Shown: positions 1 through 64,000 of the stretch, piece after piece
Layout: the number at the start of each line of letters is the position of its first letter
Position numbering within the stretch: position 1 is the stretch's first letter
Source: Eutreptiella sp. 'Long Island Sound 2002'
Taxonomy: Eukaryota; Protista; Euglenida
Length of the DNA: 64,000 nucleotides
Assembly (NCBI GenBank): GCA_964036045.1
Contig: OZ038378.1
Span: 141,546,001-141,610,000 of the forward strand
Reading direction: 5' to 3'
Position numbers and translations under genes: made by a program
The notes under the pieces: model-generated
What the model saw: only the letters and a program-made list of their open reading frames with translations
Told to the model about the DNA's origin: nothing
Database searches by the model: none

Positions 1-1
1 T

Positions 2-235
2 GCTGAGTCGGGGGACCATCTCCCCCACACGGATGTTTCGACGGCCCCAAACGTGCTGCCCCCGCCTGACCGCTACCCCTCGAGCTGCCACATCTCGACC
101 TTCGTGGCCCTCTCCCCCCAGTACCGCATCAACGTCCAGGCGGGAGCGGCGCTGGGGGAGGCCACGGAGGAGAGGTGGGACGAGGTCCTCCTCCAACAAG
201 GGGAGGTCCTCGTCCCCGTCAGCACTACCCGGCAC
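2..235 (+). CDS. Partial 2OG-Fe(II) dioxygenase-like (double-stranded beta-helix) coding segment, open at the window edge
   Basis: The frame from nt 2 reads AESGDHLPHTDVSTAPNVLPPPDRYPSSCHISTFVALSPQYRINVQAGAALGEATEERWDEVLLQQGEVLVPVSTTRH. It has an H-x-D motif (HTD), a hydrophobic strand (STFVAL), and a V-x-L-x-x-G-E-V-L-V strand followed by a distal His. Coding character stops at CAC|gtacgc (possible donor, or truncation by the adjacent hairpin repeat). Confidence 0.45.
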
Positions 236-246
236 GTACGCGAAAA

Positions 247-298
247 TTGGGCCAAATTCGCGCGAAGTTTGCGCGAAGTTCGCGCGAATTTGGCCCAA
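247..298. repeat. Perfect 20-bp inverted repeat (hairpin), probably the end of a MITE-like repeat
   Basis: ttgggccaaattcgcgcgaa (247-266) is the reverse complement of ttcgcgcgaatttggcccaa (279-298); 12-nt loop. Confidence 0.8.
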
Positions 299-1339
299 AT
301 TCGCATTCGCAAGGGTCACAGCAGACACAGGCGAATGGCACAATACGAATAGGGCATCAAACGGCCACCATGGCCACCTGGTGTGTAGAAAAGGGGTGGT
401 TTTTTCTCGCAGGGACCTGTATTTTATTTTTTTCGAATTTTTGAAACCATATCCTGCATCCCAACCCATTGAAAAAGGCCTTTTTCGGACAAAATAGTTG
501 TTTTGGACACCCATATTCGCATTCTCATTCAAAAGTTCCCTTAAGAGCCATTCGCAAAGAGTTTCATTGTTTCTATGGTTTCAGAGGAGTATTCCTGCCC
601 TGTGGCACCTGCGGCGCGCATGTGTAGCCCTCTTTTGACATAATTGGCACACAGGTGAATTACGCTTGGAGCCGAATTTTTGCCTAAACTGCCGACAGGT
701 GAGCTGTCGCATGAAATATGTAATAAGCGAATTTTAGCTTAAACTTCGTTTGCAAATGAAGCTAAAATTAAGACAAGTGCAGTTGCCATGTAAAAAGTAG
801 TCGAAAATCCACGAAAACAACTTGTCTCAGCCTAATTTGAAAATTCAAACCCCCAATTCAGTATCTTAACCGCACCGCAGCATGAGTAGCATGGCCATGC
901 ACAAGCAACAAGATGCACGGTATCCCTTGGAGAAGCTTGATGGCATTTTGTTTTACTTTTTTCAATTGAAGCCAGTACCGATAGCCGCAAGGATGGAGTA
1001 AACCGTCTCTGACCATTGCCCCACAAGTTTTTGAAAAAGAGGGTTCACATAGGTGAGTTTCCGTTTGCATAGCACATTAAGCAAGTCACCTCGAAGAGAG
1101 GCCATTAGATCAAGCGTCGGCGCAGGCGTCGTATACCCCCCCTTTTTTTTCTGGGTCTTTCGCATACCATAATCCAAGGTAAGGTTTCTGACGTCTAACC
1201 CCTTGTAAAAATCATCATTTTAGGACCGAAAATGATCACCCAATTTTTTTTTTGGGATTTTGACCCCCCGTATTTGCAATTTTCCACCCTCTACAGCTCT
1301 ACACCTGGAAAATTTTCAAACCAAAAATTTTTGACATTC

Positions 1340-1610
1340 TGACCATTGACAATGACAAAATATCCAATGTCAAGCATGTTTTAGACCCTCTTTTTGTGTT
1401 CTTCACCCCATTTGGGTGTTTTTTTTGGGGGGGGGGTCCCCAGGGTTGCTGGAGCACAACCTACCAGTTTTCCGGCCTCTGCAGCCAAAAAAAATGTAAA
1501 TTTCCAAAGCTGTTTTTTTATACGGTGACCATTTACAATGATCAAATACCCTATGTAAAACGTGCTTTAGACCCTATTCATGTGCTTTTCACCCTATCTG
1601 GGTGTTTGGA
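1340..1610. repeat. Diverged tandem duplication, period ~186 bp
   Basis: tgaccattgacaatgacaaaatatccaatgtcaagcatgttttagaccct (from 1340) versus tgaccatttacaatgatcaaataccctatgtaaaacgtgctttagaccct (from 1526). Confidence 0.6.
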
Positions 1611-2006
1611 CGCGGGCTTATTGTACAAAGGTTACCAAAGCACTGTGTTACCGATGCACATTTTTTCCATCAATCATCGACATTGTCCATTGGCAATACC
1701 ATAGCTCCATCTATGGGGGGTGCCCAAGTGCAATCCTTGACCCCCATCCCCCACCCCCACCCCCATGCCCCCTCCAAGGGGTCAAAATGTTTAAAATGTC
1801 CCGACCATAGTTCAAGCCAATATGGAGAAATTGGTTGGCGCCGGGGGTGGTTGGTTCTCAACCGGCGAGGGGCGGGGGTCAATAGAGCCCCCAAAATCCG
1901 GGGTGAGGGGGGGGTTGGGAAAAGGGCTCAATTGACAGGCACCATTCTTGCATGGAGAGGAGGCACCACTTTGTCTCTTGTTCATGTCCCCCCACCATGG
2001 GGAACC

Positions 2007-2069
2007 GCTGTTCGCTTTAGCTAACAAGAGTTGCACTCCCTATCTGCTTTGCTTTATGATTGTTGTTAC
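2007..2069 (+). repeat. Split direct repeat A1 (left terminus of the YR retrotransposon)
   Basis: gctgttcgctttagctaacaagagttgcactccctatctgctttgctttatgattgttgttac, repeated at 6740-6802. Confidence 0.9.
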
Positions 2070-2120
2070 TCCAGAATTTACTAAAAAAAATCACACGGCC
2101 TTCAGCACGAAAGTTCTGTT

Positions 2121-3202
2121 GTGTTTCGCTCAAGCCGCTTCAGTCTTCGTCTCCAAGAACACTTTTCAGACCTGCCGCCTCTTGAACCAGTGCTTTGCGC
2201 CGTGCGATTCACCATCAGATGTCCGACTCCCTCACTTTCAACCGACTACTTTCTGGGTGGGGTCCACGAGGACTTTGTGAAGGACACGGACCGCCGGCAG
2301 TGGGCTTGCACCAAAACAGCAGTGGAGAAGTCGTTGAGGAGCCTAGGGGACCACCGACAGGCCTGGTTGCGGGACTTTGCTGTGTTCGTCTCCTTTTCTG
2401 GTTCGGAGTCAGAGTTCTTGGAGAGGGTAATTCCCTTATGGAGGGGGATCACTTTGGACTCATAACCAGGAGCTTTTCGGAAGACCTCTCAGCCACAGCC
2501 ACAGGCCTCGACTACAGACCCGGCAGTGCTCAAAATTCTGGATGACCAAGGAATCCTGATTAAGTCCCTGACTCACAGTTGCAGGCCCTGTCCGAGGCCC
2601 CCGACAAGGGAAAACCCCTGGTTCCCCCGCTTTCATTCCAGGCCAGAGCAGAAACCGAGCTCCATACGAATAATCCTCAGTGGGTGACCCGGGCCCTGTT
2701 CCTCTTCACCACTTTCCTGAGACACCAGACCCCTTCCGCAGACACAGAGCTGAAGTCGATCCTCCTGACAACAGAGGAGAAGAAGGACAATACACCATGG
2801 GCGGCTCTTAAGCCCCCAAAGGCTGGTCGCGATGCAGACATGCGGGATCACCCGACGGTCCCTAAGAGGTTTGTGGGTTTTGTCGACACTATGTGGGTCC
2901 TGGTCACCATGGCGACGGAGACGTACAAGGAGAGATACGAGGGTTCCAGTCACTCGTCGTCTTCATCCAAGAGTAGGCTGGAGGCCGAAATTCGGGACGA
3001 TGAAGGCCTGACGGAGGCCGTCAAGAGATTGAAACGGGTAATGCGCAAGAGATTCAAATATGTAGGAGGCGTGGAATACTTCGAAATACACAAAGGAGAA
3101 TGGATCAAAACGAGCGAACAGCCGGTCGGGCCGTGTAAAACCTGCAGGGAACGTGGAGAAATTGTGCGCCACTGGGTATGGCGCTTTTTGTATCTCGAAT
3201 GA
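2121..3202 (+). pseudogene. Gag-like ORF1 of the YR retrotransposon (one stop, one frameshift)
   Basis: ORFs 2121-2465 and 2579-3202 join across a stop and a frameshift near 2575. The C-terminal CKTCRERGEIVRHW is a Cys/His knuckle-like motif. Position is between A1 and the YR ORF. Confidence 0.5.
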
Positions 3203-4118
3203 CGAGACATACGGGGGGATCTGGGGACGTAATCGCCAGTCTCAACACCTCATGAGACCCAGCCCCCCCCCCCCCCGGGCGACAGTTGGAAGGGGATCCT
3301 TATCGACTGGGTCAAGATCGGAGGACTCTGGCGAGAATTGGGCTTTTCAGACCCGGCAGACAACGTACAGGCTTGCCTGGTCAAGCAGCTGGAAGGAGGG
3401 TAGCCGTAAAAACTACGGATCCCATTTGCGCCGGTTTGGATTCTTCCACCGACCTACCCCCGCTGAGGAGACCCAGAAGGTGGCTGAAGAGGTCCTCCTC
3501 CTCCTCTTCAAGTCGGGATATCGCCCAGCTACACTCCATGGAGCGGTGTCGGCCCTTAAAGCCGACAGATTATTGGGATGGATCCCGGACCACGATTGGA
3601 ACCGCCTTTGGCGACTTGCGAAAGCGCCGGTGGCCACCAAAGGTGAGCGAGCCTATGCAGGCCCACACGTCCTACAGACCATGGCGGAGGAATGCAGCAC
3701 CCCTACCGACTGGTCCGTCTTTGCCGCAGCCGCCATTTCCTTTGCATGCCTCACAAGGGTGGGGGAGATCGCCTCCATCCGCTGCTCAGGATTGCGTACT
3801 GGTTCGGTATCCTACTGGGGGATTAAGAGAGACGAACACTAGGTCTCGAGGGACATGGGGCGTTACGTCGGGGAGTGGGTCCTCTGGCTCAGGAAAACGC
3901 ATGTGGGTCGTGAAGTCCTCCTCCGCAGCTCGTCCTACTTGGAAGAGGGCATGGCTCGCCTCCTCCAGGGCTCCATGTACGCCAGCTACCACTGGCACAG
4001 TTGGCGACGTGCGGATGCAGCATTCGTGCGCTAGAAAGGCCTCCCATGGCGCCACTTATGTTGGTGGGGCCGCCGGGCCAGCTTCATGATGGCCCACTGG
4101 TATGCTGCCGCCCCCGAC
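3203..4118 (+). pseudogene. Tyrosine recombinase of the retroelement (single frame, two in-frame TAG stops)
   Basis: One frame contains FACLTRVGEIASIR (catalytic R), WGIKRD (K), YHWHSWRRAD (H-x-x-R) and WWGRRASFMMAHWYA (catalytic Y region). Stops are at 3840 and about 4032. The frame continues as a low-complexity linker to 4712. Confidence 0.85.
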
Positions 4119-5149
4119 GAATTCGTCTTTCACCCGGTTTCGCGACTGCCATGGCCGACGTCTACCGGAGTGCGCTGGAAATCAGTGGCCGTGGAGGACT
4201 TGTGGCCCCGATCCCTCATCAACTTGCGTGTACCAGATGAACGCCCGGAAAGACCATCATTCACCGGAGACAAGCGCTCACGAAGGGACCATGATACACC
4301 CGCGGAGGACTCCGAAGGGGACGCGGTACCCCCGCCGTCGACGCTTGCCGCAAAACCGCCGCGAGTTTGGGTTACACCGCCAGGGACGAAAGCCAGCGCC
4401 GCATCCTCCAGAGCACGAAAGCAGCCCAAGGTCACAGAGCCCGGAGTCCAAGGGTCCGAATGCCAGCCTCCTGATGGTCCACAGGGTCCCTTGGCGTCCA
4501 AGTTCGCGGGACGCATAAGAAGTTCAACCTCAGCCGCCGGTTCCGCCCCCTCCGACAAACCATCGGCTCCAGCACTCTCCAAGTTTGTGGGCCGATTTAG
4601 GAATTCGGCCACAGGGGCCCGACGATGCCCGAAGCGAGCTATCGGCAAAACCCTCCGCCCGTCCAAGCAACTGCTCTGTCGACACGAGGGAACAAGCCGT
4701 GGAGGACCTTGAACTCCCCAAGGGGATTACGAAGGCTGGCTCACGCTTCCGAAGGCTTGAGGCCACCCCTGCAGGCCCTCCCCCTGTTGCGGTCCCGTCT
4801 CCGGTTATTGATCTTACGGGGTAGAGAGATTGCGGAGGATTTGGGGGTGTCAGACTTTGACGAGGCCCTCATGGTGGCGTTGGATTGTCTGGCGCCTGGT
4901 ACATGGGCCGTGGTGTTCAAGGGCTCGACTTCGCCGAAGCCTAAGCTCGTCGTCCTCTCTGAGGAAGTCTTGGGTAGGGGCATTGGGGAGGTGGGGTCTA
5001 TCAACATCCCCCCCTTCGTTTGGCATGCCGTGGTTCCCGAGGAATTTTCTGCGATTGCCTCCCGCCCTTTACAGGGGATTAGACCGGTCTCAGAGGATGG
5101 CCTCCGTAAGGCGAGGGCTCTGGTGAGACGGGGTGTTACAGCCTTGTGA

Positions 5150-6477
5150 CCCCTCTTTGCCCCCGAATGGGTGGCTATTCCCCGTCCGCAAAAACCGGGA
5201 AAAGGCATCTGTGATTGTTCATTTGGTGAATTTTAATAGTCAGCACCAAACCAAACCGGCGTCCTTCACCCTCCCGGTGGTGGAGGACCTAGGTTTTCTG
5301 ATTTGAGCTCACCATATGAGTGCGGGGTCCGGCCATTTGTCTCTACCACCCCCCCCTTGTGGCCTCTTTGAATGACCCGTTTTTGCATGCTTTGGAGCAA
5401 TTGCGCCTGCCCCCCCCCCCCCCAGGTGCCCCTTTGCTTCTGTGCCACGTAGACCTTAAAAATGCCTTCTGGAGTTTGAGATTGCCCCCCGAATACTAGG
5501 ATTCTTCCAGAGTCCATATTGACCTATGGGTCGGCACGACCTATGGGTTTTCATGCCTGCCTTTCGGCTAGCAGTTTTCCCCATCCATCTGCCATACAGT
5601 CTTAGGTCTTATCCTGGACCGCCTTTCCCTGGTGTCTGTTTTGGTTTTTCACTACCTCGACGACTTTTTAGTGGTTGGTTATGGCTTAGGCAACGTAAGA
5701 TCTGCGGCTGGCCAGCTATGCTCCGCCTTGCGTCTCGAGGGCGCCATCATTTGCCCAAAAAGCATCCTGGAGCCGGTCCCTGAGATTGATTGGTTGGGTA
5801 AACGCCCCGTGCTTTCGGGGGAACTTGTGGGGGTATTTGCGATGGCGGGGGGGGGGGGGGGGGGGGGGTGGTAAATCCTGGTTGGCATGTGGCTACGCAC
5901 TGCCATCTTGCCCATGTCTCGTCAGCATGCACGCCGGGTGATAGGTGGCTTTTCTTGGGCCATGAGACCACAAATTGGGGCCTGCCCTTTCCTGGCGGGC
6001 TGGTGGTGCCACATGATGTGGGGTGACTCTTCTGTAAGGGTCTGTCCGCTCAAGCTCGTGCCGAGTCTCCTGCATTGCCTGGTTATGGTTTGCCGGGGCT
6101 GGACTCCAGCTATTGTTCTACCCCCTCCTCCTGCTTCAAGAGGCTTGTTTTTTGTTGACGCAGCACTTGATATCCACACTTACAAAGTAGGCCTGTGGGG
6201 CCCAGCTTTCGGTGGTAGGGTTTTTAAATGCAGCAATGGCGTGCGCACGCAACAAGAGGCCGAGTTGGATGGGGTTATAAAAGGGTTGCGCTTCATAGCT
6301 AACGTGAATTGGCCGGTTTTTCGACTTGTAGGAGACAATGCTGCGTCCCTGGAGCAGGCTGCAGGTATGCGGGCGTCTTCAGGTCTTCACCGCCACAATA
6401 GGCAACTGCGCAGACTTTTTATCTCTCCCTCAGAGCCCCCCGTTCCACCTTCCTTGAATGGGTCCTTGGTGATTTAA
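5150..6477 (+). pseudogene. Reverse transcriptase plus RNase H of the retroelement (frameshifted)
   Basis: RT motifs: EKASVIVHLVNFN...FTLP, DLKNAFWSLRLPP, CLPFG*QFSP, FHYLDDFLVVG, KSILEPVPEIDWLGK. RNase H motifs: FFVDAA, TQQEAELDGV, VGDNAASL. Confidence 0.85.
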
Positions 6478-6710
6478 ATCCCGCAGACTGTTTCAGCAGG
6501 ATCGACAGTGATTTTTTTGGGGCAGCTACGCTATGGCTGCAGCGTCAGCGTGGAACCAATTCCGGGCTCTGCTTACGTTCCTTGACTGTTTGGACCTTGT
6601 CTTTCCCTAAGGGACGCCTGGGTGCTTCACGCAACCGGAATTCTTGCCTTGTTGGTGCGGGAGGGTGTGTGTGTTTCAGGAGTAAAGCAGCGCGCCGAAT
6701 TAATCATATG

Positions 6711-6831
6711 GCTTCCGATTTTACTTTGCTTGTGCAACCGCTGTTTGCTTTAGCTAACAAGAGTTGCACTCCCTATCTGCTTTGCTTTATGATTGTTGTT
6801 ACGCTTCCGATTTTACTTCGCTTGTGCAACC
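6711..6831 (+). repeat. Split direct repeats B1-A2-B2 (right terminus of the YR retrotransposon)
   Basis: B1 gcttccgattttactttgcttgtgcaacc, then A2, then B2 gcttccgattttacttcgcttgtgcaacc. Confidence 0.9.
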
Positions 6832-7110
6832 CCGAGAAGGTAGGGGTCATGTAGCCATTTTGATCCTTCCCCACTATGGGGACCCCCAGAGGCAGGGGTT
6901 GTGTTGCCATTCCGCCCACTTCTAGGCCCCTCAGAAGGTAGGGGTGATGTAGCCACTTTTGATCTTATCCCCTTTTATGTGCACCCAGAGAACGCAGGGG
7001 TTGCATAGCAATTCTGCCCACTTCTAGGCCCCCGAGAAGGCAAGGGTGATGTAGCCATTTCTGATTTTGTCCCTCTTTCTGGGGACCCCCGAGAACGCCG
7101 GGGTTGCTTG
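6832..7110. repeat. Array of a dispersed ~50-bp (dimer ~100-bp) repeat family, consensus core ggggacccc.agaagg.agggg..atgtagcca...tctgattttgtcccc
   Basis: Several diverged units here. Related arrays lie at about 24725-24945, 30530-30690, 34830-35235, 49855-50070, 52830-53130 and 54700-54940. Confidence 0.8.
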
Positions 7111-7344
7111 AATGCCGTACACGCAGTTTGCACACAGTGCAAAGTTTTGTATGGCAGCAAATACTCAAACCCTAGTTCCGGCCTCCTTCCACGAAAATTT
7201 TGTTCCATGGCAGGGTTTTTTAAGCTTCCTATGCATTCGGACGGATTATGTAGCCATTCTGCCCACCTCTGGGCCGAGTGCCTTCTGCAAGGTCTACGGC
7301 CGATGGGCCCCTGTGTTGGGACATTCTTTTTTTTCTTCTCATCA

Positions 7345-7572
7345 GGCCTCTTTCCGGTTGGGGATATGGATCGGCCCCTTTCCAGTCGGGGATATGGATT
7401 GGCCCCTTTCCGGTTGGGGATGGGGATTGGCCCATTTCTAGTTGGGGTTATGAACTGGCCCTTTTCCGGTTGGGGATATGGACCGGCCCCTTTCCAATTG
7501 GGGATATGGATTGGCCCCTTTCCAGTTGGGGATATGGACCGGCCCCTTTCTAGTTGGGGATTGGCCCTTTTC
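7345..7572. repeat. 28-bp tandem repeat, about 8 units
   Basis: Unit ggggatatggattggcccctttccagtt, repeated head-to-tail without spacers. Confidence 0.9.
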
Positions 7573-7796
7573 TTTTTGTGGGTAAGTGGTCCAAGGGGCG
7601 GTTCCCCTTTTCAAAATCCGGCTTGCACGGTGCCCAATCCCAAACATGTGTGTTTCCAAACCTAGACCACAACACATGCACTCACCACAAAGCGATGGGA
7701 GAGTCGGCACCCTGGAAAGCAGTGGTGGCAAAACAACGGTAGTGGGCACCGTGTCGGTTTGCACAATGCCAAAATAGTGCCAATAGGAAGCAAGTA

Positions 7797-8013
7797 GAGC
7801 CCTATGCAGTTCACCCCACCATGGGGACCCCTTTGCCTAGGGTTATGGAGCCTTACTGATTTCTCCCAACTATGGGTCCCCTTGGCATGGGCTTATGGAG
7901 CCTTATTCAGTTCACCCCACCATGGAGACCCCGTGGCCTTTGGTTATGGAGCCTTATTCAGTTCTCCCCACCATGGGGACCCCTTGGCCTAGGGTTCTGG
8001 AGCCTTATTCAGG
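7797..8013. repeat. 51-bp tandem repeat, about 4 units
   Basis: gagccttattcagttcaccccaccatggggaccccttggcctagggttatg; units start at 7797, 7848, 7898, 7949 and 8000. Confidence 0.85.
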
Positions 8014-8074
8014 TCCCTGTGTTCGTTGACCCAATTGTATCTCTCTTCTTGCCTTTGTAGACACCACCCAGAAA

Positions 8075-8300
8075 ATGCCTACTACAAGGCATGAGTCCTA
8101 CCCATGTGCATGTGGGCTAGTCCTCAAGGAAGGCACGGACGACAATATTAAAGCTCATCTATCAAGTGCGAAGCATAAGGGTCGCATTGAGAAGCTAGTT
8201 GACAAGCGGGACCATACTTGTGCATGTGGGAAAGTGATGAAGGCAGTCAGGTCAGGGCAAATAGCCCAACATGAGCAATTTTGCCGAGAACTTGGATGGC
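8075..8300 (+). CDS. Short ORF head with two C-x-C...H zinc-finger-like motifs, running into the 12-bp minisatellite
   Basis: MPTTRHESYPCACGLVLKEGTDDNIKAHLSSAKH and DHTCACGKVMKAVRSGQIAQHEQFC; non-repetitive, protein-like sequence. The frame stays open into the repeat until 8695. Confidence 0.4.
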
Positions 8301-10083
8301 CACTCCGGCGATCACTCGAGCGGCCACTCGGGCAGTCACTCGCGCGGTCACTCGGGCGGTCACTCGGGCGGTCACTCGGGCGGTCACTTGGGCGGTCACT
8401 CGGGAGGCCACTGGGGCTGTCACTCGGACCGTCACTAAGGTGGTCACTCGGGCGGTCACTCAGGTGGTCACTTGGGCGGTCACTCGGGCGGTCACTGGGG
8501 TGGTCACTCGGGTGGTCACTCGGGTGGTCACTCGGGCGGTCACTCGGGCGGTCACTCGGGCGGTCAGTCGGGAGGCCACTGGGGCTGTCACTCGGACCGC
8601 CACTAAGGTGGTCGCTCGGGCGGTCACTTCGACCGTCACTCGAGCGGCCACTCTGGCGGTCACTCGGGCAGCCCCTCGGGAGGTCAGTCGGGTGATCACT
8701 CGGGTGGTCACTTGCGCGGCCACTCGGGCGGTCACTCGGGCGGTCACTCGGGCGGTCACTCGGGTGGCCATTGGGGCGGCCACTCGGACGGTCACTCGGG
8801 CGGTCACTCGGGCGGTCACTCGGGCAGTCACTCGGGCGGTCACTCGGGCAGCCACTCGGGCGGCCACTCGGGTAGTCACTCGGGCGGTCACTCAGGCAGC
8901 CACTCGGGCGATCACTTGTGTGGTCACCGGGGCGGTCACTCGGGCAGCCACTCGGGCGGCCACTCGGGCGGTCACTTGGGTGGTCATTCGGGCAGCCACT
9001 CGGGCGGCCACTCGGGAGGTCAGTTGGGTGGTCACTCGGGTGGTCACTTGCGCGGCCACTCGGGTGGTCACTCAGGCGGTCACTCGGGCGGTCACTTGGG
9101 TGGCCACTGGGGCGGTCACTCGGGCGGTCACTCGGGCGGTCACTCGGGTAGTCACTCGGGCGGTCACTCAGGCAGCCACTCGGGCGATCACTTGTGTGGT
9201 CACGGGGGCGGTCACTCGGGCAGCCACTCGGGCGGCCACTCGGGCGGTCACTTGGGTGGTCATTCGGGCGGTCACTCGGGCAGCCCCTCGGGAGGTCAGT
9301 TGGGTGGTCACTCGGGTGGTCACTTGCGCGGCCACTCGGGTGGTCACTCGGGCGGTCACTCGGGCGGTCACTCGGGCGGTCACTCGGGCAGCCACTCGGG
9401 CGGCCACTCGGGCGGTCACTTGGGTGGTCATTCGGGCGGTCACTCGGGCAGCCCCTCGGGAGGTCAGTTGGGTGGTCACTCGGGTGGTCACTTGCGCGGC
9501 CACTCGGGTGGTCACTCGGGCGGTCACTCGGGCGGTCACTCGGGCGGTCACTCGGGTGGCCACTGGGGCAGCCACTCGGGCGATCGCTCGGGCGGTCACT
9601 CGGGCGATCGCTCGGGCGGTCACTCGGGTAGCCCCTCGGGAGGTCACTCGGACCGTCACTCGGGTGGTCACTCGGGCGGTCACTTGCGCGGCCACTCGGG
9701 CGGTCACTTGAGCGGCCACTGGGGCGGTCACTCGGGCGGTCACTCGGGCGGTCACTCGGGCGGTCACTCGGGCGGTCACTCGGGTGGCCACTGGGGCGGC
9801 CACTCGGGCGATCGCTCGGGCGGTAACTCGGGCGATCGCTCGGGCGGTCACTCGGGTAGCCCCTCGGGAGGTCAGTCGGGTGGTCACTCGGGTGGTCACT
9901 CGGGCGGTCACTTGCGCGGCCACTCGGGCGGTCACTTGAGCGGCCACTGGGGCGGTCACTCGGGCGGTCACTCGGGTGGCCACTCGGGTGGTCACTAGGG
10001 CGGTCACTCGGGTGGTCACCGGGGCGGCCACTCGGGCGGTCACTCGGGCGGCCACTCGGGCGGTCGCTCGGGTGGTCACTCGG
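8299..10083. repeat. 12-bp minisatellite (TCGGGCGGTCAC)n, ~1.8 kb, with internal higher-order duplications
   Basis: About 150 diverged 12-mers. They translate as (GHSG)n, (VTRA)n and (RSLG)n, which explains the long overlapping ORFs. Confidence 0.95.
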
Positions 10084-13000
10084 TGCATCCAGTGCATTGG
10101 CATTGCCATTGCATTGTTGGAAAATGAACGGCTCGGGCCTGGGGAAAAAGTGCTACCCGCAGGACACTCATGCAATGGTCTCTTGTTGTCCGCATCACGG
10201 AAAACTGTGATGTTGTAGCGAGCAATTGAAGGTTTACCAATCAGCCCATCCAAATGAAACCCACATTCTTGCACCATCAAAACTTTGAGCATTGCTCCGC
10301 CTCTTGTATGCCTATGCCCTTGCTCTTTTCGTACTTGGGTACCTGCGCTGGTGTACATGGGAGAGCCATCACAGTGGCACTGCACAACATTGGAGTGCAG
10401 CCTTCTTATTCGGGTCTCCCTGTTTAATTAAGTTAAAGACCAGAGCACCGAGTATGTTGGAAACCTTTGTATTGTGCTCAGCAGTGGACCTCCTGGTATA
10501 GTGCCCTGCCACAACATGCGCACATCGAGGAAAGCCGTGAGTCTTCGCTAGACACCTATATGAAAAACAATGTGGCTTGATTGTTGGGCAGAAATTAACA
10601 CGTTAACCCAAAGTTGAAGTTTTTAAGAGGGGTTTAGGGATTCATAAGGGATTATTCCTACACCCATGGCGTGCGTTACAGGGTTAGGTGTCATTTTCAT
10701 CCGGGGGTTGTGGGGGGAATCACCCGTGAATGTTAATATTGACCCTCCAGATATTACCTGTCGCCTGCAGAAATTAACCCTCCCTAAAAATCCGTAAAAG
10801 TGCCCAACAAGACGAAGAATACTACATGTATAAATGTCTATGCTTGTCCTGCATGGCCACCATGGGTGGGTCAGCCTTGTGGAAGTTTGATAAGGTATTG
10901 TTCGGTCAGGGTTGTTGCGCCCGTCGGGAGGTCTTGGGTTTTGTCAAGGGGTTTTCGAGGTTTAGCGATGGTTGTTGAGGTTTGGTGAGGGTCGACAAGT
11001 TGTTGGGATTCTTGAAGGTTGACTCGGGGTTGATAAGCATTGCTGCATTGTTTGCTGAGCGTCGCTGAGGTGTTGTTACGGGTGGTTGAGGGGCATTGAA
11101 AGCTCTTGGATATCTTTCAGGGTTGGGGCTGAATGAGGATCCATATGGGTTGATGGTGCTAGTTGAGAGGTCACTGATAAGGATTGTTGAGGGGCGTTGA
11201 CGGTTGATCAGGGCTGGTATGGGTTGGCGTCTCAACTCAACCACATGGTTCCACAACAACTTGGGCTTGAAGTTCCAGCATTTCATGTTCAAACTCACAA
11301 CTTTTTCCCTTCACGCATCATCGAGTCCTGACTTGGCATTGTGCATTCAATGTTTCATAGAGTTTGTGAGGTGATTTATTGTGTAGCGGCCATTTGGCTC
11401 ACTACTTCCTACACTTTGAACGCCCTATGTTTTTATCCACCATCACCTGTTTCGGCCACACTTCATGGCGCCTTGGGTTGTCTGAGTTGCCTTGGCATGA
11501 CAACACTACTGTACTCGATTCGACATTCTCATCCCCAAATGGCCCACCCAAGCTATGAGCTGTGACCATCATCAGCTGTTGGGCCCACGATGGATGAACA
11601 AATGTTTTCCGCTGTTTGGCTCACGTAGCTACCTTGGCCAAAAATGTTTGAGATACGCAATGCGAAACGCATTGATACTACTTACACAACCAAGCACCAC
11701 GACCACGACATAAACCGGGGGCTGAACAATCCCCGTTTTATCACCAAAAAGTATGTTCTGTGGGTAGCAATGAGATGAAGGGGGAAACCACATTCGCTCC
11801 ACGGCATCCACTGCCCTACTGGCATTGGCAGGCCTCACATGCACCAACCCACAGGGAGGGGCTGCATTTTGCACAGGGACGCAGCACACAACAATCACGT
11901 GGCCGGAAATTGGGAATTTCTGGCAGGAAATCACGAATGAAGATGGGCATAACATTGCAACTGTGGATGATGTTGCCAATGGCAGCCATGAACGTGGAAT
12001 TCCTGATGCATAGAGCGCACCGTGTGCGCACTGTACCCCTGCTCCTTTTCCGGAGGGTATCTCAGGGATGTCAGATAGATTTCTCGGGGCCTGTAGATCA
12101 AATCTGTTGCCATCACAATGTCCAACAAAGAGGCACATGTGACCAACACCTGAATGAGTGTCCCTGGAAAATGCATGCTTGATGCACACCTCGTTTCCCT
12201 TGTGTGGGGCACCCCAAACTTCTAGCACTCAGAGCACCCCCCCCCCCCCCTGCCCACAAGCCCCACTAGTGTCTTGTTTATCGGCGTCATTGTTTGCCCT
12301 GAGCCCCCTCGGGGTACGAATGGACACCGCAGTACAAATGCCGCACAACAGCCTCATGGAGCTACTGTAAGATCTTGGGAACTGCATATTGGGAGCAGCA
12401 GTTGCAGTTGCTACAGACCCTGGCGCTTCTACCTCTGCTTCCGCGACCCCCAATGCCAAAAAAGCCAAAGTTGGGTTCCAGGCATGGAAGGAACACTTCA
12501 ACGGTACAAAGAAAAATAATTTCTAAGTTGTACCCGGTTCCTGTTTGTTCAACGTTGTTCTGTTTTCCTTGCCCAGTGATCCTCAGTACTGTTGGTATCA
12601 TATAAATTCTGTGGCGCGCTGTTTGGGTGCTTTTTGTCCTGTTGTCGCCCCTATGCTCATTTTTGTTTTCGTGAGGCCATCCCTCATGCACAGGTGTTGT
12701 CTTATGGTGAAATTATTTGGGTATGGCAGCTTTCTATGCGCAGTGCAATAGTTTTGATGCATTTTTCTCGTCTGGTGTCTGGAACCAGACCACTTTTCAT
12801 ATGTCACCGGATCCAGAACGGATCCAGAACACTTCCATGTACCATTGGCACATCCAATACCATCCCAGAACAGGCAATTTTCTACTGAGGTTTGCATCGT
12901 AGCTTGCTTTGCAACTCAAATCTGCTGCCGAGGGTTTTATTGAGTGTGCACTGCCAGGCCTACACCCTTGATATTGACTGCCTCCGAGCAAAGTCGCCCT

Positions 13001-13216
13001 ACGAACCAAATGACAATGTGTTGTTAGTGTTTGATGCTGAAGCAGATACACAAAGGGCAGGCTCATCGAGGGTGCCGTGACTTGGGGTCGGGGAACCCGA
13101 AGCCCAAGACCCCCGTGTGCGGGAGGAACCGCGGGCGCTCCCGCGAGGGGGTGCCCCCCCCCCCCGCCCGGTGCGCCGCATGCCCGGCCTCCCCACAGTC
13201 TTGTGCGCATGTTTGC

Positions 13217-13972
13217 ATGGCCCACGGTAGCTCGCCCCCGTCGGACTGCAGCAGCGATGAAGAGAGCGAGTGGTTTGAGATCTCGGACTTCAGCACCGTA
13301 ACTGCATGGGAGCGCCTGGTGGCCGCGATGGAGCAGACCCTGAGGGGCTGGGCCGGGGCCGGACCGGGCACCGTTCCGTGTGCCCCCGGCGTGCTGGCGG
13401 CGGAGGTGGGGTGCTGGGGGCAGCAGTACACCCTCCACTACCACGACACAGCCCACATGCCCGATCCGGACCCGGCGCTGCTGTCGGGCTTGGGGCCTAC
13501 CCAGGACCTCCGCAATTCTAATCATGACCCGAACTCTCCCGTCACACCGCAAGCGCACGCGACCTCTAACCCCGACCCCGGTGCCCCGTCCGCATGCGCC
13601 CGCAGCACAACTCCACCGCCGAGCCCCGGCCCCAGCCCTGCGCTCAACCCTGACTCCGCCTCTGACCCTGACACGGCGGCTAACGCACAACCGACAGGCC
13701 CCGTCGAGCCCAGTCCGGCGGTGGCGGCGCGGATCGGGCTGGAGCTGACCCCGGAGGGCGGGGCCCTGGACTACACGACGGCCATGCTGGAGACTGCGGG
13801 GGACTTCTGTCCCCGGGCCCATGTGCTGAGGCAGTGGTTTGGGATCACTCGCTTCCTCGTGCTGACGCCGAACAGGGGCTGCATCGATCCGCCGCAGGCC
13901 CCGATGCTGCTGAGTGCGCTGATCTGCGCATGCGTTGCGGTACGGGTGCAGGTGCCGTGCTTCGTGTCCGAG
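13217..13972 (+). CDS. RAB3GAP1: Rab3GAP catalytic subunit, exon 1
   Basis: SDEESEWFEISDFSTVTAWERLVAAMEQTLRGW matches the family N-terminus (FEITDFTTASEWERF). Also GDFCPRAHVLRQWFG and LLSALICAC...QVPCFV. Donor GAG|gtgtgc, phase 0. Start codon is tentative. Confidence 0.85.
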
Positions 13973-14899
13973 GTGTGCCGTGCGGTGCCAGGCTGGGGCC
14001 ATGTCGGGGGCTGGGGCCGGTGCTGGAAGGGGGGCGTGGGTGTCCCTTCCCTTCGGGACTGAGCGTCCGTTCCGCCCCAATGGCCCGAGTCGCACAAGAA
14101 TGTCGGTGATTGCTGCCTCCTGTCTTGGTAGGAGCGGCACATCATGCTTCGCATGTTGCTCCTTGTGTTTGTGGCAGGCACACAAACAAAACTGTCCCTA
14201 TTTTTTCCTGGGCCCTTGCCCTGCACGAATGACCACGTACAACCTGAAGCTGCAAGCCGGCAACGCTGGCACAGATGTGCGACACTTGGCCTTGTGTTAA
14301 TCCCACATGGGTGGTTGAGGGCACCCTTCGAACGTGACAGCATGGGAATGTGAGTTTGAGCGTCCATGGGTCCACGTCCGTGAGCTCAGCATGCTCCTGA
14401 ACACTCAAACCGGTGTGGCCAACTAGTGGTACCGACTGGCAGACTTCCTGCGCCTTTATGGCAACCGCCCCCCCCCCCCCTTCCTGCTGCACAGCACAAA
14501 GAGGGAGTGACCCCTGACCAGGATGCACGCATGACCCTGTAGAGCCTAAACCGCCAGTAGGGTTAGCCGAAGCAGGGTCGAGGGATGAACATGTGCTCAC
14601 AAATCGCACTGTGGAGGTGTTGAACGTTGGCACCTTGGACAGAGGCGTGGGGCAGGCTGCTGGCAAGGGCGATCCGAAAATTGTTTTGCAGGGGGGGGGG
14701 GGCGCCACCCGAAGGGGGGAGCCCCCTCCCCCCTTTTGTTTATTTTGGGGATAGCTGTTGGCGCTGAAGGCCCTGGAAAATTTTTTTGGCCTCCCAACGG
14801 GGAAAGTTCTTTGTTCCCTGTGTGTCTGCACTCGAAATACGCAGAATTTTGTGCATGAGAAATGGGTGAAAAACACAAAAAAACATTTTGACCCCCCGA

Positions 14900-17800
14900 C
14901 CTGACCCCAATTCAAGCGCCAATTTGGGTGTCAATTCAGGCGCCAATTCCTGCGCCAGTTTGGATGCCAGTTTGGGCGCGAATTCGGGAGCTAGTTCAGG
15001 CACCAATTTGGGTGCCAGATCACGCGCCATTTTGGGCACCAATTCGGGCGCCACTCCAGGGGTGACTTCGGGAGCCACTTCAGGAACCAATTCAGGCGCC
15101 AGTTTGCGCATCACTTTAGGCACCAATTTGGGCGCCAATTTGGGCGTCAGCTCAGGTGCCAGTTCCTCGTGCCCGAATCGGCGCCCGAACTAGCTCCCAA
15201 ATTGGCTCCCGAAGTGGCGACTGAAGTGACGCCCAAATTGGTGCCCGCACTGGCGCCAGAATTGGCTCCCGAGCTTGCGCCCGAGCTAGCGCCCAAACCG
15301 GCCGTATTGGCACACCAACTGGTGCGCCAACTGGCGCCCAAACTGGTGCCCGAATTGGCACCTGCACTAGCACGCGAAATGGCTCCCGGGCTGGCGCTGG
15401 GACTGGCACGTGAACTGGGGTAATAAGTGGCGCTCAAATTGGGGTTCACACCCCAATTGGTGAGGCGCCATTTTGGGCACCATTTCGGGCGCCAGTTTGG
15501 GAGCTAGTTTGGGCGCCAACTCGGGCGCTAGTTCGGTTGCCAGTTCGGGCGCCAATTTAGAAGCCAATTCAGGTGCCGCTCCGGCCGTCGGTTCGGGTGC
15601 TGGTTCGGGCGCCAAGTTGCACCCCAATTCGGGCGCCAACTCGGGTGCCAGTTCGAGAGCCAATCCCAGCACTATTTTGGGCACCAATTCGGGCGCCACT
15701 CCAGGGGTGACTTCGGGAGCCACTTCAGGAACCAATTCGGGCGGCAGTCCGGGCGTCAGCTCGGGTGCCAGTTTGGGCGCTAGTTTGGGCGCCACTTCGG
15801 GCGCCAATTTGGGCACCAGTTCAAACGCCAATTCGGGCGCCACTTCGTCCCCAGTTCACGTGCAGTCCTGGCACTAGCCCGGGAGCCATTCCGCGCGCTA
15901 GTGCAGGCGCCAATTCGCGCACCAGTTCTGGTGCCAGTTTGGGCGCCAGCTGGTCCATGCGCCAATTCGCCCATTGATGGAGCACGTGTCTGAGTTTGTT
16001 TTCTGATAGTAGGGACGGACTATAGAATCCACGAAGGGAAATTAGTTCGGGCGGCAATTTGGGAATCAATTCGGGTGACAGTTTGGGCGGCAATTTTGGC
16101 GCCAGTTCGGGAGACATTTCGGGCGGCGATTCTTACGAGGTTGCATGCAAGGCTGCTGGGTGGGCTAGGCTGGGATTGATGCTTGGAAAAGGGGGCGGGC
16201 GGGGAGGTTGGAGAAATTGCTTGGAAATTTTGATGGGCTGGGGTGCTTGAGGGAAATTCTTTCGAGATGGCATGCAAGGTTGCTAGGTGGGCTAGGGTGG
16301 GATTGGTGCTTGGAAATTGCTCATGGTCAATGCGCGGAAAAAGTGTTCGTGGTGTTCCTACCAAGAAGTGCTTCGGGATAGTAGTTCCAACAACGCCGCG
16401 ACACACCATTGTGTGGAACCGATTGTTGTCTCCATGGGCCAACTAAAAAAGTCGGTTGTGAATACTAGAGCAAAGATGTAGCAATACCCCTAACCAAATA
16501 TACATTTCACGGGAAGCATATTTGTTACATGTGTTTGCACGCCAATTCGGGCGACAGTTCGGGCGCCACTTCGCACACCAATTCGGGCGCCAATGGCGGT
16601 AATTTGGGCGGCATTCCGGGCACCAGTTCAGGCGCCAATTTGGGCGCCAACGTGGGCGCGACTTCGGGCGGAAATTCAAGAGCTACTTTGGGCGCCAATA
16701 CGGGTGCCACTCCAGGCACTAGTCCAGGCGGCAATTGGAGTGTGAGTTCGGGCGTCACTTTGCGCATCAGCTCGGGCTTCAGCTGGGCGCCAGCTTGGGC
16801 ACCAATTTGGGCACCGGTTTGCTTGTTTGCACGCCAATTCGTGCGCCAGTTTGGGCGGCAATTCGGGTGCCAGCTCGAGCGCCACTTCGCCCGCCATTTC
16901 GCGCGTCAGCTCGGGCGCTAATTTAGGTGCCAATTTGGGCGGTAATTTGGGCGGCATTTCGGGCACCAATTCGGGGGCCAGTTCGGGGACCAGTTCTGGC
17001 GCTAGTTCACGTGCCCAATCGGGCGGCAATTTGGGTGCCAATTTGCACGGCACTTTGGGGGCCAATTCGGGCACCAATTCGGGGGCCAGTTCAAGCGCCA
17101 GTCCAGGCACCAAGTTTAGGCACCGATTCGGGTGCCAATTTGGCGCCTGTGTGGGTGCCAGTCCGCGCTCCACCTCGGGCGGTAGCTCGCCAGTTTGGGC
17201 GCCACTTTGGGCGGCAATTCGGGCGCGGATTTGATCGCCAGTTTGGGCTCCAGTATGAGCGCTAGTTTGGGCAGTGATTCGGGCACCAATTCGGGCGGCA
17301 ATTTGGGTGTGGATTCACAGCAATTTGGGCGCCAATTAGTGCACCATCTGGGGTGCTAGTTGAGGCACCAAGTCGCGCGCTAGTCTGCAAGCCACTTTGG
17401 GCGCAAGTTGGGGCGCCAATTTGGGTGCCACTTTGCGCGCCGATTCAAGCACCAATTTGCTGCCAATTCGGGCACCACTTTGGGTGCTTGTTTTGGCTTC
17501 AGTTCTAGCACCAGTTTGGGCGCCAATCCGGGGGCCAGTTTGTGTGCCAGCTTGCACACCAATTGTCGCACCAATTCAAGCGCCACTTGGGGTGCCAATT
17601 CGGGTGCTAGCTCGCACGCCGGTTCAGGCGCCAATTCCGGGACCACTTCGGGCCCCAATTTGGGTGCCCATTCTGGCGCCAGTTTGGGCGCCAGTTTGGG
17701 CGCCAAAACCTGTGCCAGTTCGGGCACCAGTTGGGACGCCAATTTGGGCGCCTCTTGGGGCGCCAGTTGGGCCGCCAGTTCCGGCGTTGTTCGGGCGCCA

Positions 17801-18435
17801 ATTTGGGTGCTTGTTGGCACCAGTTCGAGCTCCAATTCGGGCCCTGTTTGGTGCCAATTTGGGTGCTAATTTTGGTGCCAGCTGGGGTGTCAATTCCGGC
17901 GTCCATTCGGGCGCCAATTGGGGCGCCACTTTTGGTAGGCGCCACCTGGGGCCAATTGAGGCGCGGGTTTGAGCCGCAATTCGGGCGCCAATTCGGGGAC
18001 CTGTTCGTGCGCTTGTTTGGGCATCAATTCGATTGCCAATTCAGGCGGTAATTCGGATGCCAGTTCATAGGCGCCAGTTCGGGCGCCAGTTCAGGCGGCA
18101 GTTCGGCCAGCAGTTTGGGCTCCAATTTGGGCGCTAGTTGGGGCGCCAATTCGGGCGCCAATTCGGGCACCTGTTCGTGCGCTTGTTTGGGCGTCCATTC
18201 GGGTGCCAATTCGGGAGCTAATTCGGACGCCAGTTCAGGTAGGCACCAGTTTGGGCGCCAGTTCAGGCGGCAGTTTGGGTGCCAGTTCGGGCTCCAATTC
18301 GAGCGCTAGTTGGGGCGCCAATTCGGGCACCACCTCCAGGTCTCACCTTGGCTGATGGGAGACTGAGCTAAGGAACCAATTCGGGTGCTAATTCGGGCGC
18401 CAATTTGGGCACCAATTCAGGCGCCAGTTCATGCC
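14900..18435. repeat. 12-bp minisatellite (TCGGGCGCCAAT-like)n, ~3.5 kb, in RAB3GAP1 intron 1, interrupted at about 15975-16530
   Basis: Hundreds of ggcgccaattcg/ggcgccagtttg variants, translating as (LAPE)n and (GANS)n. Confidence 0.95.
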
Positions 18436-18755
18436 GAACATTAGTGCATATGCGTACAGAACGTGCATGTGTGGGGTGCTCTTTGACCTGCGTACGGCCT
18501 GCTGCTGGCCGGATGCCATGAGGGCAGTGGCTGCAGTTTGAGCACAGGAATCACCCCCCCCCCCCCCCCATCAACAACATACACACTAGCCCCACACTCA
18601 CGCACAGCCCGGAGGCACGCCTCCAACAATCACAACCAGCCCCGTGCCACTTTTGATGGCTCATCCCCCCTCCCAGAACTCACCCTTTCCAAAGCCTCAG
18701 CAGCCCCTTCCCGTCTTCTTTAAGATGACGAATTTCCCGCCTTCTACGTTTGCAG

Positions 18756-19064
18756 GGCCCCCTCAGCCACCACTTGTTTTTGGGCTATGGCACCGCCTTG
18801 AACTTCTGCACGCGCTTTCGAGTGGAACTGCACCCGGCGGTGCCTCCAGAGTGCACAGACCTGCAGGGGCTGGTGGACCTCTTTGGCCGCCATGTAGCGC
18901 TGGACCCCAAAGCCGCCTTCAATGCATCCCCCTTGAGCCCTGGTGCAGCCCCACCCAGCGCCAAGCCCTCCGCTGGGCTGCAGGTGGCTGCCCGGTACAT
19001 TTACCAAACTGACGGGCTGAGCATGGAGGATTGGGTCGACATGATGCAGCACAGCCAGGCTGAG
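18756..19064 (+). CDS. RAB3GAP1: Rab3GAP catalytic subunit, exon 2
   Basis: ttgcag|GGC...GPLSHHLFLGYG...VPPECTDLQGLVDLF...VAARYIYQ...GAG|gtgtgc; phase 0/0. Confidence 0.8.
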
Positions 19065-20753
19065 GTGTGCAGCATTGTGGCACTGCGCTGCCGAAGTGGG
19101 GCTCAGTGTGTCGCAGTTTTGCATGACACTCTTGTACGGGCGGGGGCTGGGGGTTGTCAGGCACGAAATTTGGAGGGTTGTGCCCTTTGGAGGTACCCGT
19201 GCACAAGGCCGTCGCAGTGCATCAGGCTGTCACCCACACTTCTGCTTTCAGGTGGCGTTCCTGATTTTGGAAGCAGTTTTGTGACCATGTTGTGGCAATG
19301 TGTTGCAATTTTGGAGTCTCTTTCTTATGCATGTTTTGTGTGTGTTATGGCAGTCATTTCGGCATATGGCACTTCGAGCTTTGGGGATTTCAAGTGGCGA
19401 AATTTTCTCCGGGCCAAATTATCCCTTGCGAAATTGTCCCCCGGCGAAATCCTTCCCGCCCCCCTGTAGTGCTCTTCCTGGCATCCTTGGAACAATTGCT
19501 GCGTTGGAGGTACAGTCGCCACGCAACCTTTGCCGATGAACCTACGCACCAATGAACACGACCAAACAACCAGCCAGGCAGCTGGGGCTGGGCCCTACTT
19601 TGGAGGGCCATATGAGGATTTGTGAATACGAGTACAGTGGATACGCGTATACGTATACGCAAAACGTGCACGTGTATTCGCGCATACTTGTGCATGTCGA
19701 CGTGGTACTTTCCCCCTCCCCTGCCCCCCGAAACGTCATTGACCGAGGTTTTGCAAACCGGATGAGGCACGTGCCTTGGTTACCCAATACCCCCTTCTTT
19801 GCGGAAGTGCAGTCTGTCCAAGTACCCCCCCCCCTTGTCCAAGCTGTGGCCTCTCAGTAATGACGTGAGCAATACCCGTCGGGTCAGGACACGTAGGATC
19901 CAGGGATAAGCGCAGTGCCTAAAGGCATCTATGGAAGAGTTTGGACGATGCAATAAACTCTCTGTGACTGGGCCTCCGGTGCCATATCTGCGCCCATGCC
20001 CTGTGAGAGTTCACGGAGTGATTCGGGAGGGTGATGGCCATCGTCGCTTTATGGCCAAGGTGAGGTTGTGTCATGATTGTCCATCCCGTCCCTCCGTCTG
20101 GCATGTTTTGCAAATGGCGCTGACGGGTGCCAACGCCACTCCCTGGTTCGGTCAGAACGTGCCAGACAAGGTAATGTGAGTGTTTACCAGAGTGAGTCCG
20201 GAGAGTGACGACCATCGTCGCGTTATGGCCAAGCCACGGTCTTGTTCAAGCAACAGCCGGGGTGCGGACCGTATTCATTTGGTACCAAATTTGATTTGCT
20301 GCCAATCTTGCTGCAACCACATAAGACAAGGGGCTAAAATGTCATGTTGGTGGACTGAGGGACGTTTGCAATGTTTTTGTTCACCCAATTTTGCCCGCGA
20401 ATGTTCATTTGAGCGGCCCTTCTTGACCCTTTGCTTGCGCCAACGCAACAGTTCCCATGTGCTGCATGCAAGCTGCGGCTTTGTCTAAGCTACAGTAGGC
20501 GTAGGGACTGTATTGATTTGGGATTTTTCTGTAGCTTCGACAATGCGGGTGCGGGAGGGGGAGGTACAGTATCTCCGCTGTTGCTGAAATGGTTCGGGTA
20601 AGGGCTGTCCCAGTCTGGGCTGGGACAGCAGGGGCTGTTGCAGGGATGCAGCACCGGGCGTAGGTGACAACGCAACACAGTCAGCACTCGTTCGTAGATG
20701 CCCATGTGCAGCAGCATCCTCTGTGTCTTTCCCTTCCTCGTCCATCGTTGCAG

Positions 20754-20882
20754 GGCATCTCGTTATGTTGGGGGACACGTGTGGACCCCATTCAAACCAT
20801 CCACACGTCCCTCCACTGGCCAGCAGACCACGACCCATCCACCGGACTGGACCCTGATTCACCCCAACAAGTGTTGATGCAG
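20754..20882 (+). CDS. RAB3GAP1: Rab3GAP catalytic subunit, exon 3
   Basis: GISLCWGTRVDPIQTIHTSLHWPADHDPSTGLDP resembles the family segment PFG..EDPI..LHL...WP....LDP; cag|...|gtgcat, phase 0/0. Confidence 0.75.
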
Positions 20883-21123
20883 GTGCATTGCAAGGGAGAG
20901 GGAAGGGGGCAGGGAGTGGGGCTGGACTGGGGCAGGCAAACAAAGATGCTTGGGGGGGAAAGGGGAGGCGGGCAGAGACGGAGGGAGAAAGGGGCACATT
21001 GGACCCCCACTTCATCCGAAGAGCTGTTGCTGCAAGGCCGAGGGAAGGACGTGGGGAGGGACCAAGGGAAAGGGAGGCGGGATGCGCGGGCCTGCGCCGA
21101 CCGGCTCTCGCGATGCCCCGCAG

Positions 21124-21369
21124 CTGACAATGAAGGAGGAGTTGCACTGTGACTTGGGCGAGCAGTTGCGGGAGTTCCTGGACCTGCATTTGGAGAACAT
21201 TTACAACGCGCGCTCCCAAACGGAGACCGAGTTCAGCGTGGACATGTTCGTGTCCAGCCGCAAGCAGTACGATGTGGTGGTGGGGACGGGGCGCGATGCG
21301 GGGGCGTTCATGCTGCGGATGGGCACTATTCTGTCGCAGAGGCAGGAGGAGCTCGTGACGGAGGAACAG
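21124..21369 (+). CDS. RAB3GAP1: Rab3GAP catalytic subunit, exon 4
   Basis: LTMKEELHCDLGEQLREFLDLHLEN...ELVTEEQ; strong GC3 coding bias; cag|...|gtgcag, phase 0/0. Confidence 0.65.
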
Positions 21370-22629
21370 GTGCAGGGGCCGTGTGGCTTCGGACGGCTTG
21401 GGAGAGGGCCGGGGGCTGCCGGGGATGGGGAACAAGGGGCTGTGGGTTGGGGGAGATCCGGGGCGGTCAGGGAGGGAATAAGGGGTGAGGGGCTGCTGTG
21501 GAAGATGTGTTGTGAGCAGTTGGAGGGCGCTGTGGGAGAGGGCAGGGGTTGGGGGAAAGTGGGCAGTGCGGCGGAAAGCACGTGTGCACAAGATATTGGG
21601 ATGTCTACCCAACAATGTGACGGGTGGTGCTCTTAATGTAGGGAGCCCCCCCAGCCCCTCCTTGGCCTCCGCCCACACTCATTCACCAAAGGCTTGGCAA
21701 GGCTTGGGTCTGCCGTGACCATGGGCACGGAAGCTGCAGGGCATTTTGTGCATAGCTGCCTCTGAAAGGAGTGTTAGTGAGGTTGGGATGATGCCGCCAC
21801 TTCATTGCCGTCTGCTTTGCAGACCCGGATGCGGCCGGGGCCATGCAGCCACATCGTTGCAGGGGCTATGCAGCCATTCACACCCCCCGGCTCTGTGTCG
21901 TCGCATTTGTTGACACTTCCCGCCGGATCCGTCGCAGTTGATGTCTCATGTTTTTACTGATGGAGTTCTGAAGGGGCATTGCCCTTTTGGTGTCCCTGAA
22001 GAAGGCAGGTCTGGGCTTTCTTGGTAGAACGCTGGGGAACATCTGCGTGGATTTGGGAGGAGTAGAAGGCGATGGGCACACCCATAGAGCCCCCCTGGCG
22101 GGGTCGCCGCAGGTGCACTTTTCAGACCGTTGTCAGAGTTGGGCTCTCATTCACTTTTGTTATGTAAGTGAAGAGTAAATGTGTGTGGCCCTGTGACAGG
22201 GGGAGGGGTGGTGGTGCCCCAAGCAGTGGCCTGCCATAAGGTGAGGGGGAGCGTGCCTCTGTGCCAATCCAGTGCACCCCCCCCCCCCCTCTGCGCCACA
22301 CATGGCTGGTAGACATTCGCTCCCCTCACGCAAGCGGTCACCAACACACCTCGCCTACTTCTAGGACAGCCCCACTCCCCCGCGCAGCGCAAAGCGGTGC
22401 AGGAGTGGCATCAGTGGTGCAGGGCCCCCTCCAAATCTTTGCAGTCTGGGAATGAGTGAAAGTGAAGGAGTGGACGCCACGGGGGCAGCAGCAGCATTTG
22501 TGCGCGGACGGACGATTGGCCTGCTCTCACCGACCAAGATATATCTCCCGACTATCTCGGGCCAAATCTGAGGGGTGCACGGGGTACAACCACGCTGTGG
22601 CGCTCCTTGACTGACCCAGAGGGGCACAG

Positions 22630-22874
22630 GTGGCGCGGCACAGAGTGCTAGACCAGCTGGGGGCGTCCTGGTGGATGTTTCTGGGGCGTGCCGAGCACTT
22701 CCCTGCCCCGGGAGCCCTCAGGGAGGGCTTGGGGGGTGCTTCGCGGCAGGAGGGAGATGTTGACGCAACAAGGAAGCAAAAGGGCGAGAGCGCTGCCGGG
22801 GCGGGGGCTGTGAGACCAGGCAACTGGAGGCTGAGGCCCAGTCGCGCCAGCGAGGCAAGGCCGTGGCGCCTGTG
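22630..22874 (+). CDS. RAB3GAP1: Rab3GAP catalytic subunit, putative exon 5
   Basis: cacag|GTG...VARHRVLDQLGASWWMFL...PWRL TG|gtgcag supplies the phase-2 junction needed by the next exon. Little recognisable conservation. Confidence 0.45.
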
Positions 22875-23025
22875 GTGCAGTGTAAGCCGAGGCCCAACCC
22901 GACCCAACCTAACCGCCCCCCCTTCCCCAACAGCCCCCATGTGGCCCTGCGCAGGCCTCAAGTTACGTCCGCGCCATCTTCGCCCCGTCGCTCTCATTGC
23001 CCCGCATCCCTCGGTCCCTGGGCAG

Positions 23026-23260
23026 CTCTATGCCGGTCCTCACGCTGTACAGCCCCCACTCGATGCCGGCCCTGCTGGGGTATCAGGCCGCGCAGATGGT
23101 GGCGGGGTATCAGGTGTCGCAGATGGAGAGCCTGGACGCCATCATGAAGCTCTGGAGGCAGTTTGTGCACGACGTGCGGGGGTTCTGGGAGGTGGGGGAG
23201 GACCTGCTGCCCCACGTGGGGGAGGGCCCCCCGGACTGGAACACATGCCTACTGCATCAG
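23026..23260 (+). CDS. RAB3GAP1: Rab3GAP catalytic subunit, exon 6
   Basis: LWRQFVHDVRGFWE...GPPDWNTCLLHQ matches LWQEFVLEMRFRWE...GPPDLRCCLLHQ; donor CAG|gtgtgg. Confidence 0.88.
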
Positions 23261-23574
23261 GTGTGGCTGTGGGGGGCCGGCCGGGCCGGGCTGGGCACAA
23301 GGCCGTCCGGTGAGTGGGACCGCAGACCCCCCACCCGGAGACCATCAGGTGCCATGCCCTCAAAGATGGTGTCCAATATCCAGTTGTCACCCCCACCCAC
23401 AAGTAGCGCTGTCGAGAGAACATATCTGGGGGAATGCACGTTCTGTCTGTCCCGGCGGTGCATCCCTGATAAGGTGGTGGTGGGGGGGGTGTGCCTCACT
23501 ATAATCTCGCCAGTTTTCGAGTATCCATGTCTTCCATGTCCTTTCTACTTCTACGGAACCTGCCCCACGGGTAT

Positions 23575-23945
23575 CTTTGGCTAGTGGCTGGTGCTGCCGC
23601 CTCTAGCAACCGCTGGCTGCTGCTGCTGCTGTTGTTGGTTGCTGCTGATCTGCCGCTGCTGCCGCAGCGGCTGCCAACTGCTGCTGCTGCTGCCGCCTGG
23701 CAGCTGGCTGTTGCTGCTGTGTCCGCTTCTACCGGTTGCTGGCTGCTTCATGGTGCTGTGGCTGCGGGCTGCTGCTGTCTACCGCATCTGGCAGCCACCG
23801 GCTGCTTGCTGATACTGCTGGCGGCTGGCGGCTGATTGTGCTGCTGGTGGTGCCTGCAAAGGCTGGCCGGCTGCTGCTGCAACTGGCGGCTGGTGACTGC
23901 TGCCAGCTGGCTATTGCTGCCGCAGCTGCCGCTGCTGCTACCATT
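23575..23945. repeat. Degenerate (GCT/GGCT)n microsatellite
   Basis: Dense ctgctgctg/ggctg tract inside a RAB3GAP1 intron; a similar tract lies at 25265-25360. Confidence 0.8.
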
Positions 23946-24559
23946 ACAAGCCGCTACATGTGGAGGGCCTGGGCTGGGGGCTTGGGAGGGGGGGGGATCA
24001 AGTGTGGAGCACTCCTTTGCACACAACCACATCCGGTGCATCCCATATGATGATCTATTGGCACAGCGCCTTGTCCGGAAGCACCTTCTATGTCCCTCGA
24101 GGTCACCACCACAAACTGGTGCGGAAAGACGCTGTATAAGGACACGGAAGATTTGTCTCAAAGGAACGAAAACACGTGTGAAACAAAACAGTCATGCTGA
24201 GGGACTCACCATCATGGAGCTCTCCGCATTGGGGGGCGGTTTGGGCAAGCTCTTTGGTGCATCCCCCACGGTGGGGCGTCATACGTGCTATGCCCATGCT
24301 TTGCACAAATGCTCCGGTAATTGTATTAACAGGAGATTGCCAGTTTCATGCAGGTTCATGATGAATAGATACTGAGAGTATTTTAACGAAGTTTTTGTGT
24401 GCATCACTGTCAGCTGTAGCCAGGGCTGTCAGCTTGCGGGGGGAAGGGGGGCCATGAAGGTCTGAAAACTAGCGCAGACGTCCCAATGGCCCTCCGAGGC
24501 ACACCAAAACCGACGGTGCACGCGGGGCCTTAGAGAATGAGCGGATGTGGGACGGTCGG

Positions 24560-26015
24560 GTCCGTGGTAAAACTTAGTAAATTTTTTTTTAAAAAAAACT
24601 TGGTAAATTTTTTTATTTACTAAGTTTTTCCTCTTGGGGTGGGTTTTTTTCTAAGTAAATTACTTAGTAGAAAAAAATTTTTACCAAGTAAATGACTTAC
24701 CCAAAAAATAAGTTTCCCCACTTCTGACTGCCACTGGGCCCACTTGTGGGCTATTTCTGATATTGTCCCCCCACTCTGAAATCCACGCTTTGTTGCGTGG
24801 CCCCCCAAAAATAAGATTTTCCACTTTTGACTGCTGCCACTCCTGATTCTGCCCCCCCCACTCTGAAGCGGTGGGGACCCCCCAAGCGGCAGGGGTTATG
24901 TAGCCACCTTGCCCACTTGTGGGCCACTTCTGATTCTGCCCCCCGCATTGCAATTCACCAACAAACAACCAAAACTGCCATCGAAGCCCGCTTTCCGGGG
25001 TTTTCATGGGATATGGCCATGTTTATGAGGGACAGTGCTGACGAAATGATCAACGCCGCCCGTGCAGTGTGGAGGACTGCTCTATGGTTGCTGTGCTACT
25101 GGCATGCACAAAAGAACACGAGAGAAAATTTGAAAGACCGTGTGGCAATCCCAGAGTTGCGGCCGCAAGTGCCACGAATGTAAGGTTCTTCATTGTGCCT
25201 TGCATGCGTCCATCTTGTGTCAATCGGAGATTTGTGTTGGGTTGCGCCAATTCTGGACGGCCACCTTGCTGCTGTTGCTGTTGCTTCTGCTGTTGTTGCT
25301 GCTGCTGCTGTTGACACGCGTCCTGGTGTGCCCACTGTTGTTGCTGCTTCTGCTGTTAACACCCGTTGTGGTGTGTGGATCTGTCCCAAGTGGTATGCAG
25401 TGCCTCCTCAATACCCCTAAAAAGCTGATGGTCAACTGAGAAATGACCAAGCATTTTGCACCGGGCTGCAAGGGGAGTTGAAAACGGCTCTGTTTGGGAT
25501 GTGCACCAATAATCCCACAGTGCGAGGCAAACCGCGCCATGCAGATACTAAGGCCAACCTGATTTTCAAGTGTGTCTTTTGTAACTACTTGTAAGTAGTT
25601 CCCACGGATGTTGGCCATGGCCCTGTCAGGACTCTTTTCTTGAGCCTGATTTTGTTTCTTCTACCCGACCCCAATTATATTTTGGTATGTTGGCTGAGTG
25701 CCAACTAATTGGTGTGCATGATGGTTTGGCCTAGGTGGGGCGCCACTAACACAAGTGGCCGAGAATCGACTCGGGGGCCTTGTGCCCTTAAACAAAAGTA
25801 CCACCTACCATCGAAGTGTTGACTACCTTGTTTAAAACGGCAGCCGGGGGGGGGGGGGGGGGCGGGTGGCTTAGTGGACCGAGGTAAAACTTAGTGAAAA
25901 AAAGATTTTTTAAAAAAAATTTGAAAATTTTTTTACAAGGTTTTACCTCGTTTCTACTAAGTTTTACCAAATTTTACTAAGTGCCACCTCGTCCGGTACT
26001 AAGTTTTACCAAATA
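24560..26015 (+). mobile_element. Internally deleted Mutator-like (MULE) DNA transposon remnant
   Basis: About 24970-25180 reads AMFMRDSADEMINAARAVWRTALWLLCYWHAQKNTREN, matching the MULE pattern D...NA...C-x-W-H-x-x-x-N. Both ends carry palindromic modules built on ggtaaaacttagta / tactaagttttacc. Confidence 0.6.
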
Positions 26016-26424
26016 CCCGGGATGGTCCGAAGCCGATCGCGCGTGCGCGCCCGCCGCCACGGACGGTGGGTTCTCTGAATGGGAGCAACTTGATTGTATT
26101 TCCGTTCTTTTTGTCAAGCACACCCAGCTTGTGCACTCGTTAGGCCTGACATTTGAACCGTCATGCTTTCGTGTGTATGGCATTGGTTGTGCTGGTGCTT
26201 GTGTTTGCAAATACCTTTGTGTCTATTTTTATAGTAGTTGTGTCAGTGTCTCTGTTTGTGTGTTTGCGTTCGTAACGGTTTGATGTCATTCTTTATTTCG
26301 TCTGCCTGTTGTGTTGTTTCCTCATGCGGTTGTGGCTTTGGTTGCTTGCTGTTGGTTCTGTGTCACTGTGCCTCTGGTTGTGTGGACGAAGTCGAGCGGA
26401 CCTGTGCTCTCCTGTGTCTATCAG

Positions 26425-26526
26425 AAGCTGCAGATGCTGAACAGCTGCATCGAGCAGCAGAAGTCCACGGCGCAGGGCGTGTCTGCGTCCTCCAATGAAA
26501 CAGACGGCTGGGACTTAGATCTGGAG
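26425..26526 (+). CDS. RAB3GAP1: Rab3GAP catalytic subunit, exon 7
   Basis: tatcag|KLQMLNSCIEQQK matches the family motif KLQMLNCCIERK and joins LLHQ in phase 0. The 3' end (GAG|gtcgag) is tentative. Confidence 0.88.
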
Positions 26527-28214
26527 GTCGAGGAGGTTCCCTCTTCCCAGTCCCATTTGCCCCCCTCCCCCTGCCCACCCAACCAGTCCTGTGGTTATAA
26601 CCATGTGCAAGGATTAAGCCTAATCGCAACTGTGCAGGGGAATGGGCCATAAGCGTGCGGAACGGTGCAGCCTCCATTTGTCCACCCGTGCGCGACTCCC
26701 CCCCCCCCCTCCCTCCCGGAAAGACGTCCGGTGATCGTGTTCATTGGTACAACAACAAACCAATTTTGTCTGCGGAGGAAAGACCCGTCCAAAATTTTCC
26801 AGGGTCCCAAAGGCCTACTCCTTGCACATGCTGTACCACCCCATGTGGGCCATGCATAAGTGTGCGGTGTGTGCCCTCCACAGCCAAGCGTGTGCAACTG
26901 AGCGCAGCCAGAGCGCGTGGCCGTGCACAACCGCACGCGCGTGGTCATGTGTAGCGGTGGTGATCCAGCAACCCCTGGCCCCTGGCGCATGATTTCGGCG
27001 GAAGATATGGTGGACCCTCCCCACTCCACGGTTTTGGAATGCCTAAATGTAAGGCCTGCCAGCGCTGGCAGGGGGTTGGGCGCCCCGGGGGCAGTGGGTT
27101 GCGAGTTTGAGGCTGACAGACGTTCCACTGTCACCCTCCCCCCCCCCCCCATTGCCCCGCTCCCCCGGACCCGCCCTACCGGTGGCCCAGGACCACCGGG
27201 TGAGCGCATGGCGCCTGCGTAGTGTCCGCAGCAAGTGGGAGGGAAACTCGGCCCCATTGATCCCCTCCACCCGCAACAATTAACGGGTGGACCCCTCCCT
27301 CCCCCCAACCGCCATAAGTTGCACAAGACGCGCGCGCGCACACACACACACCCACACCCACCCACACACCCACCCACCCACACACACACGGGGCAACAGA
27401 ACACAAGGACTCATGGTTCGGTCGCATAGTTGTTGAACCTCGCAGTTTGAGCATCATTTGAAAGATTTGGGCGTCACACACACACACACAATTGAAATAT
27501 GAAATTCCAATGGAAACCACTGCATTCCCGATTGAAAAACGAGATATGTGCCCGAGGGGGGGGGGGGGGGGGGGCAAAAGGCCACACGCCAGCCCCCAGA
27601 GTCATAGTGGCAGCACGTGGACCCAGGGCTCTCCTCCGATGACCAAGGCGCCCAGGCCCTCTCATTCTGCTGTGGTGCCAGCGATGGCAGCATTTTAGAG
27701 CGAGTGGGGGGACGTAGAGCCGGCGATGTGTGTGCTGTCCCCTCTGTGGGCAGAGCAGCGGAGGCGGACAGTCCCCACCCCTGTGGTGTCCACCCGTACC
27801 AAGAGGGCTCACTCCAGAGCACTTTGCACTTGGCGCCGTGCTAGTGCGCCTCCGGGTCTCCGCGCCAACTCGAGTTCCGCCGGTGTTTGCGCCTCTCGGG
27901 TGGTTCTGCGGGTGCAGGAAGCAACTGCCGGCGAGGGTTCATGCCGCCCAACCCTTGACAGTGACTGTCGCCCATTGATGGCTGTGGAGATGGAGTAAGA
28001 CACCCCACGGTCTACGTCTGATTGCCTCATGGTAGGCAAGCACTCGAGCCAGGACATAGGCACGGAGGCTCGACGGCAATGGGCAGCAGTCGGAGGATAG
28101 CCCACGGTACTTGAAAGCCAATTCGTGGGATCCGGTGTGGACTCATGGCGTCGCTTTACGAGACGAGGGCCTGCCCTGTGCTTTGCCCCCGCCCCATGCC
28201 CACTTCATGCTCAG

Positions 28215-28490
28215 AGCCCGTCCAACAGCTGTCCCACGGCCAGCCCCGCCGCAAATCACGTGTCATCGCCTGAGCCCGACGCAGACGCAGAGGGCAGGGA
28301 AGGCCACCTGCGCCCCTTGGACGGGGTGCGGATGGTGCGGAGTGCGCGGGACGTGTACATCCCCATCACCCAACAGTCGCTGCCCGTGACAGAGGACATG
28401 ATTTGTCAGCAGCAGGAGGCCTTCTCAAAACTGGGCACCTCCAAAGAGGCCCACAAGATCCGCACCCGCATGCAGACGGTCTCATTGAAG
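28215..28490 (+). CDS. RAB3GAP1: Rab3GAP catalytic subunit, exon 8
   Basis: EGREGHLRPL...VYIPITQQSLPVTEDMICQQQEAFSKLGTSKEAHKIRTRMQTVSLK matches LYIPVTQEPAPMTED...LAKLGTS..G..LRARMQS; donor AAG|gtgcgc. The acceptor could be 28215 or 28229. Confidence 0.9.
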
Positions 28491-30700
28491 GTGCGCCGGG
28501 CCGAGGCCTGCTGCGGTGGATGCCATGGGCCCAGGGCTGCCGTCATGCACAGATGAGAGCACGTGCACTACACTCTTTGTGTCACTGTCACTATCGCCCT
28601 CAACTGCCCCCCCCCTCCCCCCAGTGCTGTGCAGATGGCTCTTTTTTTTTTATTTTGAGGAAGACAAGCAGCGGCCTGACCACGGGCTGAAAGCGTGCAT
28701 GGCAAGCCAAAGTCCAAAGGTGAGTAAGCCCATCATACCGTGAGAATCCGACTGCATCCGTAAGAACAAACTTTGGACGCCCCATCGATCTACTCAGACC
28801 AGGCAATCCTCACACCCCGTGTGAGCTGGCTTTTGGTGCACCCACTGCTGCATCGTACACACGGTGGCGCGGGGTTACAGCGTGGCCCAGTAGCAGGGGT
28901 CACGCAACCCATTACCAAAGCATGCACAACACAAACCTGCGGTGTAGACAAGAAAAGCCCATCGATGTGTGCGTAGAGGCATGAGCGAAGTACTTGTGGC
29001 GACCCAAAGTGTGCCCTCCTAGATGGTGACAGCCGGCTGGGCTGCAGCCTGTATTCATCCCCACTCCGAATAAAAACAGATTTGCACCACAATGTTCGAG
29101 TACACTGGTTCCTAAAGCTCTGAAGGGGCGGGCTTCGTTCCAAAAAAAAAAACAAGGTCAGCCTTGTGGAGGCTCCCTCCACACTCTTAGGACTATTGGG
29201 TTTTCAATTCGGGGGGAGGGGGGCCCCCCAAACTGGGAGGGGGGGTTCGGGAACAGGGCTCAATTGATAGGACCATTAACCAGTTGTTGCGAAGTCTGGC
29301 ACTGAAGGCGCCGAAAACTTTTTTGAGCATTGAAAATGGTCAATTTTTTTTTCACCAAATACATGGCAAACGATGACTTTCTGAAGCCCCTCGACGCGCC
29401 GATTCCAAAAATCCCATTTTGATGTTTTGCCAAATTTTGGGTCTGGGTCACGTTTGGGGCCCTGGGGTCAGTCGTGATAGGATTTGGGGGGCTGTTTGAA
29501 CACGGTGGCGCTATCTGACCGTCGTTTTGCTGACCGCAGTTGTTGTGGTAACATGGTGACAATATTCTGCTTGAGACCCTGACACGCTGCTGTTTGTTTT
29601 GAGATGATTTCCAGCAAATTTTGCTGCAAACCAGATGCTCGTGTGTCAGGCGCAGGCACAGCGTTCTCTACGTACGGGATGCCTGGCTGACCGTCATTCT
29701 CTGTGAGTTCGACCCACCGGCGCAAGGGAAGGAGGGTACGGTACCTGAGGCCCCCAAGAAAAGCTTGCCCACCGAAAGTCGACCTTAACTTTCTGACCGC
29801 TGACGTAAAATCCCGTTTTCTCTTGCATGAGTGTGTGGGTTGGGTTGGGGATAAGCAACCCTCTGCACTGCATACTGGGCCCAGGCACACCCTGCGCCGT
29901 ACAATCCCTAAAATGTGCGGCAGCCTCTGAATTGCACTGCAGTGTGTTGTGTCGCACGACCTGACCGACAGTCCTAACCGCTGCACATGCGTATGCACAT
30001 CCACGGCACACACCCCACGCCCCGCTCCTTCTCATGTCATGGTGGATAGTCACATAGGCCATGCCGCATCCCTGTACACCCAAACCGGCATTACTGAGCG
30101 GCAAACTGACTCCCCCTTTATGCCCCCCCAAACCCCCACTCATTGTCACTGTACTCCACCATCCGTTCCAACCCATTCTTGCCCTTCAAAATCCTCTACA
30201 ACCCTCTACAACCTTCTACAGCTAATATCGACAGCCGCAACCCCCCACGCACACACATATGCACGCAGCAACTCTCTGCAGCCTTTTATAACCATCCACG
30301 CCCCATTGTGTAATCCGTTCCCTCAGATACCCTCAGTTGTAACTGGTTGCTAAGGGTGCCACGCTGTGTAGGCTGATGTCAGCTGTGGTAGATGGTTCTA
30401 AGTGGTGGAAACTATTGTAGAGGGTTGCCGACAGTTGGAAGGGTGGGGGAGCCTGGTAGAGTGTTGTGTGGGGGAGGTTGGGTTGTAACTGGGTTGCAGC
30501 TTTCTCATAGCTGCACCTAATTTGCGGGGACAAAATCAGAAGTGGCTACCTCACCCCTGCCTTCTCGGGGGGCAGCAGAGGGCGGAGTTGCTACGTAACC
30601 CTTGCATTCTCGAGGGTCCCCAACACCAAGCACGGGAACAACAACAGAACTGGCTACCTCACCCCTGCCTTCTCGCCGCCTGCCCCTCCATGTGACACAG

Positions 30701-31021
30701 TCGGACATGCGTGCCTTCAAAGCCGCCAACCCCTTCGACCCGTGCCTTGTGGACTTCGTGCGCTGGTACTCCCCGAAGGACTTCAACCCCAACGCCCTGG
30801 CCCAGTATGACCAGGAGCATCCCCCGAGCACGCCCCCCGGGCCTGATCCATCTCGTGAGGCCGCATGCCTTAGTGCGCGGATGCAGGAGCCTGGCAACGT
30901 TTGGCAGAGTGTCTGGGACGAGGCGGATGCAGCCCCTGTGTCCCGGCAGCAGCACGTGTTCGACGCAGTGCGCGAGGCGAATCTGGCACTGCACTACATC
31001 GAGCAGCTGTCCCCAATGGAG
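30701..31021 (+). CDS. RAB3GAP1: Rab3GAP catalytic subunit, exon 9 (most conserved core)
   Basis: SDMRAFKAANPFDPCLVDFVRWYSPKDF...LSARMQEPGNVWQSVW...APVSRQQHVFD; cag|...|gtgtgg, phase 0/0. Confidence 0.95.
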
Positions 31022-32155
31022 GTGTGGAAGCAGGGCGTAGGCGGAGAAGTTGGTGGAGTTTGGTAGAGCAGACAAAGCAGAAGGCGCACAGCACACACAG
31101 ACATCACCAACCACCCACTGCACGCAAAAAAGACCCCGCCGCACTGCACCACACTACACACCGCACGAAGCACACAGTTTAGCGGGCTGGTGATTCAGTG
31201 CTCTACTCTGCTTCGGGATGATTATGTCATGTGTTCGGATGATGGACAAGTTGTCGTTGAAACGTTGCTTCGGGATCCCAGGCTTTAAGTTGATGCCTAC
31301 ACCCCTTTTGTCATGCTCATGGACGCTCTTTGGAGGGGGGGGGGGATGCTTCTGTTTTAGAAATCCAGAGGGTGAGGGGTATTTGTTGCAAGTGTCTACG
31401 GATGTGGTGTCTCATGTGTGTTGTGTGCTGTATGGTGTGATGTGATCTATGGTGTATGATGTGTGGTGTTACGTTCACTTCTGGTCTTGGCCTCATCATC
31501 ATATCGCAGATTTTGAAGGGCTATGAGAGAATCCTGTGGGTTGGAATCTGCAAGATTGCCAATTAGCTGGGGCCATTGCATACACCATGTGCACGCACCA
31601 TGCATCCATAGAGGTGTCTGGAACCCGTTGTCGTTTCGTTGTCTAGTTGCGTAGCGCTTAATAATGTAGGCTCATTGTGCCATGATGATGCTTTGAGTCA
31701 TACCACATGCCCTCAAGCCCCCGCGCGGGGCACAGAAAGCTTGGTGCATCAATCTGGCACCGTCATGGTGCAAAACTGCATTACTTAGCCCTCTCATGGT
31801 GCGTAAACACCTTGGTACATTAATTTCCCCCTAACATTGTGCAACAGGGCTTGCCGGGCACGAAAACTTGTTGCACTTGATGTTGCCCCGTCGTGGGGCA
31901 TCAAATAACTACTTAGTCTTGTGCTGCGCCAATCTGTGTTGTATTGCGCCATATGTCATTGTTGTGCTCAATTATGAAGGACAATGCCCTTGTCCTAGCT
32001 TTCCCTATGTCTACAGGTATCCTACACACAGCTTCCGATGGGAGAGAGGTTGGTTGCCATTTTGGTTGGACCAGCCCCACAAGGGAAAAAATCTCCATTC
32101 GTCCGCAACAATGTGAATGTGAAGGAGGTGTTACATGATTCACTCTACTGGCAAA

Positions 32156-32790
32156 CTGCACAGCAATAGGAGTCAAAGGCTCTTATTTTGTCCCTCCTTG
32201 ATGGGACTAGCTTGAATGAAACCCACACCTCATGCCGCCGTGGTGTGAAAGGGCCTACCACCCTCTCCATGGTCTTCCTAAAGCTTGGGATGTACCCGTG
32301 TCAATGGTCACTATGGTACCTTTCATGGAAGCGGCTACTAAGGTTGACCTCACTAGGCTCCTATAGCTGCACGGCAATAGGAGGCAAAGGCTCTTATTTT
32401 ATCCCTCCTTGATGGGACTGGCTTGAATAAAACCCACACCTCATGCCGCCGTGGTGCGAAAGTGCCTACCACCCTCTCCATGGTCTTCCTAAAGCCAGGG
32501 ATGTACCCGTGTCAATGGTCACTATGGTACCTTTCATGGAAGCGGCTACTAAGGTTGACCTCACTAGGCTCCTATAGCTGCACGGCAGTAGGAGGCAAAG
32601 GCTCTTATTTTGTCCCTCCTTGATGGGACTGGCTTGAATGAAACCCACACCTCATGCCGCCGTGGTGCGAAAGTGCCTACCACCCTCTCCATGGTCTTCC
32701 TAAAGCTAGGGATGTACCCGTGTCAATGGTCACTATGGTACCTTTCATGGAAGCGGCTACTAAGGTTGACCTCACTAGGCTCCTATAGCT
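32156..32790. repeat. 211-bp tandem repeat, three near-identical units; the minus strand resembles a degraded non-LTR endonuclease fragment
   Basis: Units start at 32156, 32367 and 32578. The minus strand reads ...RFHERYHSDH*HGYIPSFRKTMERVVG..., with a GDFKG-like segment upstream at about 32890. Confidence 0.85.
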
Positions 32791-33999
32791 CCCTTACCAG
32801 CACTACTCTTTGGTAGGGTCAAATATGTCTGCCAACTTATCTCTGCACATTGGTCTCGCATTGATAGTCCCCCCCCTTGAAATCCCCCCCCCCCCTGGCC
32901 TCTAGGCACGGCAGAGCAACCAGTGAGAGGACCCCTCCCCCCATGGTGGTTATCTTCCAGGAGCACGCCGGCATGGTGGTGACGTTGGCCTGTGGGCATG
33001 GCAGAGCAACCAGAGCAACCAGTGAGAAGACTTGATTCTTCTTGCTGGTCCCTCTAGTCCCTCTTGGGTGCCTCATAGAACGGGGAGGGCCGGGAGGCAG
33101 TGGGGAAGGCACTGCTCACCCCTACCCCTGCAGCTAGCCCCCATATGCGACAGCGTCATGGACAGTAATCCGCACTTATCTCCCACCCCTTGCAATCCCC
33201 CCCACCCCCCTCCCTGGGGGACCTTTATTTCAATGGTTGGTCAGGTTGCCCTCGCAGGTGCTAAACCGGCTGCAAAATGAGCCCCACACTCCATTGTCTT
33301 CTCATCATCTGCCCTTGCCATGCACTCACTGCCTGTCATGCAGACTGAACATGTGCAACAATTCAAAGTGTGCTATTCTCTTACCCAGAAGTTTCACACC
33401 GTTCGTTTGGCTCACCAATAGCGTTGGAACTACATCAATGACATTGGCACTGCATCAACGCAAAAGTCCATTCATTGGAGGGTACCACATTTTGCCTTGA
33501 AATACCCTCACCCCCCCCCCCCCCCTTGGGGGCCCTCCCAGGGAGACCGTCGTGCGTTAGGGTGGGAGATTCCAAAGGGGGGACGGGGTACCCTTCTTCT
33601 TAAAACCCTTCTACCTCCTTGCTCCTGCAAGAGCATCTTGGACATTAAAGGATGACTGCACTCATTGATACCACCAAGCATGGGAGGACTGCCAGCACAC
33701 CAAGTTGCTTGCTCGAGGGGGGAACACTGGCACCAACCTTAGGACTAAGGGGGAAGCATGCACATACACACGCACATCTACACACCAGGGTGGGATGTCG
33801 GAGTAAGAAAGACAGATGCTGGATTGTGCCAGGTGCTAGGTGCTGGGAGCGAAATGCATTTGCAGGTGCCTTGATCCCGCACCGTCCCACAGCCCCCAGC
33901 TGGCAATGACCACAAGGGTTTTCAGGCCAATCACGAGGTTGTATTCAAGTGACCCCTCACGCCTACCCTCACAGCGTTGTGTCCATATTGGGCTTTCAG

Positions 34000-34160
34000 G
34001 TACTGAAGACACTGGCGCAGCATTTTGTGGTCATGGCATTCTGTACGCTGGCCCAGACCCCCGCAGCGCACTGTGTGCCTCATCTTAAGCAGGAATTGAG
34101 GGCACTCTCCAAGTGCATTAACACATCGCTGCTCAACGAGACAGAGGATTTGGTGGAGAG
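34000..34160 (+). CDS. RAB3GAP1: Rab3GAP catalytic subunit, exon 10
   Basis: tttcag|VLKTLAQHFVVMAFCTL...ETEDLVE AG|gtgtgt; its phase-2 end matches the phase-2 start of the last exon. Confidence 0.75.
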
Positions 34161-34204
34161 GTGTGTGACCCCGCAGCCTGTGGTTGAACCCGGGGGGGGG
34201 GGGT

Positions 34205-34230
34205 GCTTTCTGAGTGTCTATTTTTTTCCG
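34205..34230 (+). other. Euglenid spliced-leader-like sequence (relic), not a complete SL RNA gene
   Basis: gctttctgagtgtctatttttttccg matches the Euglena SL as recalled (ACTTTCTGAGTGTCTATTTTTTTTCG) at 24/26 positions. It is not followed by a GT donor and is preceded by a G12 run. Confidence 0.65.
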
Positions 34231-35578
34231 CGAAAGGCGCCTATGAAATGTCACTGAAGAGCTTTCCTCTTTGACTTTTGCTTTGCACCTCTGCTTTGTG
34301 CCTGACGGTACGGGTCGTGCACATGCATCTGTATCCCATAGCGGGGCAGTGCCGCTTCAGGCTAATGGTGTTCTTGGTGTAACTGTTCCCTTCGCCCATC
34401 TGGCCCCACCTGCCCTCCATCCTTCTTGTTTCTGCCCGAATTTGACCCACCCAACCGCTTTCACTTCCGTGGAGTGGAGTGTCACGCGAGTGTAAGCAAA
34501 AAAAAAAAAAGATAGCTATTTTTTTGAGTGCCACGCGAGTCACTCGCTGAGATTGGAGAAAAAATAGACTTTAAGTATATATATATTTATATAGATATAT
34601 GTGTACAACATATATTTGTGTGTGTGTGTGTGTGTGTGTATTGAGTGTCAGTGTGAGTGTCTTTTTTTTGTGAGTGTCAGCATGAATGCCCACCAAAAAT
34701 TCAAACCGCTTATTTTCGCTTCCAAGCCCCCCCCCCCTTTGGGGCCTTCCTGGGTTATTTAGCCGTTGTGGCCCAACCAGCCAATCCCCCCCTTTGCGGG
34801 CCGCTTCCGATTTTCTCCCCCCCTCTCAAAGCATTGGGGACCCCCCCCCCCCCCGGACGGCAGGGGTAATTTAGCCAATCTGCCCATTTCTGGGTCACTG
34901 CTGATTTTGTCCTCCGATATGAAGCGTTGGGGACTCGAGTTGGCAGGGGTTATGTCACCAATCTGCCCATTTGTGGGCCACGACTGATTTTGTTCCCTGC
35001 TATGAAGTGTTGGGGACCCCCAGATGGCAGGGGTTATGGGTTATGTAGCCTATCTGCTCCACTTGTAGGTCAGTGCTGATTTTCTCCCCCTCTCTGAAGC
35101 ATTGGGGTCACCCAGATGGTAGGTGTTATGTAGCCTATCTACCCATTTGTGGGCCACTGCTCATTTTGTCCTGCGCCATGAAGCGTTGGGGACCCCAGAT
35201 GGCATGGGTTATGTAGCCAATCCGCCCATTTGCTGCACTGGTGCGTCACATTGCACATGTGGTACACTCCAAGTCGTGGTGTCTGTGAGGAGATTGTGTT
35301 GTGGTTGATCCTCAAGGAGTCCCACTTCAAGGTCCTCCTTTTCTAAACTTGGCAATATTTGGTTTCTCGACCTCATAAGTTTGCAAAGGTTAGGCGGGGC
35401 GTGATGGAGCGGTGTGACGCTTGAATTCAAAGGGGTAGGAGGGGCTGTGGTGGGGTCCGGGAACAGGGAATTGCCTTGGTCTTGCAGGGCAGCGACAATG
35501 ACTCACATAGTCTGTCACACGACATTGTCGCCGCAGTTCCTGCGGAGCCCCAAGACCACATTGGGGCCAAGATTTGTA

Positions 35579-36205
35579 CCCCCCCCCCCCGTGTCCAGGA
35601 ACCACCTTGCGCAAGAACCAACCCCCGGTTCCGCGGTCGAATTCTCGCATCACTTTTCCAGGGTAGTGTTTTTCATGTTTCTGGTGGATGTAGGACAGCT
35701 ATTCAGGTGTGCAGGACATCATTTCATGTGTGTTACTACGGGTCCCCCCATCAGGGGGGACCCTATCAGTCACCCACAGGTGCACATACCCCTTAAACCC
35801 CTCCCCCCAGCTTCAAAGGCGACTGCAGCACCGAAGCCTGGCCCCAAGGGGTAGCACAGACAGGAATTCAGGATGGTGTATCACAGGAAGAAGGGTTTCA
35901 CGTCTCAGCCAGTTGAACAATAGATCATCCCATGCACGTTGGAAGGCACACTACAGCCCAGTCAGTGGAGATTCACTCCTTTGGTGTTCATTTGTCAACG
36001 TGGTTCACTGTGGGAAAGGAGAGGGCATGCATGTCCCAGCGCAACGCGCCGGAAAATTTTTTTCCGCGGTACGGGATTGCCCACGGCCGTGCGCAAGAAT
36101 CAACCCCTGGTTCCGCGGTCAAATTTTGGGGGAAAAGTGTGCGCAAGAACCGACCCCTGGTTCCGCAGTCAAACATTGCCGGTTCCTGGACAAGGGGGGG
36201 GGGGG
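35579..36205. mobile_element. 627-bp MITE with 25-bp terminal inverted repeats, flanked by TA
   Basis: Left end ta|C12-gtgtccaggaacc, right end ggttcctggacaa-G12|ta. Three internal direct copies of gcgcaagaacc.acccc.ggttccgcggtc at about 35609, 36090 and 36141. Confidence 0.8.
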
Positions 36206-39200
36206 TAACACAAGTGGCATAGTAGTGGGCAAAAAACATGGCATGTATGTGCCCTCATCCACACACCCTACATTTGTGCGCAATGCAATTGCCAGTGGTA
36301 CTTGTGGTGCACACACTGTGGTGAATGAGATTTTTGCCTGGCAACCACTGATTGTCCCGCCAGAGGTGGGTCAGAGGTGGGGTCACTTGCAACACAGATA
36401 TGTGGGCTGACCATCTTGCCAATGGAGAGCCTACTACACCCCCCACTATTGCACATGACAATGGCAGCAACATGGCACCGGTGGTATGAACTCTTGCCCG
36501 CCTTAAAGAGCAGCTCAAGCTTCGCATCAAGGCAAACACTTCTGTGCCCACCACCACTCGCACCACGCGTTCTTGGCGTCTCAAGAAGCTCCCTCATCCA
36601 AAGGATGGTGGGTATCTTTCCGAATAGGATTCGACTCCTGAGGAGAGGTACACAAAGAATGACCCCACCTCTTGACGCTGTCTTGAAGGGATAGGTCTCC
36701 AAGCTCGGATGGATGACCGCAACATTTGTGCCTTCCAAGAGGTGGTTTGGTGCATGGGAGAGGTCCTTGAGCCAAGGGCCTAGTCAAAGGCGTTGGGTTG
36801 GTGTGCCGACCTCAAGCAGCGCATGGTTAAGTGTGATTCCACCATGTCCACAAAGCCCCATTGGTGGTAGCGTTCTTTTTTTTTTTTATGAATAGTGATT
36901 GTTCGTCTGTTGGTTTGTTTTGTTGTTGGGTCCAGTGGTTTGTTTTGGGGGCAGTTGTTGAGCCCTCCATGCATGTGTATTTGTGGGATGCCAAGGGAAG
37001 TAAGTGGTACATGTGGTCTCTTATTCAACAACTTCGCGACAAACGCATCCCATTAACCGCCAAGCCTTAGGGTGCCTGGCGATTGGATGGTTGGAGGTGC
37101 GGTTGTCAATCCCGCAGTTTGCTGCAGCAATTGTTGCAGTCGGACCCCCGTACTGATTTGGGCAAGTTCACTGCGGAACACATGCCACTGGCCTTTGTTA
37201 AGCATGTTCAACGCATTGTGAACAACGCTCCCTAGGTGCCATGCCCCCTTTTTCGGATTTCCATTGCATCTGCCCTCTCCATTCTATTACAACAACTGAC
37301 CCATCGTACACTACGTTTTTAGATGTAGTGTGTACAATATTCATCGGTTCCCCCTCAACCCCTTCGTCTCCTATTCCCTCTGCCCACCTCTGCTCTTGCT
37401 CTTTGTTCTCCGCTAATCTTTTGTGTGTTTGCCACTTCCTTCTCCATCAAACCCAATAGACCCTAACCAACCAACTAATGTGCTGTACACCTGCTGCTTG
37501 CGGTGTATCCAATGCCCACCCATTGGTCTCCCCTCCTATCTCTGTTATCATCCATCTGTGCCACGTCTCCATTGCCTTGCCCATGCTTGGAGTACCCAAA
37601 TTTTCCTTGGGAGAGAGTGTGCCCCACTTCACCTCTCCAAGTAGCAAAGGTAGTCAGTTTGGATTTTTTCCCCTTAGCACTTGCCCAGACACTAAAATTT
37701 TTTGGGGGGGGGTACACTCGCGTTGACACTACAAAAAATCAACATGGAAATTTTTTTTTGGGTGCCACGCGAGTACACTCGTGTGACACCTGTCAACACC
37801 CATGTGACACTTCCCCCTTCTTAGTGCTGGTAGCTGTGTTTTGCACTTGCTCTTCATGCGTCCCCTTCATGCTCCCTCCCCTGTGAGCTCAGCCCACCCT
37901 CATTTGTGATTGCATCAGTAGCACAGCTGCGAGTTTCACATTTCCACATCTCCGCCCTCCAAACATAGGCACTAATGTAAGTGAGGATGATGGGTCAACG
38001 ACACTGGCCGGGCTCAGAACCACTGTGAGACATTTTGTGGTGAATCCCCCACAACCCTGCACATTGTACAAGCCAAGCCTCCAGAATTCTCCACTGTGTA
38101 ACCCCTACACCATCTACACTCCTCCATATTGTGCCACCCTCCACAACCCTTTACAACCCACACCCTGGATATAGGTAGGCAGTGTGATGTGCCACAGGGA
38201 TGCGGGGTGTGATGTGTGAGCTATGGGCTGCAATAGTCGATGGGTTGTTGCTGTGTGTTGCCATGACTCACGTTTGGGATTAGGGGGCAGGATGTGGCGA
38301 ATTTGACCACAGAGCACCGCAAGTGCCATTGAGTGTGTGCTCTTGGGTGGTCCCATGTGCATGAGCGGGTGGACTTCATTGCACGTTGTCCACACACTAC
38401 AGCAAATGGTGGAAGTGGTATGGAGCTGCTGGATTCATGAGGCAAAGCACAATATCCTCGAAACCATTCTCCACAACATCCACACCTCTCCCCAACTATC
38501 AACAATCCTTATCCCTCCACACCCCTCCATGCATTCACTTCAACATGTCACACTGCATCCCCGCACAACCCTCCACACAGTACATCCCTCAACCCTCCAA
38601 GCTACGCAAGTCTCTGCAACCCTCACAACCATCCATGTTGCAAATGCTGCAAAGCCTCCTTGTAGAGGAATCAACATGGCTCCATAACCACCAGTGCCTG
38701 AGCAAGGTTCTTCGCACAGCTTTGCAGGCTTAGAAACAAGGCAAATTTCCAAAATTTTTGGGTACAAAGAAAACGTCATTGGTATCTGTGCTATTCAATT
38801 AGTCCTTATTTGGCAAAGACTGAGGCCTATGTGCTCGTCCGGGGGTGCCCAAAGTGGGAAGGAATCAATATGGCTGCTTCAGCCCCACCATCCTAGGTCT
38901 CCAAAAAGGGGGAGGAAATTCACCGGCGCTAGAAATCTGATATCCGTAATTGCCCCGATGGAAGAGCGGGCAATCCCTTCACCCACATTGTGTCAGTGGG
39001 CAATTAGTCCCTCCGTCTAATTGTCAAGGGCAAGATATCACCTTGACGACAAATGTCATGCTCAATGCTCACCGCTTTGGGGACGCCCAAACGGCAGGGG
39101 GTAAATCGCCACAGTGACCCCCCCCCCCCCTCTTCCACCGCATTTGGAGACCCCAAGACAGCAGGGACAGCATATTGATTCTGATCTTGGTTGAATGGCC

Positions 39201-40093
39201 TTGCCGCCTGTAGCACAACGGCACCACGGCAACAAAAGGATAGGCTGCAATGGGATAAAACCAAAGAGGACCAAACAGCATAAGATTGCAGTTACTGTTG
39301 AGCATGGATTGCAGAGGATTGGTCTATGGTGGGTTGCGCATTGTGAAGGGCGCTGAGACTTGTGGAGTGCTTTGCATTGTAAAGGATTGTTAGGATTGTG
39401 GAGGGTGGCGCAGTGAAGGGTTGTGGAGGCTTGTGGAGGATGACATAGTTTAGAGGGTTGCAGAAGGTTGTGCAGGGAGCCCACCTCCTCGTCAAAGGCT
39501 GTACCCCGCAGCCCACCTCATGACCCAACTGCGGAGATGACCGGTAGAGCGTTTGTTTGATGCCTGCCGGGAACCAAGTTTGAATCTGGCACTGGGCACT
39601 GCTGAGAGCCCTGGTGGGTAGCACAGGCGACAAGACAGGCATGAGCGAGTAAGGAGACAGTGTGCTCTGCCCATCCTATCCTATCCGCACAACATAGACC
39701 CCCACCTCCTCGACACACCCCACAGCCCATGCCACATCCCATGCCCCACACTGGCCTGCACCCCTAGAACCCTCAGCCTGCCACGTGTTTATCGCATGGA
39801 CTGTGTGTGGGGGGGGGGTGTTCCAAAGAGGCTGGTTGGTGAACGAGTCCAGTCACGTCTGTTGTGTCACCTGGAAGTTGGTAAGTGCAGTTTTGTGGTG
39901 AGGGTGGCAAATTAGTCCTCAGGATTCCTGCTTTTGTTTGCTTCGGCCTCTTGTTTCCAAGTGCATTCTGGGGGCTGAACCCCCCCCCTTGTGATCAGTT
40001 TGTGTAAATCTTCCCCTGGGAGGGGGTGGGGAACAGGGGGGATGGTCCGCATCAGAGAACAATGCATCGGTCCCCGCCAACCCTCCACCGCAG

Positions 40094-40454
40094 GTATCGG
40101 GAAATCTGCAATGCACTGGAGGCCGTTGAGAGGTCCTGCTCCGCAGCCACGGTGTTGATGGCCCGGTTTGGGGTGGCCCAGGCGCCGGACAGCAGCGAGG
40201 CCCAGCCCGTGTGCCGCCTCATCTCCTGCCTGCTGCAGCAGCAGGGCACACCCCTCGTGCTGGATGCAGCGCAGTGGGCGCTGGTACGCCACGCAATCCT
40301 CGGGGACAAGGGCCGCCCCCACTTGCCGAGCGTGAGGGAATTTATGGTGCAGTACGCGGAGGTCAATGGCGGCGAGGCCGCATGTGTGCACCGCATGTAC
40401 AGTCAGATGGCCCCCGGCAGCTTTCGTCTGGCAACGGCCTTTTCGGAGCAGTGA
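40094..40454 (+). CDS. RAB3GAP1: Rab3GAP catalytic subunit, last exon
   Basis: ccgcag|G TAT...PSVREFMVQY...HRMYSQMAPGSFRLATAFSEQ* matches the family C-terminus (REFIL...QRMYSVL...FRLAGAFS). Confidence 0.9.
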
Positions 40455-43400
40455 TGCCCCGGACGTCCAGGGCCGCGCTCCACAAAGCCAGAGCCCCACT
40501 TAACAATTCAGCAACAGTTGGGGGGTGGGGGGGGGGTGCTCCAGACCCCCCCCCCCCCCGGAGAACCCCCCCCTTAAGTGATTGGGCCAAATTTTGCTCT
40601 GGGCCTTCGGCCAATGAAAACTTTTCTCTGCCACCTTCGGCGCCAGCCAGTTCTTCGGCACCTTTAAAAACGCGGGGGGCAGTAGTACGGGGGCGGGGGG
40701 GGGGGGGATTTTGTCAGGCAATAATTTTGCAGGGAAATTTTCGCCTTTCAGATTGGTGACGAAAATTTTCCCTCAACATTTTTTTGGCGCAATTTGGGGC
40801 ACTTTCTGCGATTTGTGGATCTTCCATGGCGGCAGTAGCCAGGTATTGTTGCGCTGTTGTCGGCAGTCAGTGTGTTTGTCACGTCCGTTCATCTTGCGTG
40901 CTTGAGAGTGAGAAGTTGGTCGTCGAGAATGTTTGTGAGCTTGGTTTGAGTGGGGAAAAGGTAAAAAGGTAATGTTCAAAATTTGCGCGTGCCAAAGTTG
41001 GACACAACTGATTGTCCGCAAGGAACCCAGGGTTGGGGGTGTGACGATATTTTCCCCTCGCGAAATTTTCCCTTCCTGTGTCTGATCACCCTGCACCAAA
41101 ATTGGACGTGTGACGAAATTCTCCCTGTCGACATTGTCCCCAGGCGAAATCCCCCCTCCCCCCAAGTGGAACTCTGCACAAGGCCCCCTGCCGAACCGCC
41201 GGTGAGTGGCGGTTTATCTGCGGCGCTTGGCTTGTACTCGGCGCTCAGTTGCGGCGGTTGGCGGTTCGCTGGCAACGTAACCGACTGTTGTTGGCGGTTG
41301 TCCACCGGCCGCGGAGGGAGAGCCATGACCTCATCGAGTCGTGAATGACGGGGGCAGTGCCCGGCAGCGCACGCTGTGCGATGCGTCTCCCACGCGGTGA
41401 CGCACGCCCCTCCCACGCCCCGCGCCTCGGCCGGGCCCAGGCCCCACGAGCGCAGCCCGGACCCATCTTTCCCGCTCGGCTGACCTCTGACCATCGCCCA
41501 CTGGACTGGGGGGGCTACCAGTGGATTGCCCCCCGGCGTCCGCTTGAGGGCGCGCCCCAAGAGCCACGCCCCAAGGGCCCCCCGGTCAATGAGCCACGCG
41601 ACTGCTCCGCGCCGGAACACACCCTGAGACTGGCCCGCGCAGTGGCCTCCGTGTACATGCAATGCCCCCTCTCTTGAAGCGACCGAGGTCCCCCCGGGGA
41701 GCTCCCGGTGGGTGTCTGTACACCCGCTGCCTGGGGCGGCACGAGGCCCCCGGAGGGCCCTGGCTGCAGCAGCACTGGGCCAGACCGGCTGCTGCGGCGG
41801 GGGGGGGGGGGGGGGACCCGCCTGCTGGTGCCGTTGGTGTCGGGACCCGCCGGGCATGTCTGACCTCGCTTCAAAATGGTGCTTATGATTGTGTTGGCTG
41901 TGCACACCGGCTTCCCATGATGTCCGAATGGATTCACCCCCCTCCCTCCCCCCCGCCCCTCCCGGGCAGAAGCAGCACTTGTGAGTAGCGGGACGGCTGT
42001 CCCATTGTCCCCAAGTGATATTGCGTTTCCCCAGTGGTCAGGGGTAGCCGAGCAGGCTGCCCACCTCTCGTGTTGCAACCCACCCTCTTCACTCCCGGAC
42101 CAACGGGTGGACAATGAGGCAGTGACGCTCTAGCCTTTACCCAGGGCAGGAAGGGCGTTGCGGCATGTGACCTGAGTTGCGTTCTGATGTACTCACTCCG
42201 CTGGACAATGCATCAGTCAGACTGTGGGGAATTAATGTCGTTGGGGCCGGCGCGCCAGGAGCAAAGTGCGTGGTGGTATACAGCACGGCTCAGACCAATC
42301 AACCCGATATTTTGTGGCATTTTTTTGAGCCACCCGGAGGGCGGCGGGGGTTCGCCTTGTTTTGGGTCTTGGGTCTAGCGGGCTAGAAGGCAGGAATGTG
42401 TCAAAGGTAGTCTGGGATTTGGGGCTGGCGGAGCTTGAAGTGTCAACTAAGCGTCTCGTTTCACCCTAAGTATCTCAGGCATCGCGTCACCCAAGTTGGT
42501 ATGCACACTGGGCACCAATTGCAGGGTGCTAGGTTTCAAATCTTGGCACATGCATCATTTCTTCTGGGGGCACAAGTTGAAGGTCCTAAGGCACAATTTG
42601 ATTACTATGTTGAAGAATGATGCACTGCAGGCACCAGGTGTCCCCTCCTCTCCATCGGTCGCTGTGCCTTCCGCGGCCTCTAGCTTCTAGCACGTCCCGC
42701 TGGATAGGCATCACAGCCCAGTGCCATGTCAGAAAATCCACTAACGCAATGAAAGGCAACCCCCTGGCCTAGCACCGCGCGTGCTGATGAGCGACCGTGA
42801 GCGCTCTTCAGACAGTGAGGCCTCGAACTCGTCTTCTTCTTGCCATGGGCAGTCCTGCAAGTACGAATCCCAGGGCTTTGAACACTCCCAAAGAACCCAA
42901 GGTCGAGGGTTCCAACCGATTTTGGCATCGATGAGTTAAGCATGCCTACTTGCACGTGAACAGGGCTCATGCCCTGGAATCATGGGTGGCAGGGGGGCTG
43001 TTGATGCGTGCTGCCAACACCCCACCCACCCACCGACCCACAACCCAAAACCCCCAAATGTTTGTTATTCCTGTTCTATTGTTGTTGTGTAATTTTCTTC
43101 TTTGTTGCTGGGACCTCTTTTGGTTGCCTAGTGTTCAGCTTTTTTTTTGGATGATGAGAATCGCAACAGAGATGGCGATGAGGTTGTGTGAAGGCAAGGG
43201 TGGTTGGAACCAAACAAACATCAGCCCAGGAATTTGTAGGTTGAGAGTGTTGCCACAGGATCTCTGGGCGCGCACCGTGCGCTGTGCACGCGCTGTGCGA
43301 AAAGTAGGACATTTTGGACCCGTTTCCCCTGATGGCCAAGGCAATTGCGGTAAGCCCTGCGTTCCCATACACAGGACTGCCCACATTCGTACTCAGACCA

Positions 43401-43763
43401 AAAACTCAGATGGTGAGTGAAAACAAACCATGCTTCACACCGAAAATGCCAGATTGCTGTCAGTTTTCTACTCAACTTTGCCTTTTTTTTTTACCCTGTG
43501 GATGTATGCTTCCCCGGTGGTGAGTGGTGGTCAGGGTGGCCATGGGAACGCTTACTATTGGGCGCTGTGCAGAAACACACCCTGTGTTCCCGCAGTGGGA
43601 GTAGTTTGGAAGGCAAAAGGGAGTCTCCACAAGCACGATCAATGCGTGCGTACCTCTGCATTCGTTTGCAATTTCTTGCTCTTCGCACACAAACTGTCTT
43701 TGCCCCGGGCACTGTGGCCCGAGTTCTACACCACTGTGTACAGCTTCATGGTCTTGCATCGAC

Positions 43764-43838
43764 ATGCAGCAGGCGCTCCAACAGATTGATCAAGGCGTGC
43801 GTCATCCCAACTTCAAGCCTGTAGGCACATTGATCAAG
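43764..43838 (+). CDS. PXMP4: Peroxisomal membrane protein 4, exon 1
   Basis: MQQALQQIDQGVRHPNFKPVGTLIK|gtgtgc; joins ALRNG in phase 0, as expected for the family N-terminus. Confidence 0.7.
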
Positions 43839-46730
43839 GTGTGCAGGGTGTTTCTCCTGCAGATTGCTGACAACCTGTGCATTGTAATCACAGGCGGGAT
43901 GCACACCCCGTGTGGTTTGCATGATACGTCTGGTGTCCAGAATTAATGCGCTTTGGACAGGAGGTTTGGGATGTGCAGGTCGTGTGGTTGCAGTGAGCCT
44001 TTGTACTGCAACACCGTTTCCCGTACTCAGCATACTGTCCCCTGCCAGTGTCCAACAGCACTCATTGCTTCTCTCGCCGGCCGAACCCGACCGCCTTCGG
44101 GCAGTCCAGGCGGAAGAGACGTACAGAAATCATCTGACTGCATTATGCCCCAATCCCCCACACAAAAATCGGTCATGGTCAAAATCGGCCATCACAAGTC
44201 CCTTTTCCCCGTCAGCCATGAAGCGGGGCAGAGGAGGCGTGAAAAAACCGAAAACAGGACAAGGGTAGCACCAAAGGAACCCACTTGTATGATTTCTCTT
44301 CGCCCCCATGAATGTGCATACCTTCCCATTGTATAGTACCCCGCCCCCGCCCTTGCATGGGCTACGGCTTTGTCTACGCTTTGGCGGGCGTAGGGACTGT
44401 AATAATTTGGAACCTAATTTAGTTTGGCACCAAATGTAGTGCAGCCACATAAGACATGGGTCTGGTGACAAATTTGCCAGTTGCATAGAGTCATGGACAC
44501 ATTTGTTGTGAGTGTTTGCCCACTTGAACCCACAGGTTAGGGTCAGGGTTGCGGTGTTGGAGTACATGAAGGGTGGGTAGATGGTCACACACCTAAGCCT
44601 CAAGCCCAAACCAGCCCCTAAACCTCAGGCAAAGGCATCTTAAAAGGCATCTTCGAGTGGTGAGCATGTGCAGTTGTTCCGCATGGTGCATCATTGCAAG
44701 AAGGGTTCCCAAGCCGAACATTTGTAGGCTTCTCATGCTTCATTGCTTGTGGGAGCATGGGTGTGAACCTGAAATTTCATTTCCAAACACTTTCTTGTGT
44801 TTGCATGCCTTTGGGAACGTGGGTGTGAGTAGTTGGATGTGTTGGCGCATACAAAAAAGTAGGAAGGTGAGGTGCGCAAACGGAGACATTCGAGAGGGCG
44901 TTGTGGGCACCAGCGGGTTCTGGGAGAAGTGCTGGTGCTCCAGAAACCAAAAACCATGCACCTGTGGGAGACTGTCTACCTCAAGGTGTCCTGATGCTGT
45001 AGGGCTGGTGATCCATGGCCCCCGTTGGGCGAGTCCCAGGTGGGGCCGGACACAGCAAGCAATCCGATCCTGCGATCCTACACGGAGGGATGGCATCAGA
45101 AGGATGGCACACTGGAGTCTGGAGATGGGTGAGCTGAACCTGATCCCTGTTTCCTACGCCCAAGCCGTGAGCGGTCACCCACCTCCTAGCTTCTGTTGAG
45201 GCATGATCCGTCCCAAATCCCTGCCGTATAACAATGGGGACGGTCTTTGCAAGATGGAAGCAACAATGCCACTGTAATACCCCCACTGATGGATTATTGT
45301 TCCTATAGATGCCGCGTTTGGGCTCATTGGCTTCATGGAGGACTGCACAATAGCTCAGTCCGCTGAGTAAGCGTACCACCATAGCCAAGCCGTATCTTGC
45401 AGCAGAACAGCACATGGCACACAGCACACTAGACACCACAGAACGCACCTGCCTTTTGCCTTGCTGTGTATGTTGGCTGTGTTGCTTGCTGCATTGCAGG
45501 GAAATGGGAGTCAGTGGGCAGGGACTTGGGCAAGGAGGGGGCAAACCAGCAAAGGGCAGAGCCAGAAAGCACGGCCCAGCATTGGGTGTTTCACAGGGTC
45601 TCTAAGGCTGTTCACTATCCATTTCATGGAAGTGGTTCTGTGTCACATTTCCCAAGCTTTTCCAATTCAACAAAGGGCGAATGAATTGCTCACCGTGATT
45701 AAGAAATCAGACGTATGACAGCTCACAATCCAACATGTCCCGGACGGCAGCTGCAGATTGCGCGGACCTTTAGAGGCGGCTGTCCTAGAACAAGCTGCCA
45801 GGTGTTGCAGGGCCAATTGTAGCACATGAGGGACCATCCGTTGTGACCACAAACCATCATGATGCGCAACAACACAAAATGGTGCACTCCCACCTGCGCC
45901 TCTTGGACTGTGCATTTGATGTTGAATGGGTGAAGTGGTTGCCGTCAGTCATGTGTACTACAAGACTTTGCTCTCGCATCTGCCGCTCCTACTGTGCAGT
46001 AGAACGTCATTTTCACCGTTTTTTTTGGCAATGGTTGCAGACAAAAAGGAGTATACACGTTACAGAAAAGAAAAAGTACATGCATTACGCCAGACACCCA
46101 GACCAGCAAAAAGCGGTAGGTAACCTCTGCTGTTTTGGGGTCCCCAGCCCGAGGAGGCATCTAAAAGGCTACGCAATGTATGCCATCTCAAGCAGAAAGA
46201 AATCAAAAAAGACTGCATAACCCCTACCGTCTCAGCCCCAGAGGGAAGGGGCAAGAAGCAAGATAAGCTTTGGAATCTGTTACAAAGCCTCTCAGGCTGT
46301 TTCATGCGCTGCCCAATTTCTGTCAAATACCAGAATGCCTGTGTCACGAAGCGCATGTGATGTGCCAGTCCATTTTCCATGGGTCACACGAGCTGCCTCC
46401 GCTCTGCTGTTGTTGTCCCAGCCGCCAGTGTGGCTGTCCCCGCGAGCCAGAAACGACCCGGCGAGGCTAAGAGTAACGGAAGAGGTACGATGGCGCCCTC
46501 TCAGGCATGTTTGAAGGGGGCGAGGGCTATGCCTCCCCTTTGGGGGTGACAGCCTGTTCCATTCCTAACGCTTCTGGCTGTGCCCACCTGCTCACCGCCA
46601 AACCCCGCTCCCGCTCCCGTACAATTAACAATATTGGCAACAAAATTTTGAAACAACCCCTCAGCCCGCTGCCCATGCATCCCTTTCCCTACCACGTTGC
46701 GTCTCGGTATCCCCTCTTTACTGCCCACAG

Positions 46731-46813
46731 GCCCTTCGGAATGGCTTTGTCTATGGTGCGAAAGTCCGGAGTGTGAATGCTCTAATAATGACGATCTTGT
46801 TCTCATCGGGGAG
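46731..46813 (+). CDS. PXMP4: Peroxisomal membrane protein 4, exon 2
   Basis: ccacag|ALRNGFVYGAKVRSVNALIMTILFSSG AG|gt matches GFRNGAVYGAKIRAPHALVMTFLF. Confidence 0.9.
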
Positions 46814-47710
46814 GTCTCTGTGCATGGGCGTGTGTGTGCCTTTCTGTGCGTACACATGCGTGTGCGAACTCTGCGTGCAGGAAGACTCCATTTGCCGCCA
46901 GCCCACAGCAATGTTTGCAGGTTTGATAAGGGGGTGCACCTGTGCACGCGACTGCAGCATTTGTCATAGTTTGGGGAGTGGTGTATCTTCGCGATTGGTA
47001 TGCCCGCGATTTGGAAGTTTGAGAGCTGTGCACTCTGGGCCCCATTGGCTGTTATCATTGCTGCCTGTCACCCTCCTGTGGAGCGCAGCAGGCATTCCCT
47101 CAGTGGAGCAATGTGGCAGAACGGCGCATAGCTCGCCCTCATGGTCCGATGACCAAGTGCTCCAGTGGCTCTGCACTTGCATCTTCGGGCATACGGAATG
47201 CGTGGTCTTTCCAGGCACCCTTTGGTCTCTACTGCGACAATTCATCATTTGGCTTCATTCCATGCTCTGTGCATTGGCATTTGTGTCCACGTGAGTAATT
47301 GTGATGTCTGCATGGCGCTCAGCCGTGTCCGTGTTGGCAAGTGAGCTCTGAAGTAAAGTGATAAAGAAACTACCCCCCTCGTGCTAACGCAGCACCCTTG
47401 TCCAAACAAGCCATGCACGGGTGGGCCGTCTCCTCGGTTTGGGTACGCGACTCCCCCCCCCCCCCCCCCCTCCCTGCCCTCCGGGCCCACTTAGTTACCA
47501 AGGGTCAATAGCTACCGGCCATACATATGGTGGCCCCGAAGGCGCCCGAAAATTTTTTTCATTCTCCTTGCCAACGTAGCATCCCTCCCCGCCCAGGCGG
47601 TGGAGCACCCCAACGCTATACTTGAACCCAACCTTGACTCCAACACCCACCCCAACCCTCAGCCTGCTCCTAACCCCTACACCGAACCCTACCCATGACC
47701 CTAACCCTAA

Positions 47711-48992
47711 TCAAGACTGAATATTGGGACCGAGCTGGTGGGGGAGGGAACATTAGCTATGACTGGTGAAGGAAATCAAGAATGATTCACACATTGATGG
47801 CTCTTCACAAAGTGAAATCAGCTTGCAAGTCAACCCCATCACCACGAGGCCCACTTTCAAGGCTTTTGTTGGACTTCTGAGGGGCCAAAATGCCCCAAAA
47901 TGGGCTCAAAATGGGCTCATTTCACCCGTTTGTGCACCCCAAATGGTCTAGGATGACTTTTGGAAAAACGCGTTTTTGACCCATTTTTGACCCATTTTTG
48001 GTCCCGAAACAGCCTTTTTTCAAGGCATTTTGGGATTTTCGGAGGACCAAAATGGGCCACCACAAGCTCAAAATGGTCCAAAAACACTTGTTTTAGCGTC
48101 GCACATGGTCTAGGATCATTTTAGAGAAAAGTCATCTTTTTGCCCCTACTGGACCCTAATGACCCATTTGGGCACCCACCTGTTTGGGCTTGAGCTTGCA
48201 GCTTGCCGCAGCCTAGTGGGCCTAAGTACGAGGGTGTAGGCGTCCGTTTGGGCAATTCTAAGGGGTGGAAACCACAAAATGTGGGGGGTTGCGGGTGGAG
48301 TAGGTGCCCTCGGAATCGCATTTTGAGCCATGTAGCCAAAGATATGGCCTATTCTTGGTTTGTGGCTGTCGGCATTTGAAGCTTCTGGGGCCTTTTTGGG
48401 CCGTTTCCGGGACATGTCATGGAGTTAGAGGGCGGCAAAGAGCTCGTTGACACAGGGAAGTCAAGCCGCACGTGCAGAGTAGCCACCATTTCCCTTCGTT
48501 TGGCCGTTTTGAATGTGTTCTAGGGCTTTTTAAGCCCAAAAATGGCTGTTTTTGGCCCTAAAGTGCAGTTTTTGAAACTGAGGTCCGCCACTTGCACTTG
48601 TAGTTAATAAAATCGCCTTGGATGTTTTCACCCTCGTTTTTGAAAAGCAAAATCCACAAAGTTAATCTCGAACTCTTCAATCACGGTGCAAAAGCATATA
48701 AAACAAAAGTCCAACACTTCCCGGCCGCCACCGTTGAGTTTCTTGCTCAAACTTTGTGTGATTGTACTTCACACCCATAGGTATCATCCACCAAAATTTC
48801 ACCCGAATCTGAACCCCCACGACGGAGTTCTAATTTTCCCCCATTTCGCGCGTGCTGCTGCTTGCTGCTTGCTGCTGCTTGCTGCTTGCTGCTGCTTGCT
48901 ACTGCTTGCTGCTGCTGCTGCTAAACGTGGTAGGTCCACCCTAGACACTAAAAAGGGTTATAAAACCAAGACTGGTTCCACCAGCTCGGTGA
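47711..48992. mobile_element. Solo copy of a ~1.14-kb non-coding element bounded by CCCTAA-type hexamers (with a ~120-bp insertion)
   Basis: Begins ccctaa|tcaagactgaatattggg and ends ccagctcggtga|ccctagccctaa; homologous along its length to the units at 56768-60240. Extra sequence at about 48597-48717. Confidence 0.8.
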
Positions 48993-49156
48993 CCCTAGCC
49001 CTAACCCTAGCCCTAACCCTAGCCCTAACCCTAGCCCTAGCTCTCACCCCAGAGGGAGGGCAAGGGGAGGTAACGGGAGCCACCTGGACCCCCCCCCCCA
49101 ACCGACCCTCCCGACCCCCCCCCCCCCTATCACCCCTCCCTGAACCCCCCCTCCGA

Positions 49157-49197
<41 letters not shown>

Positions 49198-50081
49198 GGG
49201 GCCTTCGGCCCACTTCTACTGGGGGGGGGGTCGCGTACAAAAGCGAGGAGACGGCCCCCCCGTGAAGCCATGCAAAGACACGAGGGATCATCAACGCTAA
49301 TAAGCACAGGGCTCAGTTTAGATTGGCGCAGGCCCACAATTAAAAGGGTACAGCAAGCGGTCCTTAGAAGCGCGATCGGCAATCCCCGCCCCCCCCCCCA
49401 CACACACCGTATGGTGACATGTGGACTGTCACATGTGTGGTGTTGGTGACACTGTCAGCCACCCTCCACTGTGGTGGTGGTGGTGGGGAGAGGGTTGACC
49501 AATTGACCAGTGACATGGAAACCTGGGCACATGCATATGCACAACCAAAAGAATATCCAAAATCCAGTTGCCCTGGCACAGTGCCGAGGCAATATGATCG
49601 TCACATTCAGAGAAGGTAGAATAATCACAGCCCCCCCGGGGCGACACTAAGGGGGAGTGTTAGCGTGCCGGGCATCTTTTTTGACCCCTGTCCCACCGGT
49701 GACCTTTTAGGGGGTGCACTAAGGGGGCGCACTTAGCGCAATGCAACTATTTGGGCGTCTGCCCGTACTGGAGACCCATACTTTGAGATACTGGGGGCAT
49801 CATTGTTTCCCCTAGCATTACCCCTAGCGTTACCCCTAGTGTTACCCCTAGTGCAGGTTTTGAGATCTGATTTTGTCCCCTTTGTTGGGGACCCCCGAGA
49901 ATGCAGGGGTGACGTAGCATTTCTGCCCTCTTTCGGGCCCCCGAGAAGACAGGGGTGAGGCATCCAATTCTGATTTTGTCCCTCTTTGTGTGGGGACCCC
50001 CAGAATGCAGGGGTGACGTCGCAATTCTGCCCTTTTTTGGGCCCCTGAGAAGGTAGGGGCGGGATATGGAGTGCAGACCCC

Positions 50082-50728
50082 TGGAATCCTAAATATGCGT
50101 CGCATGTTTACAAGGTGACTGTTGCCGTTGATATGTTGGGCAACATTATATGGATTTGCCCCTTGGCCCCCGGGACATCAACAGATGTTTTGATTTGCGG
50201 ATGGGTATGGATCTTCTCCTACCCCAAGTGATTTCTTTGATTTCGAAGTTGGGGGCCATGATGGTGCTTATAAAGGCCGGATTCATGTGATTGTGCCATT
50301 CATTGGAAGAAAGAATGGCACTTTGACAGCCCGCCAACAATCTTACAATGACGTGCACGGGTGGTATAGGGCACACATTGAGCAGCTGTTTGCCCGGTTG
50401 TGGCATTGGGGTTTGGTTAGGAACATCTGGCGTGGCGGCCCCAATGAGTTGCACCAGTCAATCCGTATTTTGTTGCATTTCATGCAATTTTGCATTCGCA
50501 GGCAAGTCTCTCACCCCCCCCTATGGACCATGGGAGCATGTCCCGCCTCATGTTTAGACTGACCAAAGCAACTCGGCCGCCAAGCAAGATGAGGCAGAGG
50601 ATGAGGCAGAAGTGTGTGTGTTGTGTTGTCAGAAGCGCTCCACCGTCGCAGTTTGTGATGAGTGCAAGGAGCACTATTGTGCTGAATGTATTGACACCCA
50701 CACTTGTGGGAGCAATGTTGTTTGTTAA
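50082..50728 (+). pseudogene. PIF/Harbinger-type DDE transposase C-terminal half with a terminal B-box-like zinc finger (degenerate)
   Basis: PKYASHVYKVTVAVDMLGNIIWICPLAPGTSTDVLI, then GHDGAYKGRIHVIVPF...TARQQSYNDVHGWYRAHIEQLFARL (DDE_Tnp_4-like). After a frameshift in a C run and a TAG it reads CVLCCQKRSTVAVCDECKEHYCAECIDTH. Confidence 0.8.
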
Positions 50729-51041
50729 GTACAATACAAATGACAGTTGGAGTGGTTGAATTCACAGCTTTTGCTTTATTATGCAACGTGCTTTGTAGGG
50801 AAGGTGTGCAGTGCAACGTGGTCTACTCGGGGGGCTTATCCATGAGAGGGTAAATCTGGGGCTAAAGTCGGGATAGTCAACAGAAAAATAGTGCGCCGGG
50901 CGCGCCCCGGGCAAGCACACCCGCTGAGATGATGTCCTCTGGTGAAGGCTCTGGGCTCGTCAAGTCCGGGTGGCTGGTGAGAGCAATAGAATGGTAGCGT
51001 GAATGCCGTGCCTCAGAATCTTCTGCATACCTTTGTGTCAG

Positions 51042-51243
51042 TGCTCAATCCAAGATCAGGAAGATCATTGAAGTGACTCATGCCCACGGCAAGAATTTGG
51101 GGCTGTTTGCCTTGGTATTCAAGAGCCTCCTGCTATTGTTGGCCGCGCTTCAAGGAGGGCACCGCCCCAGTCACGCATTTCTGTCGGGTGCCATTGGAGG
51201 CTTTTGGATTTGGGGTGACAGCAATTCACCCGTGAATGAACAG
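51042..51243 (+). CDS. PXMP4: Peroxisomal membrane protein 4, exon 3
   Basis: gtcag|T AQSKIRKIIEVTHAHGKNLGLFALVFK...HAFLSGAIGGFWIWGDSNSPVNEQ|gtgtac. Confidence 0.92.
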
Positions 51244-51285
51244 GTGTACTGTGCCGACTCTTCGACCAGTGCTTGTTTGCTACGC

Positions 51286-51289
<4 letters not shown>

Positions 51290-51337
<48 letters not shown>
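51290..51337. repeat. (GT)n microsatellite
   Basis: About 24 uninterrupted GT units. Confidence 0.95.
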
Positions 51338-51339
<2 letters not shown>

Positions 51340-54300
51340 TTGTGTGACGCACGTGCACCAGCATGGAGATGGGCCATTTGTTGCCCCTCTCTTGCATTTC
51401 TATTGCCACATTCTCTTCCTTGCTTCACTTTCACAAAAGGTATGAACAATAGCTGCGGCGGTAATCATTGTACAGCCCTGATGATTCACTGGGCTGACCC
51501 TGGCGTTTGTTTGTGGTTGGGTGATATTCAATGGGCTAGCTAAAGCCCTGACCTTTCTTTGTTCCTATTGTTTCATGAGCTGGCCAAAGCCCTGGTATCA
51601 CTTTGCCCCTTTGGTGATATTGGGCTACACTCCTCTAGTAGGCCACACAAAACCACAAAACAAAATGAACCGCCGACAGAAATGCATTTCCCTCAGAGCT
51701 GGCTCCTTCATTACTGGTTGGTTTGATTTTGCTTCCAGCACCTGTGCCCTTTTGTGATTGCACATGCACCATGTCCCGGATAAAACCAGGTTTTGGTTTG
51801 TTTTGCACTTGCTCCACAGGTGAGGAATCTGAAGGGGTGGTGGTTGGTCCATCCCCAAAGGGGACAATTATTTTTCCATCCATTACCAGCAGGATTGTAA
51901 GACAAAGCTGAGCTGGAGCGCATTCAGTTTGTCATTCAATCATAATCACTGCCACAGTGGTTCCTCACACCTACTCATCCCCCTGGTCCGCCTCCAGCAC
52001 CCCAACAGGACCAATAAGATGTTCACCAAAAGAAGGAAAGGCCACACACATTCGGTCCGGAATGATTCGGAAAACATCGGGCCACAGCGCTTTTTGCACA
52101 AACTCTAGTTAGCAAATAACTTAGTTTGCCAAAGCAGAAACAGTTACCGGTCAGGACAACCCTGGGGAGGGAGACAGAGCACCGTCAAGAGAGGGTTCGG
52201 TACAGATCGCAACAGCCCTGTGACAGTACTGCATTCCCATAACTCTCCCTTGTACATAGTTGATGATTGTTTAGTGCTTTTAGTCAGCCATCAATTTGTT
52301 TGGCTGTCATTGTCTAGCGTGTCGCCTTTAATCTTGGCATATCATGCCCGAGCCAAAACACTGCAAATTTTCCTTTGCGGCTGATGTCAACATGCCGTAG
52401 GCGGACACTGATTCTTACTAGCGAGGGCAACAAAGGAGGGATGGGGCCTCCAATGCTGTAGCGGCCTTTTTGCCGCTTGGGGAGCGCGGCACTGTAGCGG
52501 CCAATTATCACACTCACTCATACAAGTGGGGCTTGAGCTTGCGGTGGTTGACCTCATTGCGAAGTGGGCCATGGGGGGCGCCAAGTGTAGTCCCTAAACC
52601 CCGCCGGCCACCCGCCCCCTCTAGGGGGCTCAAGTGTTTAAAAGGTCCCGACCAAAGTACAAGTCAATATTACAAGTCAATATGGAGAAATTGGCTGGCG
52701 CCATAGGCGCTGGAAAATTTTGGTGCCCCATTTGAAGGGGCTAGTAAAACAAGTCACCCCATGTGTTTATGCTCACAATTTTCAGTTTTTTTTTGGCATT
52801 TTCCCTAGCCCCCAAAAAGGCAAGATTTGTGCAACCACTTCTGATTTTGTGCCCCTGTTGGGGATCCCCTAGAAGGCAGGGTTTATGTAGCCATCTTGAT
52901 CCGGCTCCACGATGGGGACCCCGAGAAGGCAAGGGCTATGTAACCATACTCATCAATCCCCACCATGGGGACCTACAAGGGGTGATCTAGCCATGTTGAT
53001 CCTTCCCTACTATGGGGACTTGAGGCGGCAGGGGGTAACATTGCCATATCGATCTTTCCCCAGCATGGGGACCCGAGAAGGTAGGGATCATGAAGCCACT
53101 TCTGATTTTGTCCCCCTTGTTGGGGAATTCTTGAGAAGGCACTACACAAATGTCGTTTGTAGCTCATTGAAGATCCCGCCCTCGAAGCTCAGCCCTGGCA
53201 CGAGGTAGCGGTTGGTGTCGGGTGAAACTTTTCACCAGGCCATGATACTGTCGGACCCAGCGATGGTCTCGCCAAAGATTTGCCCACCTCATAGCTGATG
53301 CTATAGATTGCGATGTGAACGATTTCGCTAAGTTGTTCTGTCAAACCATCCATGCTTTGAGTGCCAAATCGTGCAAGGCGAGGCGCCATGCAAATGTCGT
53401 TACGATGCGAAACGACTGCCTCACGGGACTGGCCACCCCGTGAGATGGTGATATGAAACACAAACGGTGGAAATGGCCTCACAAGCTTGGGCACCCTTTG
53501 GGGCACCTTCTTTGGTGCGGGCCGTGCCAACGAGGTCTCTTTACAGTGAGCCCCCCCCCCCCCCCCACGCAAGGGGTGTGGGCGGCTACAACCACTGTGA
53601 CATTGGTGAGGAGGTAGAGTGAAGATCTTTGTTGTTGTATGCCAACCCCTTAGGCCACCGTGTCCGTGCCACTTTTTTCATAGCAAGGTTTACAAGAAAC
53701 GACATGAGTGGAGATCACTATGAGATAGCAGCAAGGTTGTGTTGGGCGTGAATAGACCACGAGGTGGCTGCACGGGGTGCGTGGGTGGTGTGGGTGTGAA
53801 TATTGCATGAACACCATGGTGGTTCAGAGAAAGGGGTGGTTTTTGGTCCTATGCCTCCCCCGGCCCCCCCCTTCAAGGGGCCAAAATGTTTAAGGGGTGT
53901 TGGAGTAAGGGGACTGCACCTGGGCACCCCCCATGAAGTGGGCCTCGTTTGAGTGCCTATTGTGCTGGTCCTTGATGTAACGGTAGGAGAATGGACCATT
54001 ATCCGTTCTAAGGAGCGTGAAGTGTCCGATGATGCAGTTTTATATTAAGGCTAACATTCACAGACAAATTAATGAATGTGCGCGCTGCCTCGATAACCTG
54101 AAGACAAAGTGGAAATAGCTACGCCACAAACATTGTGAAGACAACGTGAGGTTGAATCTAGTAGGAAACACACCTCTAAAGAGGTGGTTGCCTGAAGACA
54201 TGAAGTTGAAAAAAGGGTGTTATGGACGTTCTTCGCAAGTTACCCCTACAAAATCGTTACCAGGCCTCTTGATGGCCCCACAATGGCCCCACGTAGCGCA

Positions 54301-56735
54301 CTAGGTATTGACAACAGTCAATGTGTAGTTTTAAAAGCTATTAGGCATCCGGGTGAGAGGAACATCCTAATCAGGATCCTAATGTTCCACCACCAAACCT
54401 TGAGATGTGCAAGGCTGTGATACTCACAACGGGACCCCGAGATGGCTTGAGTTATGCGAAAATTTGTTTGATCAAGAATTTTGCCGCATGGAATTGATGA
54501 CCTATGTGCATGGTCTCTTAGTGTCAAATCGATTAAAATCTTGTGCAAGAATATGCAAGCTGTTAAATCTTGCTCACCACCATGCAATGTGACCTTACAC
54601 TCTTGCTGCACTTTGTGGTTGGGAGATGCAAAAAAAAAGGCGACATAGACCCAATGACCTTGGGGTCCCAAAATTGGGATGTAAGGAAATGACTTTATGG
54701 CTCCTCCCACCCCGGGGTCACCAAAGAGGGGAGGGGAATAGTGGCTACATAACCCCTGCTAAATGGTATTGCCCATGGTGGCAAGGCCAACATCGCCTGC
54801 CCATCTCTATCCCCGATGTGGGGAGGTAGAAAGTGGTCGCAGAGCTTCAACAGTCTTGGGTGACCCAAAATAGGAAGGAAAATAGTGGCTACATAACATT
54901 CGCCATATAACCCCTCGTGCCTTGGGGTCTCTAGTGTGAGGAGGAATCAAACAATGGCAACATCGGTCCCCAACATGTGAGTTTCCTTTTGTCTTGGGGG
55001 CACGCCAACATGACAAAGACATGCGACTCAGCGGAGCGGTTTTACGCGATTTCCATATGTCCCGCCCATGTAGCATGCAAAGCAAATTCGGTTACCACAA
55101 CATCATTTGCATGCCCAATCCAATCCCAATCCAATCCAATCCCAACCCAATCCAACCCAATCCCCCGGCCCCAGAGGTAACCCGGACCCAAAATTTGGCA
55201 TGCCTGGTGGGGTCCCACTAACCCACCCAAGATGTGGTCTTCCTTTGATTGGCAGGGATTTTTAGGACTCTAGAACCGCATGCATGCACAGTTGTGGGGT
55301 CAAGGCCTCACCTGGTCACCAACCCACGGTCCACGCCGCCTTCCCTGCGGGACTTGACTGGGCGGCCGTACCCGGGTGTCCGGTCACAAGGCCTACCGGA
55401 CTGTTGACTGCCCCACACCCCGCAGTGGCGCTTGCGGGCGGGAGATGCCACCCCGCCTGTGTGTATGTGCCGTTGTGTGTCTGAGGGGGGGGGAGGGCTG
55501 TGGCACACTTGCTTGCTCCATTGTTGTTTGGCGTTGGCGCACATAGTGCGGGGAAGTGTGCCTGGTGCTCCTGGCCCCGGCAGGGAGGTTGTAGAGCCTG
55601 ACGCTGAACCCGCCGGGGGAGATGTGGGCCTAGGCTCGCAACCTCCACGTCACAAGGACAAGCTACCCAACTGCTCCACGACTGCCTATTGGCACGGGAA
55701 GGCGGTGGTACGTGGCGCGACTGGGGTCAGGCCCGCACTCCTTGACTGCCTTCGGCACAGGTGGTGCTGCCACGTGGGCTGGGTCTGGCTCCCCACTACC
55801 GAGGGCATACCCTGGGCAGTTGGAGGGGCCCCAGGGTGCAGAGAGTGCTTCCCTGCCCTGGGTGCCACCAGTGCTAGCTGCACAAGCTGCGGCGCTACAG
55901 CCTGCGTAGACGAGGGGGCCCAGAGGGCACCACGGCCGGAGGGGGGGGGCGTCAATTGAGCCTTTTTTTGGGGGGGGGTCTAGCCAGAGGGCTGTATAGA
56001 CTCCCTCCCCCCCCCCCCCCCACCCGGAGTTGAAAGCCCGGTTGCCCCAGTGTCAAGATTGTTCCCACGACATGGGGGCCTCACATTGCTGCTTTCTGCG
56101 CCTGCAAATACCCCTCATGGTCAGCAGGGCTCACCATCGTGTGTGTTGACTCCAAGTGCCTCTGATGTGTGGCTCCCTCGGCACCACCACTTGGGGGTGG
56201 GCTCTGTGTGTGTTTGCCCAACATGGCTGGCTGGAGGCTGCGAAGGGCACTCATTCTGAGAGCCTCTGATTCCCAAGCCCCAACAGCTCCAAATGGTTAG
56301 TGCAGCCCGCTGGTCGTGACGCCATCGGGCGCTCTGTGGCGATCAAGGGGTGGCCAGCGCCGCCTCACCTGGCCCAACGGGGGCATAGGTGTGGGTGTAA
56401 GTATGGGCACGGACCTGGGCACAGGGGACCGATGTTGGTGGTATCGTTGAAGTGCGTGTGTAGCCCCGGGGGGGCGGCCGGGCCCGGTCCTTGTATGCGA
56501 CCCCCCCCAGCCCCCCCCCCCCCCGGGTTTTGAAAGATAGTGGTGCCGGGTCAGCCACCAACAAGTGTCCCTAGAGAAAACTGTGCGGCGCCGAAGGCGC
56601 CAATTTTTTTTTTCATGCTATGTGTTTATATTCAAAATACTCAAAATTTTGTAGAGAATTCATATTTGTGTTAAAACAACAAGAAAAAATTTTGACCTGA
56701 AGGAGGGCTACAGGAGGGCTGCAAGCCCTAACAGC

Positions 56736-56767
56736 AACCCTAGCCCTAACCCTAACCCTAACCCTAA
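56736..56767. repeat. Interstitial telomeric-type hexamers (CCCTAA)n
   Basis: aaccctagccctaaccctaaccctaaccctaa directly abuts the 1.14-kb element. Similar tracts lie at 57899-57952, 60241-60254, about 47698-47710 and 48993-49040. Confidence 0.85.
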
Positions 56768-59700
56768 TCAAGACTGAATATTGGGACCGAGCTGGTGGGG
56801 GAGGGAACATTAGATATGAATGGTGAGGGACATCAAGAATGATTCACACATTGATGGCTCTTGACAAAGTGAAATGCACCTGAACCCCATCACCACGAGG
56901 CCCACTTTCAAGGCTTTTTGGACTTCTGAGGGGCCAAAATGCCCCAAAATGGGCTCAAAATGGGCTCATTTCACCCTTTTGTGCACCCCAAATGGTCTAC
57001 GATGAGTTTTGGAAAAATGCGTTTTTGACCCATTTTTGACCCATTTTTGGTCCCGAAACAGCCCATTTTCAAGGCATTTTGGGATTTTCGGAGGACCAAA
57101 ATGGGCCACCACAAGCTCAAAACAGTCCAAAAACACTTGTTTTAGCGTCGCACATGGTCGAGGATCATTTTTGAGAAAAGTCATCTTTTTGCCCCTACTG
57201 GACCCTGTTGACCCATTTGGGTACCCACCTGTTTGGGCTTGAGCTTGCAGCTTGCCGCAACCTAGTGGGCCTAGGTATGGGGGTCTAGGCGTCCGTTTGG
57301 GCAATTCTGAGGGGTGGAAACCACAAAACGTGGGGGGTTGCGGGTGGAGTAGGTGCCCTCGGAATCGCATTTTGAGCCATGTAGCCAAAGATATGGCCTA
57401 TTCTTGGTTTGTGGCTGTCGGCAGTTGGAGCTTCTGGGGGCCTTTTTGGGCCGCTTCCGCGGCATATCATGGAGTTAGAGGGCCGCAAAGAGCTCGTTGA
57501 CACGGGGAAGTCAAGCGGCACGTGGAGTGTACCCACCGTTTCCCTTCGTTTGGCCGTTTTGAATGTGTTCCAGGGCATTTTTGGCCCAAAAATGGCTGTT
57601 TTGGGCCCTGAACTGCAGTTTTTGAAACTGAGGTCCGCCACTTGCGAATCCCGTTCCCGGCCGCCACCGTTGAGTTTCTTGCTCAAACTTTGTGTGATTG
57701 TACTTCACACCCATAGGTATCATCCACCAAAATTTCACCCGAATGTGAAGCACCACGACGGAAATCTGATTTTTACCCATTTCGCGCGTGCTGCTGCTTG
57801 CTGCTTGCTGCTTGCTGCTGCTGCTGCTAAACCTGGTAGGTCCACCCTAGACACTAAAAAGGGTTATAAAACCAAGACTGGTTCCACCAGCTCGGTGACC
57901 CTAACCCTAACCCTAGGGCTAACCCTAACCCTAGGGCCAACCCCAACCCTAATCAAGACTGAATATTGGGACCGAGCTGGTGGGGGAGGGAACATCAGCT
58001 ATGACTGGTGAGGGACATCAAGAATGATTCACACATTGATGGCTCTTGACAAAGTGGAATCGGCTTGCAAGTGAACCCCATCACCACGAGGCCCACTTTC
58101 AAGGCTTTTTGGATTTCTGAGGGGCCAAAATGCCCCAAAATGGGCTCAAAATGGGCTCATTTCACCCTTTTGTGCACCCCAAATGGTCTAGGATGACTTT
58201 TGGAAAAATGCGTTTTTGACCCATTTTTGACCCATTTTTGGTCCCAAAACAGCCCATTTCCAAGGCATTTTGGGATTTTCGGAGGACCAAAATGGGCCAC
58301 CACAAGCTCAAAACGGTCCAAAAACACTTGTTTTAGCGTCGCACACGGTCGAGGATCATTTTTGAGAAAAGTCATCTTTTTGCCCCTACTGGACCCTAAT
58401 GACCCATTTGGGCACCCACCTGTTTGGGCTTGAGCTCGCAGCTTGCCGCAACCTAGTGGGCCTAGGTATGGGGGTCTAGGCGTCCGTTTGGGCAATTCTA
58501 AGGGGTGGAAACCACAAAAAGTGGGGGGTTGCGGGTGGAGTAGGTGCCCTCGGAATCGCATTTTGAGCCATGTAGCCAAAGATATGGCCTATTCTTGGTT
58601 TGTGGCTGTCGGCATTTGAAGCTTCTGGGGGCCTTTTTGGGCCGTTTCCACGACATATCATGGAGTTAGAGGGCCGCAAAGAGCTCGTTGACATGGGGAA
58701 GTCAAGCCGCACGTGGGGTGTACCCACCGTTTCCCTTTGTTTGGCCGTTTTGAATGTGTTCCAGGGCTTTTTAAGCCCAAAAATGGCTGTTTTTGGCCCT
58801 AAACTGCAGTTTTTGAAACTGAGGTCCGCCACTTGCGAATCCCGTTCCCGGCCGCCACCGTTGAGTTTCTTGCTCAAACTTTGTGTGATTGTACTTCACA
58901 CCCATAGGTATCATCCACCAAAATTTCACTGGAATCCGAAGCACCACGACGGAGTTCTGATTTTGGCCCATTTCGCGCGTGCTGCTTGCTTGCTGCTTGC
59001 TGCTTGCTTGCTGCTTGCTTGCTAAACCTGGTAGGTCCACCCTAGACACTAAAAAGGGTTATAAAACCAAGACTGGTTCCACCAGCTCGGTGACCTTAAT
59101 CAAGACTGAATATTGGGACCGAGCTGGTGGGGGAGGGAACATCAGCTATGACTGGTGAGGGACATCAAGAATGATTCACACATTGATGGCTCTTGACAAA
59201 GTGAAATCAGCTTGCAAGTGAACCCCATCACCACGAGGCCCATCTTCAAGGCTTTTTGGACTTCTGAGGGGCCAAAATGCCCCAAAATGGGCTCAAAATG
59301 GGCTCATTTCACCCTTTTGTGCACCCCAAATGGTCTAGGATGAGGTTTGGAAAAATGCGTTTTTGACCCATTTTTGACCCATTTTTGGTCCCGAAACAGC
59401 CCATTTTCAAGGCATTTTGGGATTTTCGGAGGACCAAAATGGGCCACCACAAGCTCAAAACAGTCCAAAAACACTTGTTTTAGCGTCGCACATGGTCGAG
59501 GATCATTTTTGAGAAAAGTCATCTTTTTGCCCCTACTGGACCCTGTTGACCCATTTGGGCACCCACCTGTTTGGGCTTGAGCTTGCAGCTTGCCGCAGCC
59601 TAGTGGGCCTAGTTATGGGGGTCTAGGCGTCCGTTTGGGCAATTCTGAGGGGTGGAAACCACAAAAAGTGGGGGGTTGCGGGTGGTGTAGGTGCCCTCGG

Positions 59701-60240
59701 AATCGCGTTTTGAGCCATGTAGCCCAAGATATGGCCTATTCTTGGTTTGTGGCTGTCGGCATTTGGACCTTCTGGGGGCCTTTTTGGGCCGTTTCCGCGA
59801 CATATCATGGAGTTAGAGGGCTGCAAAGAGCTCGTTGACACGGGGAAGTCAAGCGGCACGTGTAGTGTACCCATCGTTTCCCTTCGTTTGGCCGTTTTGA
59901 ATGCGTTCCGGGGCTTTTTCGGCCCAAAAATGGCTGTTTTGGGCCCTGAACTGCAGTTTTTGAAACTGAGGTCTGCCACTTGCGAATCCCGTTCCCGGCC
60001 GCCACCGTTGAGTTTCTTGCTCAAACTTTGTGTGATTGTACTTCACACCCATAGGTATCATCCACCAAAATTTCACCCGAATATGAAGCACCACGACGGA
60101 GTGCTGATTTTGGCCCATTTCGCGCGTGCTGCTTGCTTGCTGCTTGCTGCTTGCTTGCTGCTTGCTTGCTAAACCTGGTAGGTCCACCCTAGACCCTAAA
60201 AAGGGTTATAAAACCAAGACTGGTTCCACCAGCTCGGTGA
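56768..60240. mobile_element. Head-to-tail array of three ~1.14-kb non-coding elements separated by telomeric hexamers
   Basis: Units are 56768-57898, 57953-59093 and 59100-60240. The spacers are 9 hexamers and 1 hexamer (ccttaa). Each unit has a 13-bp subterminal inverted repeat (accgagctggtgg/ccaccagctcggt) and a (TGCT/TGC)n tract near one end. Confidence 0.88.
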
Positions 60241-60827
60241 CCCTAACCCTAACCCCCCCCCCCCCTCACCCTTGGCTGGACTCCCCCGTGACCCCTGGCC
60301 AACCCCCCCCCCCCCCAACCCCCGGCAGGACCCCCCCCCGACCCCCGGCTTGACCCCCCCCGACCCCTGGCTTGACCCCCCCCCCCCCGACCCCCGGCTG
60401 GACCCCCCCCCCCCCCCAACTGCCCCCCCCCCCCCCCCCCCCGAGTTTTGACAGATAGCTGGGGGGTGGGTCGCATCAGGACCGGTTGTAGTCGCCCCCC
60501 GGGTGTGTAGCGCCCACTTCCCTGCTGCCAGGGAGATGTTGTATCATGATCGGATCTCAAGCGGAGGCTGACCCTTCAAAAAGTCACTGGAATCGGAGCG
60601 CAAACCAGAGTCAGAACTGATGTCACAGCTGGAGTGAGACCGTACCCATTCCTGCGCCCCGCCTCTGCCTGTCCCCATGTGCCCGGCTATGCCCACACCC
60701 TTGCTCCTTCCCATGCCCGCAGCCATCCCCATGCCCCGTGCCCCGCGCCCAAAGCCGATCACATGCCCACGGCCCCATCCGTCCCTGTGCCCATGGGTTT
60801 GCTGGTACACTTGACCCCCGTCCACAG

Positions 60828-61073
60828 ATCAATCTGTACCTTTTGTCGCGCGTTCTGATGGCCCTCGTGCGTCTCGGGCAGAGCAAGTGCCGCGTAGCCA
60901 GCCCGCCTTACGCCTTCCGCACGTTTGCGGCGGCGGTGTGGGCCCTCACGATGTGGCTGTTCTACCTGGACAAAGACCTGCTGCAGCCTGGCCTCAAGGC
61001 CTCGATGGAGTACATCTATTTGGACTCGGAGCGGTGGAAGTCGCTGCGCACTCTTGTGTGGCACAACAAATAG
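60828..61073 (+). CDS. PXMP4: Peroxisomal membrane protein 4, last exon
   Basis: ccacag|INLYLLSRVLMAL...FAAAVWALTMWLFYLDKDLLQPGLKASMEYIYLDSERW...WHNK* matches the PXMP4 C-terminus (INMYLLSRVLFAL...VWGLVLWLF...LQPSLQSSMTYLY.DS..W). Confidence 0.95.
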   Translation: MNLYLLSRVLMALVRLGQSKCRVASPPYAFRTFAAAVWALTMWLFYLDKDLLQPGLKASMEYIYLDSERWKSLRTLVWHNK

Positions 61074-61599
61074 CCACGCCCCCTTTCATGGCCCCCCGGG
61101 ATGAGCCCGTGGCCGCCGCAGGATCGCAGTGTTGAGGGCCGTTGCTTTTGCAGCGCCGTGCGCGCCTGCGCCACAGAGAAGCCAACGTCCGCGGGCCCGC
61201 GGGCGCGATCGGCTTTGGACCGTCCCACATCTGCTCATTCTCTAAGGCCCTGCGTGCACCGTCGGTTTTGATGTGCCTCTGGGGGGCCATTGGGACGTCT
61301 GCGCTAGTTTTCAGACCTTCATGGCCCCCCTCCCCCCGCGAGCGGCATGGGAGACCCACGCGATTACTGAGGCAACTTCCCCCGCCCCCCGGGTCCCCAG
61401 GGTCCAAGACGATGCCCAAGGCACTGTGGGGACGAGGGGGGCCGGCCGTCAGCGCACACGGCGATGGGACCAGGACGTGCGCCTTGTGCCATGGAGTGCA
61501 GGAGGCCGGAGGCCCGCGGTGTCTACACACCGCAGCGGAGCAGGGGAGGGGCAGGGGGCGGGCGGGGGATGGAATAAGGCACACGGATGGCACTGGTGG

Positions 61600-62597
61600 C
61601 CGTCCGCACGGACGGCGGGCGACTGGACTGTAGACGAGGAAGGCCGTGGGGAGGAGGTGTGGGTGGAGTCGAATGCGGACATTGACCCGACTGATGGTCA
61701 AGGGGCGGGGGTCCCCCCGGGGGTTGGGGACAGGGTTGAACACGAGGGTTGGCCGTGGCACATGGACATCCGCCGTATCAGACTTGCGTTCATCACCCTT
61801 TCCGTTCTTGTTATCCGCCCGTGTCGACGAAGACCCGGGTGGTACAAGGATGAGTCCGGGACGGCCCGGTGATGGTCCTCCGAACTACAGCCCACCAAGA
61901 TTCTGGGGTGCAAAGGTACACGTCCATTTTGGGCTTGGGGAAGGGCTCTCCCCCCCCCCCCCCCGAGGGTGTGTGGGGCAATGGGTGGGGGGGTGGGTTG
62001 GCTACGGTTTCCAGCGACCCCCAGGGGGGGGGGTCACTCAGCAATGGCTTGATGAGGTCATGGCATGCATCAGCGTCGTGGCCGAGCACAGGGGAACGGT
62101 GGCCCACGGGAGGACAGCTCCTTTGTGCAGTGGGTCTCGTGGACCATCCGTGACCCGTTGTGGACGTGCTGGGCTGCGAGCAGTCTGGACGTCCTGAATG
62201 TGGATCTCTGACTGCCGTGGGTGTGTCCAGTCCGGCCGGTGTGTGTCCGGTGTTCTAGTGAACGCAACGCTGAGGCCGGCTTGGGACTGGGGGGGGGGGG
62301 GGGGGCAGGGCGGTAGCCTACGGGCTCTAGCCCCTGAGTGGACTCCGTGCTGTCTGCTCTCCTGTACCCTTGGGGACTCTTGGGCCGGCTGTTTGTGAGG
62401 GAGTCCACGCAACGGCACTCTGACTGCCCCAAAGGGGCATGGGTGGTGCTGTCCTTGGCATCGCCCTCTACATCCGGCACTGGGCCTTCGTGCAGGCCCT
62501 CAGGATGCGCTACGCACTGCATTGTCATGAGGGCACCTACAGGGAAGGCTCGTGGCACTGTGCTACCACTGTGGGGAAGGCCTGACGACCTCCCACT
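61600..62597 (-). CDS. Possible exons of an unidentified convergent gene
   Basis: Two GC3-rich open segments start after AG acceptors on the minus strand: from 62597 (SGRSSGLPHSGSTVPRAFPVGALMTMQC...) and from 61884 (FGGPSPGRPGLILVPPGSSSTRADNKNGKGDERKSD...). No family recognised. Confidence 0.3.
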
Positions 62598-62612
62598 CTG
62601 TGACCAGTCCTT

Positions 62613-62619
62613 TGTGTGT

Positions 62620-62696
<77 letters not shown>
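62613..62696. repeat. (GT)n microsatellite
   Basis: About 42 GT units with one AT interruption. Confidence 0.95.
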
Positions 62697-62698
<2 letters not shown>

Positions 62699-64000
62699 GG
62701 GGGGTTGGGATATGGAACCAGAGCGGGGTGAAAACCCTGGCAACAGCGTCCCGTTTCATGCACAGAGCGCGCCTTCCCCCTCCGGGGGGGCATATCCCAT
62801 GAAGGCTGGGAGGGGGAGGGGTTCGGTGAGTGAGCAATGGACGGTGGCGATATGGCCTCCAATGGGGTGGCTCATCCATTCCATGTCCTCGTTCCCCGTA
62901 GGGACATCCAGCAGTGCTGATTGCCTCTGCTCCACGCCTGTACCCATGTACCCGTAGGCCACACGGTGGAACACCACAGGCAGGAAAGTATTCGAGCGGC
63001 TGACGACCACTGAGAGGGTGGGGGGATTCCCCCCCCCCCCCCCCCCGCTCCTCTCTTCAAATACATGCTTGAGCAGGGGGTTGGGTCAGTAGATGATCGG
63101 TGGTGGTAGTACGGCCTCCAACGGTGCATCTCATCTGTGGTATCCGGTTGACTGTTTGTTCGGTGCCAGCGTTTCTGGCCATGGGGAACGCACTGGTCTG
63201 TTCGGCCTCTTTGATTTGATCACAGTTGTCCTGTGGTCTCCCTCCCGCAAACGGGACCAGCACATCGTCCCTCTTCCCACAGACCTGCCTGCGAAAGGCG
63301 CCCGGGGCTGTTCCTCAGCCCTGCACAAGCGCTCTCCTTCTTGTGGCTCTGCATGTGCTGCCTGTTATGTGGGACTGAAATTCCAATCCGACCCACAGCA
63401 CTGCGCTTTGCCTCCCCCACTCCCGACAAATGACCTCAAGCAACAAAATAAGGTCACACAAAACACGCGGCATTGGGAACCGGTTGCGTGACATGGTGAG
63501 CGCCAGATGGTGATGTGTGGTCTGCCGCGTGTGACCGTGTCAGCAAAACACTGCTCACCATTGCACGGCCACTCCCCTGCCGGCGCTGGCAGAGGCTTCG
63601 CATGCAACCGCTCCCATGGCCGTGAGGTCCGGCGTCTGCATCGAGTTCACATTGATGTTGGGAGGGCGACACAGGGCCATGCGGTTCTGGATCCCATCGC
63701 GCGCCCCATCAGAATGGGCATGTTGCACTCTGGTGGTCTGGGATGGACGGGCTTGGCTCCTTTGGGTTTCCGAGATCCCCATTTCCCTTTGTCTTTGTCT
63801 TTGGGAAGTGGTCGCAGAAAAGTGCAGTTGGGAACAGATGACAGCATGCGGATGGGCTTATTGTGTGTGTTGTGTTTCATGAGGAAGTCCCGGGTGTTGG
63901 TCTGACCGGCCGCCAATCGCATTGAAGGCACGCGCTTCGCAGTGCAGCATGTGGGCCTGGCAATTTTGCAGGCGCCATGCGCATCTGCCTCAAACGAGAC

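Follow-up and report, generated by a model that had tools for sequence, protein, structure and literature searches.

A probable Helitron-derived, non-autonomous element lodged in phase within telomere-type hexamer tracts of small euglenid transposons

Organisation of the locus

The window (the whole stretch of 64,000 nucleotides that was analysed) contains four copies of a unit of ~1.14 kb, each embedded in telomere-type hexamers within one of two small transposons, referred to below as host A and host B. Units 1 to 3 lie in tandem in host B, and Unit 4 is alone in host A. The features are as follows (window coordinates; strand of units is that of their probable sense).

47408-47415 and 49265-49272: 8-bp duplication around host A, AAGCCATG
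47416..49264, plus strand: host-A inverted-repeat transposon copy, containing Unit 4
47711..48992, minus strand: Unit 4, 1,282 bp, inserted behind hexamer 2 of the host-A tract; the single unit of that host
48596-48717: AT-rich insert of Unit 4, 122 bp
56456..56463, no strand: left 8-bp target-site duplication of host B, GTGTGTAG; same 8-mer at 60503-60510
56464..60502, plus strand: host B, small inverted-repeat transposon (MITE), containing Units 1-3
56726..56767, plus strand: C-strand hexamer tract of host B, left portion
56768..57898, minus strand: Unit 1, 1,131 bp; inverted repeats at 56786-56798 and 57884-57896
57899..57952, plus strand: spacer of 54 bp (nine hexamers, among them the host-B-type variants CCCTAG and GGCTAA)
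57953..59093, minus strand: Unit 2, 1,141 bp
59094..59099, plus strand: one-hexamer spacer, CCTTAA
59100..60240, minus strand: Unit 3, 1,141 bp, reference copy
59118-59130 and 60226-60238 (plus-strand coordinates): inverted repeats of Unit 3
59238-59380 and 59399-59543 (plus-strand coordinates): internal ~145-bp duplication of Unit 3
60127-60170 (plus-strand coordinates): microsatellite of Unit 3
60241..60252, plus strand: hexamer tract of host B, right portion, two hexamers followed by the poly-C-rich host region
60503..60510, no strand: right 8-bp target-site duplication of host B, GTGTGTAG

Ends, flanks and copy number of the unit

All four window units start with TCAAGACTG, directly after ...CCCTAA (CCTTAA for the last one), and end with CTCGGTGA, with CCCTA or CCTTA next. 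Each carries 13-bp inverted repeats located 18 nt and 2 nt from the respective ends, as well as an 8-bp repeat close to both ends (CAAGACTG) and a TGCT-type tract, as the preliminary description of this DNA had reported. Units 1 and 3 are 96.1% identical. Across the genome, exact matches to the 28-nt 5' end number 6,304 and matches to the 29-nt 3' end 7,650, placing the number of copies at about 6,300-7,650 by end counts. An exact CCTAA precedes 5,217 of the 6,304 5' ends (83%), which is about what would be expected after ~4% sequence decay had all copies once carried it. Moreover, among 66 distinct full-length copies sampled, the 5' flank ends in TAA in 64 and the 3' flank begins with a CC(C/T)TA-like motif in 63. 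Thus the earlier claim that the units are bounded by telomeric hexamers is borne out in the window and by the genome-wide end counts, and the junctions fall at a constant hexamer phase, which the preliminary description had singled out for checking. A second family of ~1.4 kb has both ends and the hexamer flanks in common with the 1.14-kb unit. Contig C1 has no telomere array at its start, and the closest unit end lies ~0.59 Mb inward.

The ORFs of the unit had no Pfam match. A frame of 121-134 aa recurs among the copies and extends into the microsatellite; its variable sites are split 55/50/52 over the three codon positions and it therefore bears no coding signature, in agreement with the earlier view that the unit holds no credible ORF. 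An Rfam search of 46.5-61.5 kb of the window under permissive thresholds yielded no match, so that the unit contains neither a ribozyme nor a tRNA-like part. Its fixed orientation between telomeric repeats and a ~290-nt terminal region that two families have conserved in common would be compatible with a SINE-like retroelement, inserted via target-primed reverse transcription at TTAGGG nicks in the manner of TRAS/SART LINEs or endonuclease-deficient Penelope-like elements. However, neither end has a poly(A) or simple-repeat tail, truncated copies are not in excess (end counts of 7,650 vs 6,304, with nearly all scored matches at full length), Rfam detected no ribozyme or structured RNA, and a SINE would be expected neither to carry the inverted repeats nor to be homologous to a Helitron leader (below). 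We consider a retroelement origin very improbable.

Host transposons and their hexamer tracts

The limits of host B were set at the points where the flanks cease to match other host-B copies (L004, L020, L028 and L006), and its terminal inverted repeats and target duplication were read directly from the window. Host B includes poly-C runs, small GC hairpins and an internal telomere-like tract. Identical 8-bp duplications surround both window hosts and six empty host-A copies. By these features the hosts are small inverted-repeat DNA transposons of 0.55-0.6 kb, i.e. MITEs, putatively hAT-like.

Among thirty other host-A copies examined, six (555-752 bp long) are empty; in all, seven empty host-A copies have an unbroken hexamer tract where filled copies hold units. 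Since empty hosts carry the tracts, these predate the units: the hexamer tract belongs to the host and is older than the unit insertions. The proposal that the element seeds telomere-like sequence is thus not supported, as empty hosts already carry the tract and the spacers between units have host-specific hexamer variants.

The hexamer phase is unbroken across every insertion and tract totals are all multiples of six; in keeping with this phase continuity, insertion proceeds without target-site duplication, as in Helitrons. The insertion point differs among host-A copies, the unit following hexamer 1, 2, 4 or 5. Of about 25 informative loci, 23 belong to a host of family A, B or C and the other two lie elsewhere; units only 0.4-0.8% apart were found to differ in host family or in position. 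Seven empty host-A copies have tracts of 46 bp on average and 12 copies with a single unit have tracts of 52 bp, a difference that is not significant, so that a gain of one hexamer per insertion, i.e. a core duplication of the recombinase type, is formally possible.

Origin of the arrays

The spacers between tandem units had been described as whole multiples of six, and so they are: 54 bp and 6 bp in the window, and 28/28 distinct inter-unit spacers sampled, all built of hexamers. An 18-bp variant pattern of the 54-bp spacer was seen again in spacers of other host-B arrays. Genome-wide there are 673 one-hexamer junctions and not one exact unit-unit junction free of hexamers.

The subfamilies can be told apart at 105 alignment columns. 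Array neighbours are usually of different subfamilies, and the nearest relative of 29 of 30 arrayed units resides at another locus. In the window, Unit 1 is closest to a unit on another chromosome (2.9% distance, vs 3.5-4.0% to its array mates) and Unit 2 to one elsewhere (1.7% vs 3.8-4.0%). Overall, the distance within arrays (0.0577) was nearly that between arrays (0.0571). Units 1-3 are three separate insertions into one host-B copy. The alternative of tandem copies being rolled out, which the preliminary description had considered, finds no support in neighbours of different subfamilies and in the genome-wide absence of hexamer-free junctions.

It could also be argued that the unit is not mobile on its own but is a satellite fixed within a composite host transposon, the number of units shifting by unequal crossing-over or rolling-circle amplification. 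Consistent with this, the majority of copies lie within host transposons, some arrays have a constant period (e.g. 1,161 bp for a run of nine copies on C1), and a few neighbours differ by 0.8% and 1.8% only, so local duplication sometimes happens. On the other hand, i) neighbours mostly come from different subfamilies; ii) identical kinds of young unit are shared by three host families that have diverged strongly, at varied tract positions, and are also found outside hosts; iii) empty hosts exist. A fixed satellite is thus highly unlikely.

A third alternative, which the preliminary description had named first, is that a tyrosine recombinase integrates circular copies (junction GGTGA-CCCTAA-TCAAG) at a CCCTAA core as in Crypton-, DIRS- or TATE-like elements. 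It would account for scarless insertion fixed in phase and orientation and for a minimum spacer of exactly one hexamer (673 junctions, 0 without); single-unit hosts also average about one hexamer above empty ones, although not significantly. However, we saw no relative of the unit that encodes a recombinase, homology to a Helitron leader spans ~950 nt, and the inverted repeats stand 2 and 18 nt from the hexamer, while recombinase arm sites would be symmetrical. As for a helper in the window, the ORFs at 2.6-5.1 kb had no significant family or PDB match. Those at 3.2-4.1 kb, previously put forward as a tyrosine recombinase, lack a significant recombinase match (best match an N-terminal SAM-like domain, E 0.24; PDB search empty) and have no hexamer pair nearby, which leaves that suggestion unsupported. 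Integration by a recombinase therefore appears improbable.

Homology to the leader of a Rep/helicase Helitron

Unit positions 138-855 match, in antisense, positions 4336-5067 of locus L075 (G000:C6:28324000-28333999) with 74.6% identity over 740 bp (E 1e-133). This locus represents a Rep/helicase Helitron family that has its own ~1.1-kb derivatives; its ORF matches Helitron_like_N (E 4.8e-25), which is the only domain found in the first 1,236 residues. Unit and leader align colinearly between nt ~50 and 1003 of the unit (in Helitron sense), amounting to ~950 homologous nt, and the leader match is present in all unit copies. Within the L075 family, the leader begins at one common point in at least 12 copies adjoining Rep matches.

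The direction of the relative's ORF and the asymmetry of the inverted repeats indicate that the minus strand would be the sense strand of the unit. Read in this sense, the unit consists of a 5'-TC, the 13-bp inverted repeat, an AGCA-type microsatellite, a leader of ~0.9 kb that harbours the two ~145-bp internal repeats, and a 137-nt 3' end; its 5' end reads TCACCGAGCTGGTGGAACCAG, and its 3' end contains the second inverted repeat and terminates in CAGTCTTGA. From this structure, therefore, the unit combines the initial ~1 kb of a Rep/helicase Helitron with the 3' end of that element.

Like the unit, the L075 family has the colinear first ~1 kb (70-84% identity) with a microsatellite followed by repeats (of ~160 bp), and yields ~1.1-kb derivatives that lack an ORF and occur in arrays. 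Unlike the unit, its 5' terminus starts with TATATATATG... and has no hexamer at the 5' flank. The L075 family is a sister lineage of the unit, not its mobilising partner. Neither of the two Helitron loci examined (L074 and L075) combines a Rep/helicase gene with termini and hexamer flanks like those of the unit: L074, a Helitron fragment near the L012 array, was rejected as a partner, as it is dissimilar to the unit and lacks hexamers at either end. The fragment at L074 holds only another empty host transposon. A seemingly different element with a related 5' end beside L022 and L031 proved to be the 26-nt start of a unit plus an inverted piece of the older ~1.4-kb sister family.

Comparison with HINE/DINE-1 elements

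HINE/DINE-1 elements are defined by subterminal inverted repeats of 12-15 bp, situated 2-4 nt from the 5' end and farther from the 3' end (PMC4067079). The unit displays this Helentron/Helitron2-type arrangement, its 13-bp repeats leaving 2 nt to the end on the 5' side and 18 nt on the 3' side. Several further traits are shared with DINE-1/HINE (Thomas et al. 2014, PMC4067079), in which a 13-bp subterminal inverted repeat likewise lies 2-4 nt from the 5' end: i) a short inverted repeat nested within the 5' inverted repeat; ii) a microsatellite and central repeats in a non-coding element; iii) copies that far outnumber those of the partner. The TT (or TY) target of such elements would be compatible with GGGT^TAGGG in the unit, but the boundary is ambiguous by one base and GGG^TTA fits equally well. 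On the other hand, the 3' inverted repeat of mite elements stands 38-60 nt from the end (PMC4067079) vs 18 nt in the unit, any TT serves as the HINE target vs one hexamer phase for the unit, and for the unit we saw neither a clear 3' stem-loop nor the partner with its endonuclease domain. Beyond the 3' inverted repeat we found only a 6-bp AATATT palindrome (fold z -0.43). The inverted repeats themselves pair across the head-to-tail junction (-21 kcal/mol, z -7.7). Canonical Helitron ends are present only in part: the 5'-TC is there, but the 3' end is CTTGA instead of CTRR, no stable hairpin is predicted at the 3' end, where canonical Helitrons have one 10-20 nt from the terminus, and TTAGGG repeats, having no AT dinucleotide, do not offer the canonical A^T target. 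The initial likening to Helentron/DINE-1 elements holds and is now strengthened by homology to the 5' leader of a Rep/helicase Helitron.

Proposed mode of insertion

The unit is probably a non-autonomous transposon of Helitron descent, HINE/DINE-1-like, for which telomere-type hexamer repeats are the only insertion site. In the proposed sequence of events, the Rep/helicase transposase of a lineage sister to the L075 family would nick both ends of the unit and peel one single strand away; the two inverted repeats would pair, bringing the unit ends together; and the strand would be joined to the G-rich TTAGGG strand at a single phase (GGG^TTA or GGGT^TAGGG), with no target duplication. The usual targets would be short (CCCTAA)n tracts within several small inverted-repeat transposon families with 8-bp duplications rather than chromosome ends. 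Head-to-tail arrays with whole-hexamer spacers would arise because each insertion leaves hexamers on both sides and later copies land alongside. Of the preliminary interpretation, the parts that stand are a non-autonomous mobile element, strict phase and orientation of insertion within telomeric hexamers, and the Helentron/DINE-1 likeness, while the recombinase helper, the roll-out of copies and the seeding of hexamers are not supported.

A more specific version, which we offer tentatively and think doubtful as it stands, is that the HUH transposase of a Helitron has become specific for the single-stranded telomeric G-strand, cutting its target at a short motif like its own ends, with the tracts in thousands of MITEs serving as dispersed landing pads. 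If so, the result would be a three-layer nesting of telomere repeat, MITE and Helitron passenger, which would shield genes from insertion; true chromosome ends may also be lengthened, as has been proposed for Paramecium.

Relation to known telomere-targeting elements

TATE of Leishmania and TRAS/SART of Bombyx insert at a fixed position and orientation in telomeric repeats and form arrays spaced by such repeats; they are retroelements that encode a recombinase and RT or an endonuclease and RT. Unlike these, the unit shows none of the features of a retroelement, and its homology is to the leader of a Helitron. It is an unusual target-specific form of a known transposon class, the Helitrons.

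Rolling-circle transposons rarely show strict sequence-specific targeting, and the only published case of such targeting that we found is at the germline chromosome ends of Paramecium (2026, PMC13085455). For the telomere-capping Helitrons of Paramecium aurelia, the authors inferred insertion into one strand of the telomeric repeats (BMC Biol 2026, PMC13085455). Like the unit, these Helitrons and their ORF-less derivatives have telomeric hexamers of one polarity on both sides, an absolute orientation bias and many internal satellites. The two systems differ in that the Paramecium elements lie at or near germline chromosome ends while unit copies are nearly all interstitial, in the tracts of another transposon; in that the flanks in element sense are C-rich on both sides in Paramecium and G-rich on both sides of the unit (given its probable sense); and in the repeat itself, TTGGGG/TTTGGG vs TTAGGG in a euglenid (PMC13085455).

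To this case the unit family adds another natural data set, which is independent and very large at about 6,000-8,000 insertions and includes empty sites, several subfamilies, recent copies 0.4% apart and interstitial sites in a distant lineage. Two questions become testable with it: how an HUH nuclease chooses its target, and whether telomere-like tracts in other transposons act as safe landing pads. Moreover, the family accounts for many of the interstitial telomere-repeat blocks and 1.1-kb tandem arrays of the 2.3-Gb genome, which could be misread in assembly and annotation as satellites or misjoined chromosome ends.

Hexamer boundaries of the units

The window, part of a chromosome-scale assembly of 2.28 Gb, contains four copies of the ~1.14-kb unit, and both unit-bearing sites lie inside small inverted-repeat transposons (hosts A and B):

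47416-49264, host A, with an 8-bp duplication (AAGCCATG) on each side
47711-48992, hexamer-flanked unit copy of the ~1.14-kb family
56464-60502, host B, with an 8-bp duplication (GTGTGTAG) on each side
56768-57898, hexamer-flanked unit copy of the ~1.14-kb family
57953-59093, hexamer-flanked unit copy of the ~1.14-kb family
59100-60240, hexamer-flanked unit copy of the ~1.14-kb family

In all four copies the unit started with TCAAGACTG immediately after a TAA-ending hexamer and ended with CTCGGTGA immediately before a CCCTAA-type hexamer, while the spacers within the host-B array were 54 bp and 6 bp. Each copy also carried the 13-bp inverted repeats, the 8-bp direct repeat and the TGCT-type microsatellite that the preliminary description had listed. 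The copy in host A was split by a 122-bp AT-rich insert (48596-48717, at ~unit position 885-892).

Among 66 distinct full-length copies (from 60 loci and the window), the 5' flank ended in TAA in 64 and the 3' flank was of hexamer type in 63; moreover, all 28 distinct inter-unit spacers were multiples of six and made of hexamers. Thus the proposed check on junction phase bore out the claim of exact hexamer boundaries and six-fold spacers well beyond the window. Genome-wide, the 28-nt 5' end had 6,304 exact matches, of which 5,217 were directly preceded by an exact CCTAA. As unit copies diverge by ~3-4% from the consensus, ~18% loss is expected across five bases, which matches the shortfall; judging from this decay, a hexamer was once present at essentially all unit copies. 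The 29-nt 3' end occurred 7,650 times. Retrotransposition of the unit is very unlikely: the unit has no tail, and the two end counts, together with mostly full-length hits, speak against a 5'-truncating process.

Unit-to-unit junctions of exactly one hexamer numbered 673 genome-wide, while the search for hexamer-free junctions found none, the near-matches being only 38 copies of a single variant on contig C20. In this variant no hexamer separates GGTGA from the C-CAAGACTG that comes next; the copies lie on the same strand (G000:C20:17786616-19069805), spaced ~57-63 kb and 1-3 kb apart, and the region resembles a tandem amplification of a large segment that includes a deleted junction. One-hexamer junctions were absent from C1:39-127 Mb and C3:60-159 Mb and frequent in the distal parts of both contigs: by this measure the unit family, or else the transposons that host it, clusters toward chromosome arms.

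The hexamer tract as host sequence

With the left arm of host A as query, 30 copies were found. Six were empty elements of 555-752 bp between perfect 8-bp duplications, and these held an unbroken (CCCTAA)n tract precisely where other copies hold one or more units; a seventh empty copy was present in L074, the locus of another Helitron fragment. In filled host-A copies the first unit followed hexamer one, two, four or five. Moreover, array spacers bore host-specific hexamer variants, e.g., CCCTAA-CCCTAG-GGCTAA in host B. Thus the tract is host sequence into which the unit was inserted, and the earlier suggestion that the element seeds telomere-like DNA does not hold. A fixed composite satellite has very little probability, being contradicted by the empty hosts and by the subfamily data. 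The host-A tract measured 46 bp when empty versus 52 bp with one unit, a difference that was not significant; each insertion may conceivably add one hexamer.

When loci were sampled via the unit, 23 of the ~25 with visible flanks belonged to host family A, B or C, three families that are strongly divergent from each other, and the remaining two had different surroundings, where the hexamer runs were short or degenerate. Several features of the hosts and flanks were also observed: i) long runs of poly-C and a pair of small GC hairpins, GGCC-TTCG-GGCC and GGCGCC-GAA/TAA-GGCGCC, are common to all host families (window 47416-47710, 56464-56725 and 60253-60502; flanks of L018, L024, L027 and L030); ii) in host family C, G-strand hexamers (GGTTAGGGTTAGG) lie downstream of the C-strand tract, which is therefore partly palindromic; iii) the empty host of L074 (8860-9490, with an 8-bp duplication) lies inside a long minus-strand open frame of a different Helitron, whose Rep match shows 28% identity to locus L075; iv) at L009, where a single unit lies in no recognised host, the downstream flank consists of two hexamers and then a sequence with a tRNA-like T-arm (GGTTCGAATCC).

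Origin of the arrays

The mean distance between units was 0.0577 within arrays (21 pairs) versus 0.0571 between arrays (2,124 pairs). The unit phylogeny is not star-like, since 105 alignment columns carried a minor state shared by 8 or more of the 66 copies. Of 30 arrayed units, 29 had their nearest relative at another locus, mostly on another chromosome, at a distance of 0.5-6% (<3% for 21 of them), whereas the best array mate was 3.5-8.4% away for all but three arrayed units. The three units in host B, for example, differed by 3.5-4.0% from each other but by 1.7-2.9% from copies elsewhere, and units only 0.4-0.8% apart could differ in host family or in their position within the tract. Since array neighbours are usually less related than the nearest copies elsewhere, arrays arise mainly through repeated independent insertion into hexamers beside earlier copies. 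Local duplication occurs too, as a minority of array neighbours are near-identical (0.8% and 1.8%) and some arrays have a constant period. The proposal that tandem copies are rolled out is contradicted by these relationships and by the lack of hexamer-free junctions in the genome-wide search.

Relationship to Helitrons

The unit showed no coding signal and no Rfam match. An older second family of ~1.4 kb shares its first 49 nt, its last ~290 nt and the hexamer flanks, which marks the ends as conserved functional parts. Hundreds of Helitron Rep domains lie in long open frames of this genome. Locus L075 represents a family of Rep/helicase Helitrons (L075:4067-6289) in which the leader, built of ~160-bp repeats, is 2.2 kb long. 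The open frame at L075 matched Helitron_like_N (E 4.8e-25), and sequence upstream of this frame matched unit positions 138-855 in antisense, with 74.6% identity over 740 bp (E 1e-133). In global alignment the unit, read on the window minus strand, was colinear, between ~nt 50 and nt 1003, with the 5'-most ~1 kb of this Helitron, including the microsatellite and the ~160-bp repeats. The leader started at an identical nucleotide in at least 12 copies, and for at least three (C13, C2 and C7) a listed Rep hit lay at the expected distance; thus the leader belongs to the Helitron and is not a chance neighbour. Non-autonomous Helitrons usually consist of a leader joined to a 3' end. From its colinearity with this integral leader, the unit is, at the level of sequence, a sister Helitron's leader plus a 137-nt 3' end. 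The L075 family has its own ~1.1-kb ORF-less derivatives, which are abundant (9,925 first-look candidates) and frequently form direct or inverted arrays; the ends of the L075 family differ from those of the unit, and its 5' flank has no hexamers. No Rep/helicase partner with ends identical to the unit's was found among the Helitron loci examined.

The unit's anatomy resembled the published description of DINE-1/HINE elements (PMC4067079): in its minus-strand sense it begins with TC; its first 13-bp inverted repeat, in which a short inverted repeat is nested, lies 2 nt from the 5' end; a microsatellite and central repeats are present; and the other 13-bp repeat lies 18 nt from the 3' end. This anatomy and the leader homology support the earlier comparison with Helentron/DINE-1-like elements. 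At head-to-tail junctions the inverted repeats pair into a 13-bp stem (-21 kcal/mol, z -7.7), with the 3' tail, the hexamer and the 5' TC between its arms; fold prediction gave no clear 3' stem-loop in the unit. Integration by a tyrosine recombinase, the helper suggested previously, is quite improbable, as no protein was found to support it and the placement of the inverted repeats is not that of arm sites.

We consider it likely that the unit is instead mobilised by a Rep/helicase transposase acting in trans: the unit would pass through a single-stranded or circular intermediate and would join the G-rich strand of TTAGGG repeats in a single phase, without target duplication. The nick can be placed only to within one base, so the target may be T^T, like that of Helentrons.

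Among published systems, the closest is a new class of Helitrons that caps germline chromosomes in Paramecium, with telomeric hexamers of one polarity at the flanks (PMC13085455). Unlike these, the unit family i) is interstitial, ii) uses tracts borne by another transposon, iii) is opposite in orientation to the repeat strand, as far as its sense can be inferred, and iv) resides in a euglenid. Within the literature collection searched, no paper dealt with Euglena Helitrons.

Other observations

The start of contig C1 had no telomere array (G000:C1:584161). A long perfect C-strand array (>560 bp), oriented as expected of a left end, lies at 200.83 Mb of C1 (C1:200826798 onward) and may point to an inverted or misjoined terminal piece. 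The window also contains 12-bp satellite arrays at 8301-10083 and 14907-18430, with CACTCGGGCGGT- and CGCCAATTCGGG-like units in ~150 copies each.
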